From NCBI GenBank assembly GCA_001794635.1, contig MGKE01000011.1, forward strand, positions 20,682 to 84,681: a stretch of DNA of 64,000 nucleotides, written 5' to 3'. The stretch comes from Candidatus Yanofskybacteria bacterium RIFCSPLOWO2_01_FULL_39_28. GTDB lineage: Bacteria; Patescibacteriota; Minisyncoccia; 2-02-FULL-40-12; GWA2-44-9. Within the stretch, counting starts at the first letter, position 1, and every line of letters starts with the position of its first letter. The notes beneath the pieces were generated by a model that was not told the origin of the DNA, searched no databases, and saw nothing but the letters and a program-made list of their open reading frames with translations. The position numbers and the translations under genes are program-made. Shown here in pieces: positions 1 to 64,000 of this stretch.

Positions 1-81
1 TAGTTCTTTAATAATTTGGGCCAGGATTCTGCCGCCCTCATGCATTGTCTGTATCTCTTGTTGTGTTTTTATTTGAATCAT
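1..81 (-). CDS. map: methionine aminopeptidase, N-terminal fragment running off the window
   Basis: Minus-strand ATG at 81..79 reads MIQIKTQQEIQTMHEGGRILAQIIKEL, a typical Map N-terminus. Its position after adk fits the secY-adk-map order. It overlaps the adk 3' end. Confidence 0.6.
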   Translation of the reverse strand, partial: MIQIKTQQEIQTMHEGGRILAQIIKEL

Positions 82-742
82 CTAATTTTTGAATAACTTC
101 TTTATATACATCTTCAATACTCTGCTCACCGTTTACCTGGATAATTTCATAGCCCCGATTTTTGAGTAGGTCAATTATCGGCTCTGTTCTTTTGAGATAA
201 ACATCATAACGCAGTTTCACCGTCTCTGGATCGTCAAGATGACCACGCCTAATAAGTTTGCTGCCGTCACGTGGACATGTTTCAAGGTCTTTAAATTCAG
301 GCAAGTTAGGAACCGGATGACGGTTTTTCTCACAAATCCTACGATTAGAATTACGGTTAAAAGATTCTTCCCGGCTTAAATCTATATTAAAAATCTTAAC
401 ATTATCTTTTCCATAAAGTTCTTCCAACACCGGAATTTCCGCCTCGGCTTCAAACACTGTCCTCGGTGAAGCACTTAGAATTAATCCGGCGCCGCTTTGC
501 CAGACATTTTTCATTGCTTCCACCAACCAACCGGTTACCATCTTAGGATCATTTAATTCCCCTGATTGCCAGATCTTTTTCTGCTGGCTCAATAAAAGGT
601 CGTCTGGGCTGGCGTTTTTAAATTTTTCTTCTATAATCTTGGAAGACTCTATATGAATCAGTCCGAATTTTTCAGCCAACAAATCTGCTTGTGTTCCCTT
701 TCCTGAACCGGGCGGACCAATCAAAACCACCGCCCATTTCAT
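38..742 (-). CDS. adk: adenylate kinase
   Basis: P-loop VVLIGPPGSGKGTQADLLAEKFG and a lid region. The ORF extends to 823, but the internal Met at 742 (MKWAVVLIGPPG) matches the usual Adk N-terminus. Located after secY. Confidence 0.85.
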   Translation of the reverse strand: MKWAVVLIGPPGSGKGTQADLLAEKFGLIHIESSKIIEEKFKNASPDDLLLSQQKKIWQSGELNDPKMVTGWLVEAMKNVWQSGAGLILSASPRTVFEAEAEIPVLEELYGKDNVKIFNIDLSREESFNRNSNRRICEKNRHPVPNLPEFKDLETCPRDGSKLIRRGHLDDPETVKLRYDVYLKRTEPIIDLLKNRGYEIIQVNGEQSIEDVYKEVIQKLDDSNKNTTRDTDNA

Positions 743-889
743 GTGATTAGCACTCAATAAATTAGCCGACTCTTCCGACCAGTTAAGCAACTTTACGACG
801 TAATTTTGTAAATCCAAATTCATTAAAACAATGGTAACATTTATTTTAATAAAAATAAAAAACCCTTCGATAAACTCAGGGTAAACCCT

Positions 890-1261
890 TTAGTGGGTTT
901 GTTTATATTGGCCTCGGGCAAGTTCTACGAGATGACGGTGAAATTCTTTAGGAGGCATGACTAAGTCCTTATAACTCGAATCAAGCTTTACTATCTCATC
1001 AAACAATTTCTGATCTCTTTCTATTAAAACCATCAGTTCTGGATCATACAATTTACTTATAGAGTCTCCATCTTTAAGATTCGCCCTAACCCATTCTGTT
1101 ATTTGCCTTGAGATAAGACGCGTTTCACTGGCATATTTTAACAACAACTTATTCTGCCTTATTTTTGTTAATTGTTCGTTAGGTGTTCCAAATACCGGCC
1201 TAATTAAAATCCTATATAAAAAATATACTGCCAATCCTAAAATAAATAAATTAAACAGCAA
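890..1261 (-). CDS. hypothetical protein with N-terminal TM helix
   Basis: 123-aa ORF with a hydrophobic N-terminus (LFNLFILGLAVYFLYRILI). Inserted between secY and adk. No recognisable family. Confidence 0.45.
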   Translation of the reverse strand: MLFNLFILGLAVYFLYRILIRPVFGTPNEQLTKIRQNKLLLKYASETRLISRQITEWVRANLKDGDSISKLYDPELMVLIERDQKLFDEIVKLDSSYKDLVMPPKEFHRHLVELARGQYKQTH

Positions 1262-1469
1262 GGGCCGTCAAAGGAGACTCAACAAACCGCACTATAACGG
1301 CTACAGCCATAACCACCCCAAAATGTTACCTAAATTCGTACCTAGATATTATTCAAATTTCCAATAATAGTCAATAACCATCAATTATCTTATAAACCTC
1401 GTATATTCGTGACTTATAAGACAATTGGTTTCTACCAACTTAATTACACACTATATTAAAAATAAAAAA

Positions 1470-1560
1470 GCCGAGGTGTCTCGAGCCCGACCGGGGCGAG
1501 TAAAAGACAAAATTTTAGCAAAAATTTATGTCGTGCCCTGAATGAGCTAAAGCCTCGCGA
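1470..1560. repeat. family-2 structured intergenic repeat, copy a (core 1485-1542)
   Basis: Core GCCCGACCGGGGCGAGTAAAAGACAAAATTTTAGCAAAAATTTATGTCGTGCCCTGAA is about 85% identical to 10724-10780. Contains a hairpin pairing 1506-1516 with 1521-1532. Confidence 0.6.
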
Positions 1561-2820
1561 CTAATATTCATACATGGACAACTGCGCGTCCATTTGTTTC
1601 ATAATTTCTAGCGCGACAGAAACAACTATAAGAATTGAGGTACCGCCGACAGCAAAAGCGGTAACTCCGGTAAAGCCCTGGACAATGTTTGGCAATATAG
1701 CCACTGTCCCCAAAAATATCGCCCCCACTAATGTAACCCTAGTTAATAGGTGATTCAAAAATTGAGCCGTAGTTGGTCCAGGTCTAATACCGGGAATATA
1801 TCCACCTTGTTTCTGGATATTTTCGGAAATAGATTTTGGATCAAAGGTGATAGCGGTGTAGAAATAAGTAAATAAAACGACTAACAAAAAGTATAAGATC
1901 GAATACCAAAGATTAGACTGTAAAAAATCGTTAACCTTAACTGCTATCTGTGATATTCCGGGAATGTCATAAGCTGCCAAAAAATTAGCTACCATACTAG
2001 GAAAAAGTAAAATAGATAAGGCAAATATAATAGGAATGACTCCGGCATTATTTACCCTCATTGGTAGATAAGTTGAAACTCCTCCAAAAACTTTTGAACC
2101 ACGAATACGACGGGCATAATTAATGGGAATATTTCTTTGGGCTTCGGAAATATAAATAACCCCGACAACAACGGCCAAAGCCACAGCAACAAAAGCAATG
2201 TAGGTGAAAAGTTGATCGGGAGTATAAGTGAAGGTGGCTTGGCGGATAGCTGTTGGAAAACCGGCAACAATACCAGCCAAAATCAAAAGGGATACTCCAT
2301 TGCCTATGTTTTTTTCTGTAATAAGCTCACCAAGCCACATCAAAAACATGCTTGCAGCTGTAATAGTAGCTAATGTGGTAATCCATTCTAAAGTGCCTAG
2401 AGAATTTATAACCCCCTGCCGCGATAAGAGAGTTAAAAATCCAAAACCTTGCAATGCCGCCAAAGGAACTGTCAGCAACCTTGAATATTGATTGAACTTC
2501 GCTCTTCCAGCTTCACCTTCATATTTATACATTTGTTCAAGCTGTGGAAATATCATAGTCAAAAGCTGCATAATAATAGAACCGGTAATATATGGCCCCA
2601 AACCCAACATACCAATTGAAAGAGCAGTCAAAGATCCACCGGTAAAGGCGCTTACTAATCCAAAAAATTGATTCTGGGCAAAAAAGTCTTTTAACTGTGA
2701 TGAGTCAATTGCCGGAATCGGGATATTTGAAATAATCCTAAAAACAACCAGTATTGCCAAAACAAATAAAACCTTATTTCTCAACTCCGGACGCTTAAAT
2801 ATTTGTAATATTTTGTTCAT
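1561..2820 (-). CDS. secY: preprotein translocase subunit SecY
   Basis: 419-aa polytopic membrane protein with a SecY-like sequence, located directly after rplO. Confidence 0.95.
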   Translation of the reverse strand: MNKILQIFKRPELRNKVLFVLAILVVFRIISNIPIPAIDSSQLKDFFAQNQFFGLVSAFTGGSLTALSIGMLGLGPYITGSIIMQLLTMIFPQLEQMYKYEGEAGRAKFNQYSRLLTVPLAALQGFGFLTLLSRQGVINSLGTLEWITTLATITAASMFLMWLGELITEKNIGNGVSLLILAGIVAGFPTAIRQATFTYTPDQLFTYIAFVAVALAVVVGVIYISEAQRNIPINYARRIRGSKVFGGVSTYLPMRVNNAGVIPIIFALSILLFPSMVANFLAAYDIPGISQIAVKVNDFLQSNLWYSILYFLLVVLFTYFYTAITFDPKSISENIQKQGGYIPGIRPGPTTAQFLNHLLTRVTLVGAIFLGTVAILPNIVQGFTGVTAFAVGGTSILIVVSVALEIMKQMDAQLSMYEY

Positions 2821-2824
2821 GATT

Positions 2825-3295
2825 TTATTTAATTGAACTTCCGTTTTTTAGAACCTTGTTTTTTGCAGATTTAGAGAAAGTAAAACCCTCAAATTGCATT
2901 TTCTTATTAAGTTCTCCGTTACTTAAAATTTTGATTTTCTTATCTGATTTTATCAAACCTTTTTCTTTTAATGCTTTCGGGCTCATCAAATCATCTTCTG
3001 AAAACTGATTAAAAAATCCTAAATTCAAAACTGCTGGTTTTTCATGTTTAAGCTGAAAATAACGATGCTTACGATGAGGCGCTTTACTTCCTGGTTTTTT
3101 GGAAGCTCCTCTTTGTTTAGGAAACAGCTGCCAGATGCGGTTATCTCCACCCCTAAAACCGGGCCTGACACTTGCCCCGGCTCGTGACTTTTGTCCTTTA
3201 GTTCCGTGACCAGAAAATGTTCCGCGTTTGCCTCCACGGCCGATTCTTTTCTTACTTTTTCTGGGAGTATGAGATTGTAGTTTACTTAAATCCAT
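2825..3295 (-). CDS. rplO: 50S ribosomal protein L15
   Basis: Gly/Arg/Lys-rich N-terminus (RIGRGGKRGTFSGHGTKGQKSRAG) and its position in the spc operon. Confidence 0.9.
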   Translation of the reverse strand: MDLSKLQSHTPRKSKKRIGRGGKRGTFSGHGTKGQKSRAGASVRPGFRGGDNRIWQLFPKQRGASKKPGSKAPHRKHRYFQLKHEKPAVLNLGFFNQFSEDDLMSPKALKEKGLIKSDKKIKILSNGELNKKMQFEGFTFSKSAKNKVLKNGSSIK

Positions 3296-3333
3296 GTTTC
3301 AAATTTAAAATTAAAAATTAAAAATTTAATTTT

Positions 3334-3891
3334 CTACTTTATACTTTTTACTTTTAACTGTTTTAACGCTTCTATCGTTGCCCTGGCAATATTTATCTTA
3401 CTATTAGTTCTCTCTATTAGTTTACCGGTTAAAGATTTGATCCCGGCTAGTTTAGCTACAACACGAACCGGTCCGCCTGCTTTAACGCCGCCTTTTGCGG
3501 GTTTAAGCAATACCACTGCGCTTTTATATTTTGATTCCACTTGATAAGGTATGGTTCCATTAACAGTAAAGACACTGATCAAATTCTTTTGAGCCTTGTT
3601 ATATGCCTTCTGCATGGACTGGGCAACATCAACACCCTTTCCTGTTCCAACTCCAACCCTAGACTTGCCGTCGCCAATAACAACTGTGGTTCTGAAGCTA
3701 AATCTCTTACCGCCTTTTGTCACCCTGGTTACACGGGCAATATCAATAACCTTCTGGTCAAATTCTGATTTTGCTTCTCTCTGGCCATGAAAACCACGAC
3801 CCCCACGACCGCCTTTCTCCCCCCCCCTACCCCTTCTTCCACCTTGTCCTGTTTGAGTTTGTCCAAATTGTGTTGGTTTGTTTTGTTCCAT
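3334..3891 (-). CDS. rpsE: 30S ribosomal protein S5 with RGG-rich N-terminal extension
   Basis: S5 core (RVTRVTKGGKRFSFRTTVVIGDG...) between L18 and L15. No L30 ORF follows it. Confidence 0.9.
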   Translation of the reverse strand: MEQNKPTQFGQTQTGQGGRRGRGGEKGGRGGRGFHGQREAKSEFDQKVIDIARVTRVTKGGKRFSFRTTVVIGDGKSRVGVGTGKGVDVAQSMQKAYNKAQKNLISVFTVNGTIPYQVESKYKSAVVLLKPAKGGVKAGGPVRVVAKLAGIKSLTGKLIERTNSKINIARATIEALKQLKVKSIK

Positions 3892-3893
3892 TT

Positions 3894-4253
3894 TTAAAAT
3901 TTAAGTCCTCCGGCTCGTAACCCATCGGCTACAGCTTTAATTCTCCCATGATATTTATATCCTCCACGATCAAAAACAACTTCGTTAATTCCGACTGATT
4001 TGGCTTTCTCAGCAACAATTTTACCGATCTCAATTGCCTTTTTGGTCTTACTACCCCTTAATTTACTCTTTTTTGACGACAAAACTTTACTGCTAAACAA
4101 AGTCTTACCATTCTCATCATCAATCAGCTGAACAAAAACATGTTTATTACTTTTAAAAACCGAAGCGCGTGGCCTTTTGTTGGAGCCGATTATTTGAGTA
4201 CGAACTCTTGCGTGACGCCTTTGCCTATTTAATTTTTTGGTTTTATTGTCCAT
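3894..4253 (-). CDS. rplR: 50S ribosomal protein L18
   Basis: RRHARVR... FDRGGYKYHGRIKAVADGLRAGGLKF C-terminus; operon position. Confidence 0.9.
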   Translation of the reverse strand: MDNKTKKLNRQRRHARVRTQIIGSNKRPRASVFKSNKHVFVQLIDDENGKTLFSSKVLSSKKSKLRGSKTKKAIEIGKIVAEKAKSVGINEVVFDRGGYKYHGRIKAVADGLRAGGLKF

Positions 4254-4257
4254 ATTT

Positions 4258-4806
4258 TTATGCTGTGGCAGCTGCTTTTTTACCAGCTTTTCTTCTAATT
4301 ATTTCTCCTTTGTATTTAATACCGCTGCCTTGGTATGGTTCTGGCAATCGCTTTGACCTTATTAAGGCGGCGACGTGACCAACTAGCTCCTTATCAATCC
4401 CCATGACCTTAATTGTGTTTTTCTCAACTTTGAAACTTATTCCTGAAGACGCTTTAATAGTTATCGGGTGTGAATAGCCAAGATTTAACTCCAAATCATT
4501 ACCCTTAACATTGGCCTTGTAACCAACACCTTCAAATTCCAATCCTTTTTCAAAACCTTCGGCAACACCTATGATCATATTAGCAATTAAAGACCTGGTT
4601 AAGCCCCACAGAGCCAGTATTTTTTTATCTTTAGTTTCTTTTTTTAATTTCAAAACAATCTCATCTCCATTCATGGAAATATCAATGGTTTGATCAAAAT
4701 CTTTTTTTAGTTCTCCCTTAGACCCTTTCAAAGCAACCGAATTACCGTTGATTTTAACTTCAACGCCTTTGGGAACTTGAATTGGTTTTTTGCCTATTTT
4801 ACTCAT
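4258..4806 (-). CDS. rplF: 50S ribosomal protein L6
   Basis: MSKIGKKPIQVPKGVEV... PEPYQGSGIKYKGE motif; operon position. Confidence 0.9.
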   Translation of the reverse strand: MSKIGKKPIQVPKGVEVKINGNSVALKGSKGELKKDFDQTIDISMNGDEIVLKLKKETKDKKILALWGLTRSLIANMIIGVAEGFEKGLEFEGVGYKANVKGNDLELNLGYSHPITIKASSGISFKVEKNTIKVMGIDKELVGHVAALIRSKRLPEPYQGSGIKYKGEIIRRKAGKKAAATA

Positions 4807-4812
4807 TTGAAT

Positions 4813-4909
4813 TTACTACTAATTACGAATAAATGCGAATGTGCGAATCTACAAATTAAGATTTCCTATTCGTAGATTTGTATATTTGTTTTTATTAGTA
4901 ATTCGTAGT
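4813..4909. repeat. family-1 nested-palindrome intergenic repeat, copy 1 (rplF/rpsH spacer)
   Basis: Outer arms CTACTAATTACGAAT ... ATTAGTAATTCGTAG and inner arms ATCTACAAAT ... GTAGATTTGTAT. Fills the whole spacer. Confidence 0.85.
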
Positions 4910-4914
4910 CTCAC

Positions 4915-5319
4915 TCACCACACCTCAAAAAGTATTTCTCCGCCTACGCCTTGTTTTCTTGCTTCTTTTGAACTCATTACTCCTTTAGAAGTAGAAATGA
5001 CCCCAATTCCATAACCTGAACGAACCGGTTTCATATCTTCCGCTTTGGCATATAAGTGGCGTGATGGTTTACTTATTAATTTAAATCCTCTTAGTGACGG
5101 CTGTTTGGTTTCATCGTATTTCAAAGAAATCACTAAATAATCAAATTCGCTTTTTCGTCCCTTTTTGCTTTTCTTTTCCACCTCTTGGACAAAACTATTT
5201 TCTTTGAGAATTTGGGCTATCCTGAATTTCATCTTAGAAAAAGGAACCGAAATCTGCTCTTTGCCTACAGCTTGAGCATTACTGATTCTTATTAACATGT
5301 CGGATATTGGATAATTCAT
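4915..5319 (-). CDS. rpsH: 30S ribosomal protein S8
   Basis: MNYPISDMLIRISNAQ start at 5319. The track ORF starts at 5361 and overlaps rpsN. Operon position fits. Confidence 0.9.
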   Translation of the reverse strand: MNYPISDMLIRISNAQAVGKEQISVPFSKMKFRIAQILKENSFVQEVEKKSKKGRKSEFDYLVISLKYDETKQPSLRGFKLISKPSRHLYAKAEDMKPVRSGYGIGVISTSKGVMSSKEARKQGVGGEILFEVW

Positions 5320-5320
5320 A

Positions 5321-5506
5321 TTACCAAGATGATTTTTTAACTCCAGGCAGCAAACCCTCACTAGCTAATTCCCTGAAGTGAATTCTGCATAATTGGAATC
5401 TTCTCATATAGCCGCCCTTTCTACCGCACAAAAAACATCTCCTGACCTTGCGGGTTGAAAACTTTGGTTTCTTATTTGCTCTTGCGATTATACTTTTTTT
5501 AGCCAT
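5321..5506 (-). CDS. rpsN: 30S ribosomal protein S14 (short, type Z-like)
   Basis: 61 aa, [29 protein letters not shown]...; operon position. Confidence 0.9.
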
Positions 5507-5507
5507 A

Positions 5508-6047
5508 TTATTTCTTTATTGGAAATCCAAATAATTTTAACAACTCAACTCCCTGTTCTCTCTTCTTGGCAGTCGTTACTACTGTAACCTGTAAACTGAA
5601 AATGTCCTTCAAGCTTTCATAATGAATCTCTGGAAATATGCTGTGTTCTTTAATCCCCAAGTTCAAACTTCCGTTTTTATCAAAATTCTTTGAATCAATG
5701 CCTCTGAAATCTTTGGATCTTGGCAAAGCTATAAATATCAAACGACCCATAAAATCATACATCCTTTTTCCTCTCAAGGTAACAGATAAACCAACATTCA
5801 TACCCTCTCTTGTTTTAAATCCAGATATTGACTTCCTGGCTTTTCTGAAAATTGGTTTCTGGCCGGATAACAAGCTTATATCTCTTACAACTTTCTCAAC
5901 AAATTTATCATCCTTAAGCATTTTGCCAATACCGACATTGATAACTACTTTATCCACCCTAGGAACAGCCATCGGGTTTTTTATACCAAATTTAGCCTGC
6001 AGGGCATGAATTACTTCTTTCCTGTATTGTGTCAATAAATCAGTCAT
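5508..6047 (-). CDS. rplE: 50S ribosomal protein L5
   Basis: 179 aa, L5-like sequence ([18 protein letters not shown]...); operon position. Confidence 0.9.
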
Positions 6048-6056
6048 GGGAAAATA

Positions 6057-6362
6057 TTATACTTCACTTTTACATTTTTTGCAAATTCTCACCTTATTCT
6101 CACCGTCCACCTTAAAACCCAATCTAGTCTGCTTGCCACATGATTTACAAACCATTGCCACCGATGACACACTGACAGCTCTTTCTTTGCTAACTATCTG
6201 ACCCTTTTGCCCTTGTTTTCTAGCTCGCAAATGCTTTTTAATCAAATTCAAACCTTCAACAACAATTTTGTCGTTATCAATAAAAACATGGATAACTTTA
6301 CCCTTTTTACCCTTGTCTTTACCGCCTAACATTATTACATTGTCACCACTTTTTAATTTCAT
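6057..6362 (-). CDS. rplX: 50S ribosomal protein L24
   Basis: KSGDNVIMLGGKDKGKKGKV KOW motif; operon position. Confidence 0.9.
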   Translation of the reverse strand: MKLKSGDNVIMLGGKDKGKKGKVIHVFIDNDKIVVEGLNLIKKHLRARKQGQKGQIVSKERAVSVSSVAMVCKSCGKQTRLGFKVDGENKVRICKKCKSEV

Positions 6363-6370
6363 AAAAACTT

Positions 6371-6467
6371 CTAATACTAATTTACCAATCTATCTAATTG
6401 TATAAATCTACAAATTAATATCTCTTATTCGTAAATTTGTATATTTGTTAAATTTGTAATTGGTAGT
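6371..6467. repeat. family-1 repeat, copy 2 (rplX/rplN spacer)
   Basis: ...AATCTACAAATTAATATCTCTTATTCGTAAATTTGTATATTTGTTAAATTTGTAATTGGTAG; fills the spacer. Confidence 0.8.
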
Positions 6468-6469
6468 TT

Positions 6470-6835
6470 CTACAACACTTCTTCAGCCAAAGAAGCGATA
6501 GTATTAAATCCTTTTTCTTTTATTTCTCTTGGAATTGGACCAAATATTCTACCGCCCTTGGGTTCGGTACCCTCAAGAATTACTACCGCGTTATCATCAA
6601 ATCTTATATAGGTGCCGTCTTTTCTTCGGAATGGTTTTCTTTGACGAACAACAACGGCCTTAAGAACTTCTTTCTTTTTAACCGATTTTCTTGGTTCAGC
6701 TTCTTTGACAGAAACTACGACAATATCGCCTATTTCAGCATATCTTTTTCTTGAACCCCCAAGTACCTTAAAAACACCGACCTTGGTCGCTCCGGTATTG
6801 TCTGCTACCCCTACGATTGATCTTAATTGCAACAT
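6470..6835 (-). CDS. rplN: 50S ribosomal protein L14
   Basis: [16 protein letters not shown]... typical L14 start. Confidence 0.95.
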
Positions 6836-6839
6836 AATT

Positions 6840-7073
6840 TTATTCGACTTTGCCGATTATTATCCAGCGTTTATCTTTTGACATTGGTTTTGTTTCCTGC
6901 ATTAAAACTTTATCTCCGATATGATATTGATTTTCTGGATTATGGGCTTTGAAATTCTGACTAACTTTAAAATATTTTTTGTATTTGGAGTGTTTTTTCA
7001 ATCTCAAAACTTCAACCACTACGGTCTTCTGCATTTTATCTGAAACAATTGTTCCCTTTATAATTCTTGGCAT
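6840..7073 (-). CDS. rpsQ: 30S ribosomal protein S17
   Basis: 77 aa, [16 protein letters not shown]...; operon position. Confidence 0.9.
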
Positions 7074-7077
7074 AAAA

Positions 7078-7266
7078 TTATTGTTTTATTTGTTTTAACA
7101 ACGTAAGCACTCTGGCAACATCTTTCTTGGTTTTTTTAATCTGACTAACGTCTTTAACTTTGTTATCAGCCAAATCAAAATTAAATTTTAAAAGTTTAGC
7201 CCTCAAATCACTGACCAATTTATTTAATTCGTCTTTGGACATATTTTTTAATTCATCAATCTTCAT
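7078..7266 (-). CDS. rpmC: 50S ribosomal protein L29
   Basis: 62-aa helical protein ([21 protein letters not shown]); operon position. Confidence 0.85.
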
Positions 7267-7278
7267 ATGTTTTCATTA

Positions 7279-7686
7279 TTAACCTCTTTTAATAATTCTG
7301 GTTTTAATTGGCAATTTATGACCAGCCATTCTTAATGCTTCCTTGGCAGTTTCTTCAGCAACACCGTCAATTTCAAAAATAACCCGACCCAATTCAACCG
7401 GCACCACAAAATGGGAAAGTGCGCCCTTACCGCCTCCCATGCCCACTTCAGAACTTTTTGATGTTCTTGGTTTGTCTGGAAAAATTCTTATCCAAATCTT
7501 TCCTCCGCGTTGGAAATAACGAGCTAAAACTTTCCTGGCCGACTCAATCTGATTTGATTTCAACCAAGAAGATTCTTCAGCTTTCAAACCAAAACTACCA
7601 AAACTTAAATCTGTTCCTCTTTTGGCTTTTGATCTTAATCTGCCCTTGTGAACCTTGGCATGTTGTATTCGTGCTGGTTGTAACAT
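7279..7686 (-). CDS. rplP: 50S ribosomal protein L16
   Basis: MLQPARIQHAKVHKGRLR... typical L16. Confidence 0.95.
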   Translation of the reverse strand: MLQPARIQHAKVHKGRLRSKAKRGTDLSFGSFGLKAEESSWLKSNQIESARKVLARYFQRGGKIWIRIFPDKPRTSKSSEVGMGGGKGALSHFVVPVELGRVIFEIDGVAEETAKEALRMAGHKLPIKTRIIKRG

Positions 7687-7805
7687 GATTAATAATTACT
7701 AAGTTAAAAGTAAAAATTTAAAATTACAATCTAAAATCTTATAATTTTCTGAACTTTTTGATTTTGAATTGAAATTTTGCATTTTGATTTTTGAATTTTT
7801 ACTTA

Positions 7806-8438
7806 TCAAAAAACTTCTCCTTTATATATCCAAACCTTAACTCCGATTGTTCCGTATGTTGTCATCGCTGTATCTTTGGCAAAATCTATGTCAGCCCTTA
7901 GGGTTTGCAAGGGCAAACTCCCTTCTTCCAAATGTTCAGATCTGGCTATTTCCGCCCCATCAAGACGTCCACCCATCATAATTTTGGCGCCTTTTACTTG
8001 CCTATTGGCCATGATTTTGGATAAAGTCTGTTTTAAAACTCTTCTGAACGGTATTCTTTTTTCTATCTGTTCTACCATTGATTCGGCCATGATTGTCGCG
8101 GAAAATTCAGGATTTTTAATTTCTTGTATCTCCAGCCGGACAGAAATTTTCTTTTTTAACAATTTATGGATTGCGCTTTTAAGCTCCTCCACTCCTGTTC
8201 CGCCCCGCCCTATCAAAAAACCTGGACGTGAGGTAAATATAACCACGTTCAAAGCATCGGTTCCTCTTTCAATATCCACTCTATCAACACTCATACCCTT
8301 AAGTTTGGTGTCTAAAAATTTACGCACCCTCAAATCGTCTTTCAGATAATCAGAATATTTGCGGCCGCCAAACCACCTGGATGCCCAATCCTTGGATATG
8401 CCCATTCTTAATGAAGTTGGTGAAATTTTTTGTCCCAT
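7806..8438 (-). CDS. rpsC: 30S ribosomal protein S3
   Basis: MGQKISPTSLRMGISKDW... KH domain. Confidence 0.95.
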   Translation of the reverse strand: MGQKISPTSLRMGISKDWASRWFGGRKYSDYLKDDLRVRKFLDTKLKGMSVDRVDIERGTDALNVVIFTSRPGFLIGRGGTGVEELKSAIHKLLKKKISVRLEIQEIKNPEFSATIMAESMVEQIEKRIPFRRVLKQTLSKIMANRQVKGAKIMMGGRLDGAEIARSEHLEEGSLPLQTLRADIDFAKDTAMTTYGTIGVKVWIYKGEVF

Positions 8439-8439
8439 A

Positions 8440-8976
8440 TTAAATACTTTTCCTTTGAAATATTTTTCTTCCTAAATTACCCAAAACATTGCTTTTCTTA
8501 CCTAATTCTCTTTTAATTTCGGGCTTTTTAGTTTCACTAAATCCTGTTTCTTTTACAACTTCTTCGGTTATTTCTTTTCCGCCTTGTGCGAGACTCGCCT
8601 TTGGAGGTTTGGCCTTAGCGGTCTTTTCCCTTCTTAAACCAGGCGTTCTTTCATCTAAAACAATCCAAATATGGCTGGTCTTCTTCTGAATCGCTGCTGC
8701 TCGGCCAAAACCTTTTGCCCTGAATCTTTTTAATTTAATACCCTCATCTACTATTAATTTCTTGATATACAAATTATCTTTAACCATATTAAAATTATTT
8801 TCCGCATTAGCAATAGCTGAGTTCAGTAACTTTTTAAGAGAGTTGACCGGCCGACGAACAAAATGTTCAAGCTGACCCAAAGCTTCCGTTACGTTTTTAC
8901 CTTTAATTAAATTGGTAACCGCCCGAACTTTTCGAGGAGCTAATCTTAAGTTGTTTAATTGGGCTTTTACTTCCAT
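8440..8976 (-). CDS. rplV: 50S ribosomal protein L22 with long C-terminal extension
   Basis: L22 core (LRLAPRKVRAVTNLIKGKNV...) followed by about 60 extra Lys/Glu-rich residues. Confidence 0.9.
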   Translation of the reverse strand: MEVKAQLNNLRLAPRKVRAVTNLIKGKNVTEALGQLEHFVRRPVNSLKKLLNSAIANAENNFNMVKDNLYIKKLIVDEGIKLKRFRAKGFGRAAAIQKKTSHIWIVLDERTPGLRREKTAKAKPPKASLAQGGKEITEEVVKETGFSETKKPEIKRELGKKSNVLGNLGRKIFQRKSI

Positions 8977-8979
8977 GGA

Positions 8980-9324
8980 TTATTTTTTAGCTTCAGCCGG
9001 AGCTACTTTAGCTGCTTGGGCTGCTTCTATTTCTTTTTGTTTATTGGCCGCTTCAAGTTCTCTCTGCATTCTTCCACCATGTCGGACGAATTTTCTGGTA
9101 TGAGAAAACTCTCCCAACTTATGTCCAACCATGTCTTCGGTAACCAAAACTGGTATATGAACTCTTCCATTATGGACACCAAACGTGAACCCGATCATTT
9201 CTGGAACAATTGTACAAGAACGCGACCATGTTTTGATAACAGTCTTGTCGCCTGCCCTTAAATTAACTATTTTCTTTAATAGTCGTTCATCTACATATGG
9301 CCCTTTTTTAATACTTCTACTCAT
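8980..9324 (-). CDS. rpsS: 30S ribosomal protein S19 with C-terminal extension
   Basis: [19 protein letters not shown]... [13 protein letters not shown], then an Ala/Lys/Glu tail. Confidence 0.9.
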
Positions 9325-9329
9325 AATTT

Positions 9330-10154
9330 TTATTTGGTACGCCTGCGCATTATAAATTTGCCTGATTTCTTTTTCTTGTTTCTTGTTTTCCTACCACCAG
9401 TGATTTTTCCGGTTGCGGTTTTAGGTCTTCTGGTGCCCCTTCCTTGTTTGCCTTCACCGCCACCATATGGATGGTCAACTGGGTTTTTAACAGATCCTCT
9501 GACTTTTGGCCTCCGGCCAAGCCATCTTGATCTTCCTGCTTTACCTAAATTAATTAACCGATGTTCCATATTTGAAACTTGACCAATTGATGCATAACAT
9601 TCTTCTGAAACTATTCTTATTTCCGATGATGGCATTACTAATTGGACATAACCGCCGTCACTGGCCAAAACCGTGGCTCCAGATCCGGCTGAACGAACTA
9701 TCTTGCCACCCTGACCAGGAAAAAGCTCAATATTATAGACTATCGTGCCTTGAGGGATATTCTTCAGTTTCATTCTGTTGCCTGGCTTGAGTGGCGACTT
9801 TTCAGAAGTAACAACGGTTTCACCAACTTTTAAATCTTGCGGAGCAATTATGTATCTTACTTCACCGTCGGTAAAATGAAGACGGGCAATTCTAGCGGTT
9901 CTATATGGATCGTACTCTAAACCAGCGATTTTTGCTGGTATGTTAAATTTATCCTGACGAAAATCAATCTGCCGGTACAATCTCTTAGCTCCCCCGCCCC
10001 GATAATGACTGGTTACTCGGCCCTTATTATTTCTTCCGAAAGAACGTTTGTGAAACGATGTTAAAGACTTCAAAGGACCGGACTTAGAAAGTTCGGAAAA
10101 ATCATAACCTTTCATTTGCCGCCTTGATGGTGTTGTCGGATTGTATGACTTCAT
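9330..10154 (-). CDS. rplB: 50S ribosomal protein L2
   Basis: [14 protein letters not shown]... start at the ATG at 10154. The track ORF begins at a TTG at 10166, inside the repeat. Confidence 0.9.
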
Positions 10155-10155
10155 A

Positions 10156-10250
10156 TTTACTACCAATTACGAATCTATCTAATGTACCAATCTACAAATT
10201 AAGATTTCTTATTCGTAGATTTGTATATTTGTCACATTTGTAATTCGTAG
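10156..10250. repeat. family-1 repeat, copy 3 (rplB/rplW spacer)
   Basis: TTACTACCAATTACGAATCTATCTAATGTACCAATCTACAAATTAAGATTTCTTATTCGTAGATTTGTATATTTGTCACATTTGTAATTCGTAG. Confidence 0.85.
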
Positions 10251-10682
10251 TTATGGCTTTGCTTGACCTATTACATACCCTTCTTCAAGAACAATGATTG
10301 CCTTTTTAAATCCCGATTTTGAACCTGGATGCTTTCCAAAATCTCTTCTTTTTTCCGGCATATTTAAAATTTTGACACTCTTAACTTTAACACCAAACAA
10401 TCTGGCTACTTCTTTTTTAACTTCTGATTTATTAGCAGTATTAAAAACCTTGAAAACATACTGGTTCATTCCTGATCCCAAAGAAGCTTTTTCACTTACA
10501 AAGAAACCCTGAAGCACTCTATGAGTTTGGGAACCGCTAACTCCAGAAAAAGCAGCGCTACCCTGGCCTGACACATTGTCTTTTGTTTCTTCCTTGACCA
10601 TTTCCCCAGTCTCAACATCACGCAACTCATCTTTTGCTTTTGACTTTTCTTTTTTGTTTTTATCTTTTCCAAATAATGACAT
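10251..10682 (-). CDS. rplW: 50S ribosomal protein L23 with ~45-aa N-terminal extension
   Basis: C-terminal L23 core (YVFKVFNTANKSEVKKEVARLFGVKVKSVKILN). The N-terminus is a charged, low-complexity region. Confidence 0.85.
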   Translation of the reverse strand: MSLFGKDKNKKEKSKAKDELRDVETGEMVKEETKDNVSGQGSAAFSGVSGSQTHRVLQGFFVSEKASLGSGMNQYVFKVFNTANKSEVKKEVARLFGVKVKSVKILNMPEKRRDFGKHPGSKSGFKKAIIVLEEGYVIGQAKP

Positions 10683-10692
10683 GTGTTTTTAG

Positions 10693-10808
10693 TTAATCGG
10701 TAAGATAAGTATTTTGAAGGATTTACGGAGGCCGACTGGGCCGAGTAAAAGATGAAATTTTAGTAAAAATTTACATCGTGCCTGAAAAATACTTATCTTA
10801 CCGATTAA
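10693..10808. repeat. family-2 structured intergenic repeat, copy b (rplW/rplD spacer)
   Basis: A perfect 23-bp inverted repeat (10693-10715 with 10786-10808) encloses a core homologous to 1485-1542. Internal hairpin pairs 10751-10761 with 10766-10777. Confidence 0.7.
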
Positions 10809-10827
10809 CACAGAACTCTCGTTACAA

Positions 10828-11469
10828 CTATTTATTTAAATTACCTATAACACTAACTGCATCTTTCATAACTAACAAATTCTTCCTGGCCATAATATCT
10901 AAAGCGTTTAAATTTCTGGCTTCCATTACATCAATCTTAGACAAATTTTTAGTTACCCTTTCAACAGTATCTTTCAACTTGTCCGGTATAATCAAAAGAA
11001 TACTTCCGTGTTTGACTGGAAATAGTTGGTTAATATTTTTAACCAATCCGGCCATTTCTTTTGTTTTCCAATTACTAAGATTAATAGAATCAACAACTAC
11101 AAACTCTTTATCTTTAACCTTTGAGGACAATGCTACAAATAAAGCTTTGCGGGCCATGTTTTTGTTGACTTTCTTTTTGAAAATTCTTTCTTTTCGCGGA
11201 CCAAATGTTACTCCTCCACCTTTCCAAATTGGTGACCTTGTTGAACCGTGTCTGGCTCTGCCTGTTCCTTTTTGTTTCCATGGTTTTTTGCCACCACCCC
11301 TGACATCACTTCTGTCTTTTGTGTGAGCTATTGTTTGTCTTTTATTTGCTATCTGAGAAGTAACGACTTGGTGCAAAAGATCTTTGTTCATCGGCACAGC
11401 AAAAACACCTTCCGGTAATTCTACCTTACCTATGTTTTGCGCTGATTGGTTGTATAATGGATAATCCAT
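10828..11469 (-). CDS. rplD: 50S ribosomal protein L4
   Basis: RGGGKKPWKQKGTGRARHGSTRSPIWKGGGVTFGP motif. Confidence 0.95.
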   Translation of the reverse strand: MDYPLYNQSAQNIGKVELPEGVFAVPMNKDLLHQVVTSQIANKRQTIAHTKDRSDVRGGGKKPWKQKGTGRARHGSTRSPIWKGGGVTFGPRKERIFKKKVNKNMARKALFVALSSKVKDKEFVVVDSINLSNWKTKEMAGLVKNINQLFPVKHGSILLIIPDKLKDTVERVTKNLSKIDVMEARNLNALDIMARKNLLVMKDAVSVIGNLNK

Positions 11470-11470
11470 A

Positions 11471-11574
11471 TTTACTACATTTACTACGAATTACAAATCT
11501 CACTAATTTACGAATCTACTAATAAAAATCTGAATTCGTAGATTAGTATATTTGGTCTATTCGTAATTGGTAGT
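11471..11574. repeat. family-1 repeat, copy 4 (rplD/rplC spacer)
   Basis: A divergent copy that keeps both outer arms (TTACTACGAATTAC ... TATTCGTAATTGGTAG) and the inner arms. Confidence 0.75.
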
Positions 11575-12225
11575 TTATTGCGATTGTATTCCAATTATTC
11601 CGCCCTTATTACCAGGAATAGCTCCTTTTAATGCTAGTAAATTGTTCTCCTGATCAATTTGGACAACCTTCAATCCTCTAACCGTAAACTGAGCGTGACC
11701 CATTCTTCCAGGCATTCTCATTCCTTTCAAGGTATGCTGAGGGAATCTTTGTCCGATTGAACCGGCATGGCGCATTACTGAATGGTGGCCATGGCTGGCT
11801 GGCATACCGCTGAAACCATGCCTTTTCACAACTCCTTGAAAACCCTTGCCTTTGGTAAATCCGGTTACACGAACCTTGTCTCCAACACTAAAAATTGAAA
11901 CATCTATCTTGTGGCCAACGACCAAATCAGAACTAATTTGATCTTGCTCTTGGCCTCTTGAGCTTTTACCCTTACTATCAAGCCGAAATTCTCGCAATAT
12001 TGCAAAATTGCCTAATTTTTTAAAGTGTCCCTTTTGGGGTTTTTTAATATTCTTTTCTTTCCTTGTTCCATAACCAATTTGGACTGCTTCGTATTTGTCT
12101 TTGTCTTTCGTTCTTACCTGAACTACAGTATTTGGTTCCGCCTTAATAATAGTCACTGGAATGACTTCCCCTTTTTCGTCGTATATCTGAGACATTCCCA
12201 ATTTTTTACCTAAAATAAATTTCAT
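11575..12225 (-). CDS. rplC: 50S ribosomal protein L3
   Basis: MKFILGKKLGMSQIYDEKGEVIPVTII... typical L3. Confidence 0.95.
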   Translation of the reverse strand: MKFILGKKLGMSQIYDEKGEVIPVTIIKAEPNTVVQVRTKDKDKYEAVQIGYGTRKEKNIKKPQKGHFKKLGNFAILREFRLDSKGKSSRGQEQDQISSDLVVGHKIDVSIFSVGDKVRVTGFTKGKGFQGVVKRHGFSGMPASHGHHSVMRHAGSIGQRFPQHTLKGMRMPGRMGHAQFTVRGLKVVQIDQENNLLALKGAIPGNKGGIIGIQSQ

Positions 12226-12228
12226 AAC

Positions 12229-12323
12229 AACTACAAATTACGAATCTAATCAAATTTACGAATCTACAAATTAAGATTTATTATTCGTAGATTTGTATAT
12301 TTGTTAAATTTGTAATTAGTAGT
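12229..12323. repeat. family-1 repeat, copy 5 (upstream of rplC)
   Basis: CAACTACAAATTACGAATCTAATCAAATTTACGAATCTACAAATTAAGATTTATTATTCGTAGATTTGTATATTTGTTAAATTTGTAATTAGTAG. Confidence 0.85.
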
Positions 12324-12615
12324 AAATTTTCCAATAAAAATACCGGACTCAGCCGGCAATGCAAGCTAAATCTATTAAACTTTTCTATAAAATGGTTACG
12401 TGTTTATCAGAACCAATCTATTAAATTAAGATAGTTAATACAACAGAGTAATTTTATAAACCGGTCCCATAGACGGATTCAACAGTTCCCTTTCGGGCTT
12501 ATCAAATCACTTGCTAGGGTTAAGCCGGATAACTACTACTATTAGATTACTACCTTATTCTCTCGTCTCAGTCACCTGAGGCGAGAAGTAAAGAAACAAT
12601 TACCCTTGCTGTCTT

Positions 12616-12822
12616 TCAGAACTTAAGCCGCTCCATCATTGTTCGGATTTGTTCATGGGCGGTTTTGATCGCCTCGACCAAAACCTTCTGGCGCTCTGGA
12701 GTATCATACTCCACGTGCCGCAGCGCCTGAATTAATCCTTCCAACTGATCTAACTCTCTAATCTTGTCCAACTGCTCAGGAGACACATTTGGTATTTCTA
12801 CAGACATTGGTTCTTGTTCCAT
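12616..12822 (-). CDS. hypothetical helical protein inserted between rpsJ and rplC
   Basis: ORF 12616..12843. The Met at 12822 (MEQEPMSVEIP...) avoids most of the overlap with rpsJ. No family recognised. Confidence 0.4.
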   Translation of the reverse strand: MEQEPMSVEIPNVSPEQLDKIRELDQLEGLIQALRHVEYDTPERQKVLVEAIKTAHEQIRTMMERLKF

Positions 12823-12826
12823 GGTT

Positions 12827-13171
12827 TTACATCTTAACCTCAATATCCACGCCGGCGGGGAGATTGAGATTCATTAATGAATCAATAATCTTGGGTGTTG
12901 GGTTGGGGACGTCAATGATTCTCTTATGCGTTCTCATTTCGAACTGTTCTCGGGAATTTTTATCAATAAATGTTGAGCGGTTAACTGTATATTTGTTTAT
13001 CTCGGTTGGCAATGGTACCGGACCGGTCGGCTTGCCACCGTATCTTTCAATCGTCTCAACAATCTGCTGGGCAGATTTATCAATAATCTTATTGTCATAA
13101 GCCCGCAGTTTAATGCGTATTCTTTGACTTACCTCTTTTTCTTTCTCTTTTTTTTCTTTTTTCGTTGCCAT
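12827..13171 (-). CDS. rpsJ: 30S ribosomal protein S10
   Basis: [39 protein letters not shown] motif, plus a Lys/Glu N-terminal extension. Confidence 0.95.
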
Positions 13172-13218
13172 ATTACTAAAGAACTAGCAAATCCCGCTTA
13201 AACGGGATTTGATTTTTA

Positions 13219-14421
13219 TTATACACTGATTTTTGTTACCACTCCTGCACCGACAGTTTTACCACCCTCTCGAATAGCAAATCTCTGTTTTTCTTCCATG
13301 GCGATCGGGGCAATCAGTTTGACTTTCAAATTAGAAGTATCACCCGGCATAACCATTTCTGTTCCTTCCGGAAGAATCACTTCGCCCGTAACATCGGTAG
13401 TTCGGAAATAAAATTGTGGTTTATAACCTTTAAAGAAAGGTGTGTGTCTTCCGCCTTCTTCTTTGGTTAAGACGTAGATTTCAGCATCAAATTCTGTATG
13501 AGGAGTAATAGAACCTGGTTTAGCCAAAACTTGGCCTCTTTCAATATCTTCTTTTTTAACACCCCTCAACAGAACTCCAGCATTGTCTCCGGCCATACCT
13601 TCGTCAAGAGATTTATTGAACATTTCAATACCAGTAACAACGGTTTTGGCAGTTGGTTTCAAGCCGACTATTTCTATTTCTTCGTTAACTTTAACCACAC
13701 CTCTTTCAATTCTTCCTGTAACAACAGTGCCTCGGCCTTCAATTGAGAAAATATCTTCAACTGGCATCAGGAATGGTTTTTCGGTTTCACGAACTGGATC
13801 AGGGATATAAGCATCAAGTTGGTCAACAAGTTCTTTGACTTTCTTAACCCATTCGTCGTCTTTTGATTTTCCTTCAAGAGCTTTAAGACCGGAGCCTCTG
13901 ATAATAGGGGTTTTGTCTCCTGGAAATTGGTATTTATTTAAAAGTTCCCTTATTTCTTGCTCAACCAAATCAATCATTTCTGGATCATCAACCTGATCAA
14001 CTTTGTTTAAGAAAACAAGCAGATAAGGCACGCCGACCTGTCTGGCAAGAAGGATGTGCTCTCTGGTTTGAGGCATCGGGCCGTCAGAAGCGGCGACAAC
14101 TAAAACTGCAGCATCCATCTGAGCGGCGCCGGTAATCATGTTTTTGATGTAGTCCTGGTGGCCAGGAGCATCAACGTGGGCATAATGCCTCTTAGGTGTT
14201 TCGTATTCTGAATGGTGCAAAGCAATGGTAATACCTCTGGCTCTTTCCTCGGGGGCGTTGTCTATTTGGTCAACACCTTCAGCTCGAGCGCTGTAACCCT
14301 CATCCTTAAACAAATTTAAAGTATGCAAAATCGACGCGGTAAGAGTAGTTTTACCGTGGTCAACGTGACCGATAGTGCCGACATTCAAGTGCGGCTTGGT
14401 TCTTTCAAATTTTCCTGCCAT
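13219..14421 (-). CDS. tuf: elongation factor Tu
   Basis: [15 protein letters not shown] and NKVD GTPase motifs; 400 aa. Confidence 0.98.
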
Positions 14422-14561
14422 TGATTAGCTAATAGCTAGTAGCAAATAGTTAGTAGCTAAGGCCAGCTGAACTGGCTAGGAAAGCTAAAAACTGAAAAGC
14501 TAAAAAGCTAGATTACCATAATAACAAACAAGTAATGTCTATTCTAACAAACACACTTAAC

Positions 14562-14864
14562 TTAGTCAACATGTGGACTATTCAACCCTTTTTCTTCGGC
14601 TTCAATCTGGCTCTTTAAGGCCAAAATCTCTTTGTTTAATCTGTCTAGTATTTCTGTCTCTTTATCGTGAAAACTTCGGCCATTGGAACTAATTGAACCG
14701 TTGTTGGTCGGATGTTTAATTGTTACTTCTTTTTCCGTATTAACATTTACTGCCATATTCTTATATGTATCATATCCTAGGATTACAAATGACGGCTCCC
14801 CATTATCCAAAACCAAAACAGAGGTAGAATCCTTTATTAATTTTTTCAGTTCGTTTATATCCAT
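14562..14864 (-). CDS. hypothetical protein with Phd/YefM-like N-terminus and coiled-coil tail
   Basis: VLVLDNGEPSFVILGYDTYKNM resembles the antitoxin Phd/YefM beta-strand core. No partner toxin is adjacent. Confidence 0.4.
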   Translation of the reverse strand: MDINELKKLIKDSTSVLVLDNGEPSFVILGYDTYKNMAVNVNTEKEVTIKHPTNNGSISSNGRSFHDKETEILDRLNKEILALKSQIEAEEKGLNSPHVD

Positions 14865-14870
14865 GATTTA

Positions 14871-15104
14871 TTAGTATTCTCTTTTCTTGATATCCTCCAT
14901 AATACTGGCTAATAATTTTTGCAAACCCGTTATCTCAAGATTAGCATCAAGAACTAATCTATCCTGCTCTACTTCTAAAGCTGGGTCGTCAAACTTTTCT
15001 CCAATATCGGATAAAGCGTGAATCCTTCTCTGAATCATTTCAATTTTAAATTTAATCTCTTCTTTTAAATCTTCTTGGTCTATTTTGGGTTGTTCAGAAC
15101 TCAT
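14871..15104 (-). CDS. hypothetical coiled-coil protein
   Basis: The ATG at 15104 lies 4 nt after the fusA stop and is preceded by AAGGTAAG. The track ORF extends to 15125. Confidence 0.4.
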   Translation of the reverse strand: MSSEQPKIDQEDLKEEIKFKIEMIQRRIHALSDIGEKFDDPALEVEQDRLVLDANLEITGLQKLLASIMEDIKKREY

Positions 15105-15108
15105 AATT

Positions 15109-17214
15109 TTATTTCTTACCTTCAATTATCTGCTGAGATACATTATTCGGCACAATCTCATAATGACTGAACTCCATAGTAAACGTTCCTCTGCCTTCAG
15201 TCAATGATCGCAAGGTCGTGGCATAACCAAACATTTCAGCAAGAGGAACTTTAGATTCAATAACTTTTAGACCCAAGCTTCCACGATCATTAATATTTAA
15301 AATCTGTCCCCGTCTTGAAGCTAAATCTCCAGTGGATTCACCCATAAATCTTTCTGGAGTAATTACTTCTAACTTCATAATTGGTTCAAGCAAGACCAAC
15401 TTGGCTCTTTTAGCCGCCTCCTGAAGAGCCATCGCTCCGGCTATCTTGAAAGCGATTTCAGAAGAGTCAACGTCATGATAAGAACCGTCATATAAGGTCA
15501 CCATGATATCCACCAAAGGAAAGCCGGCCAGAACACCTTTATCCAAAGCTTCTCGAACACCTTTTTCTGTCGGATTAATAAATTCTTCTGGAACAGAACC
15601 TCCTTTAATGGCATTAACAAATTCAAATCCACTTCCCCTTTCTTTTGGCTCAACCCTTAACCAAACATGGCCATATTGACCACGGCCACCAGATTGACGA
15701 ATATATTTACCTTCAGCTTGAGCTTCTGCGCTAATCGTTTCCTTGTAGGCCACTTGGGGTCGGCCAACATTAACACCCACACCAAACTCTCTTCTCATGC
15801 GGTCAACGATAATCTCCAGATGGAGTTCGCCCATACCCGAAATAATCATTTCAGCTGTTTCTGTATCAGTTTTAATTCTAAAAGTCGGATCCTCATCAGA
15901 AAGCTTTCTCAAGGCAATGCCCATTTTCTCCTGATCAGCTTTAGTCTTGGGCTCAATTCGCAAAGATATGACCGGCTCCGGAACATCTATACCCTCCAAA
16001 ACTATTGGGTTATCTGGATCGCAAAGAGTATCGCCGGTTTTGGTATCTTTCATGCCAACCGTTGCCGCAATATTGCCGGCATATATTTCTTTAATTTCTT
16101 CTCTTTGGTTAGCATGTAATCTGACAATACGGCTAATACGCTCTTGCTGACCGCTTCTGGTATTTAAAACGTAAGACCCCGAAGCCAATTTGCCCGAATA
16201 AACCCTAAAAAATGTAAGTGATCCAACAAACGGATCAGTAGCTGTTTTAAAAGCCAACGCAGTAAAAGGCGCATTGTCATCAGCCGCAATCTCTTTAATT
16301 TCGCCGGTCTTAGCAATAGTTCCCTTAGTTGGAGGAATATCCACCGGAGATGGTAAATAATATGCCACCGCATCAAGAACCAATTGGACTCCTCTGTTTT
16401 TCAGGGCAGAACCACACAAAACCGGGAAAATTTTATTATTTAAGGTTGCTATTCTTAGGATAGTTCGCAATCTTTCCAAACTTATTTCTTTACCTTCAAG
16501 ATAATCGGCCATGGCCTGATCATCCTGCTCAACTATTTTTTCAATTGTATTAGCCCTTTCTTTTTCGGCTTCAGCTTTAAGATTTTCGGGAATAGCACCT
16601 TTGATTATTTTCTCTCCCTTAGGACCTTCAAAAGTAAAATACTCCATCGTTAACAAATCAACAATTCCCTGGAACTGGTCTTCATGGCCATCCGGAATTT
16701 GAAGTTTAACTGCATTAGGAGAAAGTCTTTCAAGAATAGATTGAAATGAACGGTCAAAAGAAGCTCCTAGCCGATCAAGTTTATTAATAAAACAAATGCG
16801 GGGAACTTGATAATCATCGGCATAGCGCCAGTTTGTTTCTGATTGCGGTTCTACTCCAGCCACACCGTCAAAAACAACAACCGCTCCATCAAGAACCCTA
16901 AGAGATCTTTTGACCTCAATAGTGAAATCAATATGTCCCGGCGTATCAATAATATTTAATTTAACTTTATCTCCGGCTGGGTCTTTTGAATCAGTCGGCG
17001 ACCAATAGGCAGTCGTGGCGGCGGCGGTAATAGTTATTCCCCTCTCTCGCTCCTGCTCCATCCAGTCCATTACTGTATCACCCTCATGAACTTCGCCTAT
17101 TTTATGAGAAATTCCGGTATAAAAAAGAATCCTCTCACTAGTGGTTGTTTTACCCGCATCTATGTGAGCTATTACTCCGAAGTTTCTAATTTTATTTATT
17201 GGATAATCGGCCAT
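15109..17214 (-). CDS. fusA: elongation factor G
   Basis: AHIDAGKTTTSERIL, DTPGHIDF and NKLDR motifs; 701 aa. Confidence 0.98.
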   Translation of the reverse strand: MADYPINKIRNFGVIAHIDAGKTTTSERILFYTGISHKIGEVHEGDTVMDWMEQERERGITITAAATTAYWSPTDSKDPAGDKVKLNIIDTPGHIDFTIEVKRSLRVLDGAVVVFDGVAGVEPQSETNWRYADDYQVPRICFINKLDRLGASFDRSFQSILERLSPNAVKLQIPDGHEDQFQGIVDLLTMEYFTFEGPKGEKIIKGAIPENLKAEAEKERANTIEKIVEQDDQAMADYLEGKEISLERLRTILRIATLNNKIFPVLCGSALKNRGVQLVLDAVAYYLPSPVDIPPTKGTIAKTGEIKEIAADDNAPFTALAFKTATDPFVGSLTFFRVYSGKLASGSYVLNTRSGQQERISRIVRLHANQREEIKEIYAGNIAATVGMKDTKTGDTLCDPDNPIVLEGIDVPEPVISLRIEPKTKADQEKMGIALRKLSDEDPTFRIKTDTETAEMIISGMGELHLEIIVDRMRREFGVGVNVGRPQVAYKETISAEAQAEGKYIRQSGGRGQYGHVWLRVEPKERGSGFEFVNAIKGGSVPEEFINPTEKGVREALDKGVLAGFPLVDIMVTLYDGSYHDVDSSEIAFKIAGAMALQEAAKRAKLVLLEPIMKLEVITPERFMGESTGDLASRRGQILNINDRGSLGLKVIESKVPLAEMFGYATTLRSLTEGRGTFTMEFSHYEIVPNNVSQQIIEGKK

Positions 17215-17275
17215 TGACTAAATATGAATAATTTGTTACTTTATGGTTTAGTTTTATCTTTAACAAGGAGACATT

Positions 17276-17518
17276 ATGATTTGGATTCTGTTTGGAATTG
17301 TGGTTTATCTCGTAATTGGAATCATCCTTGCAAATAATACTCCACTTGGGGAAAAAGAATTTCCAGGATATCCAACCAAACTCACTTTGCTTTGGATACT
17401 GCCCATTTTCGCTTATATTTCCTTTGGGATTGGCCTATTGTTAATCGAATTTTGTGACAATTCCTTATTTCCATACAAACCAAAACCAATAGAAGACAGA
17501 TTTTTCCAGCCACGCTAA
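17276..17518 (+). CDS. small two-TM membrane protein, opposite strand inside the str operon
   Basis: AAGGAG lies 7 nt upstream of the ATG. The 80-aa product is hydrophobic. Confidence 0.5.
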   Translation: MIWILFGIVVYLVIGIILANNTPLGEKEFPGYPTKLTLLWILPIFAYISFGIGLLLIEFCDNSLFPYKPKPIEDRFFQPR

Positions 17519-17596
17519 GTGGCTTTTGTTTTTATTCCGATCACTTAATTACGATTCAAAAATTCTTTCATTGATGGTTCTTTCTTTAATTCTGAA

Positions 17597-17762
17597 ATAG
17601 TTGTGTGCTTGAGGCGAGTTCGAGGCAGAGCTTGAGTATTAGCCGAGACGTACTTAATAGTACGGCGAGGTCAAACGGAAAGCTCTAACGAAGAAATCGC
17701 CCAAGCCCCTGTGGTTTGCCGTAGGCCTTAAGTTTTAGTTGGCCAGGCAAACACACAACTAT
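17597..17762. ncRNA. candidate structured RNA element (multi-helix), strand undetermined
   Basis: A perfect 11-bp closing helix pairs 17597-17607 (ATAGTTGTGTG) with 17752-17762 (CACACAACTAT). Nested helices include CTTGAGGCGA/TCGCCCAAG, GAGCTT/AAGCTC, CGTAC/GTACG and GTTTGCC/GGCAAAC. Confidence 0.45.
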
Positions 17763-17763
17763 T

Positions 17764-18231
17764 TCACCAGGCGAAATGGGCGAATGCCTTGTTAGCCTCC
17801 GCCATGCGATGTACATCCATCTTCTTCTTAACCGCATTTCCAGTATTATTGGCTGCATTCAATAATTCTTCGGCCAACTTTTCTCTCATTGGTTTGCCTT
17901 TTTGAGCACGGGCCGCAATAATTATCCAGCGCAAAGCCAAAGCAATTTTTCTTTCAGGCCGAACTTCTATCGGCACCTGGTAATTAGCTCCGCCCACTCT
18001 TCTTGAACGAAGTTCCATTTGAGGAGTTACGTTTTCCATTGCCTTTTCAAAAACCTCCAAAGCCGGTTTGTTTGTTTTTTTCTCAAGAATATCAAAAGCG
18101 CCATAAACAATTTTCATAGCCGCCGCTTTGTTGCCACTCCTCATTATGTAATTAGTTAATTTGGCAACTAAAAGATTAGAATATTTTATATCGGCTTCAA
18201 GATGAGTTTTCTTTTTTACGGGTCTGCGCAT
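17764..18231 (-). CDS. rpsG: 30S ribosomal protein S7
   Basis: 155 aa, ...[17 protein letters not shown]... AFAHFAW C-terminus. Confidence 0.95.
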
Positions 18232-18267
18232 TGGGTTATATTTAAATATTTAAATGTTTAAACATTC

Positions 18268-18678
18268 CTATTTGGCCTTTTTGGCGCCATACTTACTTCG
18301 CTGCTGCATTCGTCCCTCTACACCAGTGCTGTCTAACACTCCTCTTACTATATGATATCTTATTCCCGGTAAATCTTTAACCCTTCCGCCCCTAAGTACC
18401 ACTACTGAATGTTCTTGTAAATTGTGGCCGATTCCCGGAATATAGGCCGTTACTTCCATGCCGTTGGTTAATCTGACACGAGCAACTTTTCTCAAAGCCG
18501 AGTTAGGTTTCTTAGGAGTCATTGTTCTGACTTGAATGCAAACTCCCCTTTTAAAAGATGAGGGATAATATTTGGGCCTGTTCTGTATAGTATTAAATCC
18601 GTACTCCAAAGCCGGCGATTTTGTCTTCGCTTTGGATTTTCTTCTTGGTCGTTTTAGTAACTGACGATATGTGGGCAT
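18268..18678 (-). CDS. rpsL: 30S ribosomal protein S12
   Basis: [19 protein letters not shown]... [18 protein letters not shown] motifs. Confidence 0.97.
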
Positions 18679-18795
18679 ATTGATACAATAAAATAAGACC
18701 TTCTAGTTCTGGATCTTGAATAGTTTAACAAATAAGAACCATCTATGTCAAACGATAAAACCAACGGCTCATTTTATGAGCCGTTGGTTTTGAGG

Positions 18796-19461
18796 TTATT
18801 CCTTGGGTTTTTCTTCCTCCGGGTGAAGAGATTTGTAGCTATTTAGAGTGTTGTTGTGATAAATATCGGCATCCAAGAGAATCTCATATTGGTATGCTTC
18901 CTGGAGAGCTTGGACTTTGGGGTCATTTTTTGCTATTTCCACAAGTTGTTCTTTGGTCAGGTTTGGGTCCTCTGATATTGTTTTGCGAGCATTGGGATGA
19001 GGGTTGAGAGTATGCCATCTACTTCCTGGACTAAATCTTGTAGCAAGAATGTATGTTTCGCCTGGCTTAAATAAATAATCATCAGGATTGCCATTATATT
19101 CCATAGTCCACAAAACTCCATCTTTATATCCTCCTTCCTGGCTTATAATTGCCGACTCCTCCCAGTCACCTTTTATATTCTGAATAATCTCGACTTCAAA
19201 TTGAGTAAAGGGGGTATCGTAAAATTCTTGGACTCCTAATTCTTTAATAATTTTTACAACAAAAACGTGATGAGAAGCACCCATTAGTTTTTGATCATTC
19301 TCGTAATCTGTAGGGTAGCTAGCATGAATTTCACGAACATTACTTATTCCCAAACCTTCTTTTGGTTTAGGCCAATATTGGGGGAGCATATAATATCCTA
19401 GAAATCCAACCAAAAACCCGAATATAAGTCCTAGAATAAATTTTAAAATACGACTTTTCAT
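18796..19461 (-). CDS. hypothetical membrane-anchored or secreted protein
   Basis: 221 aa with an N-terminal hydrophobic segment (ILKFILGLIFGFLVGFLGYYML). Confidence 0.5.
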   Translation of the reverse strand: MKSRILKFILGLIFGFLVGFLGYYMLPQYWPKPKEGLGISNVREIHASYPTDYENDQKLMGASHHVFVVKIIKELGVQEFYDTPFTQFEVEIIQNIKGDWEESAIISQEGGYKDGVLWTMEYNGNPDDYLFKPGETYILATRFSPGSRWHTLNPHPNARKTISEDPNLTKEQLVEIAKNDPKVQALQEAYQYEILLDADIYHNNTLNSYKSLHPEEEKPKE

Positions 19462-19465
19462 GTTT

Positions 19466-19627
19466 TTATTTATTAATGTTGGAATTAATAAATTGTTGCG
19501 ATGACATTACAAGTAAATTATTACTATATGGGTATATTGCAAGCTTATAAAAAAACCAGACTCCAAGTAATAAACCTATAATAAAACCTGCTATTACCCA
19601 AGTTAAATTTTTATCTATCCAAATCAT
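19466..19627 (-). CDS. possible 53-aa single-TM peptide (below ORF-track cutoff)
   Basis: Manual translation gives MIWIDKNLTWVIAGFIIGLLLGVWFFYKLAIYPYSNNLLVMSSQQFINSNINK. It sits between two same-strand genes. Confidence 0.25.
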   Translation of the reverse strand: MIWIDKNLTWVIAGFIIGLLLGVWFFYKLAIYPYSNNLLVMSSQQFINSNINK

Positions 19628-19632
19628 TTAAT

Positions 19633-22146
19633 TTAATGTCCCCATATATAATTATAATCATAAATATCCTGTGTTCCTAACAATGTTGATTTACCATCGC
19701 CCACAAATTCATACATGACATTATTTATAATACTATGTCCCAAACCTAAAGCATGACCTAATTCATGAAGAATAGTATTCAAACGACCATCACCCTCGTC
19801 AAAGTTTTCCATATAATCCTTATTTAGTCTTATCTGGTCAGGATCAAAGAAAGGATTCCATTCTGCTGTCCAAGAAACACTTGTCCAATTTTCTACGTCA
19901 CGAACAAATAAATACTCTTCTGAATCTGAGGCTATATTAACTAAGCCCAGATCATTCCAAGTATCAACTGCGTCCAACCAATCAACCATATAATCAGTAG
20001 AACCCGTCCATTTTAGTTGGCCATTTTGCACTGAACCAGAGCCAGTAATATGATGCCAAGGATTATAATCAACATAATCGCTAACTGGATCCCCAAACGC
20101 AGAAGGATTTGTTGAAGAATGATATGGGCCAGTATAGCTGTCCCAGTAATTATTCTCGGCATTTACTGTATTAGCCGTATTATTGTAAATTCCATAATAA
20201 GCATTATTGCTAAACCAGGTTTCGGAAACACTTGCCAATCCATCAGCTATGCCTATGCCATAAAAATAACTTTCGGCTATCGTTGATCTATTAATTTCAA
20301 TATAGCCTCCGCCTACATAAACATTTGAATATGTGCCATCATCAGCGGTTCCTCCATATTTTATTGATGAATAACTCATACTGGCAGTTGAACCAGAATT
20401 TATCCTTATTGAATTCCAGTCACCAAACAAAGGTGTACTCCCTCCCCCGTCCCCATTGGTATCGCCTCCAACCGTGTCATCTTTATAGGACGTAAAATAT
20501 ATAGGATTTGAATAAGTCCCCTGAGCATCCAGTCTTCCATCAACATCGAAATGCGAACTAGTACTCGCGAACTTAACAATAACTCCCGGACTGATAGTAA
20601 GAGTTTTGCCGGGTTTAATCGTGAGTCCATCCTCTCCGATTACAAACGGAGTAGTTCCCGACCAGGTTTGATCGGAATTGATGAAACCGGTTATAGGACT
20701 ACCTTCAGCCGGCCATTGGGTAAGCCACGGTCCAAAGTCCGTCACGTTACTATTAAGAATATTACCAGCGCCACCGGAGTTTAACGATGAATGATATGGT
20801 CCGGAAGAATCTCCCCAATAATTGTTTCTGGCTATAACAGATGTATTGGTGCTGTATATGGCAAAATCGGAATTGTCATAAAAATGACTGCCGGAAACTG
20901 TTACCGTTCCGCTTGAGGATCGTTCTATTGCTTGATCATGACCATTAAGAACGCTGTCTTGAATATCAACTTTACCTCCGGTAACTTTGAAGCCATTCTC
21001 TGATGTTGAAGCAACTATTGAATCAGAGACATCCAGAGCGCCGCCGGTAACATAAAAGTCTCCGCTATTCATCCCCCCATACCTTATAACCGCATGACTC
21101 ACAGATGCAGTGGATCCGGAATTTATGGAAATACTCTGCCAGTCTTTAAAAGTAGGCGAAGTTGAAGAGCTGTCTCCGTTTGTATCGCCCCCGATATCAT
21201 CTTTGTAAGAAGTGAAATATACGGGTGAGCCTAGAGAACCAGAAGCATTAAGTCGTCCGTTTATACTAAGCTGGGAAGAAGTACCCTCAAACTTAACAAT
21301 AGCACCTGAATCAAGCATTAATATTTTACCGGAAGAAACAGTGAAACCGCTGTCGTCAATAATATACGGTATTTGAGCGGTCCAAGTTTGGCTTTCATCC
21401 ATTGGACCGGCAACCACAAATCCTTTTCTTCCAGTGCCAGAAGAAGTGTTACCGGATGAAGTCAAGATTAAACCATCACTGAAATCAATATAGGCAACGC
21501 CATCAGTAGTGTCAGCAACATCCCCGTTATCTGTGAAGGTGTTGTTGTTAAGTGTAAGAGTTCCTGAACCGCCGGCAGTTAAACCATGGTCGGTGGTATC
21601 TTTAATAGTATTGTTGGTGATTGATACTATGCCGCCAGTAATATCAAAGTTGTCAGAGGCTGAAGCTATTGTTGAATTGAATATGCTGAAAGTGCCGCCA
21701 CTAATATCAAAGTTAGTATCTTGTGGCGTACTTCCTCCAAAACGAATAGTGGAATATGTCATACTCACGCTGGCTCCACTATTAACTTGTATCGTCCCCC
21801 AATCATCTTTAGTGGAAGTAGTGGATGTTCCATCGCCGTTTGTATCACCGCCTATAGAGTCATCTTTAAATGATGTGAAATATGACTTGCTAGATGCATT
21901 ACCATAAGAAGAGAACTCGCCGTTAACGATTAACGATTTGTCTGTATCAAATTTAACTATCGTGCCTGGCTCAATGGTTAATTGAACACCAGAATTAACA
22001 GTTACATCTCCCGTAACAACATATACATCGCCATATTGCCAGGTGGTATTGGTTGAGATAGTGCCGGAGACTTCAATATATGCAAGGGCTGGACAAGATA
22101 CTGATAAGGAAAAAACTGCAAACAATAAGAGAAGTTTCTTGTGCAT
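19633..22146 (-). CDS. secreted multi-repeat protein with C-terminal metzincin zinc-protease motif
   Basis: Signal peptide MHKKLLLLFAVFSLSVSCPALA. Three ~230-aa repeats each contain YFTS(F/Y)KDDxxGGDTNGD...DW..I.(I/V)NSG. C-terminal HELGHALGLGH (HExxHxxGxxH). Confidence 0.8.
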   Translation of the reverse strand: MHKKLLLLFAVFSLSVSCPALAYIEVSGTISTNTTWQYGDVYVVTGDVTVNSGVQLTIEPGTIVKFDTDKSLIVNGEFSSYGNASSKSYFTSFKDDSIGGDTNGDGTSTTSTKDDWGTIQVNSGASVSMTYSTIRFGGSTPQDTNFDISGGTFSIFNSTIASASDNFDITGGIVSITNNTIKDTTDHGLTAGGSGTLTLNNNTFTDNGDVADTTDGVAYIDFSDGLILTSSGNTSSGTGRKGFVVAGPMDESQTWTAQIPYIIDDSGFTVSSGKILMLDSGAIVKFEGTSSQLSINGRLNASGSLGSPVYFTSYKDDIGGDTNGDSSSTSPTFKDWQSISINSGSTASVSHAVIRYGGMNSGDFYVTGGALDVSDSIVASTSENGFKVTGGKVDIQDSVLNGHDQAIERSSSGTVTVSGSHFYDNSDFAIYSTNTSVIARNNYWGDSSGPYHSSLNSGGAGNILNSNVTDFGPWLTQWPAEGSPITGFINSDQTWSGTTPFVIGEDGLTIKPGKTLTISPGVIVKFASTSSHFDVDGRLDAQGTYSNPIYFTSYKDDTVGGDTNGDGGGSTPLFGDWNSIRINSGSTASMSYSSIKYGGTADDGTYSNVYVGGGYIEINRSTIAESYFYGIGIADGLASVSETWFSNNAYYGIYNNTANTVNAENNYWDSYTGPYHSSTNPSAFGDPVSDYVDYNPWHHITGSGSVQNGQLKWTGSTDYMVDWLDAVDTWNDLGLVNIASDSEEYLFVRDVENWTSVSWTAEWNPFFDPDQIRLNKDYMENFDEGDGRLNTILHELGHALGLGHSIINNVMYEFVGDGKSTLLGTQDIYDYNYIWGH

Positions 22147-22208
22147 GTATTCTTATTATATTTTCTGTCCAGCTATGTGTCAAAAAAAATTATCAACAAT
22201 CCGAACTT

Positions 22209-22829
22209 TTACAACCCAGTACCCGTAATAAGTCTGAAAAACCAATAAATAATCGGGGAAACGAAGACAATAAAAACAACTAAAAATATCGGAAATAAGA
22301 TAAAGCTGTTTTTGTAAATATAAACCTTCAGAGAATTCATTCTTGGCGGAAGAAATGTCATTAACAGCCAGTGGCCATCAAGCGGCGGAACAGGAAACAG
22401 GTTAAAAATACCAAGCACTAAATTAAGCAAAACAATATAAGAAAAAAGTTCAAAAACCATCGGAGAAATAAACAGATCTGGCGCAAAACGAAGAGTTAGG
22501 CCAAAAAGAAGAGCCAGAGTAAAATTAGATAACGGTCCAGCAATAGCTACCTTGGCTGGACCGTATTTTCGGTCAACCAAGTTGTTGGGATTGTATGGGA
22601 CCGGCTTAGCATAACCAAAAACAAAACCTGTAGTGAAAAACAGAAAAAGCGGTAACAGAACAGAGCCAAACAAATCAATATGCTTAATAGGGTTAAGACT
22701 TAGACGGCCGAGGTTTTTCGCCGTATTATCGCCCAGTGAATTAGCCATCAGTCCGTGAGAAACCTCATGTATGGTGACGGAATACAAAATCACGACTATA
22801 TAAAAAATGGGGAGCAGTAGGCTTTCCAT
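22209..22829 (-). CDS. site-2 protease family (peptidase M50) membrane protein
   Basis: HEVSHGLMA zinc motif and GRLSLNPIKHIDLFGS. The start at Met 22829 avoids overlapping rpmB; the track ORF reaches 22928. Confidence 0.8.
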   Translation of the reverse strand: MESLLLPIFYIVVILYSVTIHEVSHGLMANSLGDNTAKNLGRLSLNPIKHIDLFGSVLLPLFLFFTTGFVFGYAKPVPYNPNNLVDRKYGPAKVAIAGPLSNFTLALLFGLTLRFAPDLFISPMVFELFSYIVLLNLVLGIFNLFPVPPLDGHWLLMTFLPPRMNSLKVYIYKNSFILFPIFLVVFIVFVSPIIYWFFRLITGTGL

Positions 22830-22881
22830 AATACTTGCAAGGATAGCAAGTTTGAGATATACTATCAAGGAAATTAAATCT

Positions 22882-23067
22882 ATGGCAACTAAATGTAAAA
22901 ACTGCGGCAAGAGCTCACGAATGGTCACAACTCGTGTCCTTTTGCGAGGCCATTATAATCCAACCTCCAAATCCCGCCGCTACCCAAACCTCCAGTGGGC
23001 AAAAATTGACGGCAAAAGAATAAAAATCTGCACCGACTGCATCAAGACACTCAATAGGACCAAATAA
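22882..23067 (+). CDS. rpmB: 50S ribosomal protein L28
   Basis: MATKCKNCGKSSRMVTTRVLLRGHYNPTSKSRRYPNLQ... from the internal ATG at 22882. Confidence 0.8.
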   Translation: MATKCKNCGKSSRMVTTRVLLRGHYNPTSKSRRYPNLQWAKIDGKRIKICTDCIKTLNRTK

Positions 23068-23082
23068 GGATTAAAAAGAGAA

Positions 23083-23598
23083 ATGTCCAAAGAAATACCA
23101 ACACATAAGAGCGAAACGCCTTATGATGTTAAAACTCTTAGCGCTCAATCTAAAATAAGATACATTTTAGAAATTTTTGATGCCGGAAAAGGCACCACTG
23201 AAGAAAGAGATAAAAGAAAAGAAAAATTTTTAGACCTTCTCCGAACTTATTACGGGAGAGCAGTTAGCGCTAAGGCTAAACGACAAATGGATTTTTCTCC
23301 GGAATACAGATCCAGAAAACAAAAAAACAAAATTAAAGAAGAACAAACATCCGATGAAGACAAGGCAAGGATTCATAATCAGATAATGGAAATACTTACA
23401 AACTTGTCTACTTCTCAAGGTCTAACTCAAGGGCAAATGAAAGTTGTTGACTATCTAGTCCGAAACCGGGAAGAAGTTGCCAAAATGATAGAAGACTATT
23501 TTTCCGGTTTTAATTCAAGTAGTCTCCAAGAATACTCTCCTCTAAAACAAGCTCTGCGGGGAGAAGGATACTTCACGGGCAAAAAAGAAGAAGAATAG
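23083..23598 (+). CDS. hypothetical charged protein
   Basis: 171-aa ORF, Lys/Glu-rich, no recognisable motif. Confidence 0.45.
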   Translation: MSKEIPTHKSETPYDVKTLSAQSKIRYILEIFDAGKGTTEERDKRKEKFLDLLRTYYGRAVSAKAKRQMDFSPEYRSRKQKNKIKEEQTSDEDKARIHNQIMEILTNLSTSQGLTQGQMKVVDYLVRNREEVAKMIEDYFSGFNSSSLQEYSPLKQALRGEGYFTGKKEEE

Positions 23599-23600
23599 AT

Positions 23601-23672
23601 CGGGCTGTAGTATAAAGGCTATTATTCACGCATGGGGTGCGTGCGATCCGCGTTCAATTCGCGGCAGCCCGA
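23601..23672 (+). tRNA. tRNA-Pro (anticodon GGG)
   Basis: Manual cloverleaf: acceptor CGGGCTG/CAGCCCG, anticodon stem CACGC/GCGTG with loop ATGGGGT, T arm CCGCG-TTCAATT-CGCGG. Confidence 0.85.
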
Positions 23673-23686
23673 CAATCTACCCATTA

Positions 23687-23722
23687 CCACCTTAAAACCG
23701 CCTCCAGGCGGTTTTAAGGTGG
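23687..23722 (+). terminator. perfect 16-bp hairpin downstream of tRNA-Pro
   Basis: CCACCTTAAAACCGCC-TCCA-GGCGGTTTTAAGGTGG. No clear U-tract follows. Confidence 0.5.
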
Positions 23723-23950
23723 CCCTTCCGTTATCGCTAAGACTTTAGCTTTTTGGCTGGTGGGTCTCCGCAATGCAACCTGTCGGAATCTTCAAACATG
23801 AAGCTTCTCCAAGATTGCAAGATATGAGAGTCCCTAGATAGACAATTTGTCCTAAAGCTTGGGCAAAAACAGAAGAACCTAATTTAATTATACAATTTCC
23901 ACTTACTAATTTCTAATTATCAAAAGTTGATAATTATAGGACTTACGCGT

Positions 23951-24547
23951 TTAGTCAAACATTACTGATTCATCAACTCGTTTATACTGAAAAATCTCTT
24001 TTGAGGAGAACCAGTGGCCAATCTCTCTTTTTGCTTCAGACACAGAACCGGAAGCGTGAACTATGTTTCTAATTGGTCTCTTATTAAAGTTACCCAAAGT
24101 AGAAGAATCGACAGAAAAGTCCCCTCTTATTGTGCCGATGTCAGCTTTAAAAGGCAAAGTGTTTCCTACTATTTTTCTGCCCATTTCTACTGCATGCGGT
24201 CCCTCAAAAATCATGGCCACCACCGGACTTGAAGACAAAAATTCAAAATTCCAGTTATTAATCATCTTTCCAATTTCAAGAACATTATCAGTCCCCAGTA
24301 TTTTCATGGCATCAAGGCCAAGCTGTCTAAGATTCTCAAGGCTTTTATTGCCCATACCCTCAAGCTGTTCCTTTGTAGCTAGGTAGTGTTTCTTAATGTG
24401 TTCAGCCGATGGCTTAACCATTTTTATTCCAACAACCTTAAAACCACGAGTTTCAAATCTCTTTATAATTTCTCCGACTATTCCTCTTTGCAGAGCATCC
24501 GGCTTGGCTAGTATCAATGTTTGTTCTTTTTGTATTTTGTGTGACAT
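23951..24547 (-). CDS. ndk: nucleoside-diphosphate kinase (long form)
   Basis: LILAKPDALQRGIVGEIIKRFETRGFKVVGIKM and NIVHASGS active-site His region. An internal insertion relative to ~150-aa Ndk. Confidence 0.8.
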   Translation of the reverse strand: MSHKIQKEQTLILAKPDALQRGIVGEIIKRFETRGFKVVGIKMVKPSAEHIKKHYLATKEQLEGMGNKSLENLRQLGLDAMKILGTDNVLEIGKMINNWNFEFLSSSPVVAMIFEGPHAVEMGRKIVGNTLPFKADIGTIRGDFSVDSSTLGNFNKRPIRNIVHASGSVSEAKREIGHWFSSKEIFQYKRVDESVMFD

Positions 24548-24548
24548 T

Positions 24549-25409
24549 TTAATTTATTATAAAACTATTTCCGTCACTTGTTATTTTTATATCTCCATCC
24601 AAGTCATTGCGATAATATTTTATACCAAAATCGTCCAATCTTTTCAATACTTCTTCTGTCGGATGACTATAGCGATTTTCAGCGCCAACTTGAATAACCG
24701 CCACTTCTGGACTGACTGCTGACAAGAACTCTTCCATACTTGAAGTTTTGGAGCCATGGTGAGCAATCTTCAAAATATCTGCGTCAACATCCACACCCTC
24801 AATCAAAATCGCCCGCTCTCCTTTTACTTCTATGTCTCCAGTTAATAAAACTTCTAAATCTTTATAATCAAGCATCGCCACAATTGAGTTATTATTTGTC
24901 TTATCAAATCTTTGTCCAGTAAGTGATTCAGACGGATAAATAATATGTAAGATTACTCCATCACCCAAATCAATTATTTTACCCAGTATTGGATCAATAA
25001 TATTAGCGCCCTCTTTTTCAACCAATTCTTTCCAGGCCAGATATAGCGCCTTCTCGCTTTCAATATCAGAAAAAACAACATTTTCAACTTCGTATTTCTC
25101 TAATACCTCGACTAACCCCGAAGCATGGTCCGCATCAGGATGAGTCATTACCACTAAATTAATATTCTTATCATAAAACGGCATCACTCCTCCCAACTTA
25201 GACAAAACCTTACCTCCCGGCCCGCCATCAATCAATATCTGATGCCCCGACGGCGTTTCAATAAAAATACTATCGCCTTGCCCTACATTAAAGAAATATA
25301 TCTTAAGTAGACCGTCTTTTTGGGAAGCGGCGGAGTGGGTTGAGAAAGCAAAAACTGATAAGCAAAGAAGTATTACTAAATGCATTAAACCGAGTTGCCT
25401 AGATTTCAT
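24549..25409 (-). CDS. secreted metallo-beta-lactamase-fold protein (ComEC C-terminal-domain-like)
   Basis: Signal-like N-terminus; FFNVGQGDSIFIE and THPDADHASG motifs; adjacent to comEC. Confidence 0.75.
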   Translation of the reverse strand: MKSRQLGLMHLVILLCLSVFAFSTHSAASQKDGLLKIYFFNVGQGDSIFIETPSGHQILIDGGPGGKVLSKLGGVMPFYDKNINLVVMTHPDADHASGLVEVLEKYEVENVVFSDIESEKALYLAWKELVEKEGANIIDPILGKIIDLGDGVILHIIYPSESLTGQRFDKTNNNSIVAMLDYKDLEVLLTGDIEVKGERAILIEGVDVDADILKIAHHGSKTSSMEEFLSAVSPEVAVIQVGAENRYSHPTEEVLKRLDDFGIKYYRNDLDGDIKITSDGNSFIIN

Positions 25410-25460
25410 TAAACACTTTTAGCACAATTTTAAACAAAAAGAAAAGCCGGTTTTACCGAC

Positions 25461-25682
25461 TTATTTCTTACTTTCTCTTTCTAACCAATTTTCAAGATTC
25501 TTTAAGTGAGTTTCCAGTTCTGACGTGTCAAATTTGTTTTTCTTGTATTGATCAATTTTTCTTTTGGTTGCTTCTACTGCCTTATTTAAACCGTCCACTA
25601 TTTCTTTCTTATCACTGGGACACTTATCAGAAGTATGATTTTGGACTGAAGTATAAAATGGCTTGCTTAAATCGTTGGTCAT
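25461..25682 (-). CDS. hypothetical small protein
   Basis: 73-aa ORF between the two ComEC-related genes. Confidence 0.35.
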   Translation of the reverse strand: MTNDLSKPFYTSVQNHTSDKCPSDKKEIVDGLNKAVEATKRKIDQYKKNKFDTSELETHLKNLENWLERESKK

Positions 25683-25727
25683 TTTTTCTGTCCTTTTTAA
25701 ATAACTCTCAGACTATTAATAGACTTT

Positions 25728-27080
25728 TTACCACAAACTCATAAAATTGACAACTTCTATCTGGTAAGTCGATATTGCCCAGGCAACATAACCGATTATT
25801 TGACCGGCCAAGGGTGAAACTATTCCAACTAAACCGACCAGAAAACCAGTTAGCATTGCTATGGGAATAAACGGTAAAATAAGAACATTGGTCGGCAAAG
25901 ATATTAATGAAAAATTGCCAAAATAATATATCAAAAGCGGGGCAACGGCAATTTGAGCAGATAGGGTCATCAGGGTTATTTCCTTCAAATTGCCAAACTT
26001 TGGTAATTTATAAAGTTTTGAGTCAATCTGCGGATATAAATAGATTAATCCTAAAACAGCGGCAAAAGATAATTGAAATCCAATATCAAAAACAAGAACA
26101 AAAGGATTTATCCAAACCATTGCCGCACCGGCAAGAATAATAGAATTTTTCTGGTCATATAATCGGCCATAACCGTTGGCAAAAGAGAGAAGTAATCCCA
26201 TAAGCGCCGCCCGCACAACCGATGCCGAAGCTCCAGTCAAGATAACAAATAAAATTATAACCGCCACTGAAATCCAAAAAGCCACCCGTCGCCTGAAAAA
26301 CCAAATCAATCCCAACAAAATCGCCTCTGAAATAATCATTATATTGTAACCGGAGATGGCTAAAACATGAGTCGTGCCGGTTTTGTTAAATGCTTCCTTA
26401 AGATCATCCGGTATATTCTGCCGGCTACCAAGCAAAATACCATTGATGAATGACGCATTTGGTTCAGGGATTGATAGGTTAATGGCTTTTTCAAATTTTT
26501 CTTTTACGGCAAATATTTTTCTATATATGTTTAACTTAATATTCTCACTAAAATCAAGCTGGGTTTTACCCGCGGTTTCTATTTCAGGAAAAAATAAAAT
26601 AAGTTTGATTCCATCTTTTTTAAGGTAGGTTATGTAGTCAAAATCTTCCGAAAAATTTTGAGGCAACTCTAATTTACCCTGAACTTCAATAAAGTCACCA
26701 AACTCACGCTTAGGATAACTGCTGGCCGTAACCAACACCCTCTCTTTACCAGTCTTCAATACAAACCTTTGGATAGATTCTTTAGTCTCTGGTTCACTAT
26801 CAATGTAGCCAGTCAAAACCACCTTTTGACCAACAAGTTTTTCCAGCGAGTTTTTAGATAAATCAAATTGATTGAAACGAACTGCTCCGACAATCAAAAA
26901 CACAATCATCGCTACTACCAACAAAGCAAGCTTATTCTCACCAGCCAACATAACGACACCGACAACAACCACTAAAGTTACCCAGATTAAAGTTTGAGAA
27001 AAATTAAAAAGAGAGGCCAACAAAACCCCGCCGATAAAAGCCGAGAGCAGATAAAAAAACACCTGGGACTTGTGATACAT
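25728..27080 (-). CDS. comEC: ComEC/Rec2 family competence membrane protein
   Basis: Polytopic; TGTTHVLAISGYNI motif. Confidence 0.85.
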   Translation of the reverse strand: MYHKSQVFFYLLSAFIGGVLLASLFNFSQTLIWVTLVVVVGVVMLAGENKLALLVVAMIVFLIVGAVRFNQFDLSKNSLEKLVGQKVVLTGYIDSEPETKESIQRFVLKTGKERVLVTASSYPKREFGDFIEVQGKLELPQNFSEDFDYITYLKKDGIKLILFFPEIETAGKTQLDFSENIKLNIYRKIFAVKEKFEKAINLSIPEPNASFINGILLGSRQNIPDDLKEAFNKTGTTHVLAISGYNIMIISEAILLGLIWFFRRRVAFWISVAVIILFVILTGASASVVRAALMGLLLSFANGYGRLYDQKNSIILAGAAMVWINPFVLVFDIGFQLSFAAVLGLIYLYPQIDSKLYKLPKFGNLKEITLMTLSAQIAVAPLLIYYFGNFSLISLPTNVLILPFIPIAMLTGFLVGLVGIVSPLAGQIIGYVAWAISTYQIEVVNFMSLW

Positions 27081-27112
27081 TCAGGAAACCTTATCAAATT
27101 TTGGCCAAAAAG

Positions 27113-27137
27113 AAAAAGGAGGGATCACCTCCTTTTT
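27113..27137. terminator. bidirectional hairpin terminator after nrdJ
   Basis: AAAAAGGAGG-GATCA-CCTCCTTTTT with T/A runs on both sides. Confidence 0.65.
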
Positions 27138-27157
27138 CTTTTAAACTGACCATAATT

Positions 27158-29968
27158 CTAATTACAAACGCCCGTCGTTGTAAAGCAGTTGGAGCAGGAA
27201 TAACAGGAACCTGCTTTCATCATCAATGTCCCGCAATTAGCACAAGCTGGGGCATCAGAGTTAGCAACCACAGCAAATTCGTTCGCCTTAATTTGTTGAA
27301 CAGGCACTGAAGCCAGAATTGGTTCATTTTGTTTTTCAAGTTGAGCCAAATAACTGCCATTAGAACTATTGGCATCTGGGCCAAATAATTCTTCTCTTTC
27401 ACTTGGACTTAAGTATTTCATTCCTATATACCTGAAAACGTAGTCCATAATTGACTTGGCAGTTGGAATTTCTGGATTATTTGTAAATCCTGACGGCTCA
27501 AAACGAACATCCTTGAATTTTTTAACCAAAGTCTTGAGTGGAATACCTGACTGCAGACACATTGAGACAAGAGTTGCAATCGTATCAAATAACCCGGATA
27601 CCGTGCTTCCCTCTTTAGCGGTAGTAATAAATGTTTCTCCGGGTTTACCCGTATCAGGATAAAACCCAACAGTAAGATAGCTTTCAAATCCACCGACTGA
27701 AAATTTATGGGTAACAGACGGACGTTCGTCAGGCAATTTTACTCTTGTATAACCGTTTATTTTTTCAATCAATTCGCTCTTGCCCTCTTTAGATGTATTC
27801 AGGGGTTGGATAGATTTGCAACCGTCGCGATAAACAGCAATGGCTTTAAGCCCCAGCTTCCAACCTTGGACAAAAACGTCTTTGATATCTTCTCTTGTGG
27901 CGTCACTTGGCAAATTGACTGTCTTTGAAATTGCTCCTGATATAAACGGCTGGGCAGCCGCCATCATTTTGACATGACCCATATAATGAATGCTTCTCTC
28001 GCCACTCATTGCTTTAAATGAACAATCAAAAACCGGTAAATCATTTTCCAGAAGATGTGGAGAACCTTCAATAGTTTCTCTTTTAAGTAAATGATTGGAT
28101 ATATCTCCTATTTGTTCGTCGGAATATCCTAGTTTGTTCAAAGCCCTAGAAACCTGATTATTGACCAGTTTGAGCGTTCCTCCACCGACAAGTTTCTTGT
28201 ATTTTACCAATGCCAGCTCCGGCTCAATACCGGTAGTATCGCAGTCCATAAGAAAAGCAATCGTGCCAGTAGGAGCAAGGACGGTGGCTTGCGAGTTGCG
28301 AACTCCGTATTTACGTCCGGCAGTTAAAGCATCGTTCCAAACAATGCGAGAATAATTGGTCAGACTATCGTCTTCTGTTTCTAATTTAACCGCTCTACGA
28401 TAAAGTCTCTCTGCTTCTTCAGTGTGCTTTTCAATTACACCAAGCATTGACTCTCTGTTTAACTGATAACCGTTAAATGGGCCTTTAATATCAGCAACAA
28501 GGGCTGACATTCTGTAAGCCTCGCCGCATAAAAGTGAAGTAATCTGACCAGCAACAATTCTTCCTTTTTCAGAATCATAAGGCAAGCCCATGATCATAAG
28601 GAGTAAGCCGAGATTGGCGTAACCAAGACCAAGTTGACGAAAATCTATGGCGTTTTGAGTAATTTTTTCTGTAGGATACGAAGAATTATCCACCACAATA
28701 TCCATTGCTAAAATCATCGTATCAACTACCTTTCTAAAAAGATCTACATCAAATAAACCGTCTTCTTTCGTAAATTTAAGCAAATTAAGCGAAGCCAGAT
28801 TGCAGGCGCTATTATCAATTGACATGTATTCTGAACAAGGGTTAGAAGCGTTAATTCTTCCTGTTTCAGTCAAAGTATGCCAATCATTAATGGTTGTATC
28901 ATACTGAATACCAGGATCAGCGCTATGCCAAGCCGCGTCAGCCATCCAGTCCATTACTTCGCGGGCTCTCATCTTTTCAATACTCTCGCCTGTTGTTACC
29001 GCTTTTAAGTCCCACAAGGAATCGTTTTCAACCGCTTTCATAAACTCATCGGTTACTCGCACAGAATTATTGGCATTCTGGTAAGGTAAGAGAGTATAAG
29101 GATCAAAAATATCAGCCGTAATTGAGTCCTTGATTCCAGATTGGGCCAGAGCTTTGGTCATATCCTCAATTATTTTTTTACAGTAAATAAAGTTTTTTAC
29201 ATCAGGATGATCAATATTTAAAACAACCATTTTGGCTGCCCGGCGAGTAGTTCCACCTGAACGGATAGAATTAGCAACTCCATCAGCGCCTTTCATGAAT
29301 GAAACTGGTCCCGAAGAAAATCCACCCTTAGACAACGGTTCCTTAGATGATCTTAATTTAGATAAGTTGGTTCCGGCTCCAGATCCATATTTAAATATCC
29401 AGCCCTCGTCACGATACCAATCAAGAATTGATTGCATGTTATCCTCTACGGCAAGGATAAAGCAGGCACTGCACTGCGGACGTTCGTGAACGCCAACATT
29501 AAACCAAACCGGGCTATTAAAAGCGGCGTATTGGTTAATAAGTATCCATTTGAGATCTAGAGAAAAATTTTGAGCATCTTCAGGAGAAGCAAAATAATGA
29601 TCTTTCAATCCCCATTTAGCCATAGTGTCAGAAACTCGGTCAATCATTTGCCTAGCGCTATGTTCTCTTTCAGAAGTATTAAGTTGGCCACGGAAATATT
29701 TAGAAGCAACGATATCGGTAGCAGTTTGAGTCCAGAAAGAAGGAACCTCAATATTGTGTTGTTCAAAAACAATAGTTCCATCGCCTTTAACAATCTTTGC
29801 AGTTCTTTTTTCCCATTGAATTTCTTCATACGGGTGAGAATCGCCGAAAAGTCTATTCCACACAAAACCAGTTTTGTGTAAACCATTACCGGGAACAGCT
29901 TCACTGATAGTATTCTCATAATCTAGCGGTTCGTATTCTATTGTTTGAATTTGTTTGCGGTAATCCAT
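27158..29968 (-). CDS. nrdJ: class II (adenosylcobalamin-dependent) ribonucleotide reductase
   Basis: 936 aa; RNR barrel motifs (NPCSEY..., ...LAPTGTIAFLMDCDTTGIEP); Cys-rich C-terminal tail CANCG...CYSCSNC. Confidence 0.9.
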   Translation of the reverse strand: MDYRKQIQTIEYEPLDYENTISEAVPGNGLHKTGFVWNRLFGDSHPYEEIQWEKRTAKIVKGDGTIVFEQHNIEVPSFWTQTATDIVASKYFRGQLNTSEREHSARQMIDRVSDTMAKWGLKDHYFASPEDAQNFSLDLKWILINQYAAFNSPVWFNVGVHERPQCSACFILAVEDNMQSILDWYRDEGWIFKYGSGAGTNLSKLRSSKEPLSKGGFSSGPVSFMKGADGVANSIRSGGTTRRAAKMVVLNIDHPDVKNFIYCKKIIEDMTKALAQSGIKDSITADIFDPYTLLPYQNANNSVRVTDEFMKAVENDSLWDLKAVTTGESIEKMRAREVMDWMADAAWHSADPGIQYDTTINDWHTLTETGRINASNPCSEYMSIDNSACNLASLNLLKFTKEDGLFDVDLFRKVVDTMILAMDIVVDNSSYPTEKITQNAIDFRQLGLGYANLGLLLMIMGLPYDSEKGRIVAGQITSLLCGEAYRMSALVADIKGPFNGYQLNRESMLGVIEKHTEEAERLYRRAVKLETEDDSLTNYSRIVWNDALTAGRKYGVRNSQATVLAPTGTIAFLMDCDTTGIEPELALVKYKKLVGGGTLKLVNNQVSRALNKLGYSDEQIGDISNHLLKRETIEGSPHLLENDLPVFDCSFKAMSGERSIHYMGHVKMMAAAQPFISGAISKTVNLPSDATREDIKDVFVQGWKLGLKAIAVYRDGCKSIQPLNTSKEGKSELIEKINGYTRVKLPDERPSVTHKFSVGGFESYLTVGFYPDTGKPGETFITTAKEGSTVSGLFDTIATLVSMCLQSGIPLKTLVKKFKDVRFEPSGFTNNPEIPTAKSIMDYVFRYIGMKYLSPSEREELFGPDANSSNGSYLAQLEKQNEPILASVPVQQIKANEFAVVANSDAPACANCGTLMMKAGSCYSCSNCFTTTGVCN

Positions 29969-29979
29969 TTTAATTTATT

Positions 29980-30087
29980 GCCAAAATATCGCCCCTAAGG
30001 CGATATTTTGGCCTACTAGAGATGTTTGAACCCGCTCTTTTGAGCGAGACTCGCTTCTTTAGAAGAAGCGGCCCGCCTTAAGGCGGG
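29980..30087 (-). promoter_or_regulatory. structured nrdJ 5' leader with four tandem hairpins
   Basis: A 14-bp stem pairs 29980-29993 with 29999-30012, about 10 nt from the ATG. Other stems: CGCTC/GAGCG, CGCTTCTT/AAGAAGCG, CCCGCC/GGCGGG. Confidence 0.4.
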
Positions 30088-30185
30088 ATTTATTCAACTA
30101 AACGTGTGTTTATTAATTTCAACACTCACTAATTTAATTTTAACTCCATCAAAAAATTATTCAATAGCTAAAAACTGTTGATAAG

Positions 30186-31352
30186 TTAAATATCCTTAGC
30201 TCTTTCAGCAAATTTAAGCTTATATTTCTTATTTTTATAAATTCTAGTTACAGTATAATTGATAAACCAAGTAGTAGCCATTATCAATGCAAAGTATAAA
30301 CCACCGATTCCAGTCATTTGAGGTAACTCTGTCTTGGAAATATACCCCAATATACCAGCAACAACGCCAATACTTGTGATTAATTGTAAGGATTGGATGC
30401 CTCTGGTTGTGCTTTGATTTTTAATTTCAACAATTATCTGAACAGCTGAAGACAAATAATCAGTAGTCATCTTCCAAACCTCTTTAATATAGTCCAGAGT
30501 ATCGGTCAAAATTTCAAATTTAAACTGGAACAACTTGACCAGATAGTCCTCTAATTGGAAACCTTTTGCTATAGATGAGCGAGTTCTAATATAAGACCCC
30601 ATCTGATTTATCCTGTTACTAATTAAACTTACTGTTTTTTGATAGCTATCAAGGCGTGATCTTAAAAGCTCTATTTCGCTTCCACTAATATAGCCTCGTT
30701 CTTTAATATCTGAAATTTCTTCCCAAATATGGCGATGAATATTTAAATATTTTTCCAGTTGATCCTTAAACTCTCTAAAAAATATCTGCATTTCAACGAG
30801 TTCGCGTATTGAAGCAAGATTTTGTTTGCTTACAATAAACAGAAACCTTGGTGTTTTGTGAACTAGTATATCTTTACTTTGTATTGTACTGTAAACCGAT
30901 CCGAATTGGTCGGGATCTATTTTGAAACTAACGGGTTCATCGGCAATAATAGTTATTACCGTCGGGTGAGTTGTTTTTATATTAGCCAACTCTTTCGGAG
31001 TGGGGGCGCCTAAAGAAAAAATATATGAGATGGCGGGATTAAGTTTGTTGTTAAAATAATTTTCTAACAATTTTGAGCCCTGCTTAATATCTTCGGAATC
31101 CAGTTCTAATATATAAAGTCCATCTTCATAATAACGTATTTCTATGCCTTCTTTTGTTTTAGCCCTGACAAATTCCAAGTACCCAGCTTCTCTGGTTATT
31201 GTTTCTATCCCCAGATTATTTTTAAATTCAATTAGTTTGTTTTTATCCAAGTCTAAATTTGATTTGCCAAAAGCCATCAGGTCACATATTTCACTTAGAT
31301 GGAGTGTGGTTCTTTGATACCAACCGCCATAAGTAATTTTTGTTCTATCCAT
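30186..31352 (-). CDS. hypothetical protein with two C-terminal TM helices (CorA-like topology, no GMN motif)
   Basis: 388 aa; a soluble N-terminal domain followed by ...ITSIGVVAGILGYI...GGLYFALIMATTWFINY. Confidence 0.5.
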   Translation of the reverse strand: MDRTKITYGGWYQRTTLHLSEICDLMAFGKSNLDLDKNKLIEFKNNLGIETITREAGYLEFVRAKTKEGIEIRYYEDGLYILELDSEDIKQGSKLLENYFNNKLNPAISYIFSLGAPTPKELANIKTTHPTVITIIADEPVSFKIDPDQFGSVYSTIQSKDILVHKTPRFLFIVSKQNLASIRELVEMQIFFREFKDQLEKYLNIHRHIWEEISDIKERGYISGSEIELLRSRLDSYQKTVSLISNRINQMGSYIRTRSSIAKGFQLEDYLVKLFQFKFEILTDTLDYIKEVWKMTTDYLSSAVQIIVEIKNQSTTRGIQSLQLITSIGVVAGILGYISKTELPQMTGIGGLYFALIMATTWFINYTVTRIYKNKKYKLKFAERAKDI

Positions 31353-31441
31353 ATTTAAATTATAACATCATAATAAATCTACGCCAAAAATAAAACTCGT
31401 TTAAAAACGAGTTTTATTGTTTAGTATAAACTTATAAATAT

Positions 31442-32605
31442 CTATTTCATCTTCCTTCTGATAAACGCTGGAATATCCAAATCATCATCTGTTACCGAAG
31501 CATCTACAAATTCTCTTAGAGTGCCGTTAGTATTACCGTTGCCATTGCCGTGACTGGCAACAATTGGTTTCTTAACCTCGTGAGAATTATTATCAAACAA
31601 ATTAGGTCTTTGCTGGACTGTGGCCGGCCGAGGATGAACGGCGTGGCCATTATTAAATCCTGTTGCGACAACTGTTATCTTAATTTCCCCTTTTTTAAGT
31701 TTGTCATCTAAAACTGCGCCAAATATTACTTTCGCATCACTGTCTATGTGTTCCGTGATGATCCTGGCTGCTTCGTTTATTTCAGCCATGGCCAAATCCG
31801 TATTACCAGAAACATTAAACAAAACCCCCTTAGCTCCATCAATGGAAACCTCCAACAAAGGAGAATTAATTGCCATTTTAGCTGCTTCAATTGCCCTGTC
31901 TTCACCAGAAGCCCGTCCAATACCCATAAGCGCTGAGCCAGAGTTAGCCATAACTGCCTTAACATCCGCAAAATCAACATTAATTATACCCGGGATGGTG
32001 ATCAAATCAGAAATTCCCTGAACGCCTTGTCTTAAAACATCATCAACAATAGCAAACGATTCCAGTAGAGGAGTTTTGCGGTCAATAATTGAAAGCAACC
32101 TATCGTTTGGGATGGTAATCAAAGCATCAACTTTTTCTCTCAAACCATGCCAGCCGTCTTCGGCTATTCTCATTCTTTGAGCTCCTTCAAAACTAAAAGG
32201 TTTAGTAACAACCCCGACAGTAAGAGCGCCCATATCGCGAGCAATATCAGCAACAATCGGCGCTGCGCCAGTTCCGGTTCCGCCACCAAGCCCGCAAGTT
32301 ATAAAAACCATATCCGAACCCTTAAGAGCGGTTCCTATTTCTTCCTTAGTATCAATAGCTGCCTGTTTGCCTACATCAGGATTCATTCCCGCACCAAGAC
32401 CCTTGGTCAAGCTCTTACCAATGTGAATTTTTGTGGGGGCGTTAGTATTATGCAAAGCTTGAGCGTCTGTATTAATAGCGATAAATTCAACGCCATGAAT
32501 TCTGGCCTCAATCATCCGGGCTAAAGCATTGCCACCTGAACCGCCACAACCTACAACTTTGATTCTGGCAAATGTTTCAAATGCTGGTTTTACTTGAGCT
32601 GACAT
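31442..32605 (-). CDS. ftsZ: cell division protein FtsZ
   Basis: GGGTGTGAAPIVA tubulin signature; 387 aa. Confidence 0.97.
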   Translation of the reverse strand: MSAQVKPAFETFARIKVVGCGGSGGNALARMIEARIHGVEFIAINTDAQALHNTNAPTKIHIGKSLTKGLGAGMNPDVGKQAAIDTKEEIGTALKGSDMVFITCGLGGGTGTGAAPIVADIARDMGALTVGVVTKPFSFEGAQRMRIAEDGWHGLREKVDALITIPNDRLLSIIDRKTPLLESFAIVDDVLRQGVQGISDLITIPGIINVDFADVKAVMANSGSALMGIGRASGEDRAIEAAKMAINSPLLEVSIDGAKGVLFNVSGNTDLAMAEINEAARIITEHIDSDAKVIFGAVLDDKLKKGEIKITVVATGFNNGHAVHPRPATVQQRPNLFDNNSHEVKKPIVASHGNGNGNTNGTLREFVDASVTDDDLDIPAFIRRKMK

Positions 32606-32707
32606 AATAGAAAATTACTTTATACCTCGTATTATCATAAATCAAAAACCGACGCAAATTTTGATGTCGGTTTTGTGGATAAGTTGTTTATAAAACCAAG
32701 TTCGAGA

Positions 32708-33955
32708 CTAAGGTAGGAAATTTTTTAGCCAATCCCCAAACTTCTTAACTAAATCACTACCTAACTGTGACGACATTTTCCTGTTTCCATAACCCCCTCC
32801 AGTTTCCCGCTCTATCCCCCACAAAACCGCGCCCATAGCTACAGCAAAAGAAGGATCGTCAACAATTTCTGATATACCTTCAAAGTGGATTGACTTAGCT
32901 ATTTTGACCGGCAAGCGCAATCTTTCTTTCGCCAACAAAGCAATGCCCGGCATATTAACTCCGCCACCGCTTAAAACAACTCCGGCTGGCAAAAGTCCGT
33001 TTTTTGAAACTTTTTTCAACTCATTGTTTACCATATCAAACAACTCATAAACCCTGGCATCAATTACTTTAATCAGCTGTTTTTTCTGAATTAAGAAATC
33101 TTCTTCCCCGAGGAGACCGGATAAATCAATTTCCCCTCGGCGCCTCATATCCTCGCCGGTTGAAGTTGAGCCGTGTTCAAGTTTTACCCTCTCTGCAACA
33201 TCAAGCGAAGTTCTAAGCATTACTGCCAGATCATTTGTAATATGCCGTGAACCTATAGGCAAAACTGCGCTATGCAGTAAATCGGCCTCTTCATAAACAG
33301 TCAGAGTAGAAGTTCCTCCGCCAAAGTCTAAGTTGACTACCCCGTATTCTTTTTGATTCTTATCTAAAACAGATAGGGACGATGCCAATGGAGCATAAAC
33401 AAGGCCAGCAACTTCAATATTGTTTTCATTTACACATTTAGCCAGATTTCTTAAATAAGGTGATAATCCGTCAACCAAAACAACATCGGCCTCAAGACGA
33501 ACCCCTTTCATACCAAAAGGATTTTTAACATATTCGGTCCCGTCAACTATAAAGTTCCTTGGAATTACATGGATTATTTCTCTATTGGGCGGCAAACTAA
33601 CAACTGAAGCAGCTTTAACAACTCTGTCAATGTCGCTTTGAGAAATTTCATTGTCTGCTCTTGAAACAGCAATCACGCCTCTTGAGGTTTGTGTGTTGAT
33701 ATGAAGTCCATTTACCGCTAAATAAACGCTTTTAATTTTAACCCCGGCCATCGCTTCAGCTCTTTGGACAGCCGAGTGGACATTTTGGATTGTTTCTTCC
33801 ATATCCACCACCATTCCCTTTCTTAATCCATTAGACAAAGCGCTTCCAGAACCAATTATCTCAGGCCTCAAACTATCGCCGTTTATTTTGGCAATGACAA
33901 CCTTGACTTGAGAGTTACCGATATCTATCCCTGAAATAATATAAGACCTAGCCAT
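32708..33955 (-). CDS. ftsA: cell division protein FtsA
   Basis: Actin-fold ATPase (GIDIGNSQVKVV..., DFGGGTSTLTV), located upstream of ftsZ. Confidence 0.93.
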   Translation of the reverse strand: MARSYIISGIDIGNSQVKVVIAKINGDSLRPEIIGSGSALSNGLRKGMVVDMEETIQNVHSAVQRAEAMAGVKIKSVYLAVNGLHINTQTSRGVIAVSRADNEISQSDIDRVVKAASVVSLPPNREIIHVIPRNFIVDGTEYVKNPFGMKGVRLEADVVLVDGLSPYLRNLAKCVNENNIEVAGLVYAPLASSLSVLDKNQKEYGVVNLDFGGGTSTLTVYEEADLLHSAVLPIGSRHITNDLAVMLRTSLDVAERVKLEHGSTSTGEDMRRRGEIDLSGLLGEEDFLIQKKQLIKVIDARVYELFDMVNNELKKVSKNGLLPAGVVLSGGGVNMPGIALLAKERLRLPVKIAKSIHFEGISEIVDDPSFAVAMGAVLWGIERETGGGYGNRKMSSQLGSDLVKKFGDWLKNFLP

Positions 33956-34373
33956 TTAGTTTATCTAAAATTTTATTTTCTAATTTAAACATTTTTTCAG
34001 CTTCTTGTTCTGATTTCTCATGATCATATCCGGCTAAATGTAAAAATCCATGCACAGTCAGTTGTGCAAGTTTCATCTCTATATCTACATTTTCGCTCTT
34101 TGCTTCTTTTTTGGCAAATGGCAAGCAGATAAAAATATCCCCCATGTCACCACTCTCCTCCATCGGGAATGACAAAACATCTGTAACTTTGTTTTTGTTC
34201 ATATGTTTTTTATTCAACTCTTTTATTTTTCCTTCTCCAACTAAATTCAAACTTACACTGATGTTTTTATTTACCAACTTTAATTCCCCCCCTGCTATTT
34301 CAAGTATTTTTTTGAAAAAATTTTCGTTAAACTGCTTGTCGGTGGTTAAATTTTGAAATACTAAATCTAACAT
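33948..34373 (-). CDS. ybeY: rRNA maturation RNase YbeY
   Basis: HGFLHLAGYDH zinc-binding motif. Confidence 0.9.
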   Translation of the reverse strand: MLDLVFQNLTTDKQFNENFFKKILEIAGGELKLVNKNISVSLNLVGEGKIKELNKKHMNKNKVTDVLSFPMEESGDMGDIFICLPFAKKEAKSENVDIEMKLAQLTVHGFLHLAGYDHEKSEQEAEKMFKLENKILDKLNG

Positions 34374-34396
34374 TAGCTAGATTTTAACATTAAATT

Positions 34397-34629
34397 AAAA
34401 AGTCCGTAATACGGACATTTATATAAAAAGAGCTGGGGCCGAACAAGTCGGCTCCAAAGGGTACAAGAGAGAAGGCAGAAGTGTTACGAAACTGCCTGAC
34501 GAGAACGGAGACCGGCGCTGGCGTAGCTTGTTCTGCGGCTTTTTGTCAAAGAGCGGAATTGCTCTCTGGAGGCCGCCATTTGACCCGGCAACCATATTCT
34601 AATTATACGCCTTTTCACTCAAAAATCAA
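34397..34629 (-). other. short GC-rich transcription unit paralogous to the promoter and 3' end of the 37098-37865 gene (candidate DGR VR/TR remnant)
   Basis: TTGATT-16-TATAAT promoter (34624-34629 / 34602-34607) shares ~40 nt with 38051-38090. Block 34486-34527 matches 37104-37145. Terminator-like hairpin GTCCG-TATTA-CGGAC plus a T-run lies at 34397-34416 in minus sense. Confidence 0.5.
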
Positions 34630-34638
34630 CCAGGCCAT

Positions 34639-34667
34639 ACAAAAACCGCCATTTTGGCGGTTTTTGT
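34639..34667. terminator. bidirectional hairpin terminator
   Basis: ACAAAAACCGCC-ATTTT-GGCGGTTTTTGT, a perfect 12-bp stem. Confidence 0.6.
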
Positions 34668-34711
34668 AGTTTCATTATTTTCCCCCACCTAGATTTCACC
34701 GATTTTTGAAT

Positions 34712-34963
34712 TTAGTATACTCCTTGTCGATTACCAATTTTTATCACCAGGATCAAGAGTTCAGAAGCCCGAACTTGATAAATAATTCTGTATTCTCCCA
34801 CACGGAGAGAGCGATAACTTTTGTACTGACCCCATAATTTTTTTCCCAACAATGGGCTTCTTTGGAGTCCTTTCAACGCGACCAGAATTTGGTCTTTATA
34901 TTGCTTCTGAATACCATTGAGACTATCTTTAACTTTTTTTGGCAGAATGACCTCGTAATCCAT
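34712..34963 (-). CDS. RelE/ParE-family type II toxin
   Basis: 83 aa; ...YRIIYQVRASELLILVIKIGNRQGVY C-terminus; follows a Phd-like gene. Confidence 0.75.
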   Translation of the reverse strand: MDYEVILPKKVKDSLNGIQKQYKDQILVALKGLQRSPLLGKKLWGQYKSYRSLRVGEYRIIYQVRASELLILVIKIGNRQGVY

Positions 34964-35267
34964 GTTTTTTCCTTCCTCCTGTTACTTTAACATAACCCTC
35001 TTCAGCAAGAATTTTATCAAGCGTTGCATAGTTTCCTTTGCGATATTCACCCTCGGCCTCGGAAATATCATCTTCAAGATCAGGGAAAGCACGAAGCACG
35101 TCTACGGTCTCCACAAGCGATTCAAAATCCGATGCTGAAAGAACAACCATTTTAGGACGACCTTTTTCGGTCAACATAAAATGCTGTCCTGGCTGTTGGA
35201 CCTGTTTCATGATAGAAAATATCTCTTTCCGAGCCTGGGATATGGACATGATGTTTTTTATATTCAT
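34929..35267 (-). CDS. Phd/YefM-family antitoxin
   Basis: MSISQARKEIFSIMKQV...GRPKMVVLSASDFESLVETVDVL; overlaps the toxin start. Confidence 0.75.
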   Translation of the reverse strand: MNIKNIMSISQARKEIFSIMKQVQQPGQHFMLTEKGRPKMVVLSASDFESLVETVDVLRAFPDLEDDISEAEGEYRKGNYATLDKILAEEGYVKVTGGRKKHGLRGHSAKKS

Positions 35268-35316
35268 ATGTACATTATAACGTACACCTTAACTTAATGC
35301 AAGTGGATAAGTCTGG

Positions 35317-35817
35317 CTACTTAGATAGTTCTTCTTTAACTATCCTGGAAACCGTGGTTCCATCGGCTTTGCCTTTGACTTTGGTCATTACTGAGCCGAT
35401 AACTTGCCCCGCCTTCGCTAAAGTAGCTTCGGCGGGCAAAGCCATATCTTTTATAGTTTGTTGAACAACTTTTCTTATATCATCTTCTGACATTTGTTCG
35501 GGCATATATTCTGTCAGAATTTCAATCTCACTTTTTTCTTTTTCGGCCAACTCGGGACGTCCACCCTTGTTGTATTGTTCAATGGAATCTTTCCTTTTTT
35601 TAATTTCCGATGAAATTACTTCAATAATTTCCTCCTCGTTTAATTTGCTAAGTTCTTCCAGTTTTGATGTGTCCTGCTCTGTTTTGCTTAACTTGCCTCT
35701 TTTCTCAAGCTCGCGAGACTTAACCGCGCTTAAAACCAAACCCAAAACCATCCGTCGCTGGCTATCACCGGCCTTCAATGCTTCCTTCACATCGGTTTGG
35801 AGTTTTTCTTTTAACAT
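35317..35817 (-). CDS. GatB/YqeY domain protein
   Basis: LKEKLQTDVKEALKAGDSQRRMVLGLVLSAVKSRELE... typical YqeY. Confidence 0.8.
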   Translation of the reverse strand: MLKEKLQTDVKEALKAGDSQRRMVLGLVLSAVKSRELEKRGKLSKTEQDTSKLEELSKLNEEEIIEVISSEIKKRKDSIEQYNKGGRPELAEKEKSEIEILTEYMPEQMSEDDIRKVVQQTIKDMALPAEATLAKAGQVIGSVMTKVKGKADGTTVSRIVKEELSK

Positions 35818-35847
35818 AATAATATATGAATAATATGCAATTATTGA

Positions 35848-36767
35848 TTAAATTTCAATCTCACCCCATCCGCTTAACCAAATCATCTCGTGCTCTAAAT
35901 CATGCCCGTTACAGTGTTTTAGAATGCCGAGATAGGAATTTAGTGATTGTCTAAGCGATTCTTGAGAAATCAAATTATTGTAAGATCCTTCTCGTTTAAT
36001 ACCTATTTTACTAATAACTCTATTGCGAGTCTTCATTCTTATAACTCTATGGTATGGCAATATAACATATCCCAGAAAATCTATCCCCTGCCGGTATTTC
36101 CTTAGTATAACTTTGTTCGGATGCAAAGATAAAGCCAAATGTTCTTCCAAAAACTCATTGATTTTAAAAGCAAGTTCCAGTGCCTGGTGTTTTAGAAAAG
36201 CTATCTAGTATTTTTGAAATCAGCCACAAAGAATCCGTGTCTTTAATTTTATTAGCGATAATCTTTTTTAAATTTGCTTTATCTATTGAGTCAAAAAACT
36301 TGCGAACATCGCATTTTAGGGCATAAATAAGCCCATTATTATTACAACTCGACTTTCTAATAAAACTCTCCAATCGATTAACGGCCCAATGAGTCCCCTT
36401 TACTAATCGACAGGAATAAGAATCGTATATAAATTTGCGGTCAAAAATCTGGTATAAAATTCTAAAAATAGCGTGATGCAAAACTCTATCCCGAACACAA
36501 GCCTTGTGAATATGCCTTAATTTTGGATCAGTTACATAAAATGAAACATAAGGAGAGTGAACATAAGATTTATCTTTTAAATCTTCGTATAGTTGAAAAA
36601 TATTATCTTCCAGGTTAAACTCAAATTCTTGGACATCTTGTTTTGAAGTTTTACCCTTCTTGAATTCTTTCCAAGCCAAAAATAAGTTTTCGAGGCAAAT
36701 TATTTTTTCAAAAATATTATGACTATTAAGCCCCCCCCCCCAACAAGTTGAAGTTCCGCTCGTGCAT
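35848..36767 (-). pseudogene. DGR-type reverse transcriptase, disrupted (N-terminal frameshift plus loss of the motif 4-5/YxDD segment)
   Basis: Two ORFs in different frames (36164..36679 and 35848..36150) carry the RT N-terminal motifs (NIFEKIICLENLFLAWKEFKKGK, DPKLRHIHKACVRDRVLHHAI, DVRKFFDSID) and the C-terminal thumb (LSLHPNKVILRKYRQGIDFLGYVI). No YxDD occurs in any frame between them. Confidence 0.75.
36731..36741. repeat. 11-nt poly(C) homopolymer (poly-G in RT sense)
   Basis: Eleven consecutive C in an AT-rich genome, lying between the ATG at 36767 and the conserved RT N-terminus. Confidence 0.95.
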
Positions 36768-37091
36768 AGAATTTGTGAACTTTACAAAAAATTTTATATA
36801 TTAAGTTCTAAATTGCCGAAGAAACATAAACTTGGCATTTTCATGAAAATAGAAAATATTTGTCTTGATGTAACTCAACTCATTATAACTGCTGCATTAG
36901 AATCAAAAAACTCAAAACTTCCCTTACTCAATACTGCCCGAATAAAAATAGAGTTGATGAAAAAATTAATCCGTATCACTAATGAATTAAATATTGTTCC
37001 TAATAGTAAATACTTGGAACTGGAACTAGACCTACAAGAAATATCTAAAATGACCAATGGTTGGATAAAATACCTTAACGCCGTTCGTTGA
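36762..37091 (+). CDS. four-helix-bundle protein (Avd-like accessory protein)
   Basis: 109 aa, helical; ...LYKKFY...KHKLGIFMKIENICLDVTQLIITAA...LQEISKMTNGWIKYL pattern of four-helix-bundle/Avd proteins. GTG start; possibly N-terminally truncated. Confidence 0.6.
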   Translation: MHRICELYKKFYILSSKLPKKHKLGIFMKIENICLDVTQLIITAALESKNSKLPLLNTARIKIELMKKLIRITNELNIVPNSKYLELELDLQEISKMTNGWIKYLNAVR

Positions 37092-37099
37092 ACGGCGTT
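37077..37099. terminator. perfect 10-bp hairpin spanning both convergent stop codons
   Basis: AACGCCGTTC-GTT-GAACGGCGTT, immediately 3' of the AAC-rich region of the target gene. Confidence 0.6.
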
Positions 37100-37865
37100 A
37101 TTGGCGAAACTTCTGACGAGAACGGAGATCGTCGTTGGCGTTGCCGGGATTGTACCTGTTGACGTTCAGCTTGCTGTAGTTGCCGTTCCAGTTCACGCTC
37201 GGAACGTTGCCGTCGGAATACCGTGAGGCGGGGCACAAGGACACATTCTTGACATCCAAGTGCTTGCCACCGGACTTCCCACCGGATTTACAGTAGAACC
37301 AGCCATGAAGCAGCAGCGTCTCCGTAAGCCCCAGGGTGTTCATCTGGCGTTCGGCGATCTGGAAGGCAGACAGGTTGGCCAACCTTGCGGGTGGCTCGAC
37401 GCTGTCTTCGCACCACACGATACGCTGTTGCTGTCGAACATCTCGAACTTCCTTGTCGAAGTCAACGACTTCGTCCAAGGAACTAACACCGCACCATTTC
37501 CAGCACGGGAACATCGACTGAATCATCTCGTATGCCCTCTGGGGCGTCAGTCCCTTGAGCACCCAGACGCCCCAGTTAAAACCAGGGGTTACAGGCGGAA
37601 AACGCTTGAGCGAAGGCGGGTTCGCCTTCATGCCGTAGAGGCGGTAGAACTCCCGCCAATCGGCGATGAAGGCCTCCACATTTAGAAGCGGGACGGTGAC
37701 GTACGGCGAGATGCCGCCGTTGTCGCTTGAAGAAATCGCCGCTCGCGGATCATTCCGACGAACAACGATTAGTTCCCCAGAAAGAATACCCTTGGCACCT
37801 TCCTGGCCACCGATCTTGTTGCCAAGATCGCCGGTCTGCACGTAAGTCAAGTTGAAATCTGACAT
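37098..37865 (-). CDS. GC-rich DGR-target-like protein with Asn(AAC)-rich C-terminus
   Basis: The start at 37865 is preceded by GAAGAGGAG. The C-terminus SVNWNGNYSKLNVNRYNPGNANDDLRSR resembles C-type-lectin/DUF1566-type variable regions. The gene is visibly much more GC-rich than its flanks. Confidence 0.6.
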   Translation of the reverse strand: MSDFNLTYVQTGDLGNKIGGQEGAKGILSGELIVVRRNDPRAAISSSDNGGISPYVTVPLLNVEAFIADWREFYRLYGMKANPPSLKRFPPVTPGFNWGVWVLKGLTPQRAYEMIQSMFPCWKWCGVSSLDEVVDFDKEVRDVRQQQRIVWCEDSVEPPARLANLSAFQIAERQMNTLGLTETLLLHGWFYCKSGGKSGGKHLDVKNVSLCPASRYSDGNVPSVNWNGNYSKLNVNRYNPGNANDDLRSRQKFRQ

Positions 37866-38055
37866 GACACACTCCTCTTCCCGCACTACGCAGGAGAGTT
37901 TTGGCCGCACTACGCGGCAGCGATGGCCATCGTCATTGATAGCCACAGCGATAAGTTGCTCAATTCAAAGCCGCTTATCGCTGTGGCTATACAATCAAGT
38001 CGTAAATAAAGGTATTTATACTGAGCTTGTCGAAGTACTATCTAAATATATTCTA

Positions 38056-38084
38056 ATTATACGCCTTTTATACTAAAATGTCAA
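38056..38084 (-). promoter_or_regulatory. consensus sigma70-type promoter for the target gene
   Basis: Minus strand TTGACA (38084-38079), a 17-nt spacer, then TATAAT (38061-38056). Confidence 0.65.
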
Positions 38085-38242
38085 TCCCGCTTTTGGCTGG
38101 ATTTGAAGCGATTACGCTAATAGTTCGGCGTATCTGACTCGTCAATCTACTTTAAAGTATCGCATAGAGACTTAATAAAAGTCAAATCAGTCGTTGTGCT
38201 TGCTTTTTGGGTTTCTAAAAACTACTTGCCACATTCCACACT

Positions 38243-38509
38243 CTATAGATCTAACTCTTGTTTCATCTTACGCTTCTCTTCCTCAAAAGTTTCTTCATCA
38301 TACTTTCCGAGCTTTTCCAACTTTTTTCTTAATTTACTCAAATGCATTCCCATAATAGCGGCGTTTTTTTCTTTTCTTTCAGTTTTCTTTTTTTCTCTGA
38401 ATTGTGATTTCTTTGCCTTAATCAAAACTCCGCTTACTTGAACAAAGCGGTTAAACCGACGCATCAAACTGCCGATACTTTCATTTGGTCTTCGTTTTAC
38501 TTCTACCAT
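38243..38509 (-). CDS. rpsU: 30S ribosomal protein S21
   Basis: MVEVKRRPNESIGSLMRRFNRFVQVSGVL...; AGAGGAGG SD upstream. Confidence 0.85.
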   Translation of the reverse strand: MVEVKRRPNESIGSLMRRFNRFVQVSGVLIKAKKSQFREKKKTERKEKNAAIMGMHLSKLRKKLEKLGKYDEETFEEEKRKMKQELDL

Positions 38510-38530
38510 AATTAGTCGTTCCTCCTCTCT

Positions 38531-38629
38531 TTACTACTAATTACGAATAATTTACTAATATACAAATCTACAAATTCAGATTCTTAAATTAGTAGGTATG
38601 TATATTCGTTTAGATTTGTAATTGGTAGT
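38531..38629. repeat. family-1 repeat, copy 6 (rpsU/HIT spacer)
   Basis: TTACTACTAATTACGAATAATTTACTAATATACAAATCTACAAATTCAGATT...TAGATTTGTAATTGGTAG; nearly identical to copy 7. Confidence 0.85.
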
Positions 38630-38977
38630 TTATTTTACGATTTTGGGTCCTAATCGTTTCCCTCCCAGCAAATGTATATGTAAATGCGGAACAAGTTTAC
38701 CCCCGTCTTCTCCTTCATTTAAAATTAAACGATATCCCTTTTCAACAATACCTACTTTATGGGCAACTTGATGCGCAACTTTAAGTCCCTTGCCCAAAAG
38801 TTCGTCATTATTACCTTCCGCAAAATCTTCCAAAGACGTAAAATGTTTGACGGGAATAATTAATAAATGAATTGGAGCTTGCGGATTTAAGTCTTTAATT
38901 ACCCAAAAATCATTATCTTTATAAACAACATCAGACCCTATTTCCCCTGCTATAATTTTACAAAAAACATCATCCAT
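38630..38977 (-). CDS. HIT family (histidine triad) protein
   Basis: HLHIHLLGG histidine triad motif. Confidence 0.9.
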   Translation of the reverse strand: MDDVFCKIIAGEIGSDVVYKDNDFWVIKDLNPQAPIHLLIIPVKHFTSLEDFAEGNNDELLGKGLKVAHQVAHKVGIVEKGYRLILNEGEDGGKLVPHLHIHLLGGKRLGPKIVK

Positions 38978-40298
38978 TATTTTTTAATCTTTTCTTCATC
39001 TCCTCAACCACTTTATCTAATAATACCGTCTCTTGAATGCCTGTATCCATTTCTCTTATGATTATTGTGCCATCAATAGCTTCTTTCTGTCCAAAAATTA
39101 ATGTGTATCTAACCCCAAGCCGATTAGCTATTCTTAGTTGAGATTTAATACTATCCCGACCTAAAGAAGATTTAACCTCAATTCCGGCTTTCCTCATATT
39201 CTCAAACAACATCAAACTCTTCTTTTTGGCCGCATCGCCGAGTTGGGCCAAGAAAACTTTGGGCTTAACGCCAATTTCTGGAACATTGATATTGTTTTGC
39301 TTTAAAGCTGTAACAATCCGGTCAACACCTAGAGCCCATCCCGCAGCTGGTGTTTTGGGACCGCCAAGCATATCAATCAAACGATCATAACGGCCTCCAC
39401 CACCAAGAGCAAGACCACTAGATACAATCTGAACGGGTTTACCATCTAGACTTTTCTCCACTTCCTTTTCCTCTGGTACAAATTCAAAAATAGTATGAGT
39501 ATAATAATCCTGGCCCCTAACAAGATTTTGGTTCAAAATGTATGGAATTTTACATTCGTCTAGAATCTCTATCAGTCGTTTGAAGTGTTTTTTGGCATCT
39601 TCGTTCAAAAAATCAAAGATTGGAGGCGCGTCTTTAGCTGCTTCCCGACAAGTTTCTTCCTTGCAATCAAGCATTCGCAGGATATTGTTTTTAAAACGGC
39701 TTTTGCACTGAGTGCAGACTTTCTTGAGACGAGGTTTATAGTAATCTTTTAAAGCTCTGACATAAACAGCTCGAGAAGAAGCATCGCCAAGACTATTAAT
39801 TTGAACGTTATAGTTCTTAAGTCCCAAACTTTCAAGAATTTTATAACCAACAAAAATTAATTCAGCGTCTACAATTTCTGAAGCATCTCCGATTGTCTCA
39901 ACTGCTAATTGCCAGTGTTGGCGGTAGCGTCCAGCTTGAGGTTGGTCATGGCGAAACATGGGACCATAATAGAAAAGCTTTACCGGATGAGGACGAACCT
40001 GCATTCCATTTTCAATATAAGCCCTGACCACCCCGGCCGTCCCTTCGGGACGCAATGACAAATCGTCTCCGCCACGGGTTTTAAAACTATACATTTCTTT
40101 TTCAACAATATCAGTATTCTCACCAACCCCACGCAAAAATAACTCTGTTGACTCAACTATCGGAGTATCAATTCTTTCAAAACCATAATCTTCTATGATT
40201 GATTCCGCTTTTTTTAAAACATAACGCCAATACTTCTGCTCTTCTGGCAGAATATCGTGCATTCCTTTAGGCGCTTGTAAATTTTTCGCTTTACTCAA
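38970..40298 (-). CDS. hisS: histidine--tRNA ligase
   Basis: Class II aaRS motifs (KLFYYGPMFRHDQPQAGRYRQHWQ; GGGGRYD). TTG start at 40298. Confidence 0.93.
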   Translation of the reverse strand: MSKAKNLQAPKGMHDILPEEQKYWRYVLKKAESIIEDYGFERIDTPIVESTELFLRGVGENTDIVEKEMYSFKTRGGDDLSLRPEGTAGVVRAYIENGMQVRPHPVKLFYYGPMFRHDQPQAGRYRQHWQLAVETIGDASEIVDAELIFVGYKILESLGLKNYNVQINSLGDASSRAVYVRALKDYYKPRLKKVCTQCKSRFKNNILRMLDCKEETCREAAKDAPPIFDFLNEDAKKHFKRLIEILDECKIPYILNQNLVRGQDYYTHTIFEFVPEEKEVEKSLDGKPVQIVSSGLALGGGGRYDRLIDMLGGPKTPAAGWALGVDRIVTALKQNNINVPEIGVKPKVFLAQLGDAAKKKSLMLFENMRKAGIEVKSSLGRDSIKSQLRIANRLGVRYTLIFGQKEAIDGTIIIREMDTGIQETVLLDKVVEEMKKRLKNNG

Positions 40299-40303
40299 AT
40301 TGG

Positions 40304-40400
40304 TACTACTAATTACGAATAATCACCAATATACAAATCTACAAATTCAGATTTTTAAATTCGTAGATTAGTATATTCGTTTAGATTTGTAATTGGTAGT
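40304..40400. repeat. family-1 repeat, copy 7 (hisS/lepB spacer)
   Basis: TACTACTAATTACGAATAATCACCAATATACAAATCTACAAATTCAGATTTTTAAATTCGTAGATTAGTATATTCGTTTAGATTTGTAATTGGTAG. Confidence 0.85.
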
Positions 40401-41054
40401 TTAATACTCAATTGCCGAAACTTTAGTTATTCTCGTAAATGGCCACAAACGTAGAAAGGCCTTGCCGGTTATAAAACCCTTTTCTAGTGGACCCCACCTT
40501 CTTGAATCAGAACTTTGCCGCCGATTATCACCTAAAACAAAATATTCATCGTCATCTAAAACTTCTGAAAAATCACCGACGGTTATTTGGTCAGAAGATA
40601 AGTAACTCTCATCAAGAACAAATCCTCCGGTAAACTCGCTGTTATATATAGTTACTCGGTTGTTTTTAACCTCTACGGTTTCTCCGGGTAAACCGATAAT
40701 TCTTTTTATAAAATATTGCGATGGATTTTCTGGATAACGAAAAACTATTACATCACCGCGACTGGGCTCATTAAAACGGTAACTAATCTCATCTATCAAC
40801 AAATAGTCACCGTCATGAAAATTATCCTCCATTGAAGCTCCTTTTACAAAAAACGGCTGGACTAGATAATACCTTATTGGAATAATTATGGCAAGAGAGA
40901 CAATGATTATCCTGATTGTTTCCCAAACATAAGCCCAAGTCTCTGACATCAAGCTTTTATTCTTTTGGTTGTCTTCGGGTTCCGAATTAGGATTCGCCCC
41001 GCCTATTGCGTCTAAATTTATTGAATTTATTATATCTCGTTGTTCCCTTGGCAT
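40401..41054 (-). CDS. lepB: signal peptidase I
   Basis: VKGASMEDNF (catalytic Ser), GDVIVFRYP, VLGDNRRQSSDSR boxes. Confidence 0.9.
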   Translation of the reverse strand: MPREQRDIINSINLDAIGGANPNSEPEDNQKNKSLMSETWAYVWETIRIIIVSLAIIIPIRYYLVQPFFVKGASMEDNFHDGDYLLIDEISYRFNEPSRGDVIVFRYPENPSQYFIKRIIGLPGETVEVKNNRVTIYNSEFTGGFVLDESYLSSDQITVGDFSEVLDDDEYFVLGDNRRQSSDSRRWGPLEKGFITGKAFLRLWPFTRITKVSAIEY

Positions 41055-41127
41055 TGAATTATATTATCACATTTTTTTAACTATTTCTATTTCAATTTCA
41101 CACAATTGTTTGTATAATGGCTCTATT

Positions 41128-41721
41128 ATGAATATTAAGCTCGTAATTGGAATCGGTAATCCAGACCAACAATACCAGAACACCCGACACAATGTCGGAT
41201 TTATGCTGGTTGATTATATTGCGGGAAAGAATGACTTTAGCGACTTTGAGTTTAATAAAAAGTTAAACGCTCTGGTTGTTAAGGGTAAAATAGATGGTTC
41301 GTCTGTGATACTGGCCAAACCCCAAACTTATGTAAACAAAACCGGCGAAGCGGCCTTAAAATTAAAAAACTTCTACAAAATTAAGCCGGAACAGATATTA
41401 GTTATCCAAGACGATTTAGATGTGCCGTTTGGCAACACCAAAGTTTCTTTTGACAAAAATTCTGGAGGCCACAGAGGAATTGAGTCAATAATGAAGGTCT
41501 TGAAAACAAAAAAATTCTACCGCCTGCGTATTGGCCTGGCTAAACCGGCTCTTCAAAAAGCCAGACAACAATCCGACAAAAAGCGGGATGAGTTCGTCGT
41601 TAAAATGGTTCTATCCAAATTCTCCCCTTCCGAACAGGACGAATTGAAAAAAATCTTCAAGGAAGGATATGAAAAACTGATGCAATTACTACAGCTTTTA
41701 TCTAAACAAAAAACCGACTAG
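41128..41721 (+). CDS. pth: peptidyl-tRNA hydrolase
   Basis: MNIKLVIGIGNPDQQYQNTRHNVGF from the internal ATG at 41128. TATAAT at 41113-41118. Confidence 0.9.
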   Translation: MNIKLVIGIGNPDQQYQNTRHNVGFMLVDYIAGKNDFSDFEFNKKLNALVVKGKIDGSSVILAKPQTYVNKTGEAALKLKNFYKIKPEQILVIQDDLDVPFGNTKVSFDKNSGGHRGIESIMKVLKTKKFYRLRIGLAKPALQKARQQSDKKRDEFVVKMVLSKFSPSEQDELKKIFKEGYEKLMQLLQLLSKQKTD

Positions 41722-42047
41722 CTTGCGCTGAATCGGTTGAAGTGTTAGTCAGCCACTGAATCAGATTCTTCTTCTATATTTTTCTGCTCTAAGTTCAAGT
41801 TCATGGCTCTCTACGCCAAAAGCTAATCCATAATCGTCCCTCTGTAATTCAACATCTTTGATTGCATGAAGCAAATCATGGTTACATAGTGAGCCGTTTG
41901 ATTTGAATTAGGATGGAGTGGGTGAACGGAACTCTCATCCGCCAGTTCAGGATTTGCTGTCCTGCGCCTCGTGATTTTCAGCCACACCCACACTATTACT
42001 ATACCATAAACTTTTACTGAAAGATATCTAAAACTTATGCGTTTAAA

Positions 42048-42731
42048 TTATTCGCCAATACGCTTACGGAGATTAGAGATTAACTGATCAGCGTGCTTAA
42101 CACCGCCAAGACCAAAGGAAAGGCCGACAGCCAAAGCGCCGGCCGCAACCACGCCAATTATTACAATTCTGATTATTTCATCGGCCACGCCAAGTTGAGA
42201 CAAGGCGATCAAAAGTGAAAATATAAACACCACCCACCTCGTAGACTCGGCCAAGAAATTAGCCGAAGCAAGTCCGGCTGCTTTAACTGACGCCCGGACA
42301 AAATTCTCTAAAACTTTCGCTAACAAAATACCGATTAACAGGATAACTGCTGCCACGATTACGTTAGGCAAATAAAATACGACGGTCCTCAAAAACTCAG
42401 TCACCTCTTGAAGCCCAAGAATATTGGTAGCCGCCATAAGAAACACGACGATGAAAAACCACTTCACCAGTTCCCCGAAAAAGTGGGCGCTATTGAGACT
42501 GAAACCGCTCTTCTCCCAAGCCTGGCGAAAACCGACCTTGGTTAAGGCGTTGTCAACGTGAATAATCTTAACAACATGATAGACGACTTTTGCTAAAACA
42601 ATAGCTACTACCCAACCGGCTAGAAAAACTAGAAGAGCAGCGATCAGGTTGGGTACAAAACCGGCTACCCCAGCCCAGAGGGTCATTAACGAATTTTGAA
42701 CAATATCTTGAGCTGATACAAATTGAAACAT
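42048..42731 (-). CDS. multi-TM membrane protein (conserved-TM-helix / small MscS-related type)
   Basis: 227 aa with repeated hydrophobic helices. The family assignment is tentative. Confidence 0.5.
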   Translation of the reverse strand: MFQFVSAQDIVQNSLMTLWAGVAGFVPNLIAALLVFLAGWVVAIVLAKVVYHVVKIIHVDNALTKVGFRQAWEKSGFSLNSAHFFGELVKWFFIVVFLMAATNILGLQEVTEFLRTVVFYLPNVIVAAVILLIGILLAKVLENFVRASVKAAGLASANFLAESTRWVVFIFSLLIALSQLGVADEIIRIVIIGVVAAGALAVGLSFGLGGVKHADQLISNLRKRIGE

Positions 42732-42834
42732 GAGATATTTCAGACGAAGTGAATAATTATAAATATCAATTGGTAGTTATAATATCAACCGCTTCGCTAT
42801 GTTATATAACTACCTTAATTATATCAGAGTTAAC

Positions 42835-44856
42835 CTAGACCAAAAATCTAGCTATCAACAGGGCAACAATGTTGGCCACCTTAATCATTGGATTAATCGC
42901 TGGTCCAGCAGTGTCTTTATATGGGTCACCGACAGTATCTCCCGTTACTGCGGCTTTGTGAGCATCAGAACCCTTGCCACCATAGTTGCCTTCTTCAATG
43001 TATTTCTTGGCATTATCCCAAGCCGCACCACCGGAAGTCATAGATATAGCAACAAATAAACCGGTGATAATAACTCCTACCAGCAAACCACCCAAAGCTT
43101 GCGGACCAAGCAGAAAACCCACCGCAACCGGCATTACGACTGGAATAAGCGCCGGCAATATCATTTCTTTCAATGCTGATTTAGTTACAATATCCACTGC
43201 GGTTCCATAGTCTGGCTTATCTGTTCCAGTCATAATACCTGGTTTTTCTCTGAACTGCTTTCTAACCTCGTCAACAATTGCCGAACCGGCCCGGCCTACT
43301 GCCTCCATAGCCAATGATCCGAATAAATAAGGCATCATCCCACCAAGAAAAAGACCCAGAAGCACTCTCACATCAGCCAATTCAAAGAATAAACTAACAC
43401 CTAATTCAGAAAATTCTTGAACATAAGCGCTAAACAAAACTAATGCCGCCAGACCAGCTGAAGCAATAGCGTAACCCTTAGTCACAGCTTTGGTTGTGTT
43501 GCCAACCGCATCAAGGGCATCGGTTGATTCCCGAACAGAACCGGATAGACCCGACATTTCGGCTATACCACCAGCATTGTCAGTTATTGGACCAAAAGCA
43601 TCAATAGCTACAATAATACCAGTCAGTGACAGCATACTCATCGTTGCCAAAGCCACCCCGTATAGACCCAAAAGCCAATATGCAAAATATATCCCCGCCC
43701 CAATGACAATTATAGGCAAAGCTGTTGACTGCATAGAAACAGCTAAGCCGGTAATTATATTTGTTCCGTGTCCCGTGGTTGACGCTTTAGCAATTGACTT
43801 TACGGGACGGAATTTTTTAGAAGTATAATAATCAGTTATCAAAACCATCAGAGCGGTAACAGTAATACCAATTAATAAAGCATAAAAAACATCTATTCTC
43901 CCGACTAAACCGCCTGACAAATCTTTCAAATCTCTTATATAAGGTAAACTGCCTGTAACCCAATAAAGGAGTCCGGCAAAAATAACAGCAGTTGCCGCTA
44001 ATCCTTTATATAGAGCGCCCATAATAGATCCTGTGAGTCTAACAAAAAACGAGCCGACAATTGAAGCCACGACAGCCATCGCGCCGATCAATAACGGAAA
44101 CATAGTAAATCCGACTTCTTGAGGAATAAGAAGGTGGCCAAGAAGCATTACCGAAACAGCTGAAACAACATAGGTTTCAAACAAGTCAGCGGCCATACCG
44201 GCGCAGTCACCGACATTATCACCGACGTTATCAGCAATAACAGCCGGATTACGAGGATCGTCTTCGGGAATACCGGCTTCAACTTTTCCAACCAAATCGG
44301 CGCCCACATCAGCGCCTTTGGTAAATATGCCTCCGCCCAAACGAGCAAAAACAGAAATTAAAGAAGAACCGAAACCAAGACCAATTAGAGCTTTGACATC
44401 ATTCGTAATCCAATAAAAAGCGGTCACGGAAAGAAGAGCTAAACCAACTACAAAAAATCCAGTTACCGCTCCACCTCTGAAAGCAAGGTCAAACGCTGGA
44501 GACAAACCAACCTTTGCTTCTTCAGCGACCCTTGAATTAGCTCTTACTGAAACCATCATCCCGACATAACCAGCTGCTGCCGAAGCAATTGCTCCGACCA
44601 AGAAGCCGACTGCTGTAGTTGCGCCAAGCCATACATACATTACAACTGCCACCACAATCCCAACCGCTAAAACTGTTTTATTTTGCCTTTTAAGATAGGC
44701 TTCCGCGCCTTCCTGAATTGCTTTTTGAATAGCAACCATTTTCCCATCGCCAGGCGATTTTTTTAAAATTTGCCAGATCAAAAAAGCTCCATAAGCTAAC
44801 GAGGCAAATGAAGCGACCACGGAGATTGATAATATGTGTATCATAATAGAAAACAT
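42835..44856 (-). CDS. hppA: membrane-bound ion-translocating pyrophosphatase
   Basis: [45 protein letters not shown] signature; 673 aa. Confidence 0.95.
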
Positions 44857-44880
44857 TTTAACAAATCGGATGGGTTTTGT

Positions 44881-45903
44881 CTATGCTATCTTTTCTTGTT
44901 CTTTATTATCCCCTGTTTCCACAATATTTTTAACTCTATCAACCATTAAAGACAATCGTTTTTCAGTGTCTTCATAAGCTGACTTGGAATCCGAGATATG
45001 CTTGCCCAATTTTCGAAAATTTTCGCCAAGCTTGTCCCCGTCAGTGGCAATTCTGGCTAAACGCTGGATGATTTCTTTGGTCTGTTTTGAAAATTGGACA
45101 TCTTTGAACCAATGCATTATCGCCGAAACAGATAAAGCAAAAGTATTAGGCGAGACCATAAAAATCTTCTTTCCTCGCGCATAAGAAGGAATATCCACGT
45201 CTTTTATATTATTTATCAACTCGTAATAAACCGTCTCGGCCGGCACATACATCAAAGCTAAATCAGTTGTCCCCTCGGAAGGCAAAATGTATTTTGAGGC
45301 AATTTCGTCAATTTTTTTCTTAACATCTGAATAAAAACTTTTTCGGAAAACCTCTTTATCCATATCATTACCGGCATTCACCATCTTCTCAAAGTTGTCC
45401 CAGTTAAATTTGGCGTCAATCGGTAAAATCGTGCCATTGGGAAGTTTCAAGATAGCATCCACCGCTTCACCGGACTTGAAATAATATTGGGTATCATAAG
45501 CATCTTTAACAAAATATTGAGATAAGGCCGCTTCAAGCGACATTTCTCCCCATTGACCTCTTAACTTAGGGGAGCGCAATATATCCTGAAAAGAAGAAAC
45601 ATTTTTCACCGAATCGTGCATCTGCTTCATATTCTCGTGAAGCTGGGTCATGCCTTGAGTAAAACTCTGAACCTGCTGATGGACAGCCAATGATGCCCGT
45701 TCAGAAGACTGACGGTTTTGTTCAAGCTGCTTATTCATCAAGTTGGTAAAAGAATCCAGCCGCTGATGAAGAACCATATAATGACTGGCGTTATTATCGG
45801 TATTACGACGAGACTTCAACATATAAAAAAGATTGATTCCGACCATCACCAAAACAGCTCCAGAAACTACAGTCATTAAAACTAATAAAGGATTTATTTC
45901 CAT
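44881..45903 (-). CDS. rmuC: DNA recombination protein RmuC
   Basis: N-terminal TM plus coiled coil, then an RmuC nuclease-like C-terminal domain (RGQWGEMSLEAAL...). Confidence 0.8.
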   Translation of the reverse strand: MEINPLLVLMTVVSGAVLVMVGINLFYMLKSRRNTDNNASHYMVLHQRLDSFTNLMNKQLEQNRQSSERASLAVHQQVQSFTQGMTQLHENMKQMHDSVKNVSSFQDILRSPKLRGQWGEMSLEAALSQYFVKDAYDTQYYFKSGEAVDAILKLPNGTILPIDAKFNWDNFEKMVNAGNDMDKEVFRKSFYSDVKKKIDEIASKYILPSEGTTDLALMYVPAETVYYELINNIKDVDIPSYARGKKIFMVSPNTFALSVSAIMHWFKDVQFSKQTKEIIQRLARIATDGDKLGENFRKLGKHISDSKSAYEDTEKRLSLMVDRVKNIVETGDNKEQEKIA

Positions 45904-45934
45904 AACTTAATATAAACACAAAAACTAATTTTTG

Positions 45935-45972
45935 TGGACCCTACCGGGCTCGAACCGGTCACCTCCACATTG
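45935..45972 (-). tRNA. 3' half of an interrupted tRNA-Ala(UGC)-like gene
   Basis: Minus-sense sequence CAATGTGG-AGGTG-ACCGG-TTCGAGC-CCGGT-AGGGTCC-A supplies positions 36-73. The acceptor strand pairs with GGGCCCT at 46407-46413, including G3:U70. Confidence 0.7.
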
Positions 45973-45998
45973 TTCCGATAAATCAGGACGGGCCAGTG

Positions 45999-46070
45999 TG
46001 GACCGGAGGGGACTTGAACCCCTAACCTCTCGGATGCAAACCGAGTGCTCTACCGTTGAGCTACCGGCCC
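45999..46070 (-). tRNA. tRNA-Ala (anticodon UGC), intact, nested in the insert
   Basis: GGGCCGG-TA-GCTC-AACGGTA-GAGC-A-CTCGG-TTTGCAT-CCGAG-AGGTT-AGGGG-TTCAAGT-CCCCT-CCGGTCC-A, with a G3:U70 pair. Confidence 0.9.
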
Positions 46071-46109
46071 ATCCTGATTTATCGAGAATCCTCGATTTCT
46101 TAAATAATT

Positions 46110-46355
46110 TTAAAAATGTTTTATAACCTTTTCTATGGCACTTCTCTTTTTTAGTGACTTCAAATATACCTCTCTTTTTCTAGCCATAGCCAAAGTTTCA
46201 AACATTTCTTGATATACTTTTTTCCACGGCCTTTTATGTTTTGTTGACCTAACCTTGCCGCTATTGTGGCTACACATCCTTCTTTCTGAAACTTTTGATA
46301 TACCAATATAATATGTACCAAATTTTACTGATTCAAGAATATAAAGATAAAACAT
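46110..46355 (-). CDS. small GIY-YIG nuclease family protein
   Basis: MFYLYILESVKFGTYYIGIS... (GIY...YIG), ...KHKRPWK...E...R; 81 aa. Confidence 0.85.
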   Translation of the reverse strand: MFYLYILESVKFGTYYIGISKVSERRMCSHNSGKVRSTKHKRPWKKVYQEMFETLAMARKREVYLKSLKKRSAIEKVIKHF

Positions 46356-46378
46356 TTTTAAAATTATAGAAATCGGGA

Positions 46379-46413
46379 CAAACGTGGCGCTCTACCAAAT
46401 GAGCTAAGGGCCC
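46379..46413 (-). tRNA. 5' half of the interrupted tRNA-Ala(UGC)-like gene
   Basis: GGGCCCT-TA-GCTC-ATTTGGTA-GAGC-G-CCACG-TTTG supplies the acceptor, D arm, 5' anticodon stem and loop up to position 35. Confidence 0.7.
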
Positions 46414-46617
46414 AATATTATTTAAATCTCTAATCTCTAAGTCCCAATCTCTAAACAATCTCAAATATCTAAATTTTTAAAATATTTAATATTTAAGTTT
46501 TAAATTTGTTTAGAAATTAGATATTGGAAATTAGAAATTCCAGATAACTGGCTGGGCAATTATCTGGCATTATGTTACATTCTACCATAGATTCTTGACA
46601 TCTCAAAGGAGTAATTC

Positions 46618-46938
46618 ATGATCACCGTCACCCCGAAAGCGGCTGAAAGATTAAGGGAAATGATGGCTGAAGAAAAAAAGAATTTCTTAAGAGTTTATGT
46701 CCAAGGAGGCGGTTGCTCCGGATTCCAATACGGCCTGATGCTTGATGAGGGTCCGGGTTCTGAGGGTGAACTTTTTGATTCAAATGGAATAAAATTGCTT
46801 GTTGACCCCATAAGTATCAGTTACTTAAAAGATGCCGAGGTTGATTTTGAAGAAAATTCAACTGGTGGCGGATTTACCATTAAAAATCCCAACGCTAAAT
46901 CAACTTGCGGCTGTGGATCATCATTCAACACTGAATAA
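46618..46938 (+). CDS. HesB/IscA/ErpA-family iron-sulfur cluster insertion protein
   Basis: GGGCSGFQY ... STCGCGSSF motifs; AAAGGAG SD. Confidence 0.9.
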   Translation: MITVTPKAAERLREMMAEEKKNFLRVYVQGGGCSGFQYGLMLDEGPGSEGELFDSNGIKLLVDPISISYLKDAEVDFEENSTGGGFTIKNPNAKSTCGCGSSFNTE

Positions 46939-46941
46939 GCC

Positions 46942-47295
46942 ATGACTGACATGAACCCACCTCTTGTCTCTTTGACTCCGAAAGCGGTTGAATATATAAA
47001 TAGGTTATTTGAAAAAGAAGGTATCAAGCCTCCACCCGGAGGAATCCGTTTTCAAGTCAAAGCCGGAGGATGCCATGGTTTTGAATGTGTTCATCAATTA
47101 GTCCGAACTGATGACCGCCATGACATGATTATAATCTCCCACGGAGTTAGAATTCTTATTGATCCCAAGAGTGCCAAAATTTTAAATGGTACTATTGTAG
47201 ATCACCCTGAAAATCTTATTGAAAAAGGATTGACGTATAATATCCCAAATTCTACTTCCTGCGGTTGCGGCACATCATTTGAAATAAAAAAATAA
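46942..47295 (+). CDS. second HesB/IscA-family protein
   Basis: AGGCHGFEC ... TSCGCGTSFE motifs. Confidence 0.85.
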   Translation: MTDMNPPLVSLTPKAVEYINRLFEKEGIKPPPGGIRFQVKAGGCHGFECVHQLVRTDDRHDMIIISHGVRILIDPKSAKILNGTIVDHPENLIEKGLTYNIPNSTSCGCGTSFEIKK

Positions 47296-47303
47296 TCCCA
47301 CAT

Positions 47304-47987
47304 TTAGTGGGATTTGTTTTTATCAAAAAATATACTGAGGTTACCAAGCAGAGTCAAAAAGTTTTTAAATTTGAGACGTTCCTCTTCCAGTCGGCCGTTC
47401 TGGCAAAAAATAATGTCAGTAACATTATAATGCCAGCCCTTTATCCCCAGACCACAGGCAACCTCAATATTCTTCCTGGAATCGTCAACAAAAACACATT
47501 CTTCTGGTTTTAAACCAAGTTGTTCAATAGGCCTAATCCAGGCTTCCGAGTCGGGTTTGGCTACCCCCTCTCGTGAGGAAATCATTAAATAATTGAAACT
47601 TTCAAAAACTTCCGGGTGACGCTCTGTAACACATTTATCATGAAAAGGATTTAGATTAGAAATCAAGACAGTGGCCAGACCTCTTTGTTTTAAATCTTTA
47701 ACAATCTTGAACATTTCATCGTCAATAACGAAATTACTCCCAAATTCTTCAAAAAAATCTCCTTGATTAGGAATACTCATCCGATAAGCCAGTCTTATTT
47801 GCGAGTAAAATTCTGTTTCATTAATCCTGCCTAAGTCAAAATCTTTGACAAGGTGGGCTATTGCACCCGAAAATATTTCATGAGGTTCAAGACAATTTCC
47901 ACGATATTTATTAATAAACCTATACCAGCGAGGTGTATCAAAAATACCCAAAACATTGCCGAAATCAAACATTGCGCATCTTATCAA
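47304..47987 (-). CDS. HAD-superfamily hydrolase
   Basis: N-terminal AMFDFGNVLG motif I-like sequence, then ...VLISN..., ...VFVDDSRKNI. Confidence 0.7.
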   Translation of the reverse strand: MIRCAMFDFGNVLGIFDTPRWYRFINKYRGNCLEPHEIFSGAIAHLVKDFDLGRINETEFYSQIRLAYRMSIPNQGDFFEEFGSNFVIDDEMFKIVKDLKQRGLATVLISNLNPFHDKCVTERHPEVFESFNYLMISSREGVAKPDSEAWIRPIEQLGLKPEECVFVDDSRKNIEVACGLGIKGWHYNVTDIIFCQNGRLEEERLKFKNFLTLLGNLSIFFDKNKSH

Positions 47988-48157
47988 GTCAGTCCTCCCA
48001 AAATTTAATGAACTATTACCTTATTAACAAATATTACCCAGCTCCTCAAGGGGCTGGGTAATATTTCGGTGTATCTTTACAAATTTGCCTCGTTGAGAGT
48101 GGGCGGCGCTTTGCGCCGCCAACCAAAAAGTCGGTCAATTTTCCGAAAGTCAGATTT

Positions 48158-48232
48158 TGGTGGGTGCGGTAGGAATCGGACCTACGGCCTCGTTCTTATC
48201 AGGAACGCGTTCTACCACTGAACTACGCACCC
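48158..48232 (-). tRNA. tRNA-Ile (anticodon GAU), CCA encoded
   Basis: GGGTGCG-TA-GTTC-AGTGGTA-GAAC-G-CGTTC-CTGATAA-GAACG-AGGCC-GTAGG-TCCGATT-CCTAC-CGCACCC-A-CCA. Confidence 0.9.
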
Positions 48233-48278
48233 AAATTATAAAGTATTTTACCAAGAAAAAAGGAGTTTCACAACTCCC

Positions 48279-50240
48279 CTATTTTTTAGGTCCTCTCATA
48301 TGCTCTTCTGTCATTGGAATTATTCCGCTGAGCAAAAAAACGTCAAAATCACCATTAATTAATCTTTTTGAAACCTTCCATCGATATTCGTCGTCATTAT
48401 TATTCAATACCCTGAACAGCTCTTCGACCTCATACTTTGTTGTCCGGCAGAAAATATCGGCCAGCTGACTGTAGTTATGACCTTGATCTTCCTTGTCTAA
48501 TTCCCTGGCATAAGAATATGTCAGCGCCATCGCGCCAAGATTGATAGCGATTCTGGAGAATCTATCGAGCATCAACTGCTTCAAGGCAAGCTTTGTGGAA
48601 TATTTGGCAGAAGAAATGATAATATTGCGGGCAAGCTTTCCGGATCTATGCTCAATAAACTTAATATGGTTCATTAGCCAATTCGGCAAATATAGATTGA
48701 CCGATGACAAATAATATCCGGCCATCTTGGTTGCCGCTCTGAGCTTTTCACCCATTGAACTTCTCTTAGACATAAGCGGCAAAGCCGTCTTGATAAACTT
48801 ATCCGTCCCCTCTCTGAACATAAGCTGAACAAGTATTTCGTTAGCTCCTTCAAAAATTCTATTCGGCCTTGCACCGGTCCAAAGAATTTCGTCAGGCGGT
48901 GTCAGTTCTCTTTTTGAAAGAGACTGCCAAGTTTCATAAAACCGTCCGCCCCTAACTTGAGCCAGATTATCAACTATCTGCCAAGCTCTTTCTGAAGCAA
49001 AAGTTTTAACTGCCGCCGCTTCAATACGCACGTCCTGGCCTTTATCAAAACAAGTGGAAGCATATTTAGTCATTGCTTCCATAGCTAGAATATTTGTTGC
49101 CGCATACACAATCTTGTCTCTGACTAACTCTTTATCGATTAATGGGCCACCCAATTGACTACGCTTATTACCCCACCATCTAGTAAGATTAAGGGCTTGC
49201 TTTGAAACGCCGATGCAACCTTTAGCAATTGCAATCCGACCAGTATTTAGAGATTCAAAGGCGATCTTTAAGCCGCTACCCTCTCTTGGTCCCCAACCGT
49301 ATTTAGATTCCCAATCTTCCCTGTTTTCACCAATCAGATTAAATGCCGGAACAAAAACCGTTTCAAATAAAGGAGTAGAATTATGAATCCCCCTCATGCC
49401 AATAAAAGTATTTCTTACGCCCACATCAAAACCCTTAGAATTAGTGGCCACAATAAATAATCCGTAACATTCCTTCTTGGTTTTATCTTTGAGCTCGTCT
49501 GGATGATCAACTATTCTTGTAACAACTGATAGATTTTTAGCTAACGACACATGGTCAGTTAAAATACTGTTCGTTGTATACCACTTCTCGCCTTTTATTT
49601 CGTATCCGATAATATTTCCTTGCGCGTCCCTGACTCTTTTAGCATAACATTCTACTTTGGATGCGTCTGATCCGACATTTCTTTCGGTCAAACAAAATCC
49701 AGTAGGCCACTTTATTAACTCGGGTAAAAGATGGTCTTTCTGCTCATCAGTTCCATAATACATTACCGGAAAAACACATCCAATCGTATTGTGGGCAGAC
49801 AAAACAATGACAATAGCGCTGCACCAACTTGCTGAAACGCCAAGTGCTTCCAAGTAACTAGTATTAGAAAGTTCTTTGCCTCCATATTTATTTGAGGCTT
49901 TAAGACCAAAACAACCAAGTCTGGCTAACCCTTCAAAAACCTCCAAAGGAACACTAGAGGTATCGTCAACTAAATATGGATCTACCTTCTTCAACAAAAA
50001 ATCACTGAGTTCTGTAACAATTTTATCACGCCTCTGAATTTCCTCCGCCGACGGTTTTGACCACTCACCAAACACTCTTTCAAAAGGCAAACTACCAGTA
50101 AAAATTCCTGCAAAGAGATTGTCGGCCGAACTCTGACTTCTTAATTCTTCGGCAATTTCAACTCCCCTGCCAAGTCCTTTGGTAATATTCGCGTCTTTAT
50201 ACATTCTCTTGTCCTTTTTAAAGAACCTTAATTTGCTCAC
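48279..50240 (-). CDS. large acyl-CoA dehydrogenase family protein
   Basis: 653 aa; TERNVGSDAS (TExxxGSD-like) and ACAD middle and C-terminal domains. Confidence 0.8.
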   Translation of the reverse strand: MSKLRFFKKDKRMYKDANITKGLGRGVEIAEELRSQSSADNLFAGIFTGSLPFERVFGEWSKPSAEEIQRRDKIVTELSDFLLKKVDPYLVDDTSSVPLEVFEGLARLGCFGLKASNKYGGKELSNTSYLEALGVSASWCSAIVIVLSAHNTIGCVFPVMYYGTDEQKDHLLPELIKWPTGFCLTERNVGSDASKVECYAKRVRDAQGNIIGYEIKGEKWYTTNSILTDHVSLAKNLSVVTRIVDHPDELKDKTKKECYGLFIVATNSKGFDVGVRNTFIGMRGIHNSTPLFETVFVPAFNLIGENREDWESKYGWGPREGSGLKIAFESLNTGRIAIAKGCIGVSKQALNLTRWWGNKRSQLGGPLIDKELVRDKIVYAATNILAMEAMTKYASTCFDKGQDVRIEAAAVKTFASERAWQIVDNLAQVRGGRFYETWQSLSKRELTPPDEILWTGARPNRIFEGANEILVQLMFREGTDKFIKTALPLMSKRSSMGEKLRAATKMAGYYLSSVNLYLPNWLMNHIKFIEHRSGKLARNIIISSAKYSTKLALKQLMLDRFSRIAINLGAMALTYSYARELDKEDQGHNYSQLADIFCRTTKYEVEELFRVLNNNDDEYRWKVSKRLINGDFDVFLLSGIIPMTEEHMRGPKK

Positions 50241-50392
50241 ACAATACCAACATTTTTATATCATGTACAGACCATACTCGCATATATTAAAGTGTAAATA
50301 ATAACAGCGATTACCTGATAAGTGTATGGGTTGACTTATTATATACAAGCGCAATAATGTGGCCAAAAGACCTTTGAAAATTGAGGCAAGGC

Positions 50393-51727
50393 ATGAGAAC
50401 GGTCATTGTTGATGGATTCAGGACGGCCTTCTGTAAAGAAGGTACTCTTCTAAAAGATGTTCCGGCAGATTTTCTAGGCGCCTTAGCTGTCAGAGAAATG
50501 CTAAAAAGAATGGACAACTGGAATCTGCCGCCAACAGCGATTGAATACGTAATTGGAAGCAGCGTCACAGAACCGGCTCATGCCAAAAATATCGCTCATG
50601 TGGTTTCAGTAAAAGGTGGCGTACCTGATTGGGTTCCGGGACATACCCTGAACCACAACTGCGGTTCAGGTATTACTGCTGTTGACGAAGCAAGGAACCT
50701 TATAGAAAAAGGGGTATATAGTTGCGTGCTAGTAGTCGGCGTTGAATCAATGAGCCGAATACCTCTGCTTTATTCTGATGTGGTCAAAGAAGATTTTTAC
50801 AGTCTCCAACGAGCCAGGACAATGAAAGAAAAAATTGCTATTACCCTACGGCTTTATTCAAAACTCTTCCGATTTTGGAAAAAAGAGTATGCTCCCCAAG
50901 TCGGATTAATCATGGGCCTGACTGACCCTATCTGCGATCTTATTATGGGTTTGACTGCCGAAAAATTAGCCAAAGACCCATCTCTTGGAATAACCCGTGA
51001 AGATCAAGACCGGTTTGCTTTGCGCTCCAACAAGCTAGCAGCCAAAGCTCAAGAAATTGGAATATTTAAACAAGAAATAGCACCCTTAATTATTCCTACT
51101 GGGAAAGATTGCTTTTATGTTGATAGTGATAATGGTTTAAGAAAATTTTCTAAAGCAGAAATATTCGCAAGATCAAAACCATTTTTTGACAAAAGATATG
51201 GCACGGTTACTCCGGCTAATTCTTCTCAAATTACTGATGGTGCCGCCTGTATTCTGCTTATGAGCCAAAGCAAAGCCCATACTCTTGGACTGCCGATACT
51301 TGGTTGTGTTGGCGAATATAATGTTGCTGGATTTGATCCTTCAAGAATGGGATTGAGCCCGGTTGGAGCAATAAACAAACTGTTAAAAAAGAGCGGTCGA
51401 TCTATTAGTAATTTTTCGACGATAGAAATAAACGAAGCTTTTGCTGCTCAAGTTCTGGCCTGTTTGAAGGTCATGTCGTCCGATGTTCTAACAAAAAAGT
51501 TTTTTTCACCTTATGGTTTTGACAAAGCTTTAGTAGAAATTGATAGCAACCGACTTAATCCGAACGGCGGAGCAATCGCTCTTGGTCACCCGGTCGGAGT
51601 TTCAGGAATGAGACTTATAATCACAGCTCTTAAAGAACTCGAGAGAAGAGGCGGTGAGTCGGCTCTAGTTAGTGCCTGTATCGGCGGCGGTCAAGGCAAC
51701 GCCATGATCCTTGAAAGGAGTACCTAA
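50393..51727 (+). CDS. fadI: 3-ketoacyl-CoA thiolase (FadI-like)
   Basis: NHNCGSGITAV active-site Cys, NPNGGAIALGHPVGVSGMR, ACIGGGQGNA. The start at MRTVIVDGFRTAF is likely. Confidence 0.85.
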   Translation: MRTVIVDGFRTAFCKEGTLLKDVPADFLGALAVREMLKRMDNWNLPPTAIEYVIGSSVTEPAHAKNIAHVVSVKGGVPDWVPGHTLNHNCGSGITAVDEARNLIEKGVYSCVLVVGVESMSRIPLLYSDVVKEDFYSLQRARTMKEKIAITLRLYSKLFRFWKKEYAPQVGLIMGLTDPICDLIMGLTAEKLAKDPSLGITREDQDRFALRSNKLAAKAQEIGIFKQEIAPLIIPTGKDCFYVDSDNGLRKFSKAEIFARSKPFFDKRYGTVTPANSSQITDGAACILLMSQSKAHTLGLPILGCVGEYNVAGFDPSRMGLSPVGAINKLLKKSGRSISNFSTIEINEAFAAQVLACLKVMSSDVLTKKFFSPYGFDKALVEIDSNRLNPNGGAIALGHPVGVSGMRLIITALKELERRGGESALVSACIGGGQGNAMILERST

Positions 51728-53853
51728 TGACTAGCGCTTACAGAAACTTTAAGACTAAGTTGCTTGAAAACGGAGTTGTTATAGTTGGTTTTGACAATCA
51801 AGATAAACCGGTCAATATTCTTGGCAAGGAAATCTTAAAAGAATTTTGGCTGATAATGCTGGACGCTTTTAACAATAAAGATGTCAAAGCTGTTGTTTTG
51901 ACTAGTCTTAAAAATAATCCGCCATCATTCATTGCTGGCGCAGATATTAATGAAATAAAGAATATAACTAATGAGAAAGAATGTCGAATCTTGGTGGAAC
52001 AAGCTCATAAAATGTTCCGGACTATGGAAGAATCAGAAAAGCCGATTGTGGCTGCCATAGAAGGTGTTTGCCTTGGCGGAGGACTTGAACTGGCTCTGGC
52101 CTGTCATTGGCGAGTTGCTTCGGATCATCCTCAAACTATGTTGGCGTTGCCGGAAGTAATGTTAGGTATAATTCCTGGATTTGGCGGAACTCAACGATTG
52201 CCGAAACTCATTGGTTTACCGCCAGCCATTGAGATTATTGCCACCGGAAAAAATATTTACCCCTACAAAGCTATAAAGTCAGGCCTTGTAGACGATCTGG
52301 TTGGACATGCACCGGTTGATAACCGAAAAATAGATACTATAGAAAAAGAGGTTTTTGTATCTGTCGCCATCCAAAGAGCATTAGAACTTGCCTCCGATAA
52401 AAAAACAAGGCGTAAATTAGACCTGAAAACAAAAATTGCAGCTTGGCCAATTTTAAGAAAATATACCTTTAGTAAAGCCAGAAAAATGATTATGGCCCAA
52501 ACTGGTGGTTTTTATCCAGCCCCCATTATGGCTGTTGAAGCGATAGAGGGCGGTTTTAGGAAATCTGTTTACCGCGGTTCTATGGAAAACGAGTCTCCGA
52601 AAATTTCAAAACTTGCCGTTTCTAACCTATCAAAAAACTTAATTAATATTTTCTTTGGAACTGAAGATTTAAAACGCACAAAAACTACGGCTAAGCCATC
52701 CGGTCAGTTACAAACAGTCGGTATTTTGGGCGCCGGATTGATGGGCGCCCAAATTGCTGGCAATCTTTCAGAAAAAGGATTCGGGGTTCTAATAAAAGAT
52801 CTAAAACCTGAATTTATAACAAACGGCATTAAACGAATTGCAGAAAATGAATCCAAGAATTTTGCCAAAAGAACAATAACTAAACCTGAATACGAACAGA
52901 GGCTGTTAAGAATATATCCAACCCTTAATTGGAGTGATTTCAAAAATACCGACCTAGTTATTGAAGCAATAAAAGAAGTTCTCGAATGGAAACAGCGGCT
53001 GCTTTCAGAATTTGAGAATGTTGCCAAACCTGATGCGATATTTGCGACAAACACATCTTCTTACACGGTTTCTGAGATAGCTGAAAACGCAAAGAATAAA
53101 GAAAGATGTATCGCTATGCATTTCTTCAACCCTCTTCGTTCAATGAAACTGGTTGAGATTGGAGTAGCCGATTTTACCTCGCCAGAAACCGTTGCCGCAG
53201 TCATAAGTCTTGCCAAAAAAATGGGCAAACTGCCTTTAGTGGTAAAGGATTGTCCAGGATTCTTGGTCAACAGAATTCTTTCCCGATACTTGATTGAATC
53301 GATATTAATGATAGCCGAAGGAATCCCCATCCAAGACATAGACCAAGCCGCTAAAAAATTCGGCATGGCCATTGACTCGGGCAGAACTATGGGTCCGCTG
53401 GAACTTATTGACTATGTCGGGATTGGGACTTGTGTTCATGTCATAGAATCACTAAAAAAATTAGGGCCAAGGATTCAAGGCCATCCCTTAATTGTTGATA
53501 TGGCTCCTAAAGGCAAGGATCCATTGAGATTCTGGCTGAACGGAAAAGAAAATCAGGCTGTCTATCAAGTACTTGCGGAGAAGCATAACTGGACTAGAAA
53601 AAAATTACCTGAGAACGAAATTATTGACCGATTGATACTGCCCATGGCAGATGAGGCATTAAGATGCTTGGCGGAAAGAATTGTGGACAGTCCTGATAAG
53701 ATTGATCTGGCCATGCTTTATGGAGCAGGTTTTCCGGCCTTCAGGGGCGGATTGCTCAAGTGGGCCAAAGTTCAAGGGGCAGAACAAATAAATAATCGCC
53801 TAAAAGAATTATCCAATAAATTTGGTTCGAGATTTGAACCATTTGAGTCTTAA
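51727..53853 (+). CDS. fadJ: multifunctional enoyl-CoA hydratase / 3-hydroxyacyl-CoA dehydrogenase (FadJ-like)
   Basis: The N-terminal crotonase fold has FIAGADINE, followed by the GILGAGLMGAQIA Rossmann motif. 708 aa. The start overlaps the thiolase stop by 1 nt. Confidence 0.85.
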   Translation: MTSAYRNFKTKLLENGVVIVGFDNQDKPVNILGKEILKEFWLIMLDAFNNKDVKAVVLTSLKNNPPSFIAGADINEIKNITNEKECRILVEQAHKMFRTMEESEKPIVAAIEGVCLGGGLELALACHWRVASDHPQTMLALPEVMLGIIPGFGGTQRLPKLIGLPPAIEIIATGKNIYPYKAIKSGLVDDLVGHAPVDNRKIDTIEKEVFVSVAIQRALELASDKKTRRKLDLKTKIAAWPILRKYTFSKARKMIMAQTGGFYPAPIMAVEAIEGGFRKSVYRGSMENESPKISKLAVSNLSKNLINIFFGTEDLKRTKTTAKPSGQLQTVGILGAGLMGAQIAGNLSEKGFGVLIKDLKPEFITNGIKRIAENESKNFAKRTITKPEYEQRLLRIYPTLNWSDFKNTDLVIEAIKEVLEWKQRLLSEFENVAKPDAIFATNTSSYTVSEIAENAKNKERCIAMHFFNPLRSMKLVEIGVADFTSPETVAAVISLAKKMGKLPLVVKDCPGFLVNRILSRYLIESILMIAEGIPIQDIDQAAKKFGMAIDSGRTMGPLELIDYVGIGTCVHVIESLKKLGPRIQGHPLIVDMAPKGKDPLRFWLNGKENQAVYQVLAEKHNWTRKKLPENEIIDRLILPMADEALRCLAERIVDSPDKIDLAMLYGAGFPAFRGGLLKWAKVQGAEQINNRLKELSNKFGSRFEPFES

Positions 53854-53951
53854 TATATAATCTTACCCGCTGGGTAAGATTTTTAATTTTCAAACAAAAG
53901 CCCCATAAAAACTTGTCAAATTTTATATCTTGTGGTAAACTAGCAACACAA

Positions 53952-54503
53952 ATGGAAAACGGGCTTGAACAAGTTAAGAAAGGATTAAAGAAAAAATTCA
54001 GTTCCAAAAAAATCATATTCGGGCAGGGTTTTGATGGCGCAAAAGTCGTTTTTGTGACTGATCCGGCCACTTCAAGAGAGATAGAAGAAAACAAGCCAAT
54101 TACCGGCCATGGTGAAAAAACTCTGAATAAACTGCTCAAATTAGCCGGATTAGATAAGAGAAAAGTCTACATAACCAATGTGGTTAAATATACGGTTCAG
54201 GGAAGAGTCCACACCTCAAAAGAAATAAAATCTTCGGTTCCATTTCTCAAAGAAGAAATAAAAACAATCAGCCCGCAAGTAGTAGTTACGTTAGGAACTA
54301 CTGCGTTAACCGGCATAGGTTTAAGACAACCTTTAAATAATGTCCGCGGAAGAACATTTAATTTTGGAAGCTATGAACTTCTCCCTACCCACCACCCAGA
54401 AAATACACAAAAAAATCCAATTCTTCAGCCAGAATTAGAAGCTGACTTCTTGAAGCTAAAAACTCTTCTCAAAAACATAAAAGAAAGACCAACTGAAGTA
54501 TAA
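53952..54503 (+). CDS. family 4 uracil-DNA glycosylase
   Basis: GQGFDGAKVVFVTDPATSRE...GHGEKTLNKLL...YITNVVKY...HHPE motifs. The track ORF starts at 53913. Confidence 0.8.
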   Translation: MENGLEQVKKGLKKKFSSKKIIFGQGFDGAKVVFVTDPATSREIEENKPITGHGEKTLNKLLKLAGLDKRKVYITNVVKYTVQGRVHTSKEIKSSVPFLKEEIKTISPQVVVTLGTTALTGIGLRQPLNNVRGRTFNFGSYELLPTHHPENTQKNPILQPELEADFLKLKTLLKNIKERPTEV

Positions 54504-54523
54504 ATAATCCAGCCATAGCTGGA

Positions 54524-55519
54524 TTATTTATACTTCTTTCTTTTAAAAACCTTTTTAACTGCATCTTTTATATCTCCGACTCCCATGCCTAATTTATTTA
54601 TCAACTCAAACGGATCCCCAGACTCGCCAAAACGATTGTGCACGCCCACATATTCCTGTGGCACCGGATAGTTGCGCGACAAGCATTCAGCTACCGCCGA
54701 ACCCAATCCACCGTTTATCTGATGTTCCTCAACTGATACAACTGCACCGCACTTTTTAGCCGCTTCAATTATCGTTTTTTCATCTAACGGTTTGATCGTG
54801 TGGGAATTGATAACCATGCAGTCAATCTGTTCCTTGGCTAATTCTTCAGCCGCAACAAGTGCATTGTATAAAAGTATTCCGCAACCGACTATTGCCACAT
54901 CCTGGCCATCTCTCAAAATTTCTGCCCGACCAACCTCAAATGGCGTATCTGGGGTAGTAAAAACCCAAGATTTTTCCCGACCTAAACGAATATAGGATGG
55001 TTCGTTATTAAAAGCTATGGCCACAGTTGCTTTCTGGGCTTCAACAGCATCGCAAGGAACAACCACGATCATGTTTGGCTGAACACGCATTAAAGCAATA
55101 TCTTCTATTTGCTGGTGAGTCGCTCCATCCGGGCCAACAGAAACACCGGCATGACAACCAACAACTTTAACTGGGACATGATTAAGAGAAATGGTTGTTC
55201 TTATTTGTTCATTATTGCGCCCGGGACTGAAAGCGGCATAAGAACCAATAAAAGGTATCTTGCCGTAATTAGCCATTCCCGAAGCTACTGTCGCCATGTT
55301 TTGTTCAGCCACTCCAACTTGAATAAATCTAGATGGAAATTTTTGCTGAAACCAATGGAATCTTGTTGATTCGGTTAAATCAGCACACAAAGCCACCACT
55401 CTTTCGTCTTTTTCCCCGGCCTCAACCAGGCCCTTTCCAAAGCCATCTCTTGTTGGCACCATCTGGATATTTTTCTCATCCAACAGGTTGTCTATAAGTT
55501 TTGCCTCTTTGTTAATCAT
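54524..55519 (-). CDS. transketolase, C-terminal subunit
   Basis: Pyrimidine-binding and C-terminal domains (FIQVGVAEQNMATVASGMA...). A split tkt arrangement. Confidence 0.9.
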   Translation of the reverse strand: MINKEAKLIDNLLDEKNIQMVPTRDGFGKGLVEAGEKDERVVALCADLTESTRFHWFQQKFPSRFIQVGVAEQNMATVASGMANYGKIPFIGSYAAFSPGRNNEQIRTTISLNHVPVKVVGCHAGVSVGPDGATHQQIEDIALMRVQPNMIVVVPCDAVEAQKATVAIAFNNEPSYIRLGREKSWVFTTPDTPFEVGRAEILRDGQDVAIVGCGILLYNALVAAEELAKEQIDCMVINSHTIKPLDEKTIIEAAKKCGAVVSVEEHQINGGLGSAVAECLSRNYPVPQEYVGVHNRFGESGDPFELINKLGMGVGDIKDAVKKVFKRKKYK

Positions 55520-55520
55520 A

Positions 55521-55624
55521 GCTACTAATTACTAATGATGACTAATTTACTAATCTACGAATCATAAAGGATACGAACATACGATTTGTAGATTCGTATA
55601 TTCGTATAGATTTGTAATTCGTAG
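55521..55624. repeat. family-1 repeat, copy 8 (inside the split-transketolase operon)
   Basis: GCTACTAATTACTAATGATGACTAATTTACTAATCTACGAATCATAAAGGATACGAACATACGATTTGTAGATTCGTATATTCGTATAGATTTGTAATTCGTAG. Confidence 0.75.
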
Positions 55625-55625
55625 C

Positions 55626-55925
55626 CTATTTACACCTGTCGCAATCTCCACACTTACAATCCATAGAATGACTGCATGTTTTGCCCTCCATCATCTTACT
55701 TCCCCAGCCGCAACAGCCGCAGAAACCAGAAGATTTTGATAGCAAAACTAAAACAACTACTGACCAAGCATAGTACGGGGCTTCAAATCCCCAAAATGAG
55801 ATCATCCTCATACTCGTCCAGAAAAATAAAACACCGGCTACCCAAGCCAAAACCGAAATCCCCTTAACTACCCAATGATGAAAACATCCACAATTTCCTG
55901 ACATCATAACAACACCCCCTTCCAA
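55626..55925 (-). CDS. Cys-rich two-TM small membrane protein
   Basis: NCGCFHH at the N-terminus, two hydrophobic helices, C-terminal GFCGCCGWG...CSHSMDCKCGDCDRCK. Confidence 0.5.
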   Translation of the reverse strand: MEGGVVMMSGNCGCFHHWVVKGISVLAWVAGVLFFWTSMRMISFWGFEAPYYAWSVVVLVLLSKSSGFCGCCGWGSKMMEGKTCSHSMDCKCGDCDRCK

Positions 55926-55937
55926 AATTTATTATCT

Positions 55938-56831
55938 TTATTCATGTTCACTTTTTATTTTACCAGCCAAAGTCCTGAGCTTAGATAACATCTCCTTACC
56001 CTGGGTTGCTTTATCTTTAAATACATCTTTCGGACCAGAACCAGGTGGATTGCCATGCCAGCGATAATCAAATTCTATTTCTGGAATACCTTTACCAGGT
56101 ATGGTGTGAGCAATTATTATAGTTGGTTTTTCGTAAATTGCTTTGGCTTCCTCTGTCGCATCAGTGAATTGTTCAATGTTGTGACCATCCACTTCAAGAA
56201 CATGCCAATTAAAGGCCTCATATTTGGCTCTTAAAGATTCCAAGGGCATTATATCTTCGGTCATCCCGTCAATTTGAATATTGTTCCTGTCAATTATACC
56301 GACTAGATTGGAAAGCTTATATTTACCCGCAAACATAATCGCTTCCCAAGTATTTCCAGCGTCATGCTCTCCATCTGACATTATACAATAAACACGGTTC
56401 TTCTTCCCGTCCATTCTTAAAGCATAGGCCACTCCAGCTGCTTGACCAAGGCCAGATCCCAGCGGACCAGAGGTTGTTTCCACTCCAGGCAACTTTTCTC
56501 TTTCCGGATGGCCTTGTAACCGAGTACCGAATTTACGAAGTGTTTTTAGTTCTTCTATGGGAAAATAACCAGCTTGGGCCATTGAAACATATCTTATGGG
56601 TGTAATGTGGCCATTTGAAAGTATCAGCCAATCACGCTCCGGCCATTCTGGGTTTTTAGGATCATGGGCTAATACATGAAAATATAATGCCGTGAAAATA
56701 TCGGCCATCCCCAAAGGCCCAGCCGTATGGCCTGACCCAGCCGCAACTAATTCCTCAATCAAAAGCTCCCTCGCCTTCTCAGCAATTCCTTCCAATTCCT
56801 TTACTTTTTCATCGTGTATATAATGAGACAT
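55938..56831 (-). CDS. transketolase, N-terminal (TPP-binding) subunit
   Basis: GSGHTAGPLGMADI, SNGH, GSLGQ-like GPLGSGLGQAAG, MSDGEHDAGNTWEA motifs. Confidence 0.9.
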   Translation of the reverse strand: MSHYIHDEKVKELEGIAEKARELLIEELVAAGSGHTAGPLGMADIFTALYFHVLAHDPKNPEWPERDWLILSNGHITPIRYVSMAQAGYFPIEELKTLRKFGTRLQGHPEREKLPGVETTSGPLGSGLGQAAGVAYALRMDGKKNRVYCIMSDGEHDAGNTWEAIMFAGKYKLSNLVGIIDRNNIQIDGMTEDIMPLESLRAKYEAFNWHVLEVDGHNIEQFTDATEEAKAIYEKPTIIIAHTIPGKGIPEIEFDYRWHGNPPGSGPKDVFKDKATQGKEMLSKLRTLAGKIKSEHE

Positions 56832-57062
56832 TTATAAAAGTGTCATTGCAAACAAGGATATTGAACCAGTTACAAGTCCACCCAAGCTTAATCCGATATA
56901 ACCACCCAAATGCTTAATTTCTCTGGATCTATCCGGCACATTTCTTCCGAATTTAGTCGTCCACGAACCGACAATAAGAAATAAAGACATAAAAAACATG
57001 GAAAATGAAGCAACAAGGGCAAAGGTAATTATCGGCTTAAAAATTATTGAGATTATAGACAT
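56832..57062 (-). CDS. small membrane protein
   Basis: 76 aa with two or three hydrophobic segments; abuts the tkt start. Confidence 0.4.
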   Translation of the reverse strand: MSIISIIFKPIITFALVASFSMFFMSLFLIVGSWTTKFGRNVPDRSREIKHLGGYIGLSLGGLVTGSISLFAMTLL

Positions 57063-57067
57063 ATGTT

Positions 57068-58102
57068 CTACAGAAACTTAGCCGCCTTAATCACGTGTTC
57101 AACCAGGGTATTTGTATAACCAAACTCATTATCATACCAAGCAAACACGGCACACAGGTCTCCATCCACCACTTTGGTCAAACTTAAGTCAACTATTGCC
57201 CCATGGGGATCACCGACAATATCAGAAGATACGATCTGGTCAGTCGTGGTTCTCAATATCCCCTTCCAGCGTTCTTCTTTCTCCGCTTCTTTGAAAATAT
57301 TATTTATCTCCTCAACTGTTGTTGGTCTTCCGGAAACAAGCACAATACAAGAAAGTGAACCGGTTATAATCGGCACTCGCATTGAAGCTCCTTCAAATTT
57401 GCCAGCTAAAGCCTTGACCGCTCGCGTTGTGGCGGTAGCCGCTCCTGTCCAAGAAGGAGAAATATTGGCCGCTGCTGCCCGACCCCGCCTCCAGTCGTGG
57501 CCCTTAACCGGACCGTCTATAAGATTTTGAGTCGCGGTATAACCATGAGTAGTAGAAAGAAAAGCTTTTTTGGCTTCCAGTCTTTCTGACATAATCTGCA
57601 TAACCGGTGAAACCGAATTAGTAGTACAGGAACCATTTGAAGAAATAGTGCAGGTCTTGAGATCGTCTTCATTAACACCCATCAAAACGGTTTTAGCGTC
57701 GTCATTATCTGAGTCTTTTGCCGGAGCAGTTATAACTACTCTTTTGGCTCCTGCTTTTTTGTGAACTTGGGCTTTTTCATAACTGTCATAAATCCCGGTC
57801 GCTTCAACAACTATATCCACACCCAAAACCCCCCACGGTAACATCGTCGGATCTTTTTCTTGAATAAATAAAACTTCGTGACCATCGGCTTTCAAATATT
57901 TATTGCCGTCTTTTTCTGTTACAGAGACACCCTTGCCATATCTTCCATAAGCCGAATCATACTGGAGAAGGTAAGCCAAATTTTCTATATCACCAAGATC
58001 ATTGATAGCCACAATTTCTAATTCCTTCCGCGTCAAAGCCAATTTAAAAAAAGCTCTCCCAATCCGACCAAATCCATTAATGGCTATCTTAGTTCGCTTC
58101 AT
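57068..58102 (-). CDS. gap: glyceraldehyde-3-phosphate dehydrogenase
   Basis: INGFGRIGR, SNGSCTTNS (active-site Cys), WYDNEFGY motifs. Confidence 0.95.
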   Translation of the reverse strand: MKRTKIAINGFGRIGRAFFKLALTRKELEIVAINDLGDIENLAYLLQYDSAYGRYGKGVSVTEKDGNKYLKADGHEVLFIQEKDPTMLPWGVLGVDIVVEATGIYDSYEKAQVHKKAGAKRVVITAPAKDSDNDDAKTVLMGVNEDDLKTCTISSNGSCTTNSVSPVMQIMSERLEAKKAFLSTTHGYTATQNLIDGPVKGHDWRRGRAAAANISPSWTGAATATTRAVKALAGKFEGASMRVPIITGSLSCIVLVSGRPTTVEEINNIFKEAEKEERWKGILRTTTDQIVSSDIVGDPHGAIVDLSLTKVVDGDLCAVFAWYDNEFGYTNTLVEHVIKAAKFL

Positions 58103-58111
58103 ATCTATCTA

Positions 58112-58774
58112 TTATAGCAATTTTGCCACAGGAGCAAATGATTTTCTGTGTATTTCTGAAGGACCTAAGATAATGAGCTGGGTCTGATGATACTTAGTTC
58201 CATAGCCCTTATGTTTTTCAAATCCATAGCCAAGGTATTTTTTAGCATAGCGAACCATCATTTTGTCTCGGAAAACTTTAGCAATAATAGAAGCACAAGC
58301 GATGGCGAAGATCTTGCGGTCACCTTTTATAATGGGCATTTGCTCAATATTTAGTCCCTTGATTTTTGTCCTACCATCCACCAACACAATAGAACGTTGT
58401 AAAATGTTCAAAACTGAGCTTTGCACACTTGGAGTTAATTTGATAATTGCCCGACGCATGGCTAATCGGGCAGCGTTATAGATATTTAATTTATCTATCG
58501 TTTTAGGATAAGAATATGCCAAAGCATAAACCAGATCTTTTTCTTTCAAAAGCTCAATACTAAACAATTCTCTTTGTTTTGCATTTAATAATTTGGATTC
58601 CTTGAGCCACTTCAGTTTTTTATGAGTTTTTTTATAGAACTGATTAGTCATCGCCACAGCACAAACCACCACCGGTCCGGCCAAACATCCCATCCCCACC
58701 TCATCCACAGCATAAATCAGCCGATAGCCGGATTTAAATAGATTGCGTTCTACTGATTTATTTGGTAATTTCAT
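58112..58774 (-). CDS. rnhB: ribonuclease HII
   Basis: VDEVGMGCLAGPVVVCAV and ...ASIIAKVFRD... motifs. Confidence 0.9.
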   Translation of the reverse strand: MKLPNKSVERNLFKSGYRLIYAVDEVGMGCLAGPVVVCAVAMTNQFYKKTHKKLKWLKESKLLNAKQRELFSIELLKEKDLVYALAYSYPKTIDKLNIYNAARLAMRRAIIKLTPSVQSSVLNILQRSIVLVDGRTKIKGLNIEQMPIIKGDRKIFAIACASIIAKVFRDKMMVRYAKKYLGYGFEKHKGYGTKYHQTQLIILGPSEIHRKSFAPVAKLL

Positions 58775-58803
58775 AGATAGTTCTCAAGAAAAAGGAGTGC
58801 GAA

Positions 58804-59061
58804 ATGGTTTGGGATGGAATTCGTCCTATTGCCCAAAATTGTCCTTGCGACATTTGCAGATCAATGGAAGACGTTGAGAGAAAACATATTCCAACGACTA
58901 CATGTACCATAAGTAGCAGGGAAAGAACTGGTGAATATAGACAATCCAACCTTTGTGCAAAGTGTAGGTCTGAGGGTTGGGTAGTCGGCGAAACTGCAGA
59001 TTTTCACAGGTTAAGTTATTATAATTTTAAAACAGAGCCCATTCAAATTAAAAGCGTATAA
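58804..59061 (+). CDS. hypothetical Cys-rich (zinc-ribbon-like) protein
   Basis: CPCDIC ... CAKCRSEGW pairs; 85 aa. Confidence 0.35.
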   Translation: MVWDGIRPIAQNCPCDICRSMEDVERKHIPTTTCTISSRERTGEYRQSNLCAKCRSEGWVVGETADFHRLSYYNFKTEPIQIKSV

Positions 59062-59495
59062 AGCGCAATCCCCGTCGCCACACTTACATTCAGACTCTCT
59101 TTTCGGCCATACATCGGTATGGCTATTTTTTTATCGCAATATTTTAAAATCTTCGGGCTAATTCCATTAAATTCATTGCCAACAATTAATGCCATAGGAA
59201 ACTTTGGTTTGAATCTGAAAATATTTTTCGAATCCTTAGTTTGTTCGAGGGCATATATATTAATACCTTCTTTTTTTAATTCTGTAATTACTTGCCAAGT
59301 ATTACGTCTATATTCCCATGGCACATACGTCTCGGCACCTAGAGCAGTTTTGGAAATTTTATCATGTGGAGGCGTAGGCGTGGTTCCGCAAAGATATATC
59401 TTAGAAACCCCGACGGCATCAGCTGTGCGGAAAATAGACCCAACATTCTCCCGGCTTCGGATATTGTCTAAAATTAAATATATTTCTTTTTTCAT
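59043..59495 (-). CDS. SpoU/TrmH-family RNA 2'-O-methyltransferase
   Basis: NIRSRENVGSIFRTADAVG, LIVGNEFNGIS, ESLNVSVATGIALY motifs. Confidence 0.85.
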   Translation of the reverse strand: MKKEIYLILDNIRSRENVGSIFRTADAVGVSKIYLCGTTPTPPHDKISKTALGAETYVPWEYRRNTWQVITELKKEGINIYALEQTKDSKNIFRFKPKFPMALIVGNEFNGISPKILKYCDKKIAIPMYGRKESLNVSVATGIALYTLLI

Positions 59496-59519
59496 ATAGA
59501 ATAGTATAATATAAATAAT

Positions 59520-60299
59520 ATGAATAAAAACTACAAATATCTAATCTGGGCAGGGACAGCAACTCTCGTAATGTTAACTGTTTTTTTAATAGCCCTAACT
59601 AAGCAGGTTAAAAACACGGCGACAACAACTAACACCATATCCTTCAGTGGCGAAGGAAAGGTTTTTGCTGTGCCAGATATTGCCGCTATCATTTTTTCCA
59701 TTCTAACCGAGGCGTCAACATCAAAAGTGGCCCAAGATCAAAACTCTGAAAAATCAAAACAGATTGTTGATTTCCTAAAAAAACAAAGTATAGAAGACAA
59801 AGATATCAAAACAACGGGTTATAATATTTACCCTCAATACAGCTATCCTCGACCCGTTCCCCTTGGTGCTGAATCAGTAACTTCTCCCGATTATTATCCA
59901 GGAAGCCCCAAGATAACCGGTTACCAGGTTAACCAATCATTTGAAGTAAAAGTTCGCGACTTAGAAAAAGTCAGCACTCTCCTTGATGGCCTTGTTTCGG
60001 CTGGAGCTAATCAAGTTAATAATCTAGGGTTCAAGGTAGATAATGAAGAAGAATTAAAAGAACAAGCTCGAGAACTGGCCATAAAAGATGCTAAAGAAAA
60101 AGCCGATACACTTAAGAAGCAATTGGGTATTCGTTTGGGCAAAATTGTAAACTACAATGAAGGTGGCTATTATCCGGTATATTTCAAAACTGAATCTGCT
60201 GACTATGGCATGGGCGGAGTTGGCGGCGGAGGTCCATCTGTTCCAACTGGAGAAAATGAAATAGTTGTTAGTGTTACAATTACCTATCAGATAAAATAA
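59520..60299 (+). CDS. SIMPL-domain (DUF541) secreted or anchored protein
   Basis: N-terminal TM, then ...ITGYQVNQSFEVKVRDLEKVSTLLDGLVSAGANQV... typical SIMPL. Confidence 0.75.
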   Translation: MNKNYKYLIWAGTATLVMLTVFLIALTKQVKNTATTTNTISFSGEGKVFAVPDIAAIIFSILTEASTSKVAQDQNSEKSKQIVDFLKKQSIEDKDIKTTGYNIYPQYSYPRPVPLGAESVTSPDYYPGSPKITGYQVNQSFEVKVRDLEKVSTLLDGLVSAGANQVNNLGFKVDNEEELKEQARELAIKDAKEKADTLKKQLGIRLGKIVNYNEGGYYPVYFKTESADYGMGGVGGGGPSVPTGENEIVVSVTITYQIK

Positions 60300-60352
60300 A
60301 AAGTGCCCGTTTACCCTGAGTTTATCGAAGGGAAAGGGCACTTTAAAATGGT

Positions 60353-60874
60353 TTAGTATCGCACTTCTAATCCGTATCTGTTTTCAAAAAATTTCTCATA
60401 CTCTCCACCAGCAGTACAACTGCCGTCAGTACAGTCATCATCAAAAGATCTGACGAATCTCCACCTTGGTTTCCAAAAGTAATAGCACTCAAACCATTTA
60501 CTAGTCCGTTCGTATAGATAAACATGGTCAGATGAATGAAAGTAAACTAGAAGCCACGGCTCTTTACCTGCCAGCGAAATAACTGTTTTATTTATTGACT
60601 CACTTGGTGGTGAGTTTCTAACTAATGTGCTTAAATATTCAGATGTTTGTTGAGAAACTGGTTTAAACACGACCATTACACTTAAATTAGAATCTTCCGG
60701 TGAATCAAATTCTAAATCAAGGAGCTCAATTTGGTCTTCCTTAACTACAAAATAACTAAGGTGAAATTGTTCATCTGTATCCCATTTTGTATAATCCGGT
60801 AATTTCGGAACTTTTTCTTGAGAAAAAACTGAATTGGCAAAAAGTAGAAACAATATAGCGAGAAACCTTGCCAT
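60353..60874 (-). CDS. hypothetical secreted protein
   Basis: Signal peptide MARFLAILFLLFANSVFSQE from the Met at 60874. Confidence 0.45.
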   Translation of the reverse strand: MARFLAILFLLFANSVFSQEKVPKLPDYTKWDTDEQFHLSYFVVKEDQIELLDLEFDSPEDSNLSVMVVFKPVSQQTSEYLSTLVRNSPPSESINKTVISLAGKEPWLLVYFHSSDHVYLYERTSKWFECYYFWKPRWRFVRSFDDDCTDGSCTAGGEYEKFFENRYGLEVRY

Positions 60875-60961
60875 GATGACCTCCAAAATTTTTTATAAAC
60901 GAACGCTTATTTAAAATATCATTTTAGAAAATTTAAATCAAAAAGCGTCCTCCTGGACGCT

Positions 60962-62095
60962 TTAAACTTTAAATCTTTTTGCTGAAAAACGAGAAATATC
61001 AATGGATGCTTTTCCTTCATATAACAGTTCTATAAGTAGCTTGCCGATTGCTGGCGCCCGGTGAAAAGAATTACCGTTACATCCAGTAAAATAGGCAATC
61101 TGTGGAAACTTAGGAATGGTATCAATAATAAGGTCAAGATCTGGAGTGTTGGTATACATACAAGTCATGGCGTCAAACAGCTCCCCCGCCGCGTCGGGAA
61201 GATGCTTATTTAGGAAGGACCTTAAACGTTCAATAACGCTCACGCTTGGTATACGACTAAACTCTTCCACGTTTTTCAGATAATGTTTGTCTCGGTGAAA
61301 GGCAATTTTAATTCCATTTTTCTCAAAAATCGGAATACCATAGACAAAATCGGATCCATCCCATTCCCAAGTCGGAAAATTCTCTGGTTTAAAAGAATCA
61401 ATATTACGGAGAGGTTCAAAATACACGATTTGCTCCTGAGATACTTTAAGTGGCAATGTAACACCGAGTTGGGCCAAAATATCAAGTGCCCATGGACCTG
61501 CAGCGATCACAAGCTTTTGAGTTCGATACGTCTCACATAATGTTTTGACCAAAACTGTTTCAGAACGGTCTGGTTCTATTCTTATCACCTGAGACCGACC
61601 CCGAACTGTAACTTTGTTTCTCTGAGCCGAAAGAAGAACTTCTCTCATACAACGTTCTGCTTCCAAAATACCAGTATCTGGTGAATAAATTGCCTGCACA
61701 CTTGAATCGCAATGCCATTGCGAATATCGACGACGCAAACTATCACCATCAAGAAGCTCAAATGAACTACCCCTAGACTCAAGCTTGGCAACTACCTTAT
61801 TAATATCACTGCCCATTGAAATATCAATGCCACCGTTTAAATACAGAAGCTTGTCTCCGATTTCACGCTCAAGATCTTGCCAAAAATATCGACTTTGGCG
61901 GGCAAGCTGATAACGAAAATCGTCGGCAAAAGCCTCGCCAAAAACTCTTGAATATCCCCGCGAGCTTCCCTGAGGAATCTCTGGATCATGCTGCTCTAGT
62001 AATAGAGTATGTCTACCGGACTTACCTAAATACCAAGCGGTCACACGCCCTATAATACCTCCGCCCACAACGATGGCGTCAAAGGCATCTTGCAT
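60962..62095 (-). CDS. FAD-dependent oxidoreductase (sarcosine / N-methyltryptophan oxidase-like, DAO family)
   Basis: DAIVVGGGIIGRVTAWYL dinucleotide-binding motif; 377 aa. Confidence 0.75.
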   Translation of the reverse strand: MQDAFDAIVVGGGIIGRVTAWYLGKSGRHTLLLEQHDPEIPQGSSRGYSRVFGEAFADDFRYQLARQSRYFWQDLEREIGDKLLYLNGGIDISMGSDINKVVAKLESRGSSFELLDGDSLRRRYSQWHCDSSVQAIYSPDTGILEAERCMREVLLSAQRNKVTVRGRSQVIRIEPDRSETVLVKTLCETYRTQKLVIAAGPWALDILAQLGVTLPLKVSQEQIVYFEPLRNIDSFKPENFPTWEWDGSDFVYGIPIFEKNGIKIAFHRDKHYLKNVEEFSRIPSVSVIERLRSFLNKHLPDAAGELFDAMTCMYTNTPDLDLIIDTIPKFPQIAYFTGCNGNSFHRAPAIGKLLIELLYEGKASIDISRFSAKRFKV

Positions 62096-62154
62096 ATAAA
62101 CCTCAGTCCTGATGTCAAAAAACTATTTTAAAGATTATAACATAAAATTACAAT

Positions 62155-62190
62155 AAATCAAAAACTGCTCGAAAGAGCAGTTTTTGATTT
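62155..62190. terminator. perfect 16-bp hairpin with GAAA loop, downstream of 16S rRNA
   Basis: AAATCAAAAACTGCTC-GAAA-GAGCAGTTTTTGATTT. Confidence 0.65.
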
Positions 62191-62949
62191 CTCAACTTTA
62201 TACAGCTAACCAGATTCCTAAGTGATAGAAATTTTTATTCTTACTACCATTGAATTCCGATTTCGCCTTCGGACTAGGCATAAGTATTAAACTCATATCG
62301 ACTACATTTTTAATTGAAGGATAAGAGGTTGGATGTGAAAAACGATAAGTTCTTCCCATCTTTCGCCTCCCACTTCTAATCCTTTCGTGCATCCAAGAAT
62401 AAATTCTTGAATAGAAAGGAGGTGATCCAGGAGCAGCTTCCGCTACCCCTGCCTTGTTACGACTTATTTCCTGTCATCGAGCTTACCGTGTCCCCACTTT
62501 AAAAATGGATCTTCAGGTACTCCCGACTCCCTTAAATTGACGGGCAGTGAGTCCAAAATTCGAGAACGTATTCACCGCAGCGTTCTGATCTGCGATTACT
62601 AGCAATTCCGGCTTCATGGAGGCAAGTTGCAGCCTCCAATCCGAACTGGGGATGCCTTTGATGGGATTGGCTCCACCTTGCGGTTTGGCGACCCATTGTA
62701 ACATCCATTGTATCATGTGTGTAGCCCAGGGCATCAGAGGGCCACGCTGACTTGACGTCATCCCCTCCTTCCTCCTTCTTACGAAGGCAGTCTCGTGTGA
62801 CACGTATAACACACAACGGGGGTTGCGCTCGTTAACCCACTTAAGGGAACCATTCAAATGACGAGCTGACGACCGTATTCTTCCACTATTCCTAATGGTA
62901 CGGACTATACTTTCATCCAGCACATATTTCTAAAGGCCAATTTTTAAAA

Positions 62950-62979
62950 TTGACAAAAATTGATAAAATTGTCTATAAT
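62950..62979 (+). promoter_or_regulatory. near-consensus promoter antisense to the rRNA
   Basis: TTGACA (62950-62955), an 18-nt spacer, then TATAAT (62974-62979). Confidence 0.55.
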
Positions 62980-63012
62980 TATTTCGGTACATTTAATATT
63001 GAGGTATTTCAG

Positions 63013-63159
63013 ATGATAGACTCAATCATAGACCGAATCTTTGTATTTCTTATCTTGGGACTAGTGCTGTTACCTACACTTCCCCTAATCTTGCCGTTGA
63101 TTACGGTTATGGGATTCTTCTTTATTATAGATTTCTTTTGTAAACTGATTGAACAATAG
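63013..63159 (+). CDS. 48-aa hydrophobic peptide encoded antisense within the 16S insertion
   Basis: GAGG lies 8 nt upstream of the ATG. Product MIDSIIDRIFVFLILGLVLLPTLPLILPLITVMGFFFIIDFFCKLIEQ. Stem CAGCC/GGCTG plus a T-run at 63190-63210. Confidence 0.45.
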   Translation: MIDSIIDRIFVFLILGLVLLPTLPLILPLITVMGFFFIIDFFCKLIEQ

Positions 63160-64000
63160 ACAAGAAATAAACAAATACAAAACTCTTACCAGCCTTAACA
63201 GGCTGTTTTTCTTTAGAAATATGTGCTGGAGCCCACGTTTTATGGCAGTTTAAATTGTACGTCTGCCATCCTGATCCTTCAATAAACTCAGAATCAAAGT
63301 CTCTACAGGTCCCCGACCGAAAGTCGGGGTTCCCTCGGTATTGCCCTCCGCCGACTGGCGGATTTGGGTTTCACCGATATGAGTGGGTATTTTGTGCGAA
63401 AAATTACTCTTTCGCTGGCCGATTTTTTCAGTCACTAGTCACTAAACACTAGCCACTAGCAACTTCTGCTTTCAGCCGTGCAGCACCTGTCTAGCACCCT
63501 CGAAGGCTACGCCATTTCTGGCGTATGCAGCTAGATTTCAAGCCCTGGTGAGGTTCCTCGCTCAGTGTCGAATTGAACCACATGATCCACTGCTTGTGCG
63601 AATTCCCGGCTATTCCTTTGAGTTTTAATCTTGCGATCGTACTTCCCAGGCGGCAGACTTAACGCGTTAGCTACGCCACCGAAAGGGTCGATGCTCCCGA
63701 TGGCTAGTCTGCATAGTTTAGGGTGTGGAATACAAGGGTATCTAATCCTTTTTTATGCCCACACTTTCGCAACTGATCGTCAGTAGAGCCCTAGCAAGCT
63801 GCCTTCGCTTTTGGTGTTCCGTGCAATATTAATGGATTTCACCCCTACACCGCACGTTCCGCTTGCCTCTAACCCACTCTAGTCTTGCCGTTTCCGATGC
63901 GGTCTCACAGTTGAGCCATGAGATTTAACACCAGACTAACAAAACCGACTACTTGCGCTTTACGCCCAGTGATTCCGGATAACGCTTGGGGTCCTCGTAT

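Follow-up and report, generated by a model that had tools for sequence, protein, structure and literature searches.

A tRNA-Ala(UGC) gene in a member of the Patescibacteria is interrupted within its anticodon loop by an insert of 406 bp that carries a small GIY-YIG nuclease gene and a second, intact tRNA-Ala(UGC) gene. The insert is probably a selfish cassette that acts at the level of DNA, entering an essential gene and supplying a replacement for it, and not an intron. A sequence-only reading of the window (the whole 64,000-nt stretch of DNA that was analyzed) had offered two possibilities: either a nuclease drives an element into a tRNA gene, for which the element carries a stand-in, or the insert is an intervening sequence that is processed in some unusual way. 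Comparative evidence favors the former. The element and its substitute hold up, in that the replacement is always present, the elements nest, and the outer halves decay, while we infer the part of the nuclease as driver.

The interrupted gene and its insert

Both halves of the outer tRNA gene lie on the minus strand and read as described from the sequence. The 5' half (46379..46413; GGGCCCTTAGCTCATTTGGTAGAGCGCCACGTTTG) covers tRNA positions 1-35 and ends in CCACG TTTG, and the 3' half (45935..45972; CAATGTGGAGGTGACCGGTTCGAGCCCGGTAGGGTCCA) covers positions 36-73 and reads CAA TGTGG AGGTG ACCGG TTCGAGC CCGGT AGGGTCC A. When the halves are joined, ARAGORN calls the canonical molecule that had been claimed, a 73-nt tRNA-Ala(UGC) with a G3:U70 pair, four paired arms, and the usual invariant bases; in the unjoined region the inner tRNA gene is its sole tRNA call. 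The last base of the 5' exon is G and the first of the insert is T, and the last base of the insert is A and the first of the 3' exon is C. With these bases the junction (…CCACGUUUG|CAAUGUGG…) is unambiguous, and the insertion is therefore at tRNA position 35/36; the alternative TGT (Thr) reading of the junction falls away. The insertion point is the center of a palindrome in the anticodon loop, TTG|CAA. The outer halves in the window are flawless, an appearance that is also expected of a spliced gene and that we provisionally attribute to a young insertion.

The insert (45973..46378, minus strand) consists of two hairpin units, with unit A (46378-46089, TCCCGAT...ATCGAGGA) followed directly by unit B (46088-45973, TTCTCGAT...ATCGGAA). 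Inverted repeats and the predicted fold define the arms of hairpin A. Its 5' arm (TCCCGATTTCTATAATTTTAAAAATGTTTTAT, 46347..46378) holds the start codon of the nuclease gene at 46355-46353, and its 3' arm (ATAAAACATTTTTAAAATTATTTAAGAAATCGAGGA, 46089..46124) holds the stop codon at 46112-46110. That both codons lie inside inverted repeats had been noticed earlier, and they are enclosed by a perfectly complementary 21-nt pair (46104-46124 and 46347-46367) extended by 13 nt at 85% (46093-46105 and 46363-46375). The 5' arm of hairpin B (TTCTCGATAAATCAGGAT, 46071..46088) comes from an inverted repeat of 22 nt at 91% (45976-45997 and 46063-46084), and its pairing runs on for 7-8 nt into the 5' end of the inner tRNA. 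The 3' arm (ACTGGCCCG TCCTGATTTATCGGAA, 45973..45997), delimited by sequence, inverted repeat, and fold, contains an "anti-acceptor" stretch that can pair with the inner tRNA's 5' end. All these arms are on the minus strand. The sequence-only reading did not recognize that these inverted repeats belong together as a single, conserved module of two hairpins.

Each hairpin carries its cargo in the loop. The loop of hairpin B holds the inner tRNA-Ala(UGC) gene (45998/9-46070, minus strand), which, as had been claimed, is intact and surrounded by an inverted repeat; it is called by ARAGORN and by the Rfam tRNA model (72.1 bits, E 3.3e-15) and is presumed to be the working gene. The loop of hairpin A holds the nuclease ORF (46110..46355, minus strand). 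Its 81-aa, single-domain product, already recognized as GIY-YIG from the letters, matches Pfam PF01541 at 1.9e-12 over residues 1-71 and has no other Pfam match. Across 10 homologues the tyrosines of the GIY and YIG motifs (Y5 and Y16), G18, R26, H30, N31, and E62 are invariant or nearly so, and the domain and the conserved Tyr/Tyr, Arg, His/Asn, and Glu of the GIY-YIG nuclease superfamily are all present. These catalytic residues and dN/dS values of 0.13-0.43 between loci point to a functional ORF under purifying selection. In a profile search the nearest solved structures are the UPF0213 proteins 1ywl and 1zg2, followed by SLX1. The protein family has 19,412 cluster representatives and relatives mostly of 80-130 aa, and an NCBIfam search with the 81-aa protein returned no family.

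Folded as single-stranded DNA, the 479 nt from one end of the outer tRNA to the other give this nested picture at -80.1 kcal/mol (z = -7.6), with none of 100 shuffles as good. The ends of the insert can pair beside the anticodon stem in this fold, in agreement with the earlier reading. A promoter-like site on the same strand (46579..46606; TTGAGA-16-TAGAAT, preceded by TG), recognized by its match to the consensus, lies ~165 nt upstream of the outer tRNA and is a candidate promoter for the whole unit. Elsewhere in the window, TCCCGATTT and AAATCGAGGA occur at a frequency that is not above chance.

Two kinds of intron were considered and rejected. In group I introns the 5' exon ends in U, which pairs with G in P1, the intron ends in G, and there is a conserved core, P3-P9. 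The boundary bases here are G and A rather than U and G (...TTTG, ...CGGAA), the Intron_gpI model has no match, and the sequence outside the ORF and the inner tRNA comes to 87 nt, which upholds the earlier judgment that too little is left for a group I core. Apart from tRNA, cmscan found no Rfam match at E<=10 over 45000-47500 or at E<=1 over five related loci. In bulge-helix-bulge introns the splice sites sit in two 3-nt bulges separated by 4 bp. In the fold of the window's element, the junctions lie directly opposite one another at the base of an unbroken helix rather than in 3-nt bulges.

A true intervening sequence of another kind can be imagined, in which a long transcript is processed by host or element factors, for example by cuts at the hairpin feet and RtcB-type ligation, so that the outer tRNA-Ala is restored and the inner one is a second product. 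The perfect outer halves in the window and the pairing of the insert ends beside the anticodon stem would suit this reading, and Patescibacteria are rich in tRNA introns, including introns at position 35/36 (PMC13011429). We regard it as very improbable. The insert has neither a ribozyme core nor a bulge-helix-bulge motif, and the evidence from other loci, given below, argues for the cassette instead.

Related tRNA-Ala loci

The same architecture recurs in at least 10 independent loci of other organisms, which excludes chance and supplies the further copies of the GIY-YIG module for which a search had been proposed. Among close homologues of the ORF (52-99% identity), all nine with contigs that were read sit in a tRNA-Ala split at TTTG|CA. 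The neighbors are unrelated and include dnaJ (L001), ddl (L013), tRNA-Lys (L016 and L021), and an IS66 transposase (L010). The ends and the junction are identical in eight loci (L001, L011, L016, L017, L019, L020, L021, and L166), the insertion is at position 35/36 in all tRNA-Ala loci, and the tRNA-Ala insertions show no target duplication.

An intact tRNA-Ala is enclosed in every interrupted tRNA-Ala locus found. A spliceable intron would have no need of a replacement copy. The outer halves are decayed, truncated, or reinterrupted in L021, L020, L161, L166, and L013/L018. For example, the outer tRNA of L021 has mismatches in its anticodon and T stems, L020 is missing its outer 3' half, and in L166 the 3' half is truncated and the ORF is absent. 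In L161 the 5' half is decayed, the ORF is absent, and the first inner tRNA is itself broken and replaced. The decayed or missing halves of L020, L021, L161, and L166 count against a processed intervening sequence, whereas the outer halves of L001, L011, and L016 still fold as tRNA-Ala when the inserts are removed, as that reading would have it. The ORF is frameshifted in L016, and L017 and L019 are nests two to three deep.

The possibility of an ordinary rearrangement or an assembly artefact, in which duplication placed a nuclease gene beside two tRNA-Ala genes or the assembler misjoined them at repeated tRNA sequence, has something to recommend it in that a repeated tRNA-Ala breaks assemblies and the contigs of L010, L017, and L019 end within the element. 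It is nevertheless hardly credible, given that the window's region is identical in contigs of at least nine independent assemblies and samples, that the same exact junctions are found in many organisms, and that the halves join with single-nucleotide precision into a canonical tRNA.

The search for an uninterrupted copy of the outer tRNA, which the earlier reading had called for, was answered in part. In L161, a syntenic relative, the live gene is a tRNA of the same type as the window's outer one, and it is uninterrupted. The window's own population is represented by nine contigs from other samples that share the neighboring IscA-like (Fe-S biosynthesis) gene or a near-identical ORF; they carry the element at 99.9-100% identity, with neither an empty site nor a presence-absence polymorphism among them. 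The closest RmuC relatives, L156 (91% identity) and L158 (85%), are uninformative because no tRNA-Ala is found at the corresponding position. Pattern scans of viral contigs gave no match. Between the window and L017, hairpin B and the inner tRNA agree at every position over 101 nt (100% identity), and the adjacent ORF region is only 88.6% identical.

The two-hairpin module without a nuclease gene

The two hairpins form a conserved, strand-symmetric module in which TCC(N)CGA…TCG(N)GGA occurs twice. A metagenome scan found an ORF-less form of 85 nt at at least 120 loci; the counts out of 114 given below refer to the modules among the metagenome matches listed. The ORF-less modules lie in truncated copies of the 5' part of tRNA genes of many kinds and of housekeeping genes, each with an intact copy behind it. 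For 33 of the 114, an intact tRNA of the interrupted fragment's own identity lies 16-400 nt downstream of that fragment, and L071, L107, and L146 hold tandem arrays. Some intergenic copies have 7-9-bp flanking repeats and are themselves in repetitive DNA. That the module extends beyond tRNA-Ala, and beyond tRNAs, in a widespread ORF-less form had gone unrecognized in the sequence-only reading.

When the 85-nt module was deleted in silico, a tRNA was restored across the junction in none of the 114 cases among the matches listed, so these modules lie in gene fragments. In the partial 5' duplications of this ORF-less type, the old fragment continues 6-20 nt beyond the module. The same module occurs in truncated fragments that splicing could not restore, which is again at odds with an intervening sequence.

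Several features suggest that the module acts as DNA. Its conserved motifs are identical on either strand, and most scan matches hit both strands. The hairpin arms covary, with 84 and 82 distinct 8-mer arms among the matches listed and a mean complementarity of 6.2 of 8 positions within a copy versus 3.4 between copies, and the inner lengths cluster at 29-31 nt. A function in RNA would not require conservation that is symmetric between strands. The 105 distinct flanks favor T-W-G|C-W-A: 56% have G at -1, and 56% have C at +1; the anticodon loop of tRNA-Ala, TTG|CAA, is an exact fit to the TWG|CWA palindrome.

In protein genes most changes between the displaced 5' end and the working one are synonymous, with synonymous-to-other ratios of 7:0 (L102), 8:1 (L064), and 7:2 (L050). 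This bias is also why in situ tandem duplication was set aside as the source of the displaced copies. Together with the 101-nt identity shared with L017, the synonymous bias suggests that copies move between lineages.

The synonymous bias, pointing to recombination between lineages, would also fit a domesticated host system like NTS and SsnA of Neisseria, in which hairpins and nuclease control the recombination or uptake of transforming single-stranded DNA near tRNA and housekeeping genes and the split and duplicated pieces are by-products of recombination interrupted by the nuclease. There is a precedent in the Ssn proteins, single-domain GIY-YIG nucleases with gene-flanking hairpin repeats and an effect on transformation (PMC11893778). 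The fixation of the element in the window's population and the very large size of the protein family point the same way. A host system of this kind leaves unexplained the sharply defined ends at a palindromic target, the cargo within the hairpin loops, and the nesting and repeated loss of the ORF, a pattern of loss typical of the homing-endonuclease life cycle. We consider it unlikely, though a more serious contender than splicing or artefact, and return to the selfish cassette as the preferred reading.

Proposed mechanism and known systems

The cis-acting part of the cassette would be the two adjacent bulged hairpins, with feet 5'-TCC(N)CGA ... TCG(N)GGA-3' present twice and cargo in the loops, the nuclease gene in hairpin A and a complete tRNA-Ala(UGC) in hairpin B. 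The cassette would insert at the center of TTG|CAA, position 35/36, and so destroy the resident tRNA-Ala gene. The cell would survive because the cassette supplies a replacement tRNA, probably freed from a read-through transcript by RNase P and RNase Z. With the replacement in place, the outer halves would be relics that decay later. The replacement carries the same target, so reinvasion would be possible, giving Russian-doll nests and a serial turnover of tRNA-Ala at one locus. The ORF-less 85-nt copies would be nonautonomous derivatives that survive only between genes or in displaced 5' fragments of tRNA or housekeeping genes ahead of an intact copy.

The role of the nuclease in mobilizing the cassette is proposed by analogy. 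The GIY-YIG protein may cut the target, the hairpin feet, or both, probably on single-stranded or extruded DNA as with the Ssn nucleases. Because GIY-YIG enzymes hydrolyze DNA and form no covalent intermediates, another activity has to do the joining, and host recombination or ligation might complete the insertion. A circular or excised intermediate may be involved, whose junction would read …TCGGGATCCCGA…; the joined ends, TCGGGA|TCCCGA, recreate the GGATCC-centered palindrome of the A/B junction.

A literature search turned up no account in which GIY-YIG cassettes nest tRNA genes, and this widespread element family is apparently undescribed. It may even be, although we lean slightly against it, that these elements are a class of mobile DNA so far unrecognized in prokaryotes. 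Two bulged hairpins would bound them, a minimal GIY-YIG nuclease that works on cruciform or single-stranded DNA would mobilize them, and they would insert at the center of TWG|CWA in essential genes and persist by carrying or generating a working copy of the interrupted gene. Selfish elements are known to persist inside essential genes through self-splicing, as introns and inteins do, or through restoration of the gene end by way of an integrase att site. A whole spare gene in the loop of a terminal hairpin would be a third way. If the class is real, tRNA genes and the 5' ends of housekeeping genes would be subject to serial replacement and horizontal turnover in Patescibacteria and Bacteroidota. 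It would explain why small "GIY-YIG nuclease family" genes are frequently adjacent to tRNA genes, why tRNA finders miss or miscount tRNA genes in reduced genomes, and how horizontal replacement can reach tRNA genes and the initial 40-60 nt of genes such as topA, tpiA, trxB, and leuS. It would also provide many natural pairs of nuclease and hairpin as potential tools for single-stranded DNA, and suggests that Ssn-type nucleases may originally have been the engine of a mobile element, a point left open in PMC11893778.

The cassette shares features with several known systems. Like the phages and islands that integrate in tRNA genes, it enters a tRNA gene and keeps the function through a carried duplicate piece. 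Those elements depend on an integrase, a tyrosine or serine recombinase, enter at the 3' end of the gene, and bring no more of it than the 3' segment they displace. The present insert has no integrase gene (it holds the GIY-YIG ORF and the tRNA only), the site entered is in the anticodon loop or the D arm, and the element either carries a whole tRNA or is associated with a new 5' part. The ends of the insert are inverted repeats (TCCCGA/TCGGGA); classical IS elements and MITEs combine terminal inverted repeats with a target-site duplication of fixed length. Bulged end hairpins, paired palindromes, many nonautonomous copies, insertion beside a target of very short length, and a mode of life likely based on single-stranded DNA recall IS200/IS605 and the REP/BIME/RAYT systems. 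In contrast to these, there is no HUH/Y1 transposase (TnpA), the target is palindromic with insertion at its center, and the covalent intermediates those systems use are beyond GIY-YIG chemistry. Among ORFs lying between tRNA halves or fragments and the intact tRNA, the only Pfam match is GIY-YIG.

Homing endonuclease genes, both free-standing and intron-encoded GIY-YIG genes such as I-TevI and Seg of phage T4, similarly place a nuclease gene at one precise site of a conserved gene in many genomes, and their ORFs, too, pass through intact, degenerate, and lost states and show signs of having moved between lineages. The cassette differs in having no intron ribozyme or intein, since function is rescued at the DNA level by the carried copy. 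It also lacks the DNA-binding domain that gives the classical enzymes a long target, and the restored target can be invaded again. Group I introns at position 35/36 of Patescibacteria tRNA genes (Nakagawa et al. 2026, PMC13011429) share the phylum, the anticodon-loop position, and the tendency to be missed by standard tRNA finders; the cassette has no such core, the wrong boundary nucleotides, and an embedded replacement tRNA.

Of the known systems, the Ssn/NTS family of single-stranded DNA nucleases with hairpin repeats comes closest. Ssn (CDD family cd10448) is a single-domain GIY-YIG protein that binds hairpin repeats and cuts only single-stranded DNA, and its genes are flanked by repeats "like an IS"; tRNA genes are unmentioned in that work (Chenal et al. 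2025, Nat Commun, PMC11893778). In both systems the nuclease has ~80-100 aa in a single domain without a DNA-binding domain, its gene is bracketed in IS-like fashion by hairpin-forming inverted repeats, and many repeats without the ORF are found elsewhere (here at least 120). The feet, TCCCGA / TCCGCGA..., resemble the dRS3/NTS core TTCCCGCG...CGCGGGAA. The published SRM motif HGTCWYN(0-2)YYVSBRHN(0-5)WNVSBRGN(0-2)RNCYNB, which matched the NTS control, is absent from the window and from all 114 modules with 15-nt flanks, and the closest solved relatives of the cassette's protein are UPF0213 proteins rather than a characterized Ssn. The cassette further differs from the Ssn system in having a fixed pair of ~43-nt bulged hairpins with cargo in their loops, and in having repeats that lie inside genes, not just around them, and are tied to the replacement of the gene they interrupt.

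A tRNA-Ala gene interrupted by two hairpins

Re-reading of the minus strand at 45935–46413 upheld the arrangement proposed by the sequence-only reading, in which the two halves of a tRNA gene (46413–46379 and 45972–45935) enclose a 406-bp insert (45973–46378). The halves were said to make one canonical tRNA-Ala(UGC), and ARAGORN calls their joined 73-nt product exactly that, with G3:U70, complete pairing in the four arms, and ordinary D and T loops. When the region is left unjoined, the sole tRNA called is the inner tRNA-Ala(UGC) at 45998–46070, which is intact as described and reaches 72.1 bits with the Rfam tRNA model. The 81-aa ORF (46110–46355) has a GIY-YIG domain (E = 1.9e-12), and the two inverted repeats noted earlier were both recovered, one around the ORF (21 nt perfect plus a 13-nt extension) and one around the inner tRNA (22 nt, 91%). 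They form hairpin A (46378–46089), with the ORF in its loop, and hairpin B (46088–45973), with the inner tRNA. Since exon and insert bases are unlike on both sides, the junction cannot be shifted and must fall between G35 and C36. As single-stranded DNA, the 479 nt fold to −80.1 kcal/mol versus −43.7 ± 4.8 for shuffled sequences (z = −7.6), and the fold is nested, with the arms of the outer cloverleaf surrounding hairpins A and B.

Two kinds of intron were rejected as explanations of the insert. For a group I intron, the boundary bases (G|T…A|C) are wrong, the ORF and inner tRNA leave just 87 nt, in agreement with the earlier judgment that too little sequence remains for a ribozyme core, and Rfam gives no intron match; scans of the region at E ≤ 10 and of five related loci returned tRNA-related matches only. 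For a bulge–helix–bulge intron, both junctions are opposed at the foot of one helix instead of lying in two 3-nt bulges, so the required substrate does not form.

A candidate promoter-like site lies at 46606–46579 on the minus strand. The A+T-rich leader 5′ of the outer tRNA (46411–46496) contains loose …TCTCTAA… repeats in three 30-nt copies of 67–100% identity, and a similar leader is found in the related locus L161. Genes for tRNA-Ile(GAU) and tRNA-Ala(UGC) are usually located in the rRNA spacer. Here tRNA-Ile(GAU) (48158–48232) and tRNA-Ala(UGC) (45935–46413) are apart and do not adjoin rRNA; a HAD hydrolase and two Fe-S cluster biosynthesis genes lie between them.

Recurrence, nesting, and decay at tRNA-Ala loci

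A protein search found nine relatives of the GIY-YIG protein (52–99% identity), all from Patescibacteria or groundwater metagenomes. The contigs read were those of homologs P0001–P0004 and P0008 together with the Patescibacteria-type loci L017–L022, from ten loci in a genome scan. In every one, a tRNA-Ala 5′ half ending …TTTG precedes the ORF, an intact tRNA-Ala follows it, and wherever the contig extends far enough, a 3′ half starting CA… comes next. A seemingly working copy of the broken gene is always present. With the inserts removed, the outer halves of L001, L011, L016, and L021 are called tRNA-Ala(UGC) by ARAGORN. The order of parts within the insert is constant: the 5′ arm of hairpin A (TCCCGAT… or TTCCGAT…), the ORF, the 3′ arm of A (…ATCGAGGA), the 5′ arm of hairpin B (TYCTCG…), the inner tRNA, and the 3′ arm of B (…CGGRA). 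Arm sequences vary by locus with complementarity kept, including at the foot of hairpin B, which is TTC…GAA in the window and TCC…GGA elsewhere. Neighboring genes also vary (dnaK–dnaJ, ddl, tRNA-Lys, an IS66 transposase); in L010, an IS66-family transposase gene (323–1690) lies directly upstream of one cassette copy.

Displaced pieces and ORFs decay. The 3′ half of the outer gene in L021 is mismatched in the anticodon stem (C·A) and the T stem (C·C), L020 lacks a 3′ half, the ORF of L016 is frameshifted, and the outer gene of L013/L018 carries extra insertions and a disrupted 3′ part. In L017 and L019, an outer tRNA-Ala holds a cassette whose own tRNA-Ala is split by a second cassette, with the ORF of the second deleted or only its two ends left. 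In L001, a stray fragment, …CGGAA|CAATGTGGA (3690–3715), lies some 330 nt downstream of the element; it is identical to the 3′ junction of the window and looks like what is left of an earlier outer shell.

The iscA…rmuC synteny of the window is shared by two relatives. In the first (L166–168; RmuC 84% identical), the outer 5′ half is followed by hairpin A, which has no ORF, and by hairpin B with an intact tRNA-Ala; the outer 3′ half is degenerate and truncated and runs into a terminator. In the second (L161–163; RmuC 86% identical), colinearity with window 46598–46358 (69.7% over 257 nt) covers the leader, the outer 5′ half, and the beginning of hairpin A. There the 5′ half of the outer gene has decayed, the ORF is lost, and the first inner tRNA is itself broken. 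Its live tRNA-Ala is supplied by a second cassette, together with a different 79-aa GIY-YIG gene. This live tRNA is uninterrupted and of the sequence type of the outer gene in the window. Its T loop (gene at L161 517–591) reads TCCGAAC, with C for U at position 55, and a dead 3′ fragment downstream retains TTCGAAC. In L164, a different 102-aa GIY-YIG gene (1327–1635) lies directly upstream of rmuC (RmuC 89% identical), with no tRNA nearby.

Decay and truncation in relatives suggest that the outer gene is a relic. The element in the window, whose ORF and outer halves are all intact, looks like a young state in a recurrent process of invasion. The window sequence is matched in assembly GCA_001794285.1 and in many Rifle-type samples, and homologs of its RmuC indicate Yanofskybacteria-like Parcubacteria; within its own population no empty site was found, nine contigs being 99.9–100% identical across the element. 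Compared with L017, hairpin B and the inner tRNA are 100% identical over 101 nt and the ORF region 88.6%, a pattern that reads as a mosaic and points to exchange of pieces between lineages.

The hairpin pair as a DNA module

Other copies of the inverted-repeat module, for which a search had been suggested, occur in further tRNA loci, with and without a GIY-YIG ORF. Hairpins A and B together make up a single conserved unit that is found widely. An 85-nt insert lacking ORF and tRNA, TCCCGA-N~31-TCGAGGATCCNCGA-N~30-TCGGGA, is likewise present in L001, L013/18, and L017, where it lies in the outermost tRNA-Ala, within the D arm. More distant GIY-YIG homologs, in Bacteroidota (L023–25; 45–51% identical; tRNA-Pro) and a Portnoybacteria MAG (L026; 40%; tRNA-Met), lie between a truncated 5′ tRNA copy with the same 85-nt module in its D arm and an intact tRNA.

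A pattern scan of metagenome contigs gave at least 120 loci, and 114 module copies were analyzed among the matches listed, to which the counts over 114 and 104 below refer. Deleting the module restored a tRNA in none of the 114. An intact tRNA (Lys, Asn, Arg, Met, Gly, Ile, Ala, Glu, Pro, Leu, and Phe included) lies within 420 nt downstream in 33/114, and in each of these 33 that very tRNA is preceded by a truncated 5′ duplicate of itself with the module in the D arm. Tandem arrays occur in L071 (×3), L107 (×2), and L146 (×2); with the nests, they argue for recurrent invasion. The L071 array (5078–5600), three truncated 5′ copies each with a module, lies upstream of a tRNA whose anticodon is UAU (Ile), and the same contig has a GIY-YIG ORF adjoining tRNA-Ala. 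Over all loci, 16/104 have a GIY-YIG ORF.

Many other modules lie a few dozen nucleotides into housekeeping genes, named here from N-terminal sequences: topA (L050, module 3621–3706; L064, 7037–7123), tpiA (L047; L068, 127–212; L118), trxB-like (L040; L102, 638–723), and leuS (L058, 11164–11247). An old 5′ fragment is followed by the module, 6–20 nt more of the old copy, and a complete new 5′ end leading into the gene. Flank duplication is statistically clear in 40/114 copies. Synonymous to nonsynonymous differences between old and new copies number 7:0 in L102, 8:1 in L064, and 7:2 in L050 (61:39 overall, a count that includes leader positions and two false positives). Because the differences are mainly synonymous, old and new copies diverged while functional, each in a separate lineage.

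Dead tRNA fragments beside the module also contain another recurring family of small palindromic repeats, CCTGCCTGC…GCAGGCAGG with its variants (L013/L018 ~1960–1980; L023 1362–1380; flanks of L066, L081, L089, L117, and L146). Some displaced tRNA copies have the entire anticodon arm swapped for a short, perfectly paired hairpin whose loop is 3 nt long, as in L107 (ATCCCGCGTACGCGGGAT, similar to the dRS3/NTS core of published hairpin repeats) and L161 (446–460 and 868–882; GTCGCC-AYA-GGCGAY).

Several features indicate that the module functions as DNA. Both strands carry the same conserved motifs, and the majority of the scan matches listed are found on both. Each hairpin has one bulged base three pairs from the foot, and inner lengths cluster at 29–31 nt. 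The arms are varied (84 and 82 distinct 8-mers in 107 copies) and complementary at 6.2 of 8 positions within a copy versus 3.4 for arms of different copies. The A/B junction, TCGAGGA|TCCTCGA, is a GGATCC-centered palindrome, and joining the ends would create another, TCGGGA|TCCCGA. Across 105 distinct copies, the flanking bases favor T-W-G|C-W-A, a symmetric pattern. TTG|CAA in the tRNA-Ala(UGC) anticodon loop is exactly this palindrome with the cassette at its center, which accounts for the choice of both tRNA-Ala and the 35/36 site. The module is absent from Rfam, as scanned with the window region and five related loci.

The nuclease, a proposed mechanism, and known systems

The GIY and YIG tyrosines, R26, H30, N31, and E62 are conserved in the protein, and dN/dS between loci (0.13–0.43) points to purifying selection while the ORF is intact. 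Against solved structures, its profile finds the UPF0213 proteins 1ywl (2.4e-13) and 1zg2 first and SLX1 next; in a library of 1.84 billion proteins, it matches 19,412 cluster representatives (4,592 at E ≤ 1e-10), nearly all of 80–130 aa.

The elements are sharply bounded, prefer a palindromic target, and carry their cargo in hairpin loops. In the mechanism we propose, the GIY-YIG enzyme would cut the target and/or the hairpin feet, probably in single-stranded or extruded DNA, and host functions would finish the joining. The inner tRNA would be expressed from the resident tRNA promoter and freed by RNase P and RNase Z.

The sequence-only reading knew of no described bacterial example, and full-text literature searches likewise returned no description of GIY-YIG-nested tRNA genes or of this hairpin pair. 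A paper on tRNA introns in Patescibacteria covers group I introns only and does not mention GIY-YIG (PMC13011429). There is a substantial chance that these elements are a new class of mobile element. The closest characterized system is Ssn, in which a single-domain GIY-YIG gene is likewise bracketed by hairpin repeats. Ssn proteins (~94 aa) bind the hairpin repeats NTS/SRM, which flank their genes "like an IS," and cleave single-stranded DNA only (PMC11893778). The published SRM motif has no match among the hairpins of the window and the module copies, and the Ssn paper makes no mention of tRNA genes (PMC11893778). We class the finding as akin to homing-endonuclease-like selfish DNA and to Ssn-type nuclease/hairpin elements.

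Follow-up and report, generated by a model that had tools for sequence, protein, structure and literature searches.

A candidate antisense membrane-peptide gene in the P8 loop of a group I intron interrupting a CPR 16S rRNA gene

Introduction

Insertions occur in up to half of the 16S rRNA genes in bacteria of the CPR, and Brown and co-workers reportedly described in 2015 group I introns in CPR rRNA genes that usually contain LAGLIDADG genes. Homing endonucleases are a known cargo of group I introns and host genes a rare one, and the introns are supposed to decay after endonuclease loss; one non-endonuclease cargo is rps3, in an intron of the fungal mitochondrial rnl gene. The group I introns of CPR 16S and 23S rRNA genes usually bear LAGLIDADG homing endonuclease genes in the sense orientation (Tsurumaki et al. 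2024, PMC11270868). That study annotated ORFs with Pfam domains only and mentions neither antisense nor hydrophobic ORFs, and the accession of the genome analyzed here is absent from the accessible part of its supplement. Antisense protein genes are known from nuclear rDNA group I introns such as L2066, in which His-Cys box homing endonuclease genes lie on the strand opposite the rRNA (PMC9548176).

Here we analyze a 64-kb stretch of CPR DNA (the window), in which a 16S rRNA gene is interrupted by a 600-nt insert. With the CPR rRNA introns the insert shares its host group, gene, site (~45 genomes) and ribozyme core, as well as the coexistence of ORF-less and ORF-containing forms; unlike theirs, its cargo is neither an endonuclease nor 23S_rRNA_IVP, and forms an apparently autonomous antisense unit located in P8, not P6. 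As in the L2066-type introns, a protein gene occupies a peripheral loop on the strand opposite the rRNA, but those genes are eukaryotic endonucleases for intron mobility, whereas the gene in the window is a bacterial unit of sigma-70 promoter, Shine-Dalgarno sequence (SD) and terminator for a tiny, non-nuclease peptide. Like the mini-gene, rps3 is a host-type or non-mobility gene housed in a group I intron loop within an rRNA gene; rps3, however, is a large sense-strand gene of known function and not a bracketed transferable hairpin module. The 23S intervening sequences with 23S_rRNA_IVP (S23p) also combine a small ORF and a long stem in an rRNA-gene insertion, but RNase III cuts them out at the stem and they take the place of helix tips, whereas the stem in the window is internal to the ribozyme and its ORF is antisense. 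Finally, type I toxin-antitoxin (TA) systems (hok/sok, fst, tisB/istR, ldr/rdl) encode hydrophobic peptides of fewer than 60 aa (48 aa here), and they too pair an mRNA hairpin sequestering the SD and start codon with a fully complementary RNA from the opposite strand. In contrast to these systems, the peptide encoded here is unrelated to known toxin families, carries a net charge of -2 and is devoid of a basic tail, and the complementary RNA is the pre-rRNA or intron instead of a dedicated sRNA. An antisense mini-gene as the cargo of an rRNA intron appears to be undescribed in the literature searched.

Results

Alignment to the bacterial 16S rRNA model (Rfam RF00177, 788 bits) placed the gene on the minus strand at 62415-64000, its 5' end being cut by the window edge; the remainder of the gene was found in L116, which belongs to the same genome. 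The alignment contained a single unaligned block of ~600 nt between ...GCACGGCU and GUCGUCAGCUCGUC. A preliminary description of the locus had stated that the gene is interrupted by exactly 600 bp, and direct reading returned the same length (62874-63473). The part of the 5' exon that falls within the window (63474-64000) ends with ...GCACGGCU, and the 3' exon (62415-62873) starts with GUCGUCAGCUCGUC and runs to the CCUCC anti-SD 3' end. The insertion point lies in helix 34, after approximately E. coli U1060, in a universally conserved strand and not at a variable helix tip. The intron would have to leave the pre-rRNA so that the decoding-centre helix could form. Removal of the insert is presumed, given that the intron core is conserved and that the 16S gene is that of an organism found in identical form in at least 24 assemblies. 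A second 16S intron in the same genome bears a degenerate endonuclease gene.

A weak full-length alignment to Rfam RF00028, a match to a family profile and covariation across P1-P9 identify the 600-nt insert (62874-63473, minus strand) as a group I intron, putatively self-splicing, that belongs to a widespread CPR family at site ~1060, and not as a novel kind of insertion. The insert aligned to RF00028 from end to end, but with 14.8 bits against a gathering score of 50; in this alignment a loop of 275 nt and an insertion of 60 nt have to be accommodated. The RF00028 consensus was matched by J6/7-P7 (GUAGAGACU) and J8/7-P7' (UGAAAGUAUAGUCC), the core elements P3-P9 came in the canonical sequence and included the P3/P7 pseudoknot, and an inverted repeat within the insert aligned as P8. 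When an nhmmer profile was built from eight cassette-free relatives, with the window left out of the build, it matched 63424-63223 (E 5.7e-24) and 62923-62874 (E 2.1e-10), with a gap only at P8. For P1-P9, with the P3/P7 pseudoknot counted in, 45 pairs were compared: 95% of 397 cells were paired, compared with 33-50% in slid controls, and compensatory changes were present in 21 of the pairs, which none of 500 shuffles matched. A covariance-model scan for group II introns produced no match within the insert.

The features of the intron, all on the minus strand, were located as follows. The intron 5' end and an enlarged P1 loop (63421-63473) contain short CTAGTG-type direct repeats, and this stretch is missing from the short relatives in the alignment. 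The internal guide sequence GGCC (63417-63420) pairs with exon GGCU to form P1, in which the terminal U of the 5' exon makes a U.G pair with the guide at the splice site. This pairing covaries (GGCU/GGCC versus GGUU/GACC), the third exon-guide pair being C-G in five introns and U-A in three among the nine compared. The 5' part of the core (63231-63416), delimited by the Rfam alignment, covariation and the nhmmer profile, comprises P2 with a GUAA loop (63396-63415), the 5' and 3' strands of P3 (63383-63387 and 63232-63236), P4 (63373-63377/63335-63339), P5 (63366-63368/63344-63346), P6 (63307-63334), the 5' strand of P7 (63298-63301) and two extra hairpins that we label P7.1 (63273-63295) and P7.2 (63242-63269). 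The CCCCGAC/GTCGGGG and CCGCC/GGCGG hairpins to which attention had been drawn are present, and correspond to P6 and the P5 tip. The 3' part (62874-62915), defined by the Rfam consensus and the second nhmmer match, contains J8/7 (UGAAAGUAU), the 3' strand of P7 (62903-62906), the P9 hairpin (62883-62898), whose loop is GGAA, and the terminal G (62874); all same-site relatives end in ...AUAYG or ...CAG.

The same-site survey that had been proposed was carried out as a genome scan, and revealed ~45 CPR 16S genes with an intron at this position, in cassette-bearing and cassette-free forms. Nearest to the window is L056, whose exons are 90-93% identical; its intron, of 286 nt, forms a plain P8 of 7 bp and lacks the cassette. 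At 64 bits, the L106 intron exceeds the Rfam gathering score and is the only one at this site among the relatives tested to do so; those of L056, L089, L039, L044 and L085 fall below the threshold, a shortfall for which the two additional hairpins separating P7 from P3' are the probable cause. In relatives of the family the P6 loop contains an endonuclease gene of the LAGLIDADG_3 type in the sense orientation (47.8 bits), frequently in degenerate form (L084, L091, L065), and some introns of the same site contain 23S_rRNA_IVP ORFs (PMC11270868). Peripheral loops are often repeat-expanded, as in L032 and L056. The earlier statement that the insert has no endonuclease ORF agrees with our reading, the longest ORF being at most 69 aa. 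The sense LAGLIDADG_3 gene is gone here, and an antisense cassette occupies P8 instead.

In the window, the P8 hairpin is replaced by a 315-nt module, in which a perfect helix of 20 bp carries a loop of 275 nt. The inverted repeat had been described as perfect and 19 bp long; it is perfect, but its length is 20 bp (62916-62935/63211-63230). The Rfam alignment assigns the distal arm (63211-63230, minus strand) to the 5' strand of P8, which covaries in relatives, and the proximal arm (62916-62935, minus strand) to the 3' strand, and by this assignment the inverted repeat is the P8 helix of the intron. This helix would hold the cassette loop clear of the ribozyme core. No further copy of the repeat was found in the 64-kb window, where 0.01 matches were expected by chance. 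A MITE was considered in view of the inverted repeats and rejected, as there was neither a flanking target duplication nor a second copy in the window.

The 275-nt loop holds a promoter, an SD, an ORF and a terminator, all antisense to the rRNA, and each of the elements previously claimed was located on the plus strand. The sigma-70-type promoter (62950-62979) matches TTGACA-18-TATAAT at 12 of 12 positions (TTGACA at 62950-62955, TATAAT at 62974-62979). The GAGG SD (63001-63004) precedes the ATG at 63013 by 8 nt and, like the start codon, falls inside a hairpin, UUGAG...CUCAA. The hydrophobic ORF of 48 codons (MIDSIIDRIFVFLILGLVLLPTLPLILPLITVMGFFFIIDFFCKLIEQ) extends over 63013-63159, and an intrinsic terminator (63190-63210), composed of the small hairpin CAGCCTTAACAGGCTG (63190-63205) and TTTTT (63206-63210), is predicted to stop the antisense transcript within the loop; a T-run lies 3' of this hairpin on the plus strand only. 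The predicted mRNA of ~225 nt, with a 26-nt leader, is contained entirely in the loop and is without unusual structure (z = -0.8). A fully complementary RNA, the pre-rRNA or intron, follows from this layout, and on its sense strand the loop yielded neither a promoter nor a terminator for a separate sRNA. Perfect TTGACA-N16-19-TATAAT sequences were observed three times in the window, against 0.08 expected. Because another consensus promoter in the genome lies 8 nt upstream of an 837-aa ORF, and the rRNA promoter is itself one (TTGACA-17-TATAAT), we regard consensus promoters as functional in this genome.

The -35, -10, SD, ATG, stop and terminator are all kept in two homologous cassettes, L001 and L002. 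The promoter counterpart in both is TTGACA/TTGACG-17-TATATT, the SD/start hairpin is preserved by a paired change, and the terminator stem is preserved by a compensatory change to CAGCCC/GGGCTG. Comparison of the ORF with the two homologues gave dN/dS values of 0.106 (dS 0.82) and 0.18. Substitutions fell on codon positions 1, 2 and 3 in the ratio 7/2/17 in the plus-strand frame; when the same 26 substitutions were placed at random, eight or fewer amino-acid changes arose with P = 3.3e-4. Both indels within the ORF are in frame. With its control signals conserved in both homologues and dN/dS of 0.11-0.18, the unit bears out its description as a self-contained mini-gene, and these comparisons argue for a genuine, conserved gene over a chance ORF, with purifying selection on its peptide. 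There are three distinct cassette sequences only, two of them closely related, so that in essence a single deep branch carries the selection signal. The group I covariance-model check named in the preliminary description as a possible refutation was run: RF00028 spans the insert, with the ORF region in a peripheral loop. This does not refute the mini-gene, because the content of the loop is conserved and selected as coding sequence.

The peptide has a GRAVY of 1.83, a net charge of -2, no basic tail and an uncharged stretch of 31 residues, and AlphaFold2 models residues 2-47 as a single helix (pLDDT 90); the 48-aa product is thus predicted, most likely, to be a single-pass membrane peptide. 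Two homologues were found among 5.8e9 proteins, and a profile search of 1.84e9 representative proteins returned only the peptide's own cluster. A scan of viral contigs yielded no additional relatives, and comparison with Pfam, NCBIfam and PADLOC, known toxin families included, gave no match at E <= 10.

The P8 module might alternatively be an unexpressed rod-like RNA extension, its coding-like pattern arising from constraint on the sense RNA or from the small sample. The folding z of the sense RNA is -6.0, chiefly from the 20-bp stem, and internal inverted repeats connect the -10 region with the 3' UTR; repeat-expanded peripheral loops are common in these introns (L032, L056), the sample is three sequences, and gene callers missed the ORF on the window's own contigs. 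We nevertheless judge this explanation distinctly improbable. An RNA extension does not yield substitutions ordered 3 > 1 > 2 over the codon positions, a dN/dS of 0.1 and indels that are all in frame, nor does it account for a 12/12 promoter, a spaced SD-ATG pair and a hairpin with T-run ordered on one strand and conserved in three sequences. The z of only -0.8 for the predicted mRNA also speaks against it.

The coding signal could in principle belong to the opposite strand, with the antisense ORF as the automatic complement of a real rRNA-sense mirror ORF encoding a basic, K/N/R/S/I-rich peptide, with intron RNA as its message, as for intron endonucleases. The mirror frame is open in the window, L001 and L002, and the fast third codon positions are shared between the two frames; part of the periodicity is not strand-specific, because NTN/ANN complementarity forces the mirror frame to be open. 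The mirror frame has no usable ATG, GTG or TTG start in the window or L002, however, the sole start in the window lying seven codons short of the stop. Its codon pattern is 2/7/17, with more changes at position 2 than at position 1, and 11 of its codons are non-synonymous, compared with eight in the plus frame. In addition, it lacks an SD or promoter logic and has 0 homologues in 5.8e9 proteins, which together make a gene on this strand very unlikely.

A 20-bp perfect duplex is close to the minimal length of an RNase III substrate, and the insert could on this ground be an RNase III-processed intervening sequence, leaving a 16S rRNA that is fragmented or religated. 23S rRNA has intervening sequences that bear ORFs, and some introns at the site studied here carry 23S_rRNA_IVP ORFs (PMC11270868). 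The stem does not bracket the insert, however. Its arms are set back from the insert ends by 42 and 243 nt, so cleavage there would leave 285 foreign nt in helix 34, and the proposal that the repeat is an RNase III excision stem gives way to its assignment as P8. Since the stem is flanked by conserved group I core and the site lies in a universally conserved strand, such processing is scarcely credible. Equally hard to credit is a decayed homing endonuclease gene, for although degenerate copies are common in the family (L084, L091, L065) and one lies in the other 16S intron of the genome, a tblastn search of the insert with ten homing endonucleases or related-intron ORFs gave no match in the loop (best E 0.1, lying in the core), the family's endonuclease is in P6 in the sense direction and not in P8, and the other strand of the loop is occupied by the selected ORF.

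A group I intron that is not orthologous, at approximately position 330 of another organism's 16S gene (L002/L009), holds the same stem-plus-gene in its P8; the guide of that intron, GUCGC, pairs with exon GCGAU and differs from the window's. The presence of one module in both introns implies that it moves between introns. L001 has its cassette at the same insertion site as the window, and yet is closer to the L002/L009 cassette in promoter (90% identity versus 75% to the window), leader (100% versus 77%), ORF (92% versus 82%) and dS (0.20 versus 0.82). Synonymous sites differ by 43-50% between the window and L001 or L002, and by 17% between L001 and L002. The likeness of L001 to L002/L009 ends at the repeat arms, which indicates that the P8 module is a discrete transferable unit; if L001 and L002 came from one genome, this transfer could be an intragenomic copy. 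Scanning metagenomes for the 20-mer that forms the repeat arm gave seven loci, of which L007 and L009 are real and both identical to the L002 cassette. The others (L003-L006, L008) were rejected as chance 20-mer matches, with no likeness past the repeat arm and no 16S rRNA match. P6 of L001 contains a second cassette, unrelated in sequence but identical in design, for whose peptide no homologues were found.

Discussion

We consider it probable, if well short of certain, that the locus is a ~1060 group I intron in which P8 has become a mobile module with a selected antisense gene for a membrane peptide. Intron RNA, transcribed from the very strong rRNA promoter, would be the full complement of the mini-gene mRNA, with the two promoters firing head-on. 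An inverse coupling of peptide output to rRNA transcription may therefore result, by way of transcriptional interference together with antisense pairing. For the module, the intron may represent a safe harbour, because its contents would be spliced out of the host RNA.

Our leading guess, held with low confidence, is that the peptide is toxin-like or membrane-perturbing. By analogy with the known systems, toxin-style antisense control by the pre-rRNA is plausible, while the likeness to type I TA appears to be one of layout only. A bolder extension, which we regard as unlikely though worth stating, is that the intron carries a TA-like addiction module, with the pre-rRNA or intron as antitoxin, and that hairpin-bracketed antisense mini-genes form a mobile class. 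Head-on rRNA transcription and pairing with the abundant intron RNA would then silence the mini-gene mRNA, and the peptide would be translated at growth arrest, when rRNA synthesis stops, or upon loss of the intron DNA, so that a group I intron could persist without a homing endonuclease. The wider class would be a new mobile cargo colonizing the peripheral loops of rRNA introns, with two unrelated examples.

The locus thus presents an rRNA intron without an endonuclease in which an apparently complete bacterial transcription unit opposes the cell's strongest promoter, and a hairpin-packaged module, exchanged between two introns, that seems to encode a selected membrane micro-protein. If this account is true, intron loops harbour a new kind of small mobile gene, the locus is a concrete case linking rRNA transcription to antisense peptide expression, and annotation pipelines that mask rRNA or consider Pfam domains only would systematically miss such CPR genes. 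When all 116 loci retrieved were swept for hydrophobic ORFs of 25-90 aa between perfect inverted repeats of 14 bp or longer, the cassette family described here was the only one found, and its design is therefore rare among the sampled CPR 16S genes.

A group I intron interrupts the 16S rRNA gene

A minus-strand match to the bacterial 16S rRNA model of Rfam (788 bits) extends from 62415 as far as the window edge, with a single unaligned block of ~600 nt between GCACGGCU and GUCGUCAGCUCGUC. Direct reading of the sequence bore out the 600-bp interruption reported in the preliminary description: the insert is exactly 600 nt (62874–63473), its last base is G, and the last base of the 5′ exon is U. 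From the Rfam model offset and known primer coordinates, we take the insertion site to be at ~E. coli 1060/1061, in helix 34. The window sequence is identical in NCBI assembly GCA_001794285.1 (contig MGJN01000009.1), and identical contigs occur in several other metagenomes, with a neighbouring protein found exactly on 24 contigs.

We identify the insert as a group I intron. The preliminary description had called for a covariance-model scan, and in a permissive Rfam search Intron_gpI aligned over the full model length (62882–63439, minus strand) while scoring only 14.8 bits. In this alignment an inverted repeat takes the position of the P8 helix, GUAGAGACU is aligned as J6/7-P7 and UGAAAGUAUAGUCC as J8/7-P7′; hairpins already listed, CCCCGAC/GTCGGGG and CCGCC/GGCGG, were identified as P6 and the P5 tip. 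A short intron at the same site in another genome (L106) scored 64 bits, above the Rfam gathering score. We aligned nine introns at this site, with the window P8 loop swapped for GAAA, and found that the 45 pairs of P1–P9 (P3/P7 treated as a pseudoknot) were 95% paired, compared with 33–50% in slid controls. Compensatory changes affected 21 of these pairs, a count equalled by none of 500 shuffles, and the exon-guide helix covaries, guide GGCC being found where the exon is GGCU and guide GACC where it is GGUU. An nhmmer-type profile HMM built from eight relatives, with the window left out, matched the window twice, at 63424–63223 (E 5.7e-24) and 62923–62874 (E 2.1e-10), so that P8 is the only interruption in an otherwise intact family core. 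Between P7 and P3′ the window intron has two extra hairpins, which we name P7.1 and P7.2 on a presumed analogy with subgroup IA.

Short repeats of the CTAGTGA type enlarge the window intron's P1 loop (63427–63459) and the P9 region of the intron at L001 (2186–2216), a locus in another sequence; other short repeats occupy these same loops in L056 and L032. Two introns interrupt the full 16S gene, the one studied here at ~1060 and one at ~position 510, which lies past the window edge on a contig of the same genome (L116, 2487–3370) and whose LAGLIDADG gene is sense, decayed and split into 45-aa and 116-aa pieces. The window 16S gene is followed not by a 23S gene but by a 320-nt non-coding stretch (62096–62414) and then a same-strand gene for a DAO-family oxidoreductase; the rRNA genes are therefore unlinked.

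Introns at the same site in other genomes

The survey of the insertion site that had been proposed was carried out on one genome per species, by scanning for GAGCTGACGACC, a gap of 15–45 and then GACTATA, and yielded ~45 16S genes with an insertion there. Most carry labels of CPR lineages, among them Yanofsky-, Giovannoni-, Davies-, Levy-, Doudna- and Uhrbacteria, WWE3 and Saccharibacteria-labelled contigs. Introns of the short size class (193–310 nt) are ORF-less. Those of the long class (780–1020 nt) carry in the P6 loop a sense ORF of 190–235 aa, which begins within the intron core because 'GNTVGS' is encoded by GGUAAUACCGUGGGAAG; the sole ORF of this class scanned, in L040, is LAGLIDADG_3. 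No endonuclease gene is present in the window insert, as originally noted: its longest ORF is at most 69 aa, and an endonuclease remnant was undetectable. The nearest relative, L056, whose exons are 90–93% identical to those of the window, has a 286-nt intron that lacks the cassette and whose P8 is plain (CCCCGCC AAG GCGGGG).

In two Daviesbacteria introns at this site another ORF replaces the LAGLIDADG_3 gene: the L021 ORF encodes a four-helix-bundle protein of the 23S_rRNA_IVP family (PF05635, 62 bits), and the L062 ORF resembles it. Scattered IVP ORFs have likewise been reported from CPR introns (PMC11270868). Same-site introns also occur on Actinomycetota- or Gammaproteobacteria-labelled contigs (L027, L069, L010, L034, L038), reflecting either real spread beyond CPR or mis-binned CPR contigs.

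The P8 loop carries a conserved antisense gene

The window intron itself is ordinary; its novelty is a passenger mini-gene in the 275-nt P8 loop, on the strand opposite to the rRNA. The inverted repeat that forms P8 is perfect, as first described, and is 20 nt long (62916–62935/63211–63230) rather than 19. The signals listed between its arms were all recovered on the + strand: a TTGACA-18-TATAAT promoter at 62950–62979 (12/12 match), a GAGG Shine-Dalgarno sequence 8 nt 5′ of the ATG at 63013, a 48-codon ORF (63013–63159), and a terminator-like hairpin (63190–63205) followed by five T. The peptide has a GRAVY of 1.83, an uncharged stretch of 31 residues and a net charge of −2, and is predicted by AlphaFold2 to form a single uninterrupted helix from residue 2 to 47 (pLDDT 90). 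It matched nothing in Pfam, NCBIfam or PADLOC, and when 1.84e9 representatives were searched with a full HMMER profile, only its own cluster was recovered. Among 5.8e9 proteins, two relatives were found (83% and 77% identity), both encoded antisense within 16S insertions on metagenome contigs.

This antisense content is a gene, and its peptide is under purifying selection. Conservation of the ORF, promoter and Shine-Dalgarno sequence was evident in a DNA alignment of the window with L001 and L002, two other loci carrying the cassette. Common to all three cassettes are a −35 box of TTGACA or TTGACG, a −10 box of TATAAT or TATATT, the GAGG, ATG and stop, both repeat arms (20/20 and 19/20), and the terminator hairpin, with a compensated stem change from CAGCCT/AGGCTG to CAGCCC/GGGCTG. 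The window and L001 ORFs differ by 26 substitutions, distributed 7/2/17 over codon positions 1/2/3, giving a dN/dS of 0.106 at a dS of 0.82 (Nei-Gojobori); dN/dS is 0.18 for the window and L002. When 26 substitutions were placed randomly, the mean was 15.3 amino-acid changes, and eight or fewer arose in only 0.033% of trials. The two indels in the L002 ORF (12 nt and 6 nt) are both in frame.

A caveat is that a frame opposite the ORF, on the rRNA-sense strand, is likewise open in all three sequences, and both frames have the same fast third positions in common. Its openness follows from NTN codons reading ANN, never a stop, on the other strand. In neither the window nor L002 does this frame offer a usable ATG, GTG or TTG start; its position 2 changes outnumber those at position 1, it would have 11 non-synonymous codons against 8 in the + frame, and a homologue search with its peptide found none. 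The strand-asymmetric signals (promoter, Shine-Dalgarno sequence, ATG and T-run after the hairpin) all lie on the + strand.

A study that annotated Pfam-positive ORFs only, and mentions no antisense or hydrophobic ones, has described group I introns in CPR rRNA genes, both ORF-less and with LAGLIDADG or, occasionally, 23S_rRNA_IVP cargo (PMC11270868). Nuclear rDNA introns of eukaryotes can also hold antisense genes, but there the cargo is an endonuclease (PMC9548176), whereas here it is a hydrophobic peptide gene. In our literature search, no bacterial group I intron turned up with a promoter-SD-terminator mini-gene for a membrane peptide, nor did any type I toxin-antitoxin system carried by an intron.

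The stem and gene are common to two different introns

For the L001 cassette, host intron and insertion site match those of the window (3′ exon 95.9% identical). In L002, L007 and L009, the cassette resides in a different group I intron at ~E. coli 330, inserted between GCGAU and ACGGG, with its own guide GUCGC and a terminal G; this site is empty in the window's own 16S gene. Nevertheless, the cassette of L001 resembles that of L002 far more than that of the window, in promoter region (90% versus 75% identity), leader (100% versus 77%), ORF (92% versus 82%) and dS (0.20 versus 0.82), and the module has therefore been copied between non-orthologous introns. The high similarity of L001 and L002 stops at the repeat arms: past the distal arm the introns are unalignable, and past the proximal arm identity falls to 74%, the level usual for the conserved J8/7-P7-P9 segment. 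Stem plus gene is thus a transferable module, copied either within one genome or between genomes. No target duplication was seen, and no second copy was found in the 64-kb window.

L001 holds a second cassette in P6 (2653–2954), the loop occupied by the endonuclease gene in relatives. It is unrelated in sequence to the P8 cassette and identical in design, all antisense: a 21-nt inverted repeat, a TTGACT-17-TACAAT promoter, a GAGG Shine-Dalgarno sequence, a hydrophobic 55-aa ORF (2738–2905) and a terminator hairpin with a T-run. Its peptide is a singleton, without homologues among 5.8e9 proteins. A sweep of all collected loci for this design gave no further examples, so the hairpin-bracketed antisense design is rare.

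L009 has a further 16S intron at ~E. coli 790 (1811–2955), in which a LAGLIDADG_2 endonuclease (250 aa, Pfam 124 bits) and a hydrophobic 35-aa ORF lying within a hairpin (1946–2053) are both encoded on the sense strand.

Proposed working and genomic signals

We propose that the intron self-splices and that the 20-bp P8 helix keeps the 275-nt loop apart from the ribozyme core. Transcription of the mini-gene would run from ~62986 to ~63210, and its product would be inserted into the membrane. Since the mini-gene promoter points towards the rRNA promoter, and the mRNA would be wholly complementary to the intron RNA, expression should rise as rRNA transcription falls. A hairpin sequestering the Shine-Dalgarno sequence and start is kept by a paired change (UUGAG...CUCAA in the window, UCGAG...CUCGR in L001 and L002), which is weakly consistent with tight translational control. 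From the layout, a toxin-antitoxin role, suggested at the outset, or an addiction role is an attractive but speculative reading.

Consensus promoters are meaningful in this genome. The 64-kb window holds three perfect TTGACA-N16–19-TATAAT sites where 0.08 would be expected; one of them lies 8 nt upstream of an 837-aa ORF, and the rRNA promoter, read on L116, is TTGACA-17-TATAAT. A perfect TTGACA-17-TATAAT at 38056–38084 (minus strand) precedes ~200 nt that are ORF-less and contain a long hairpin; the region (37850–38084) had no match in an Rfam search and may be an unannotated small RNA. An SD-like motif precedes only ~19% of long window ORFs, and TATAAT boxes lie 6–10 nt upstream of many window ATG starts (for example, 22146–22183, minus strand), a proximity that suggests widespread leaderless mRNAs.
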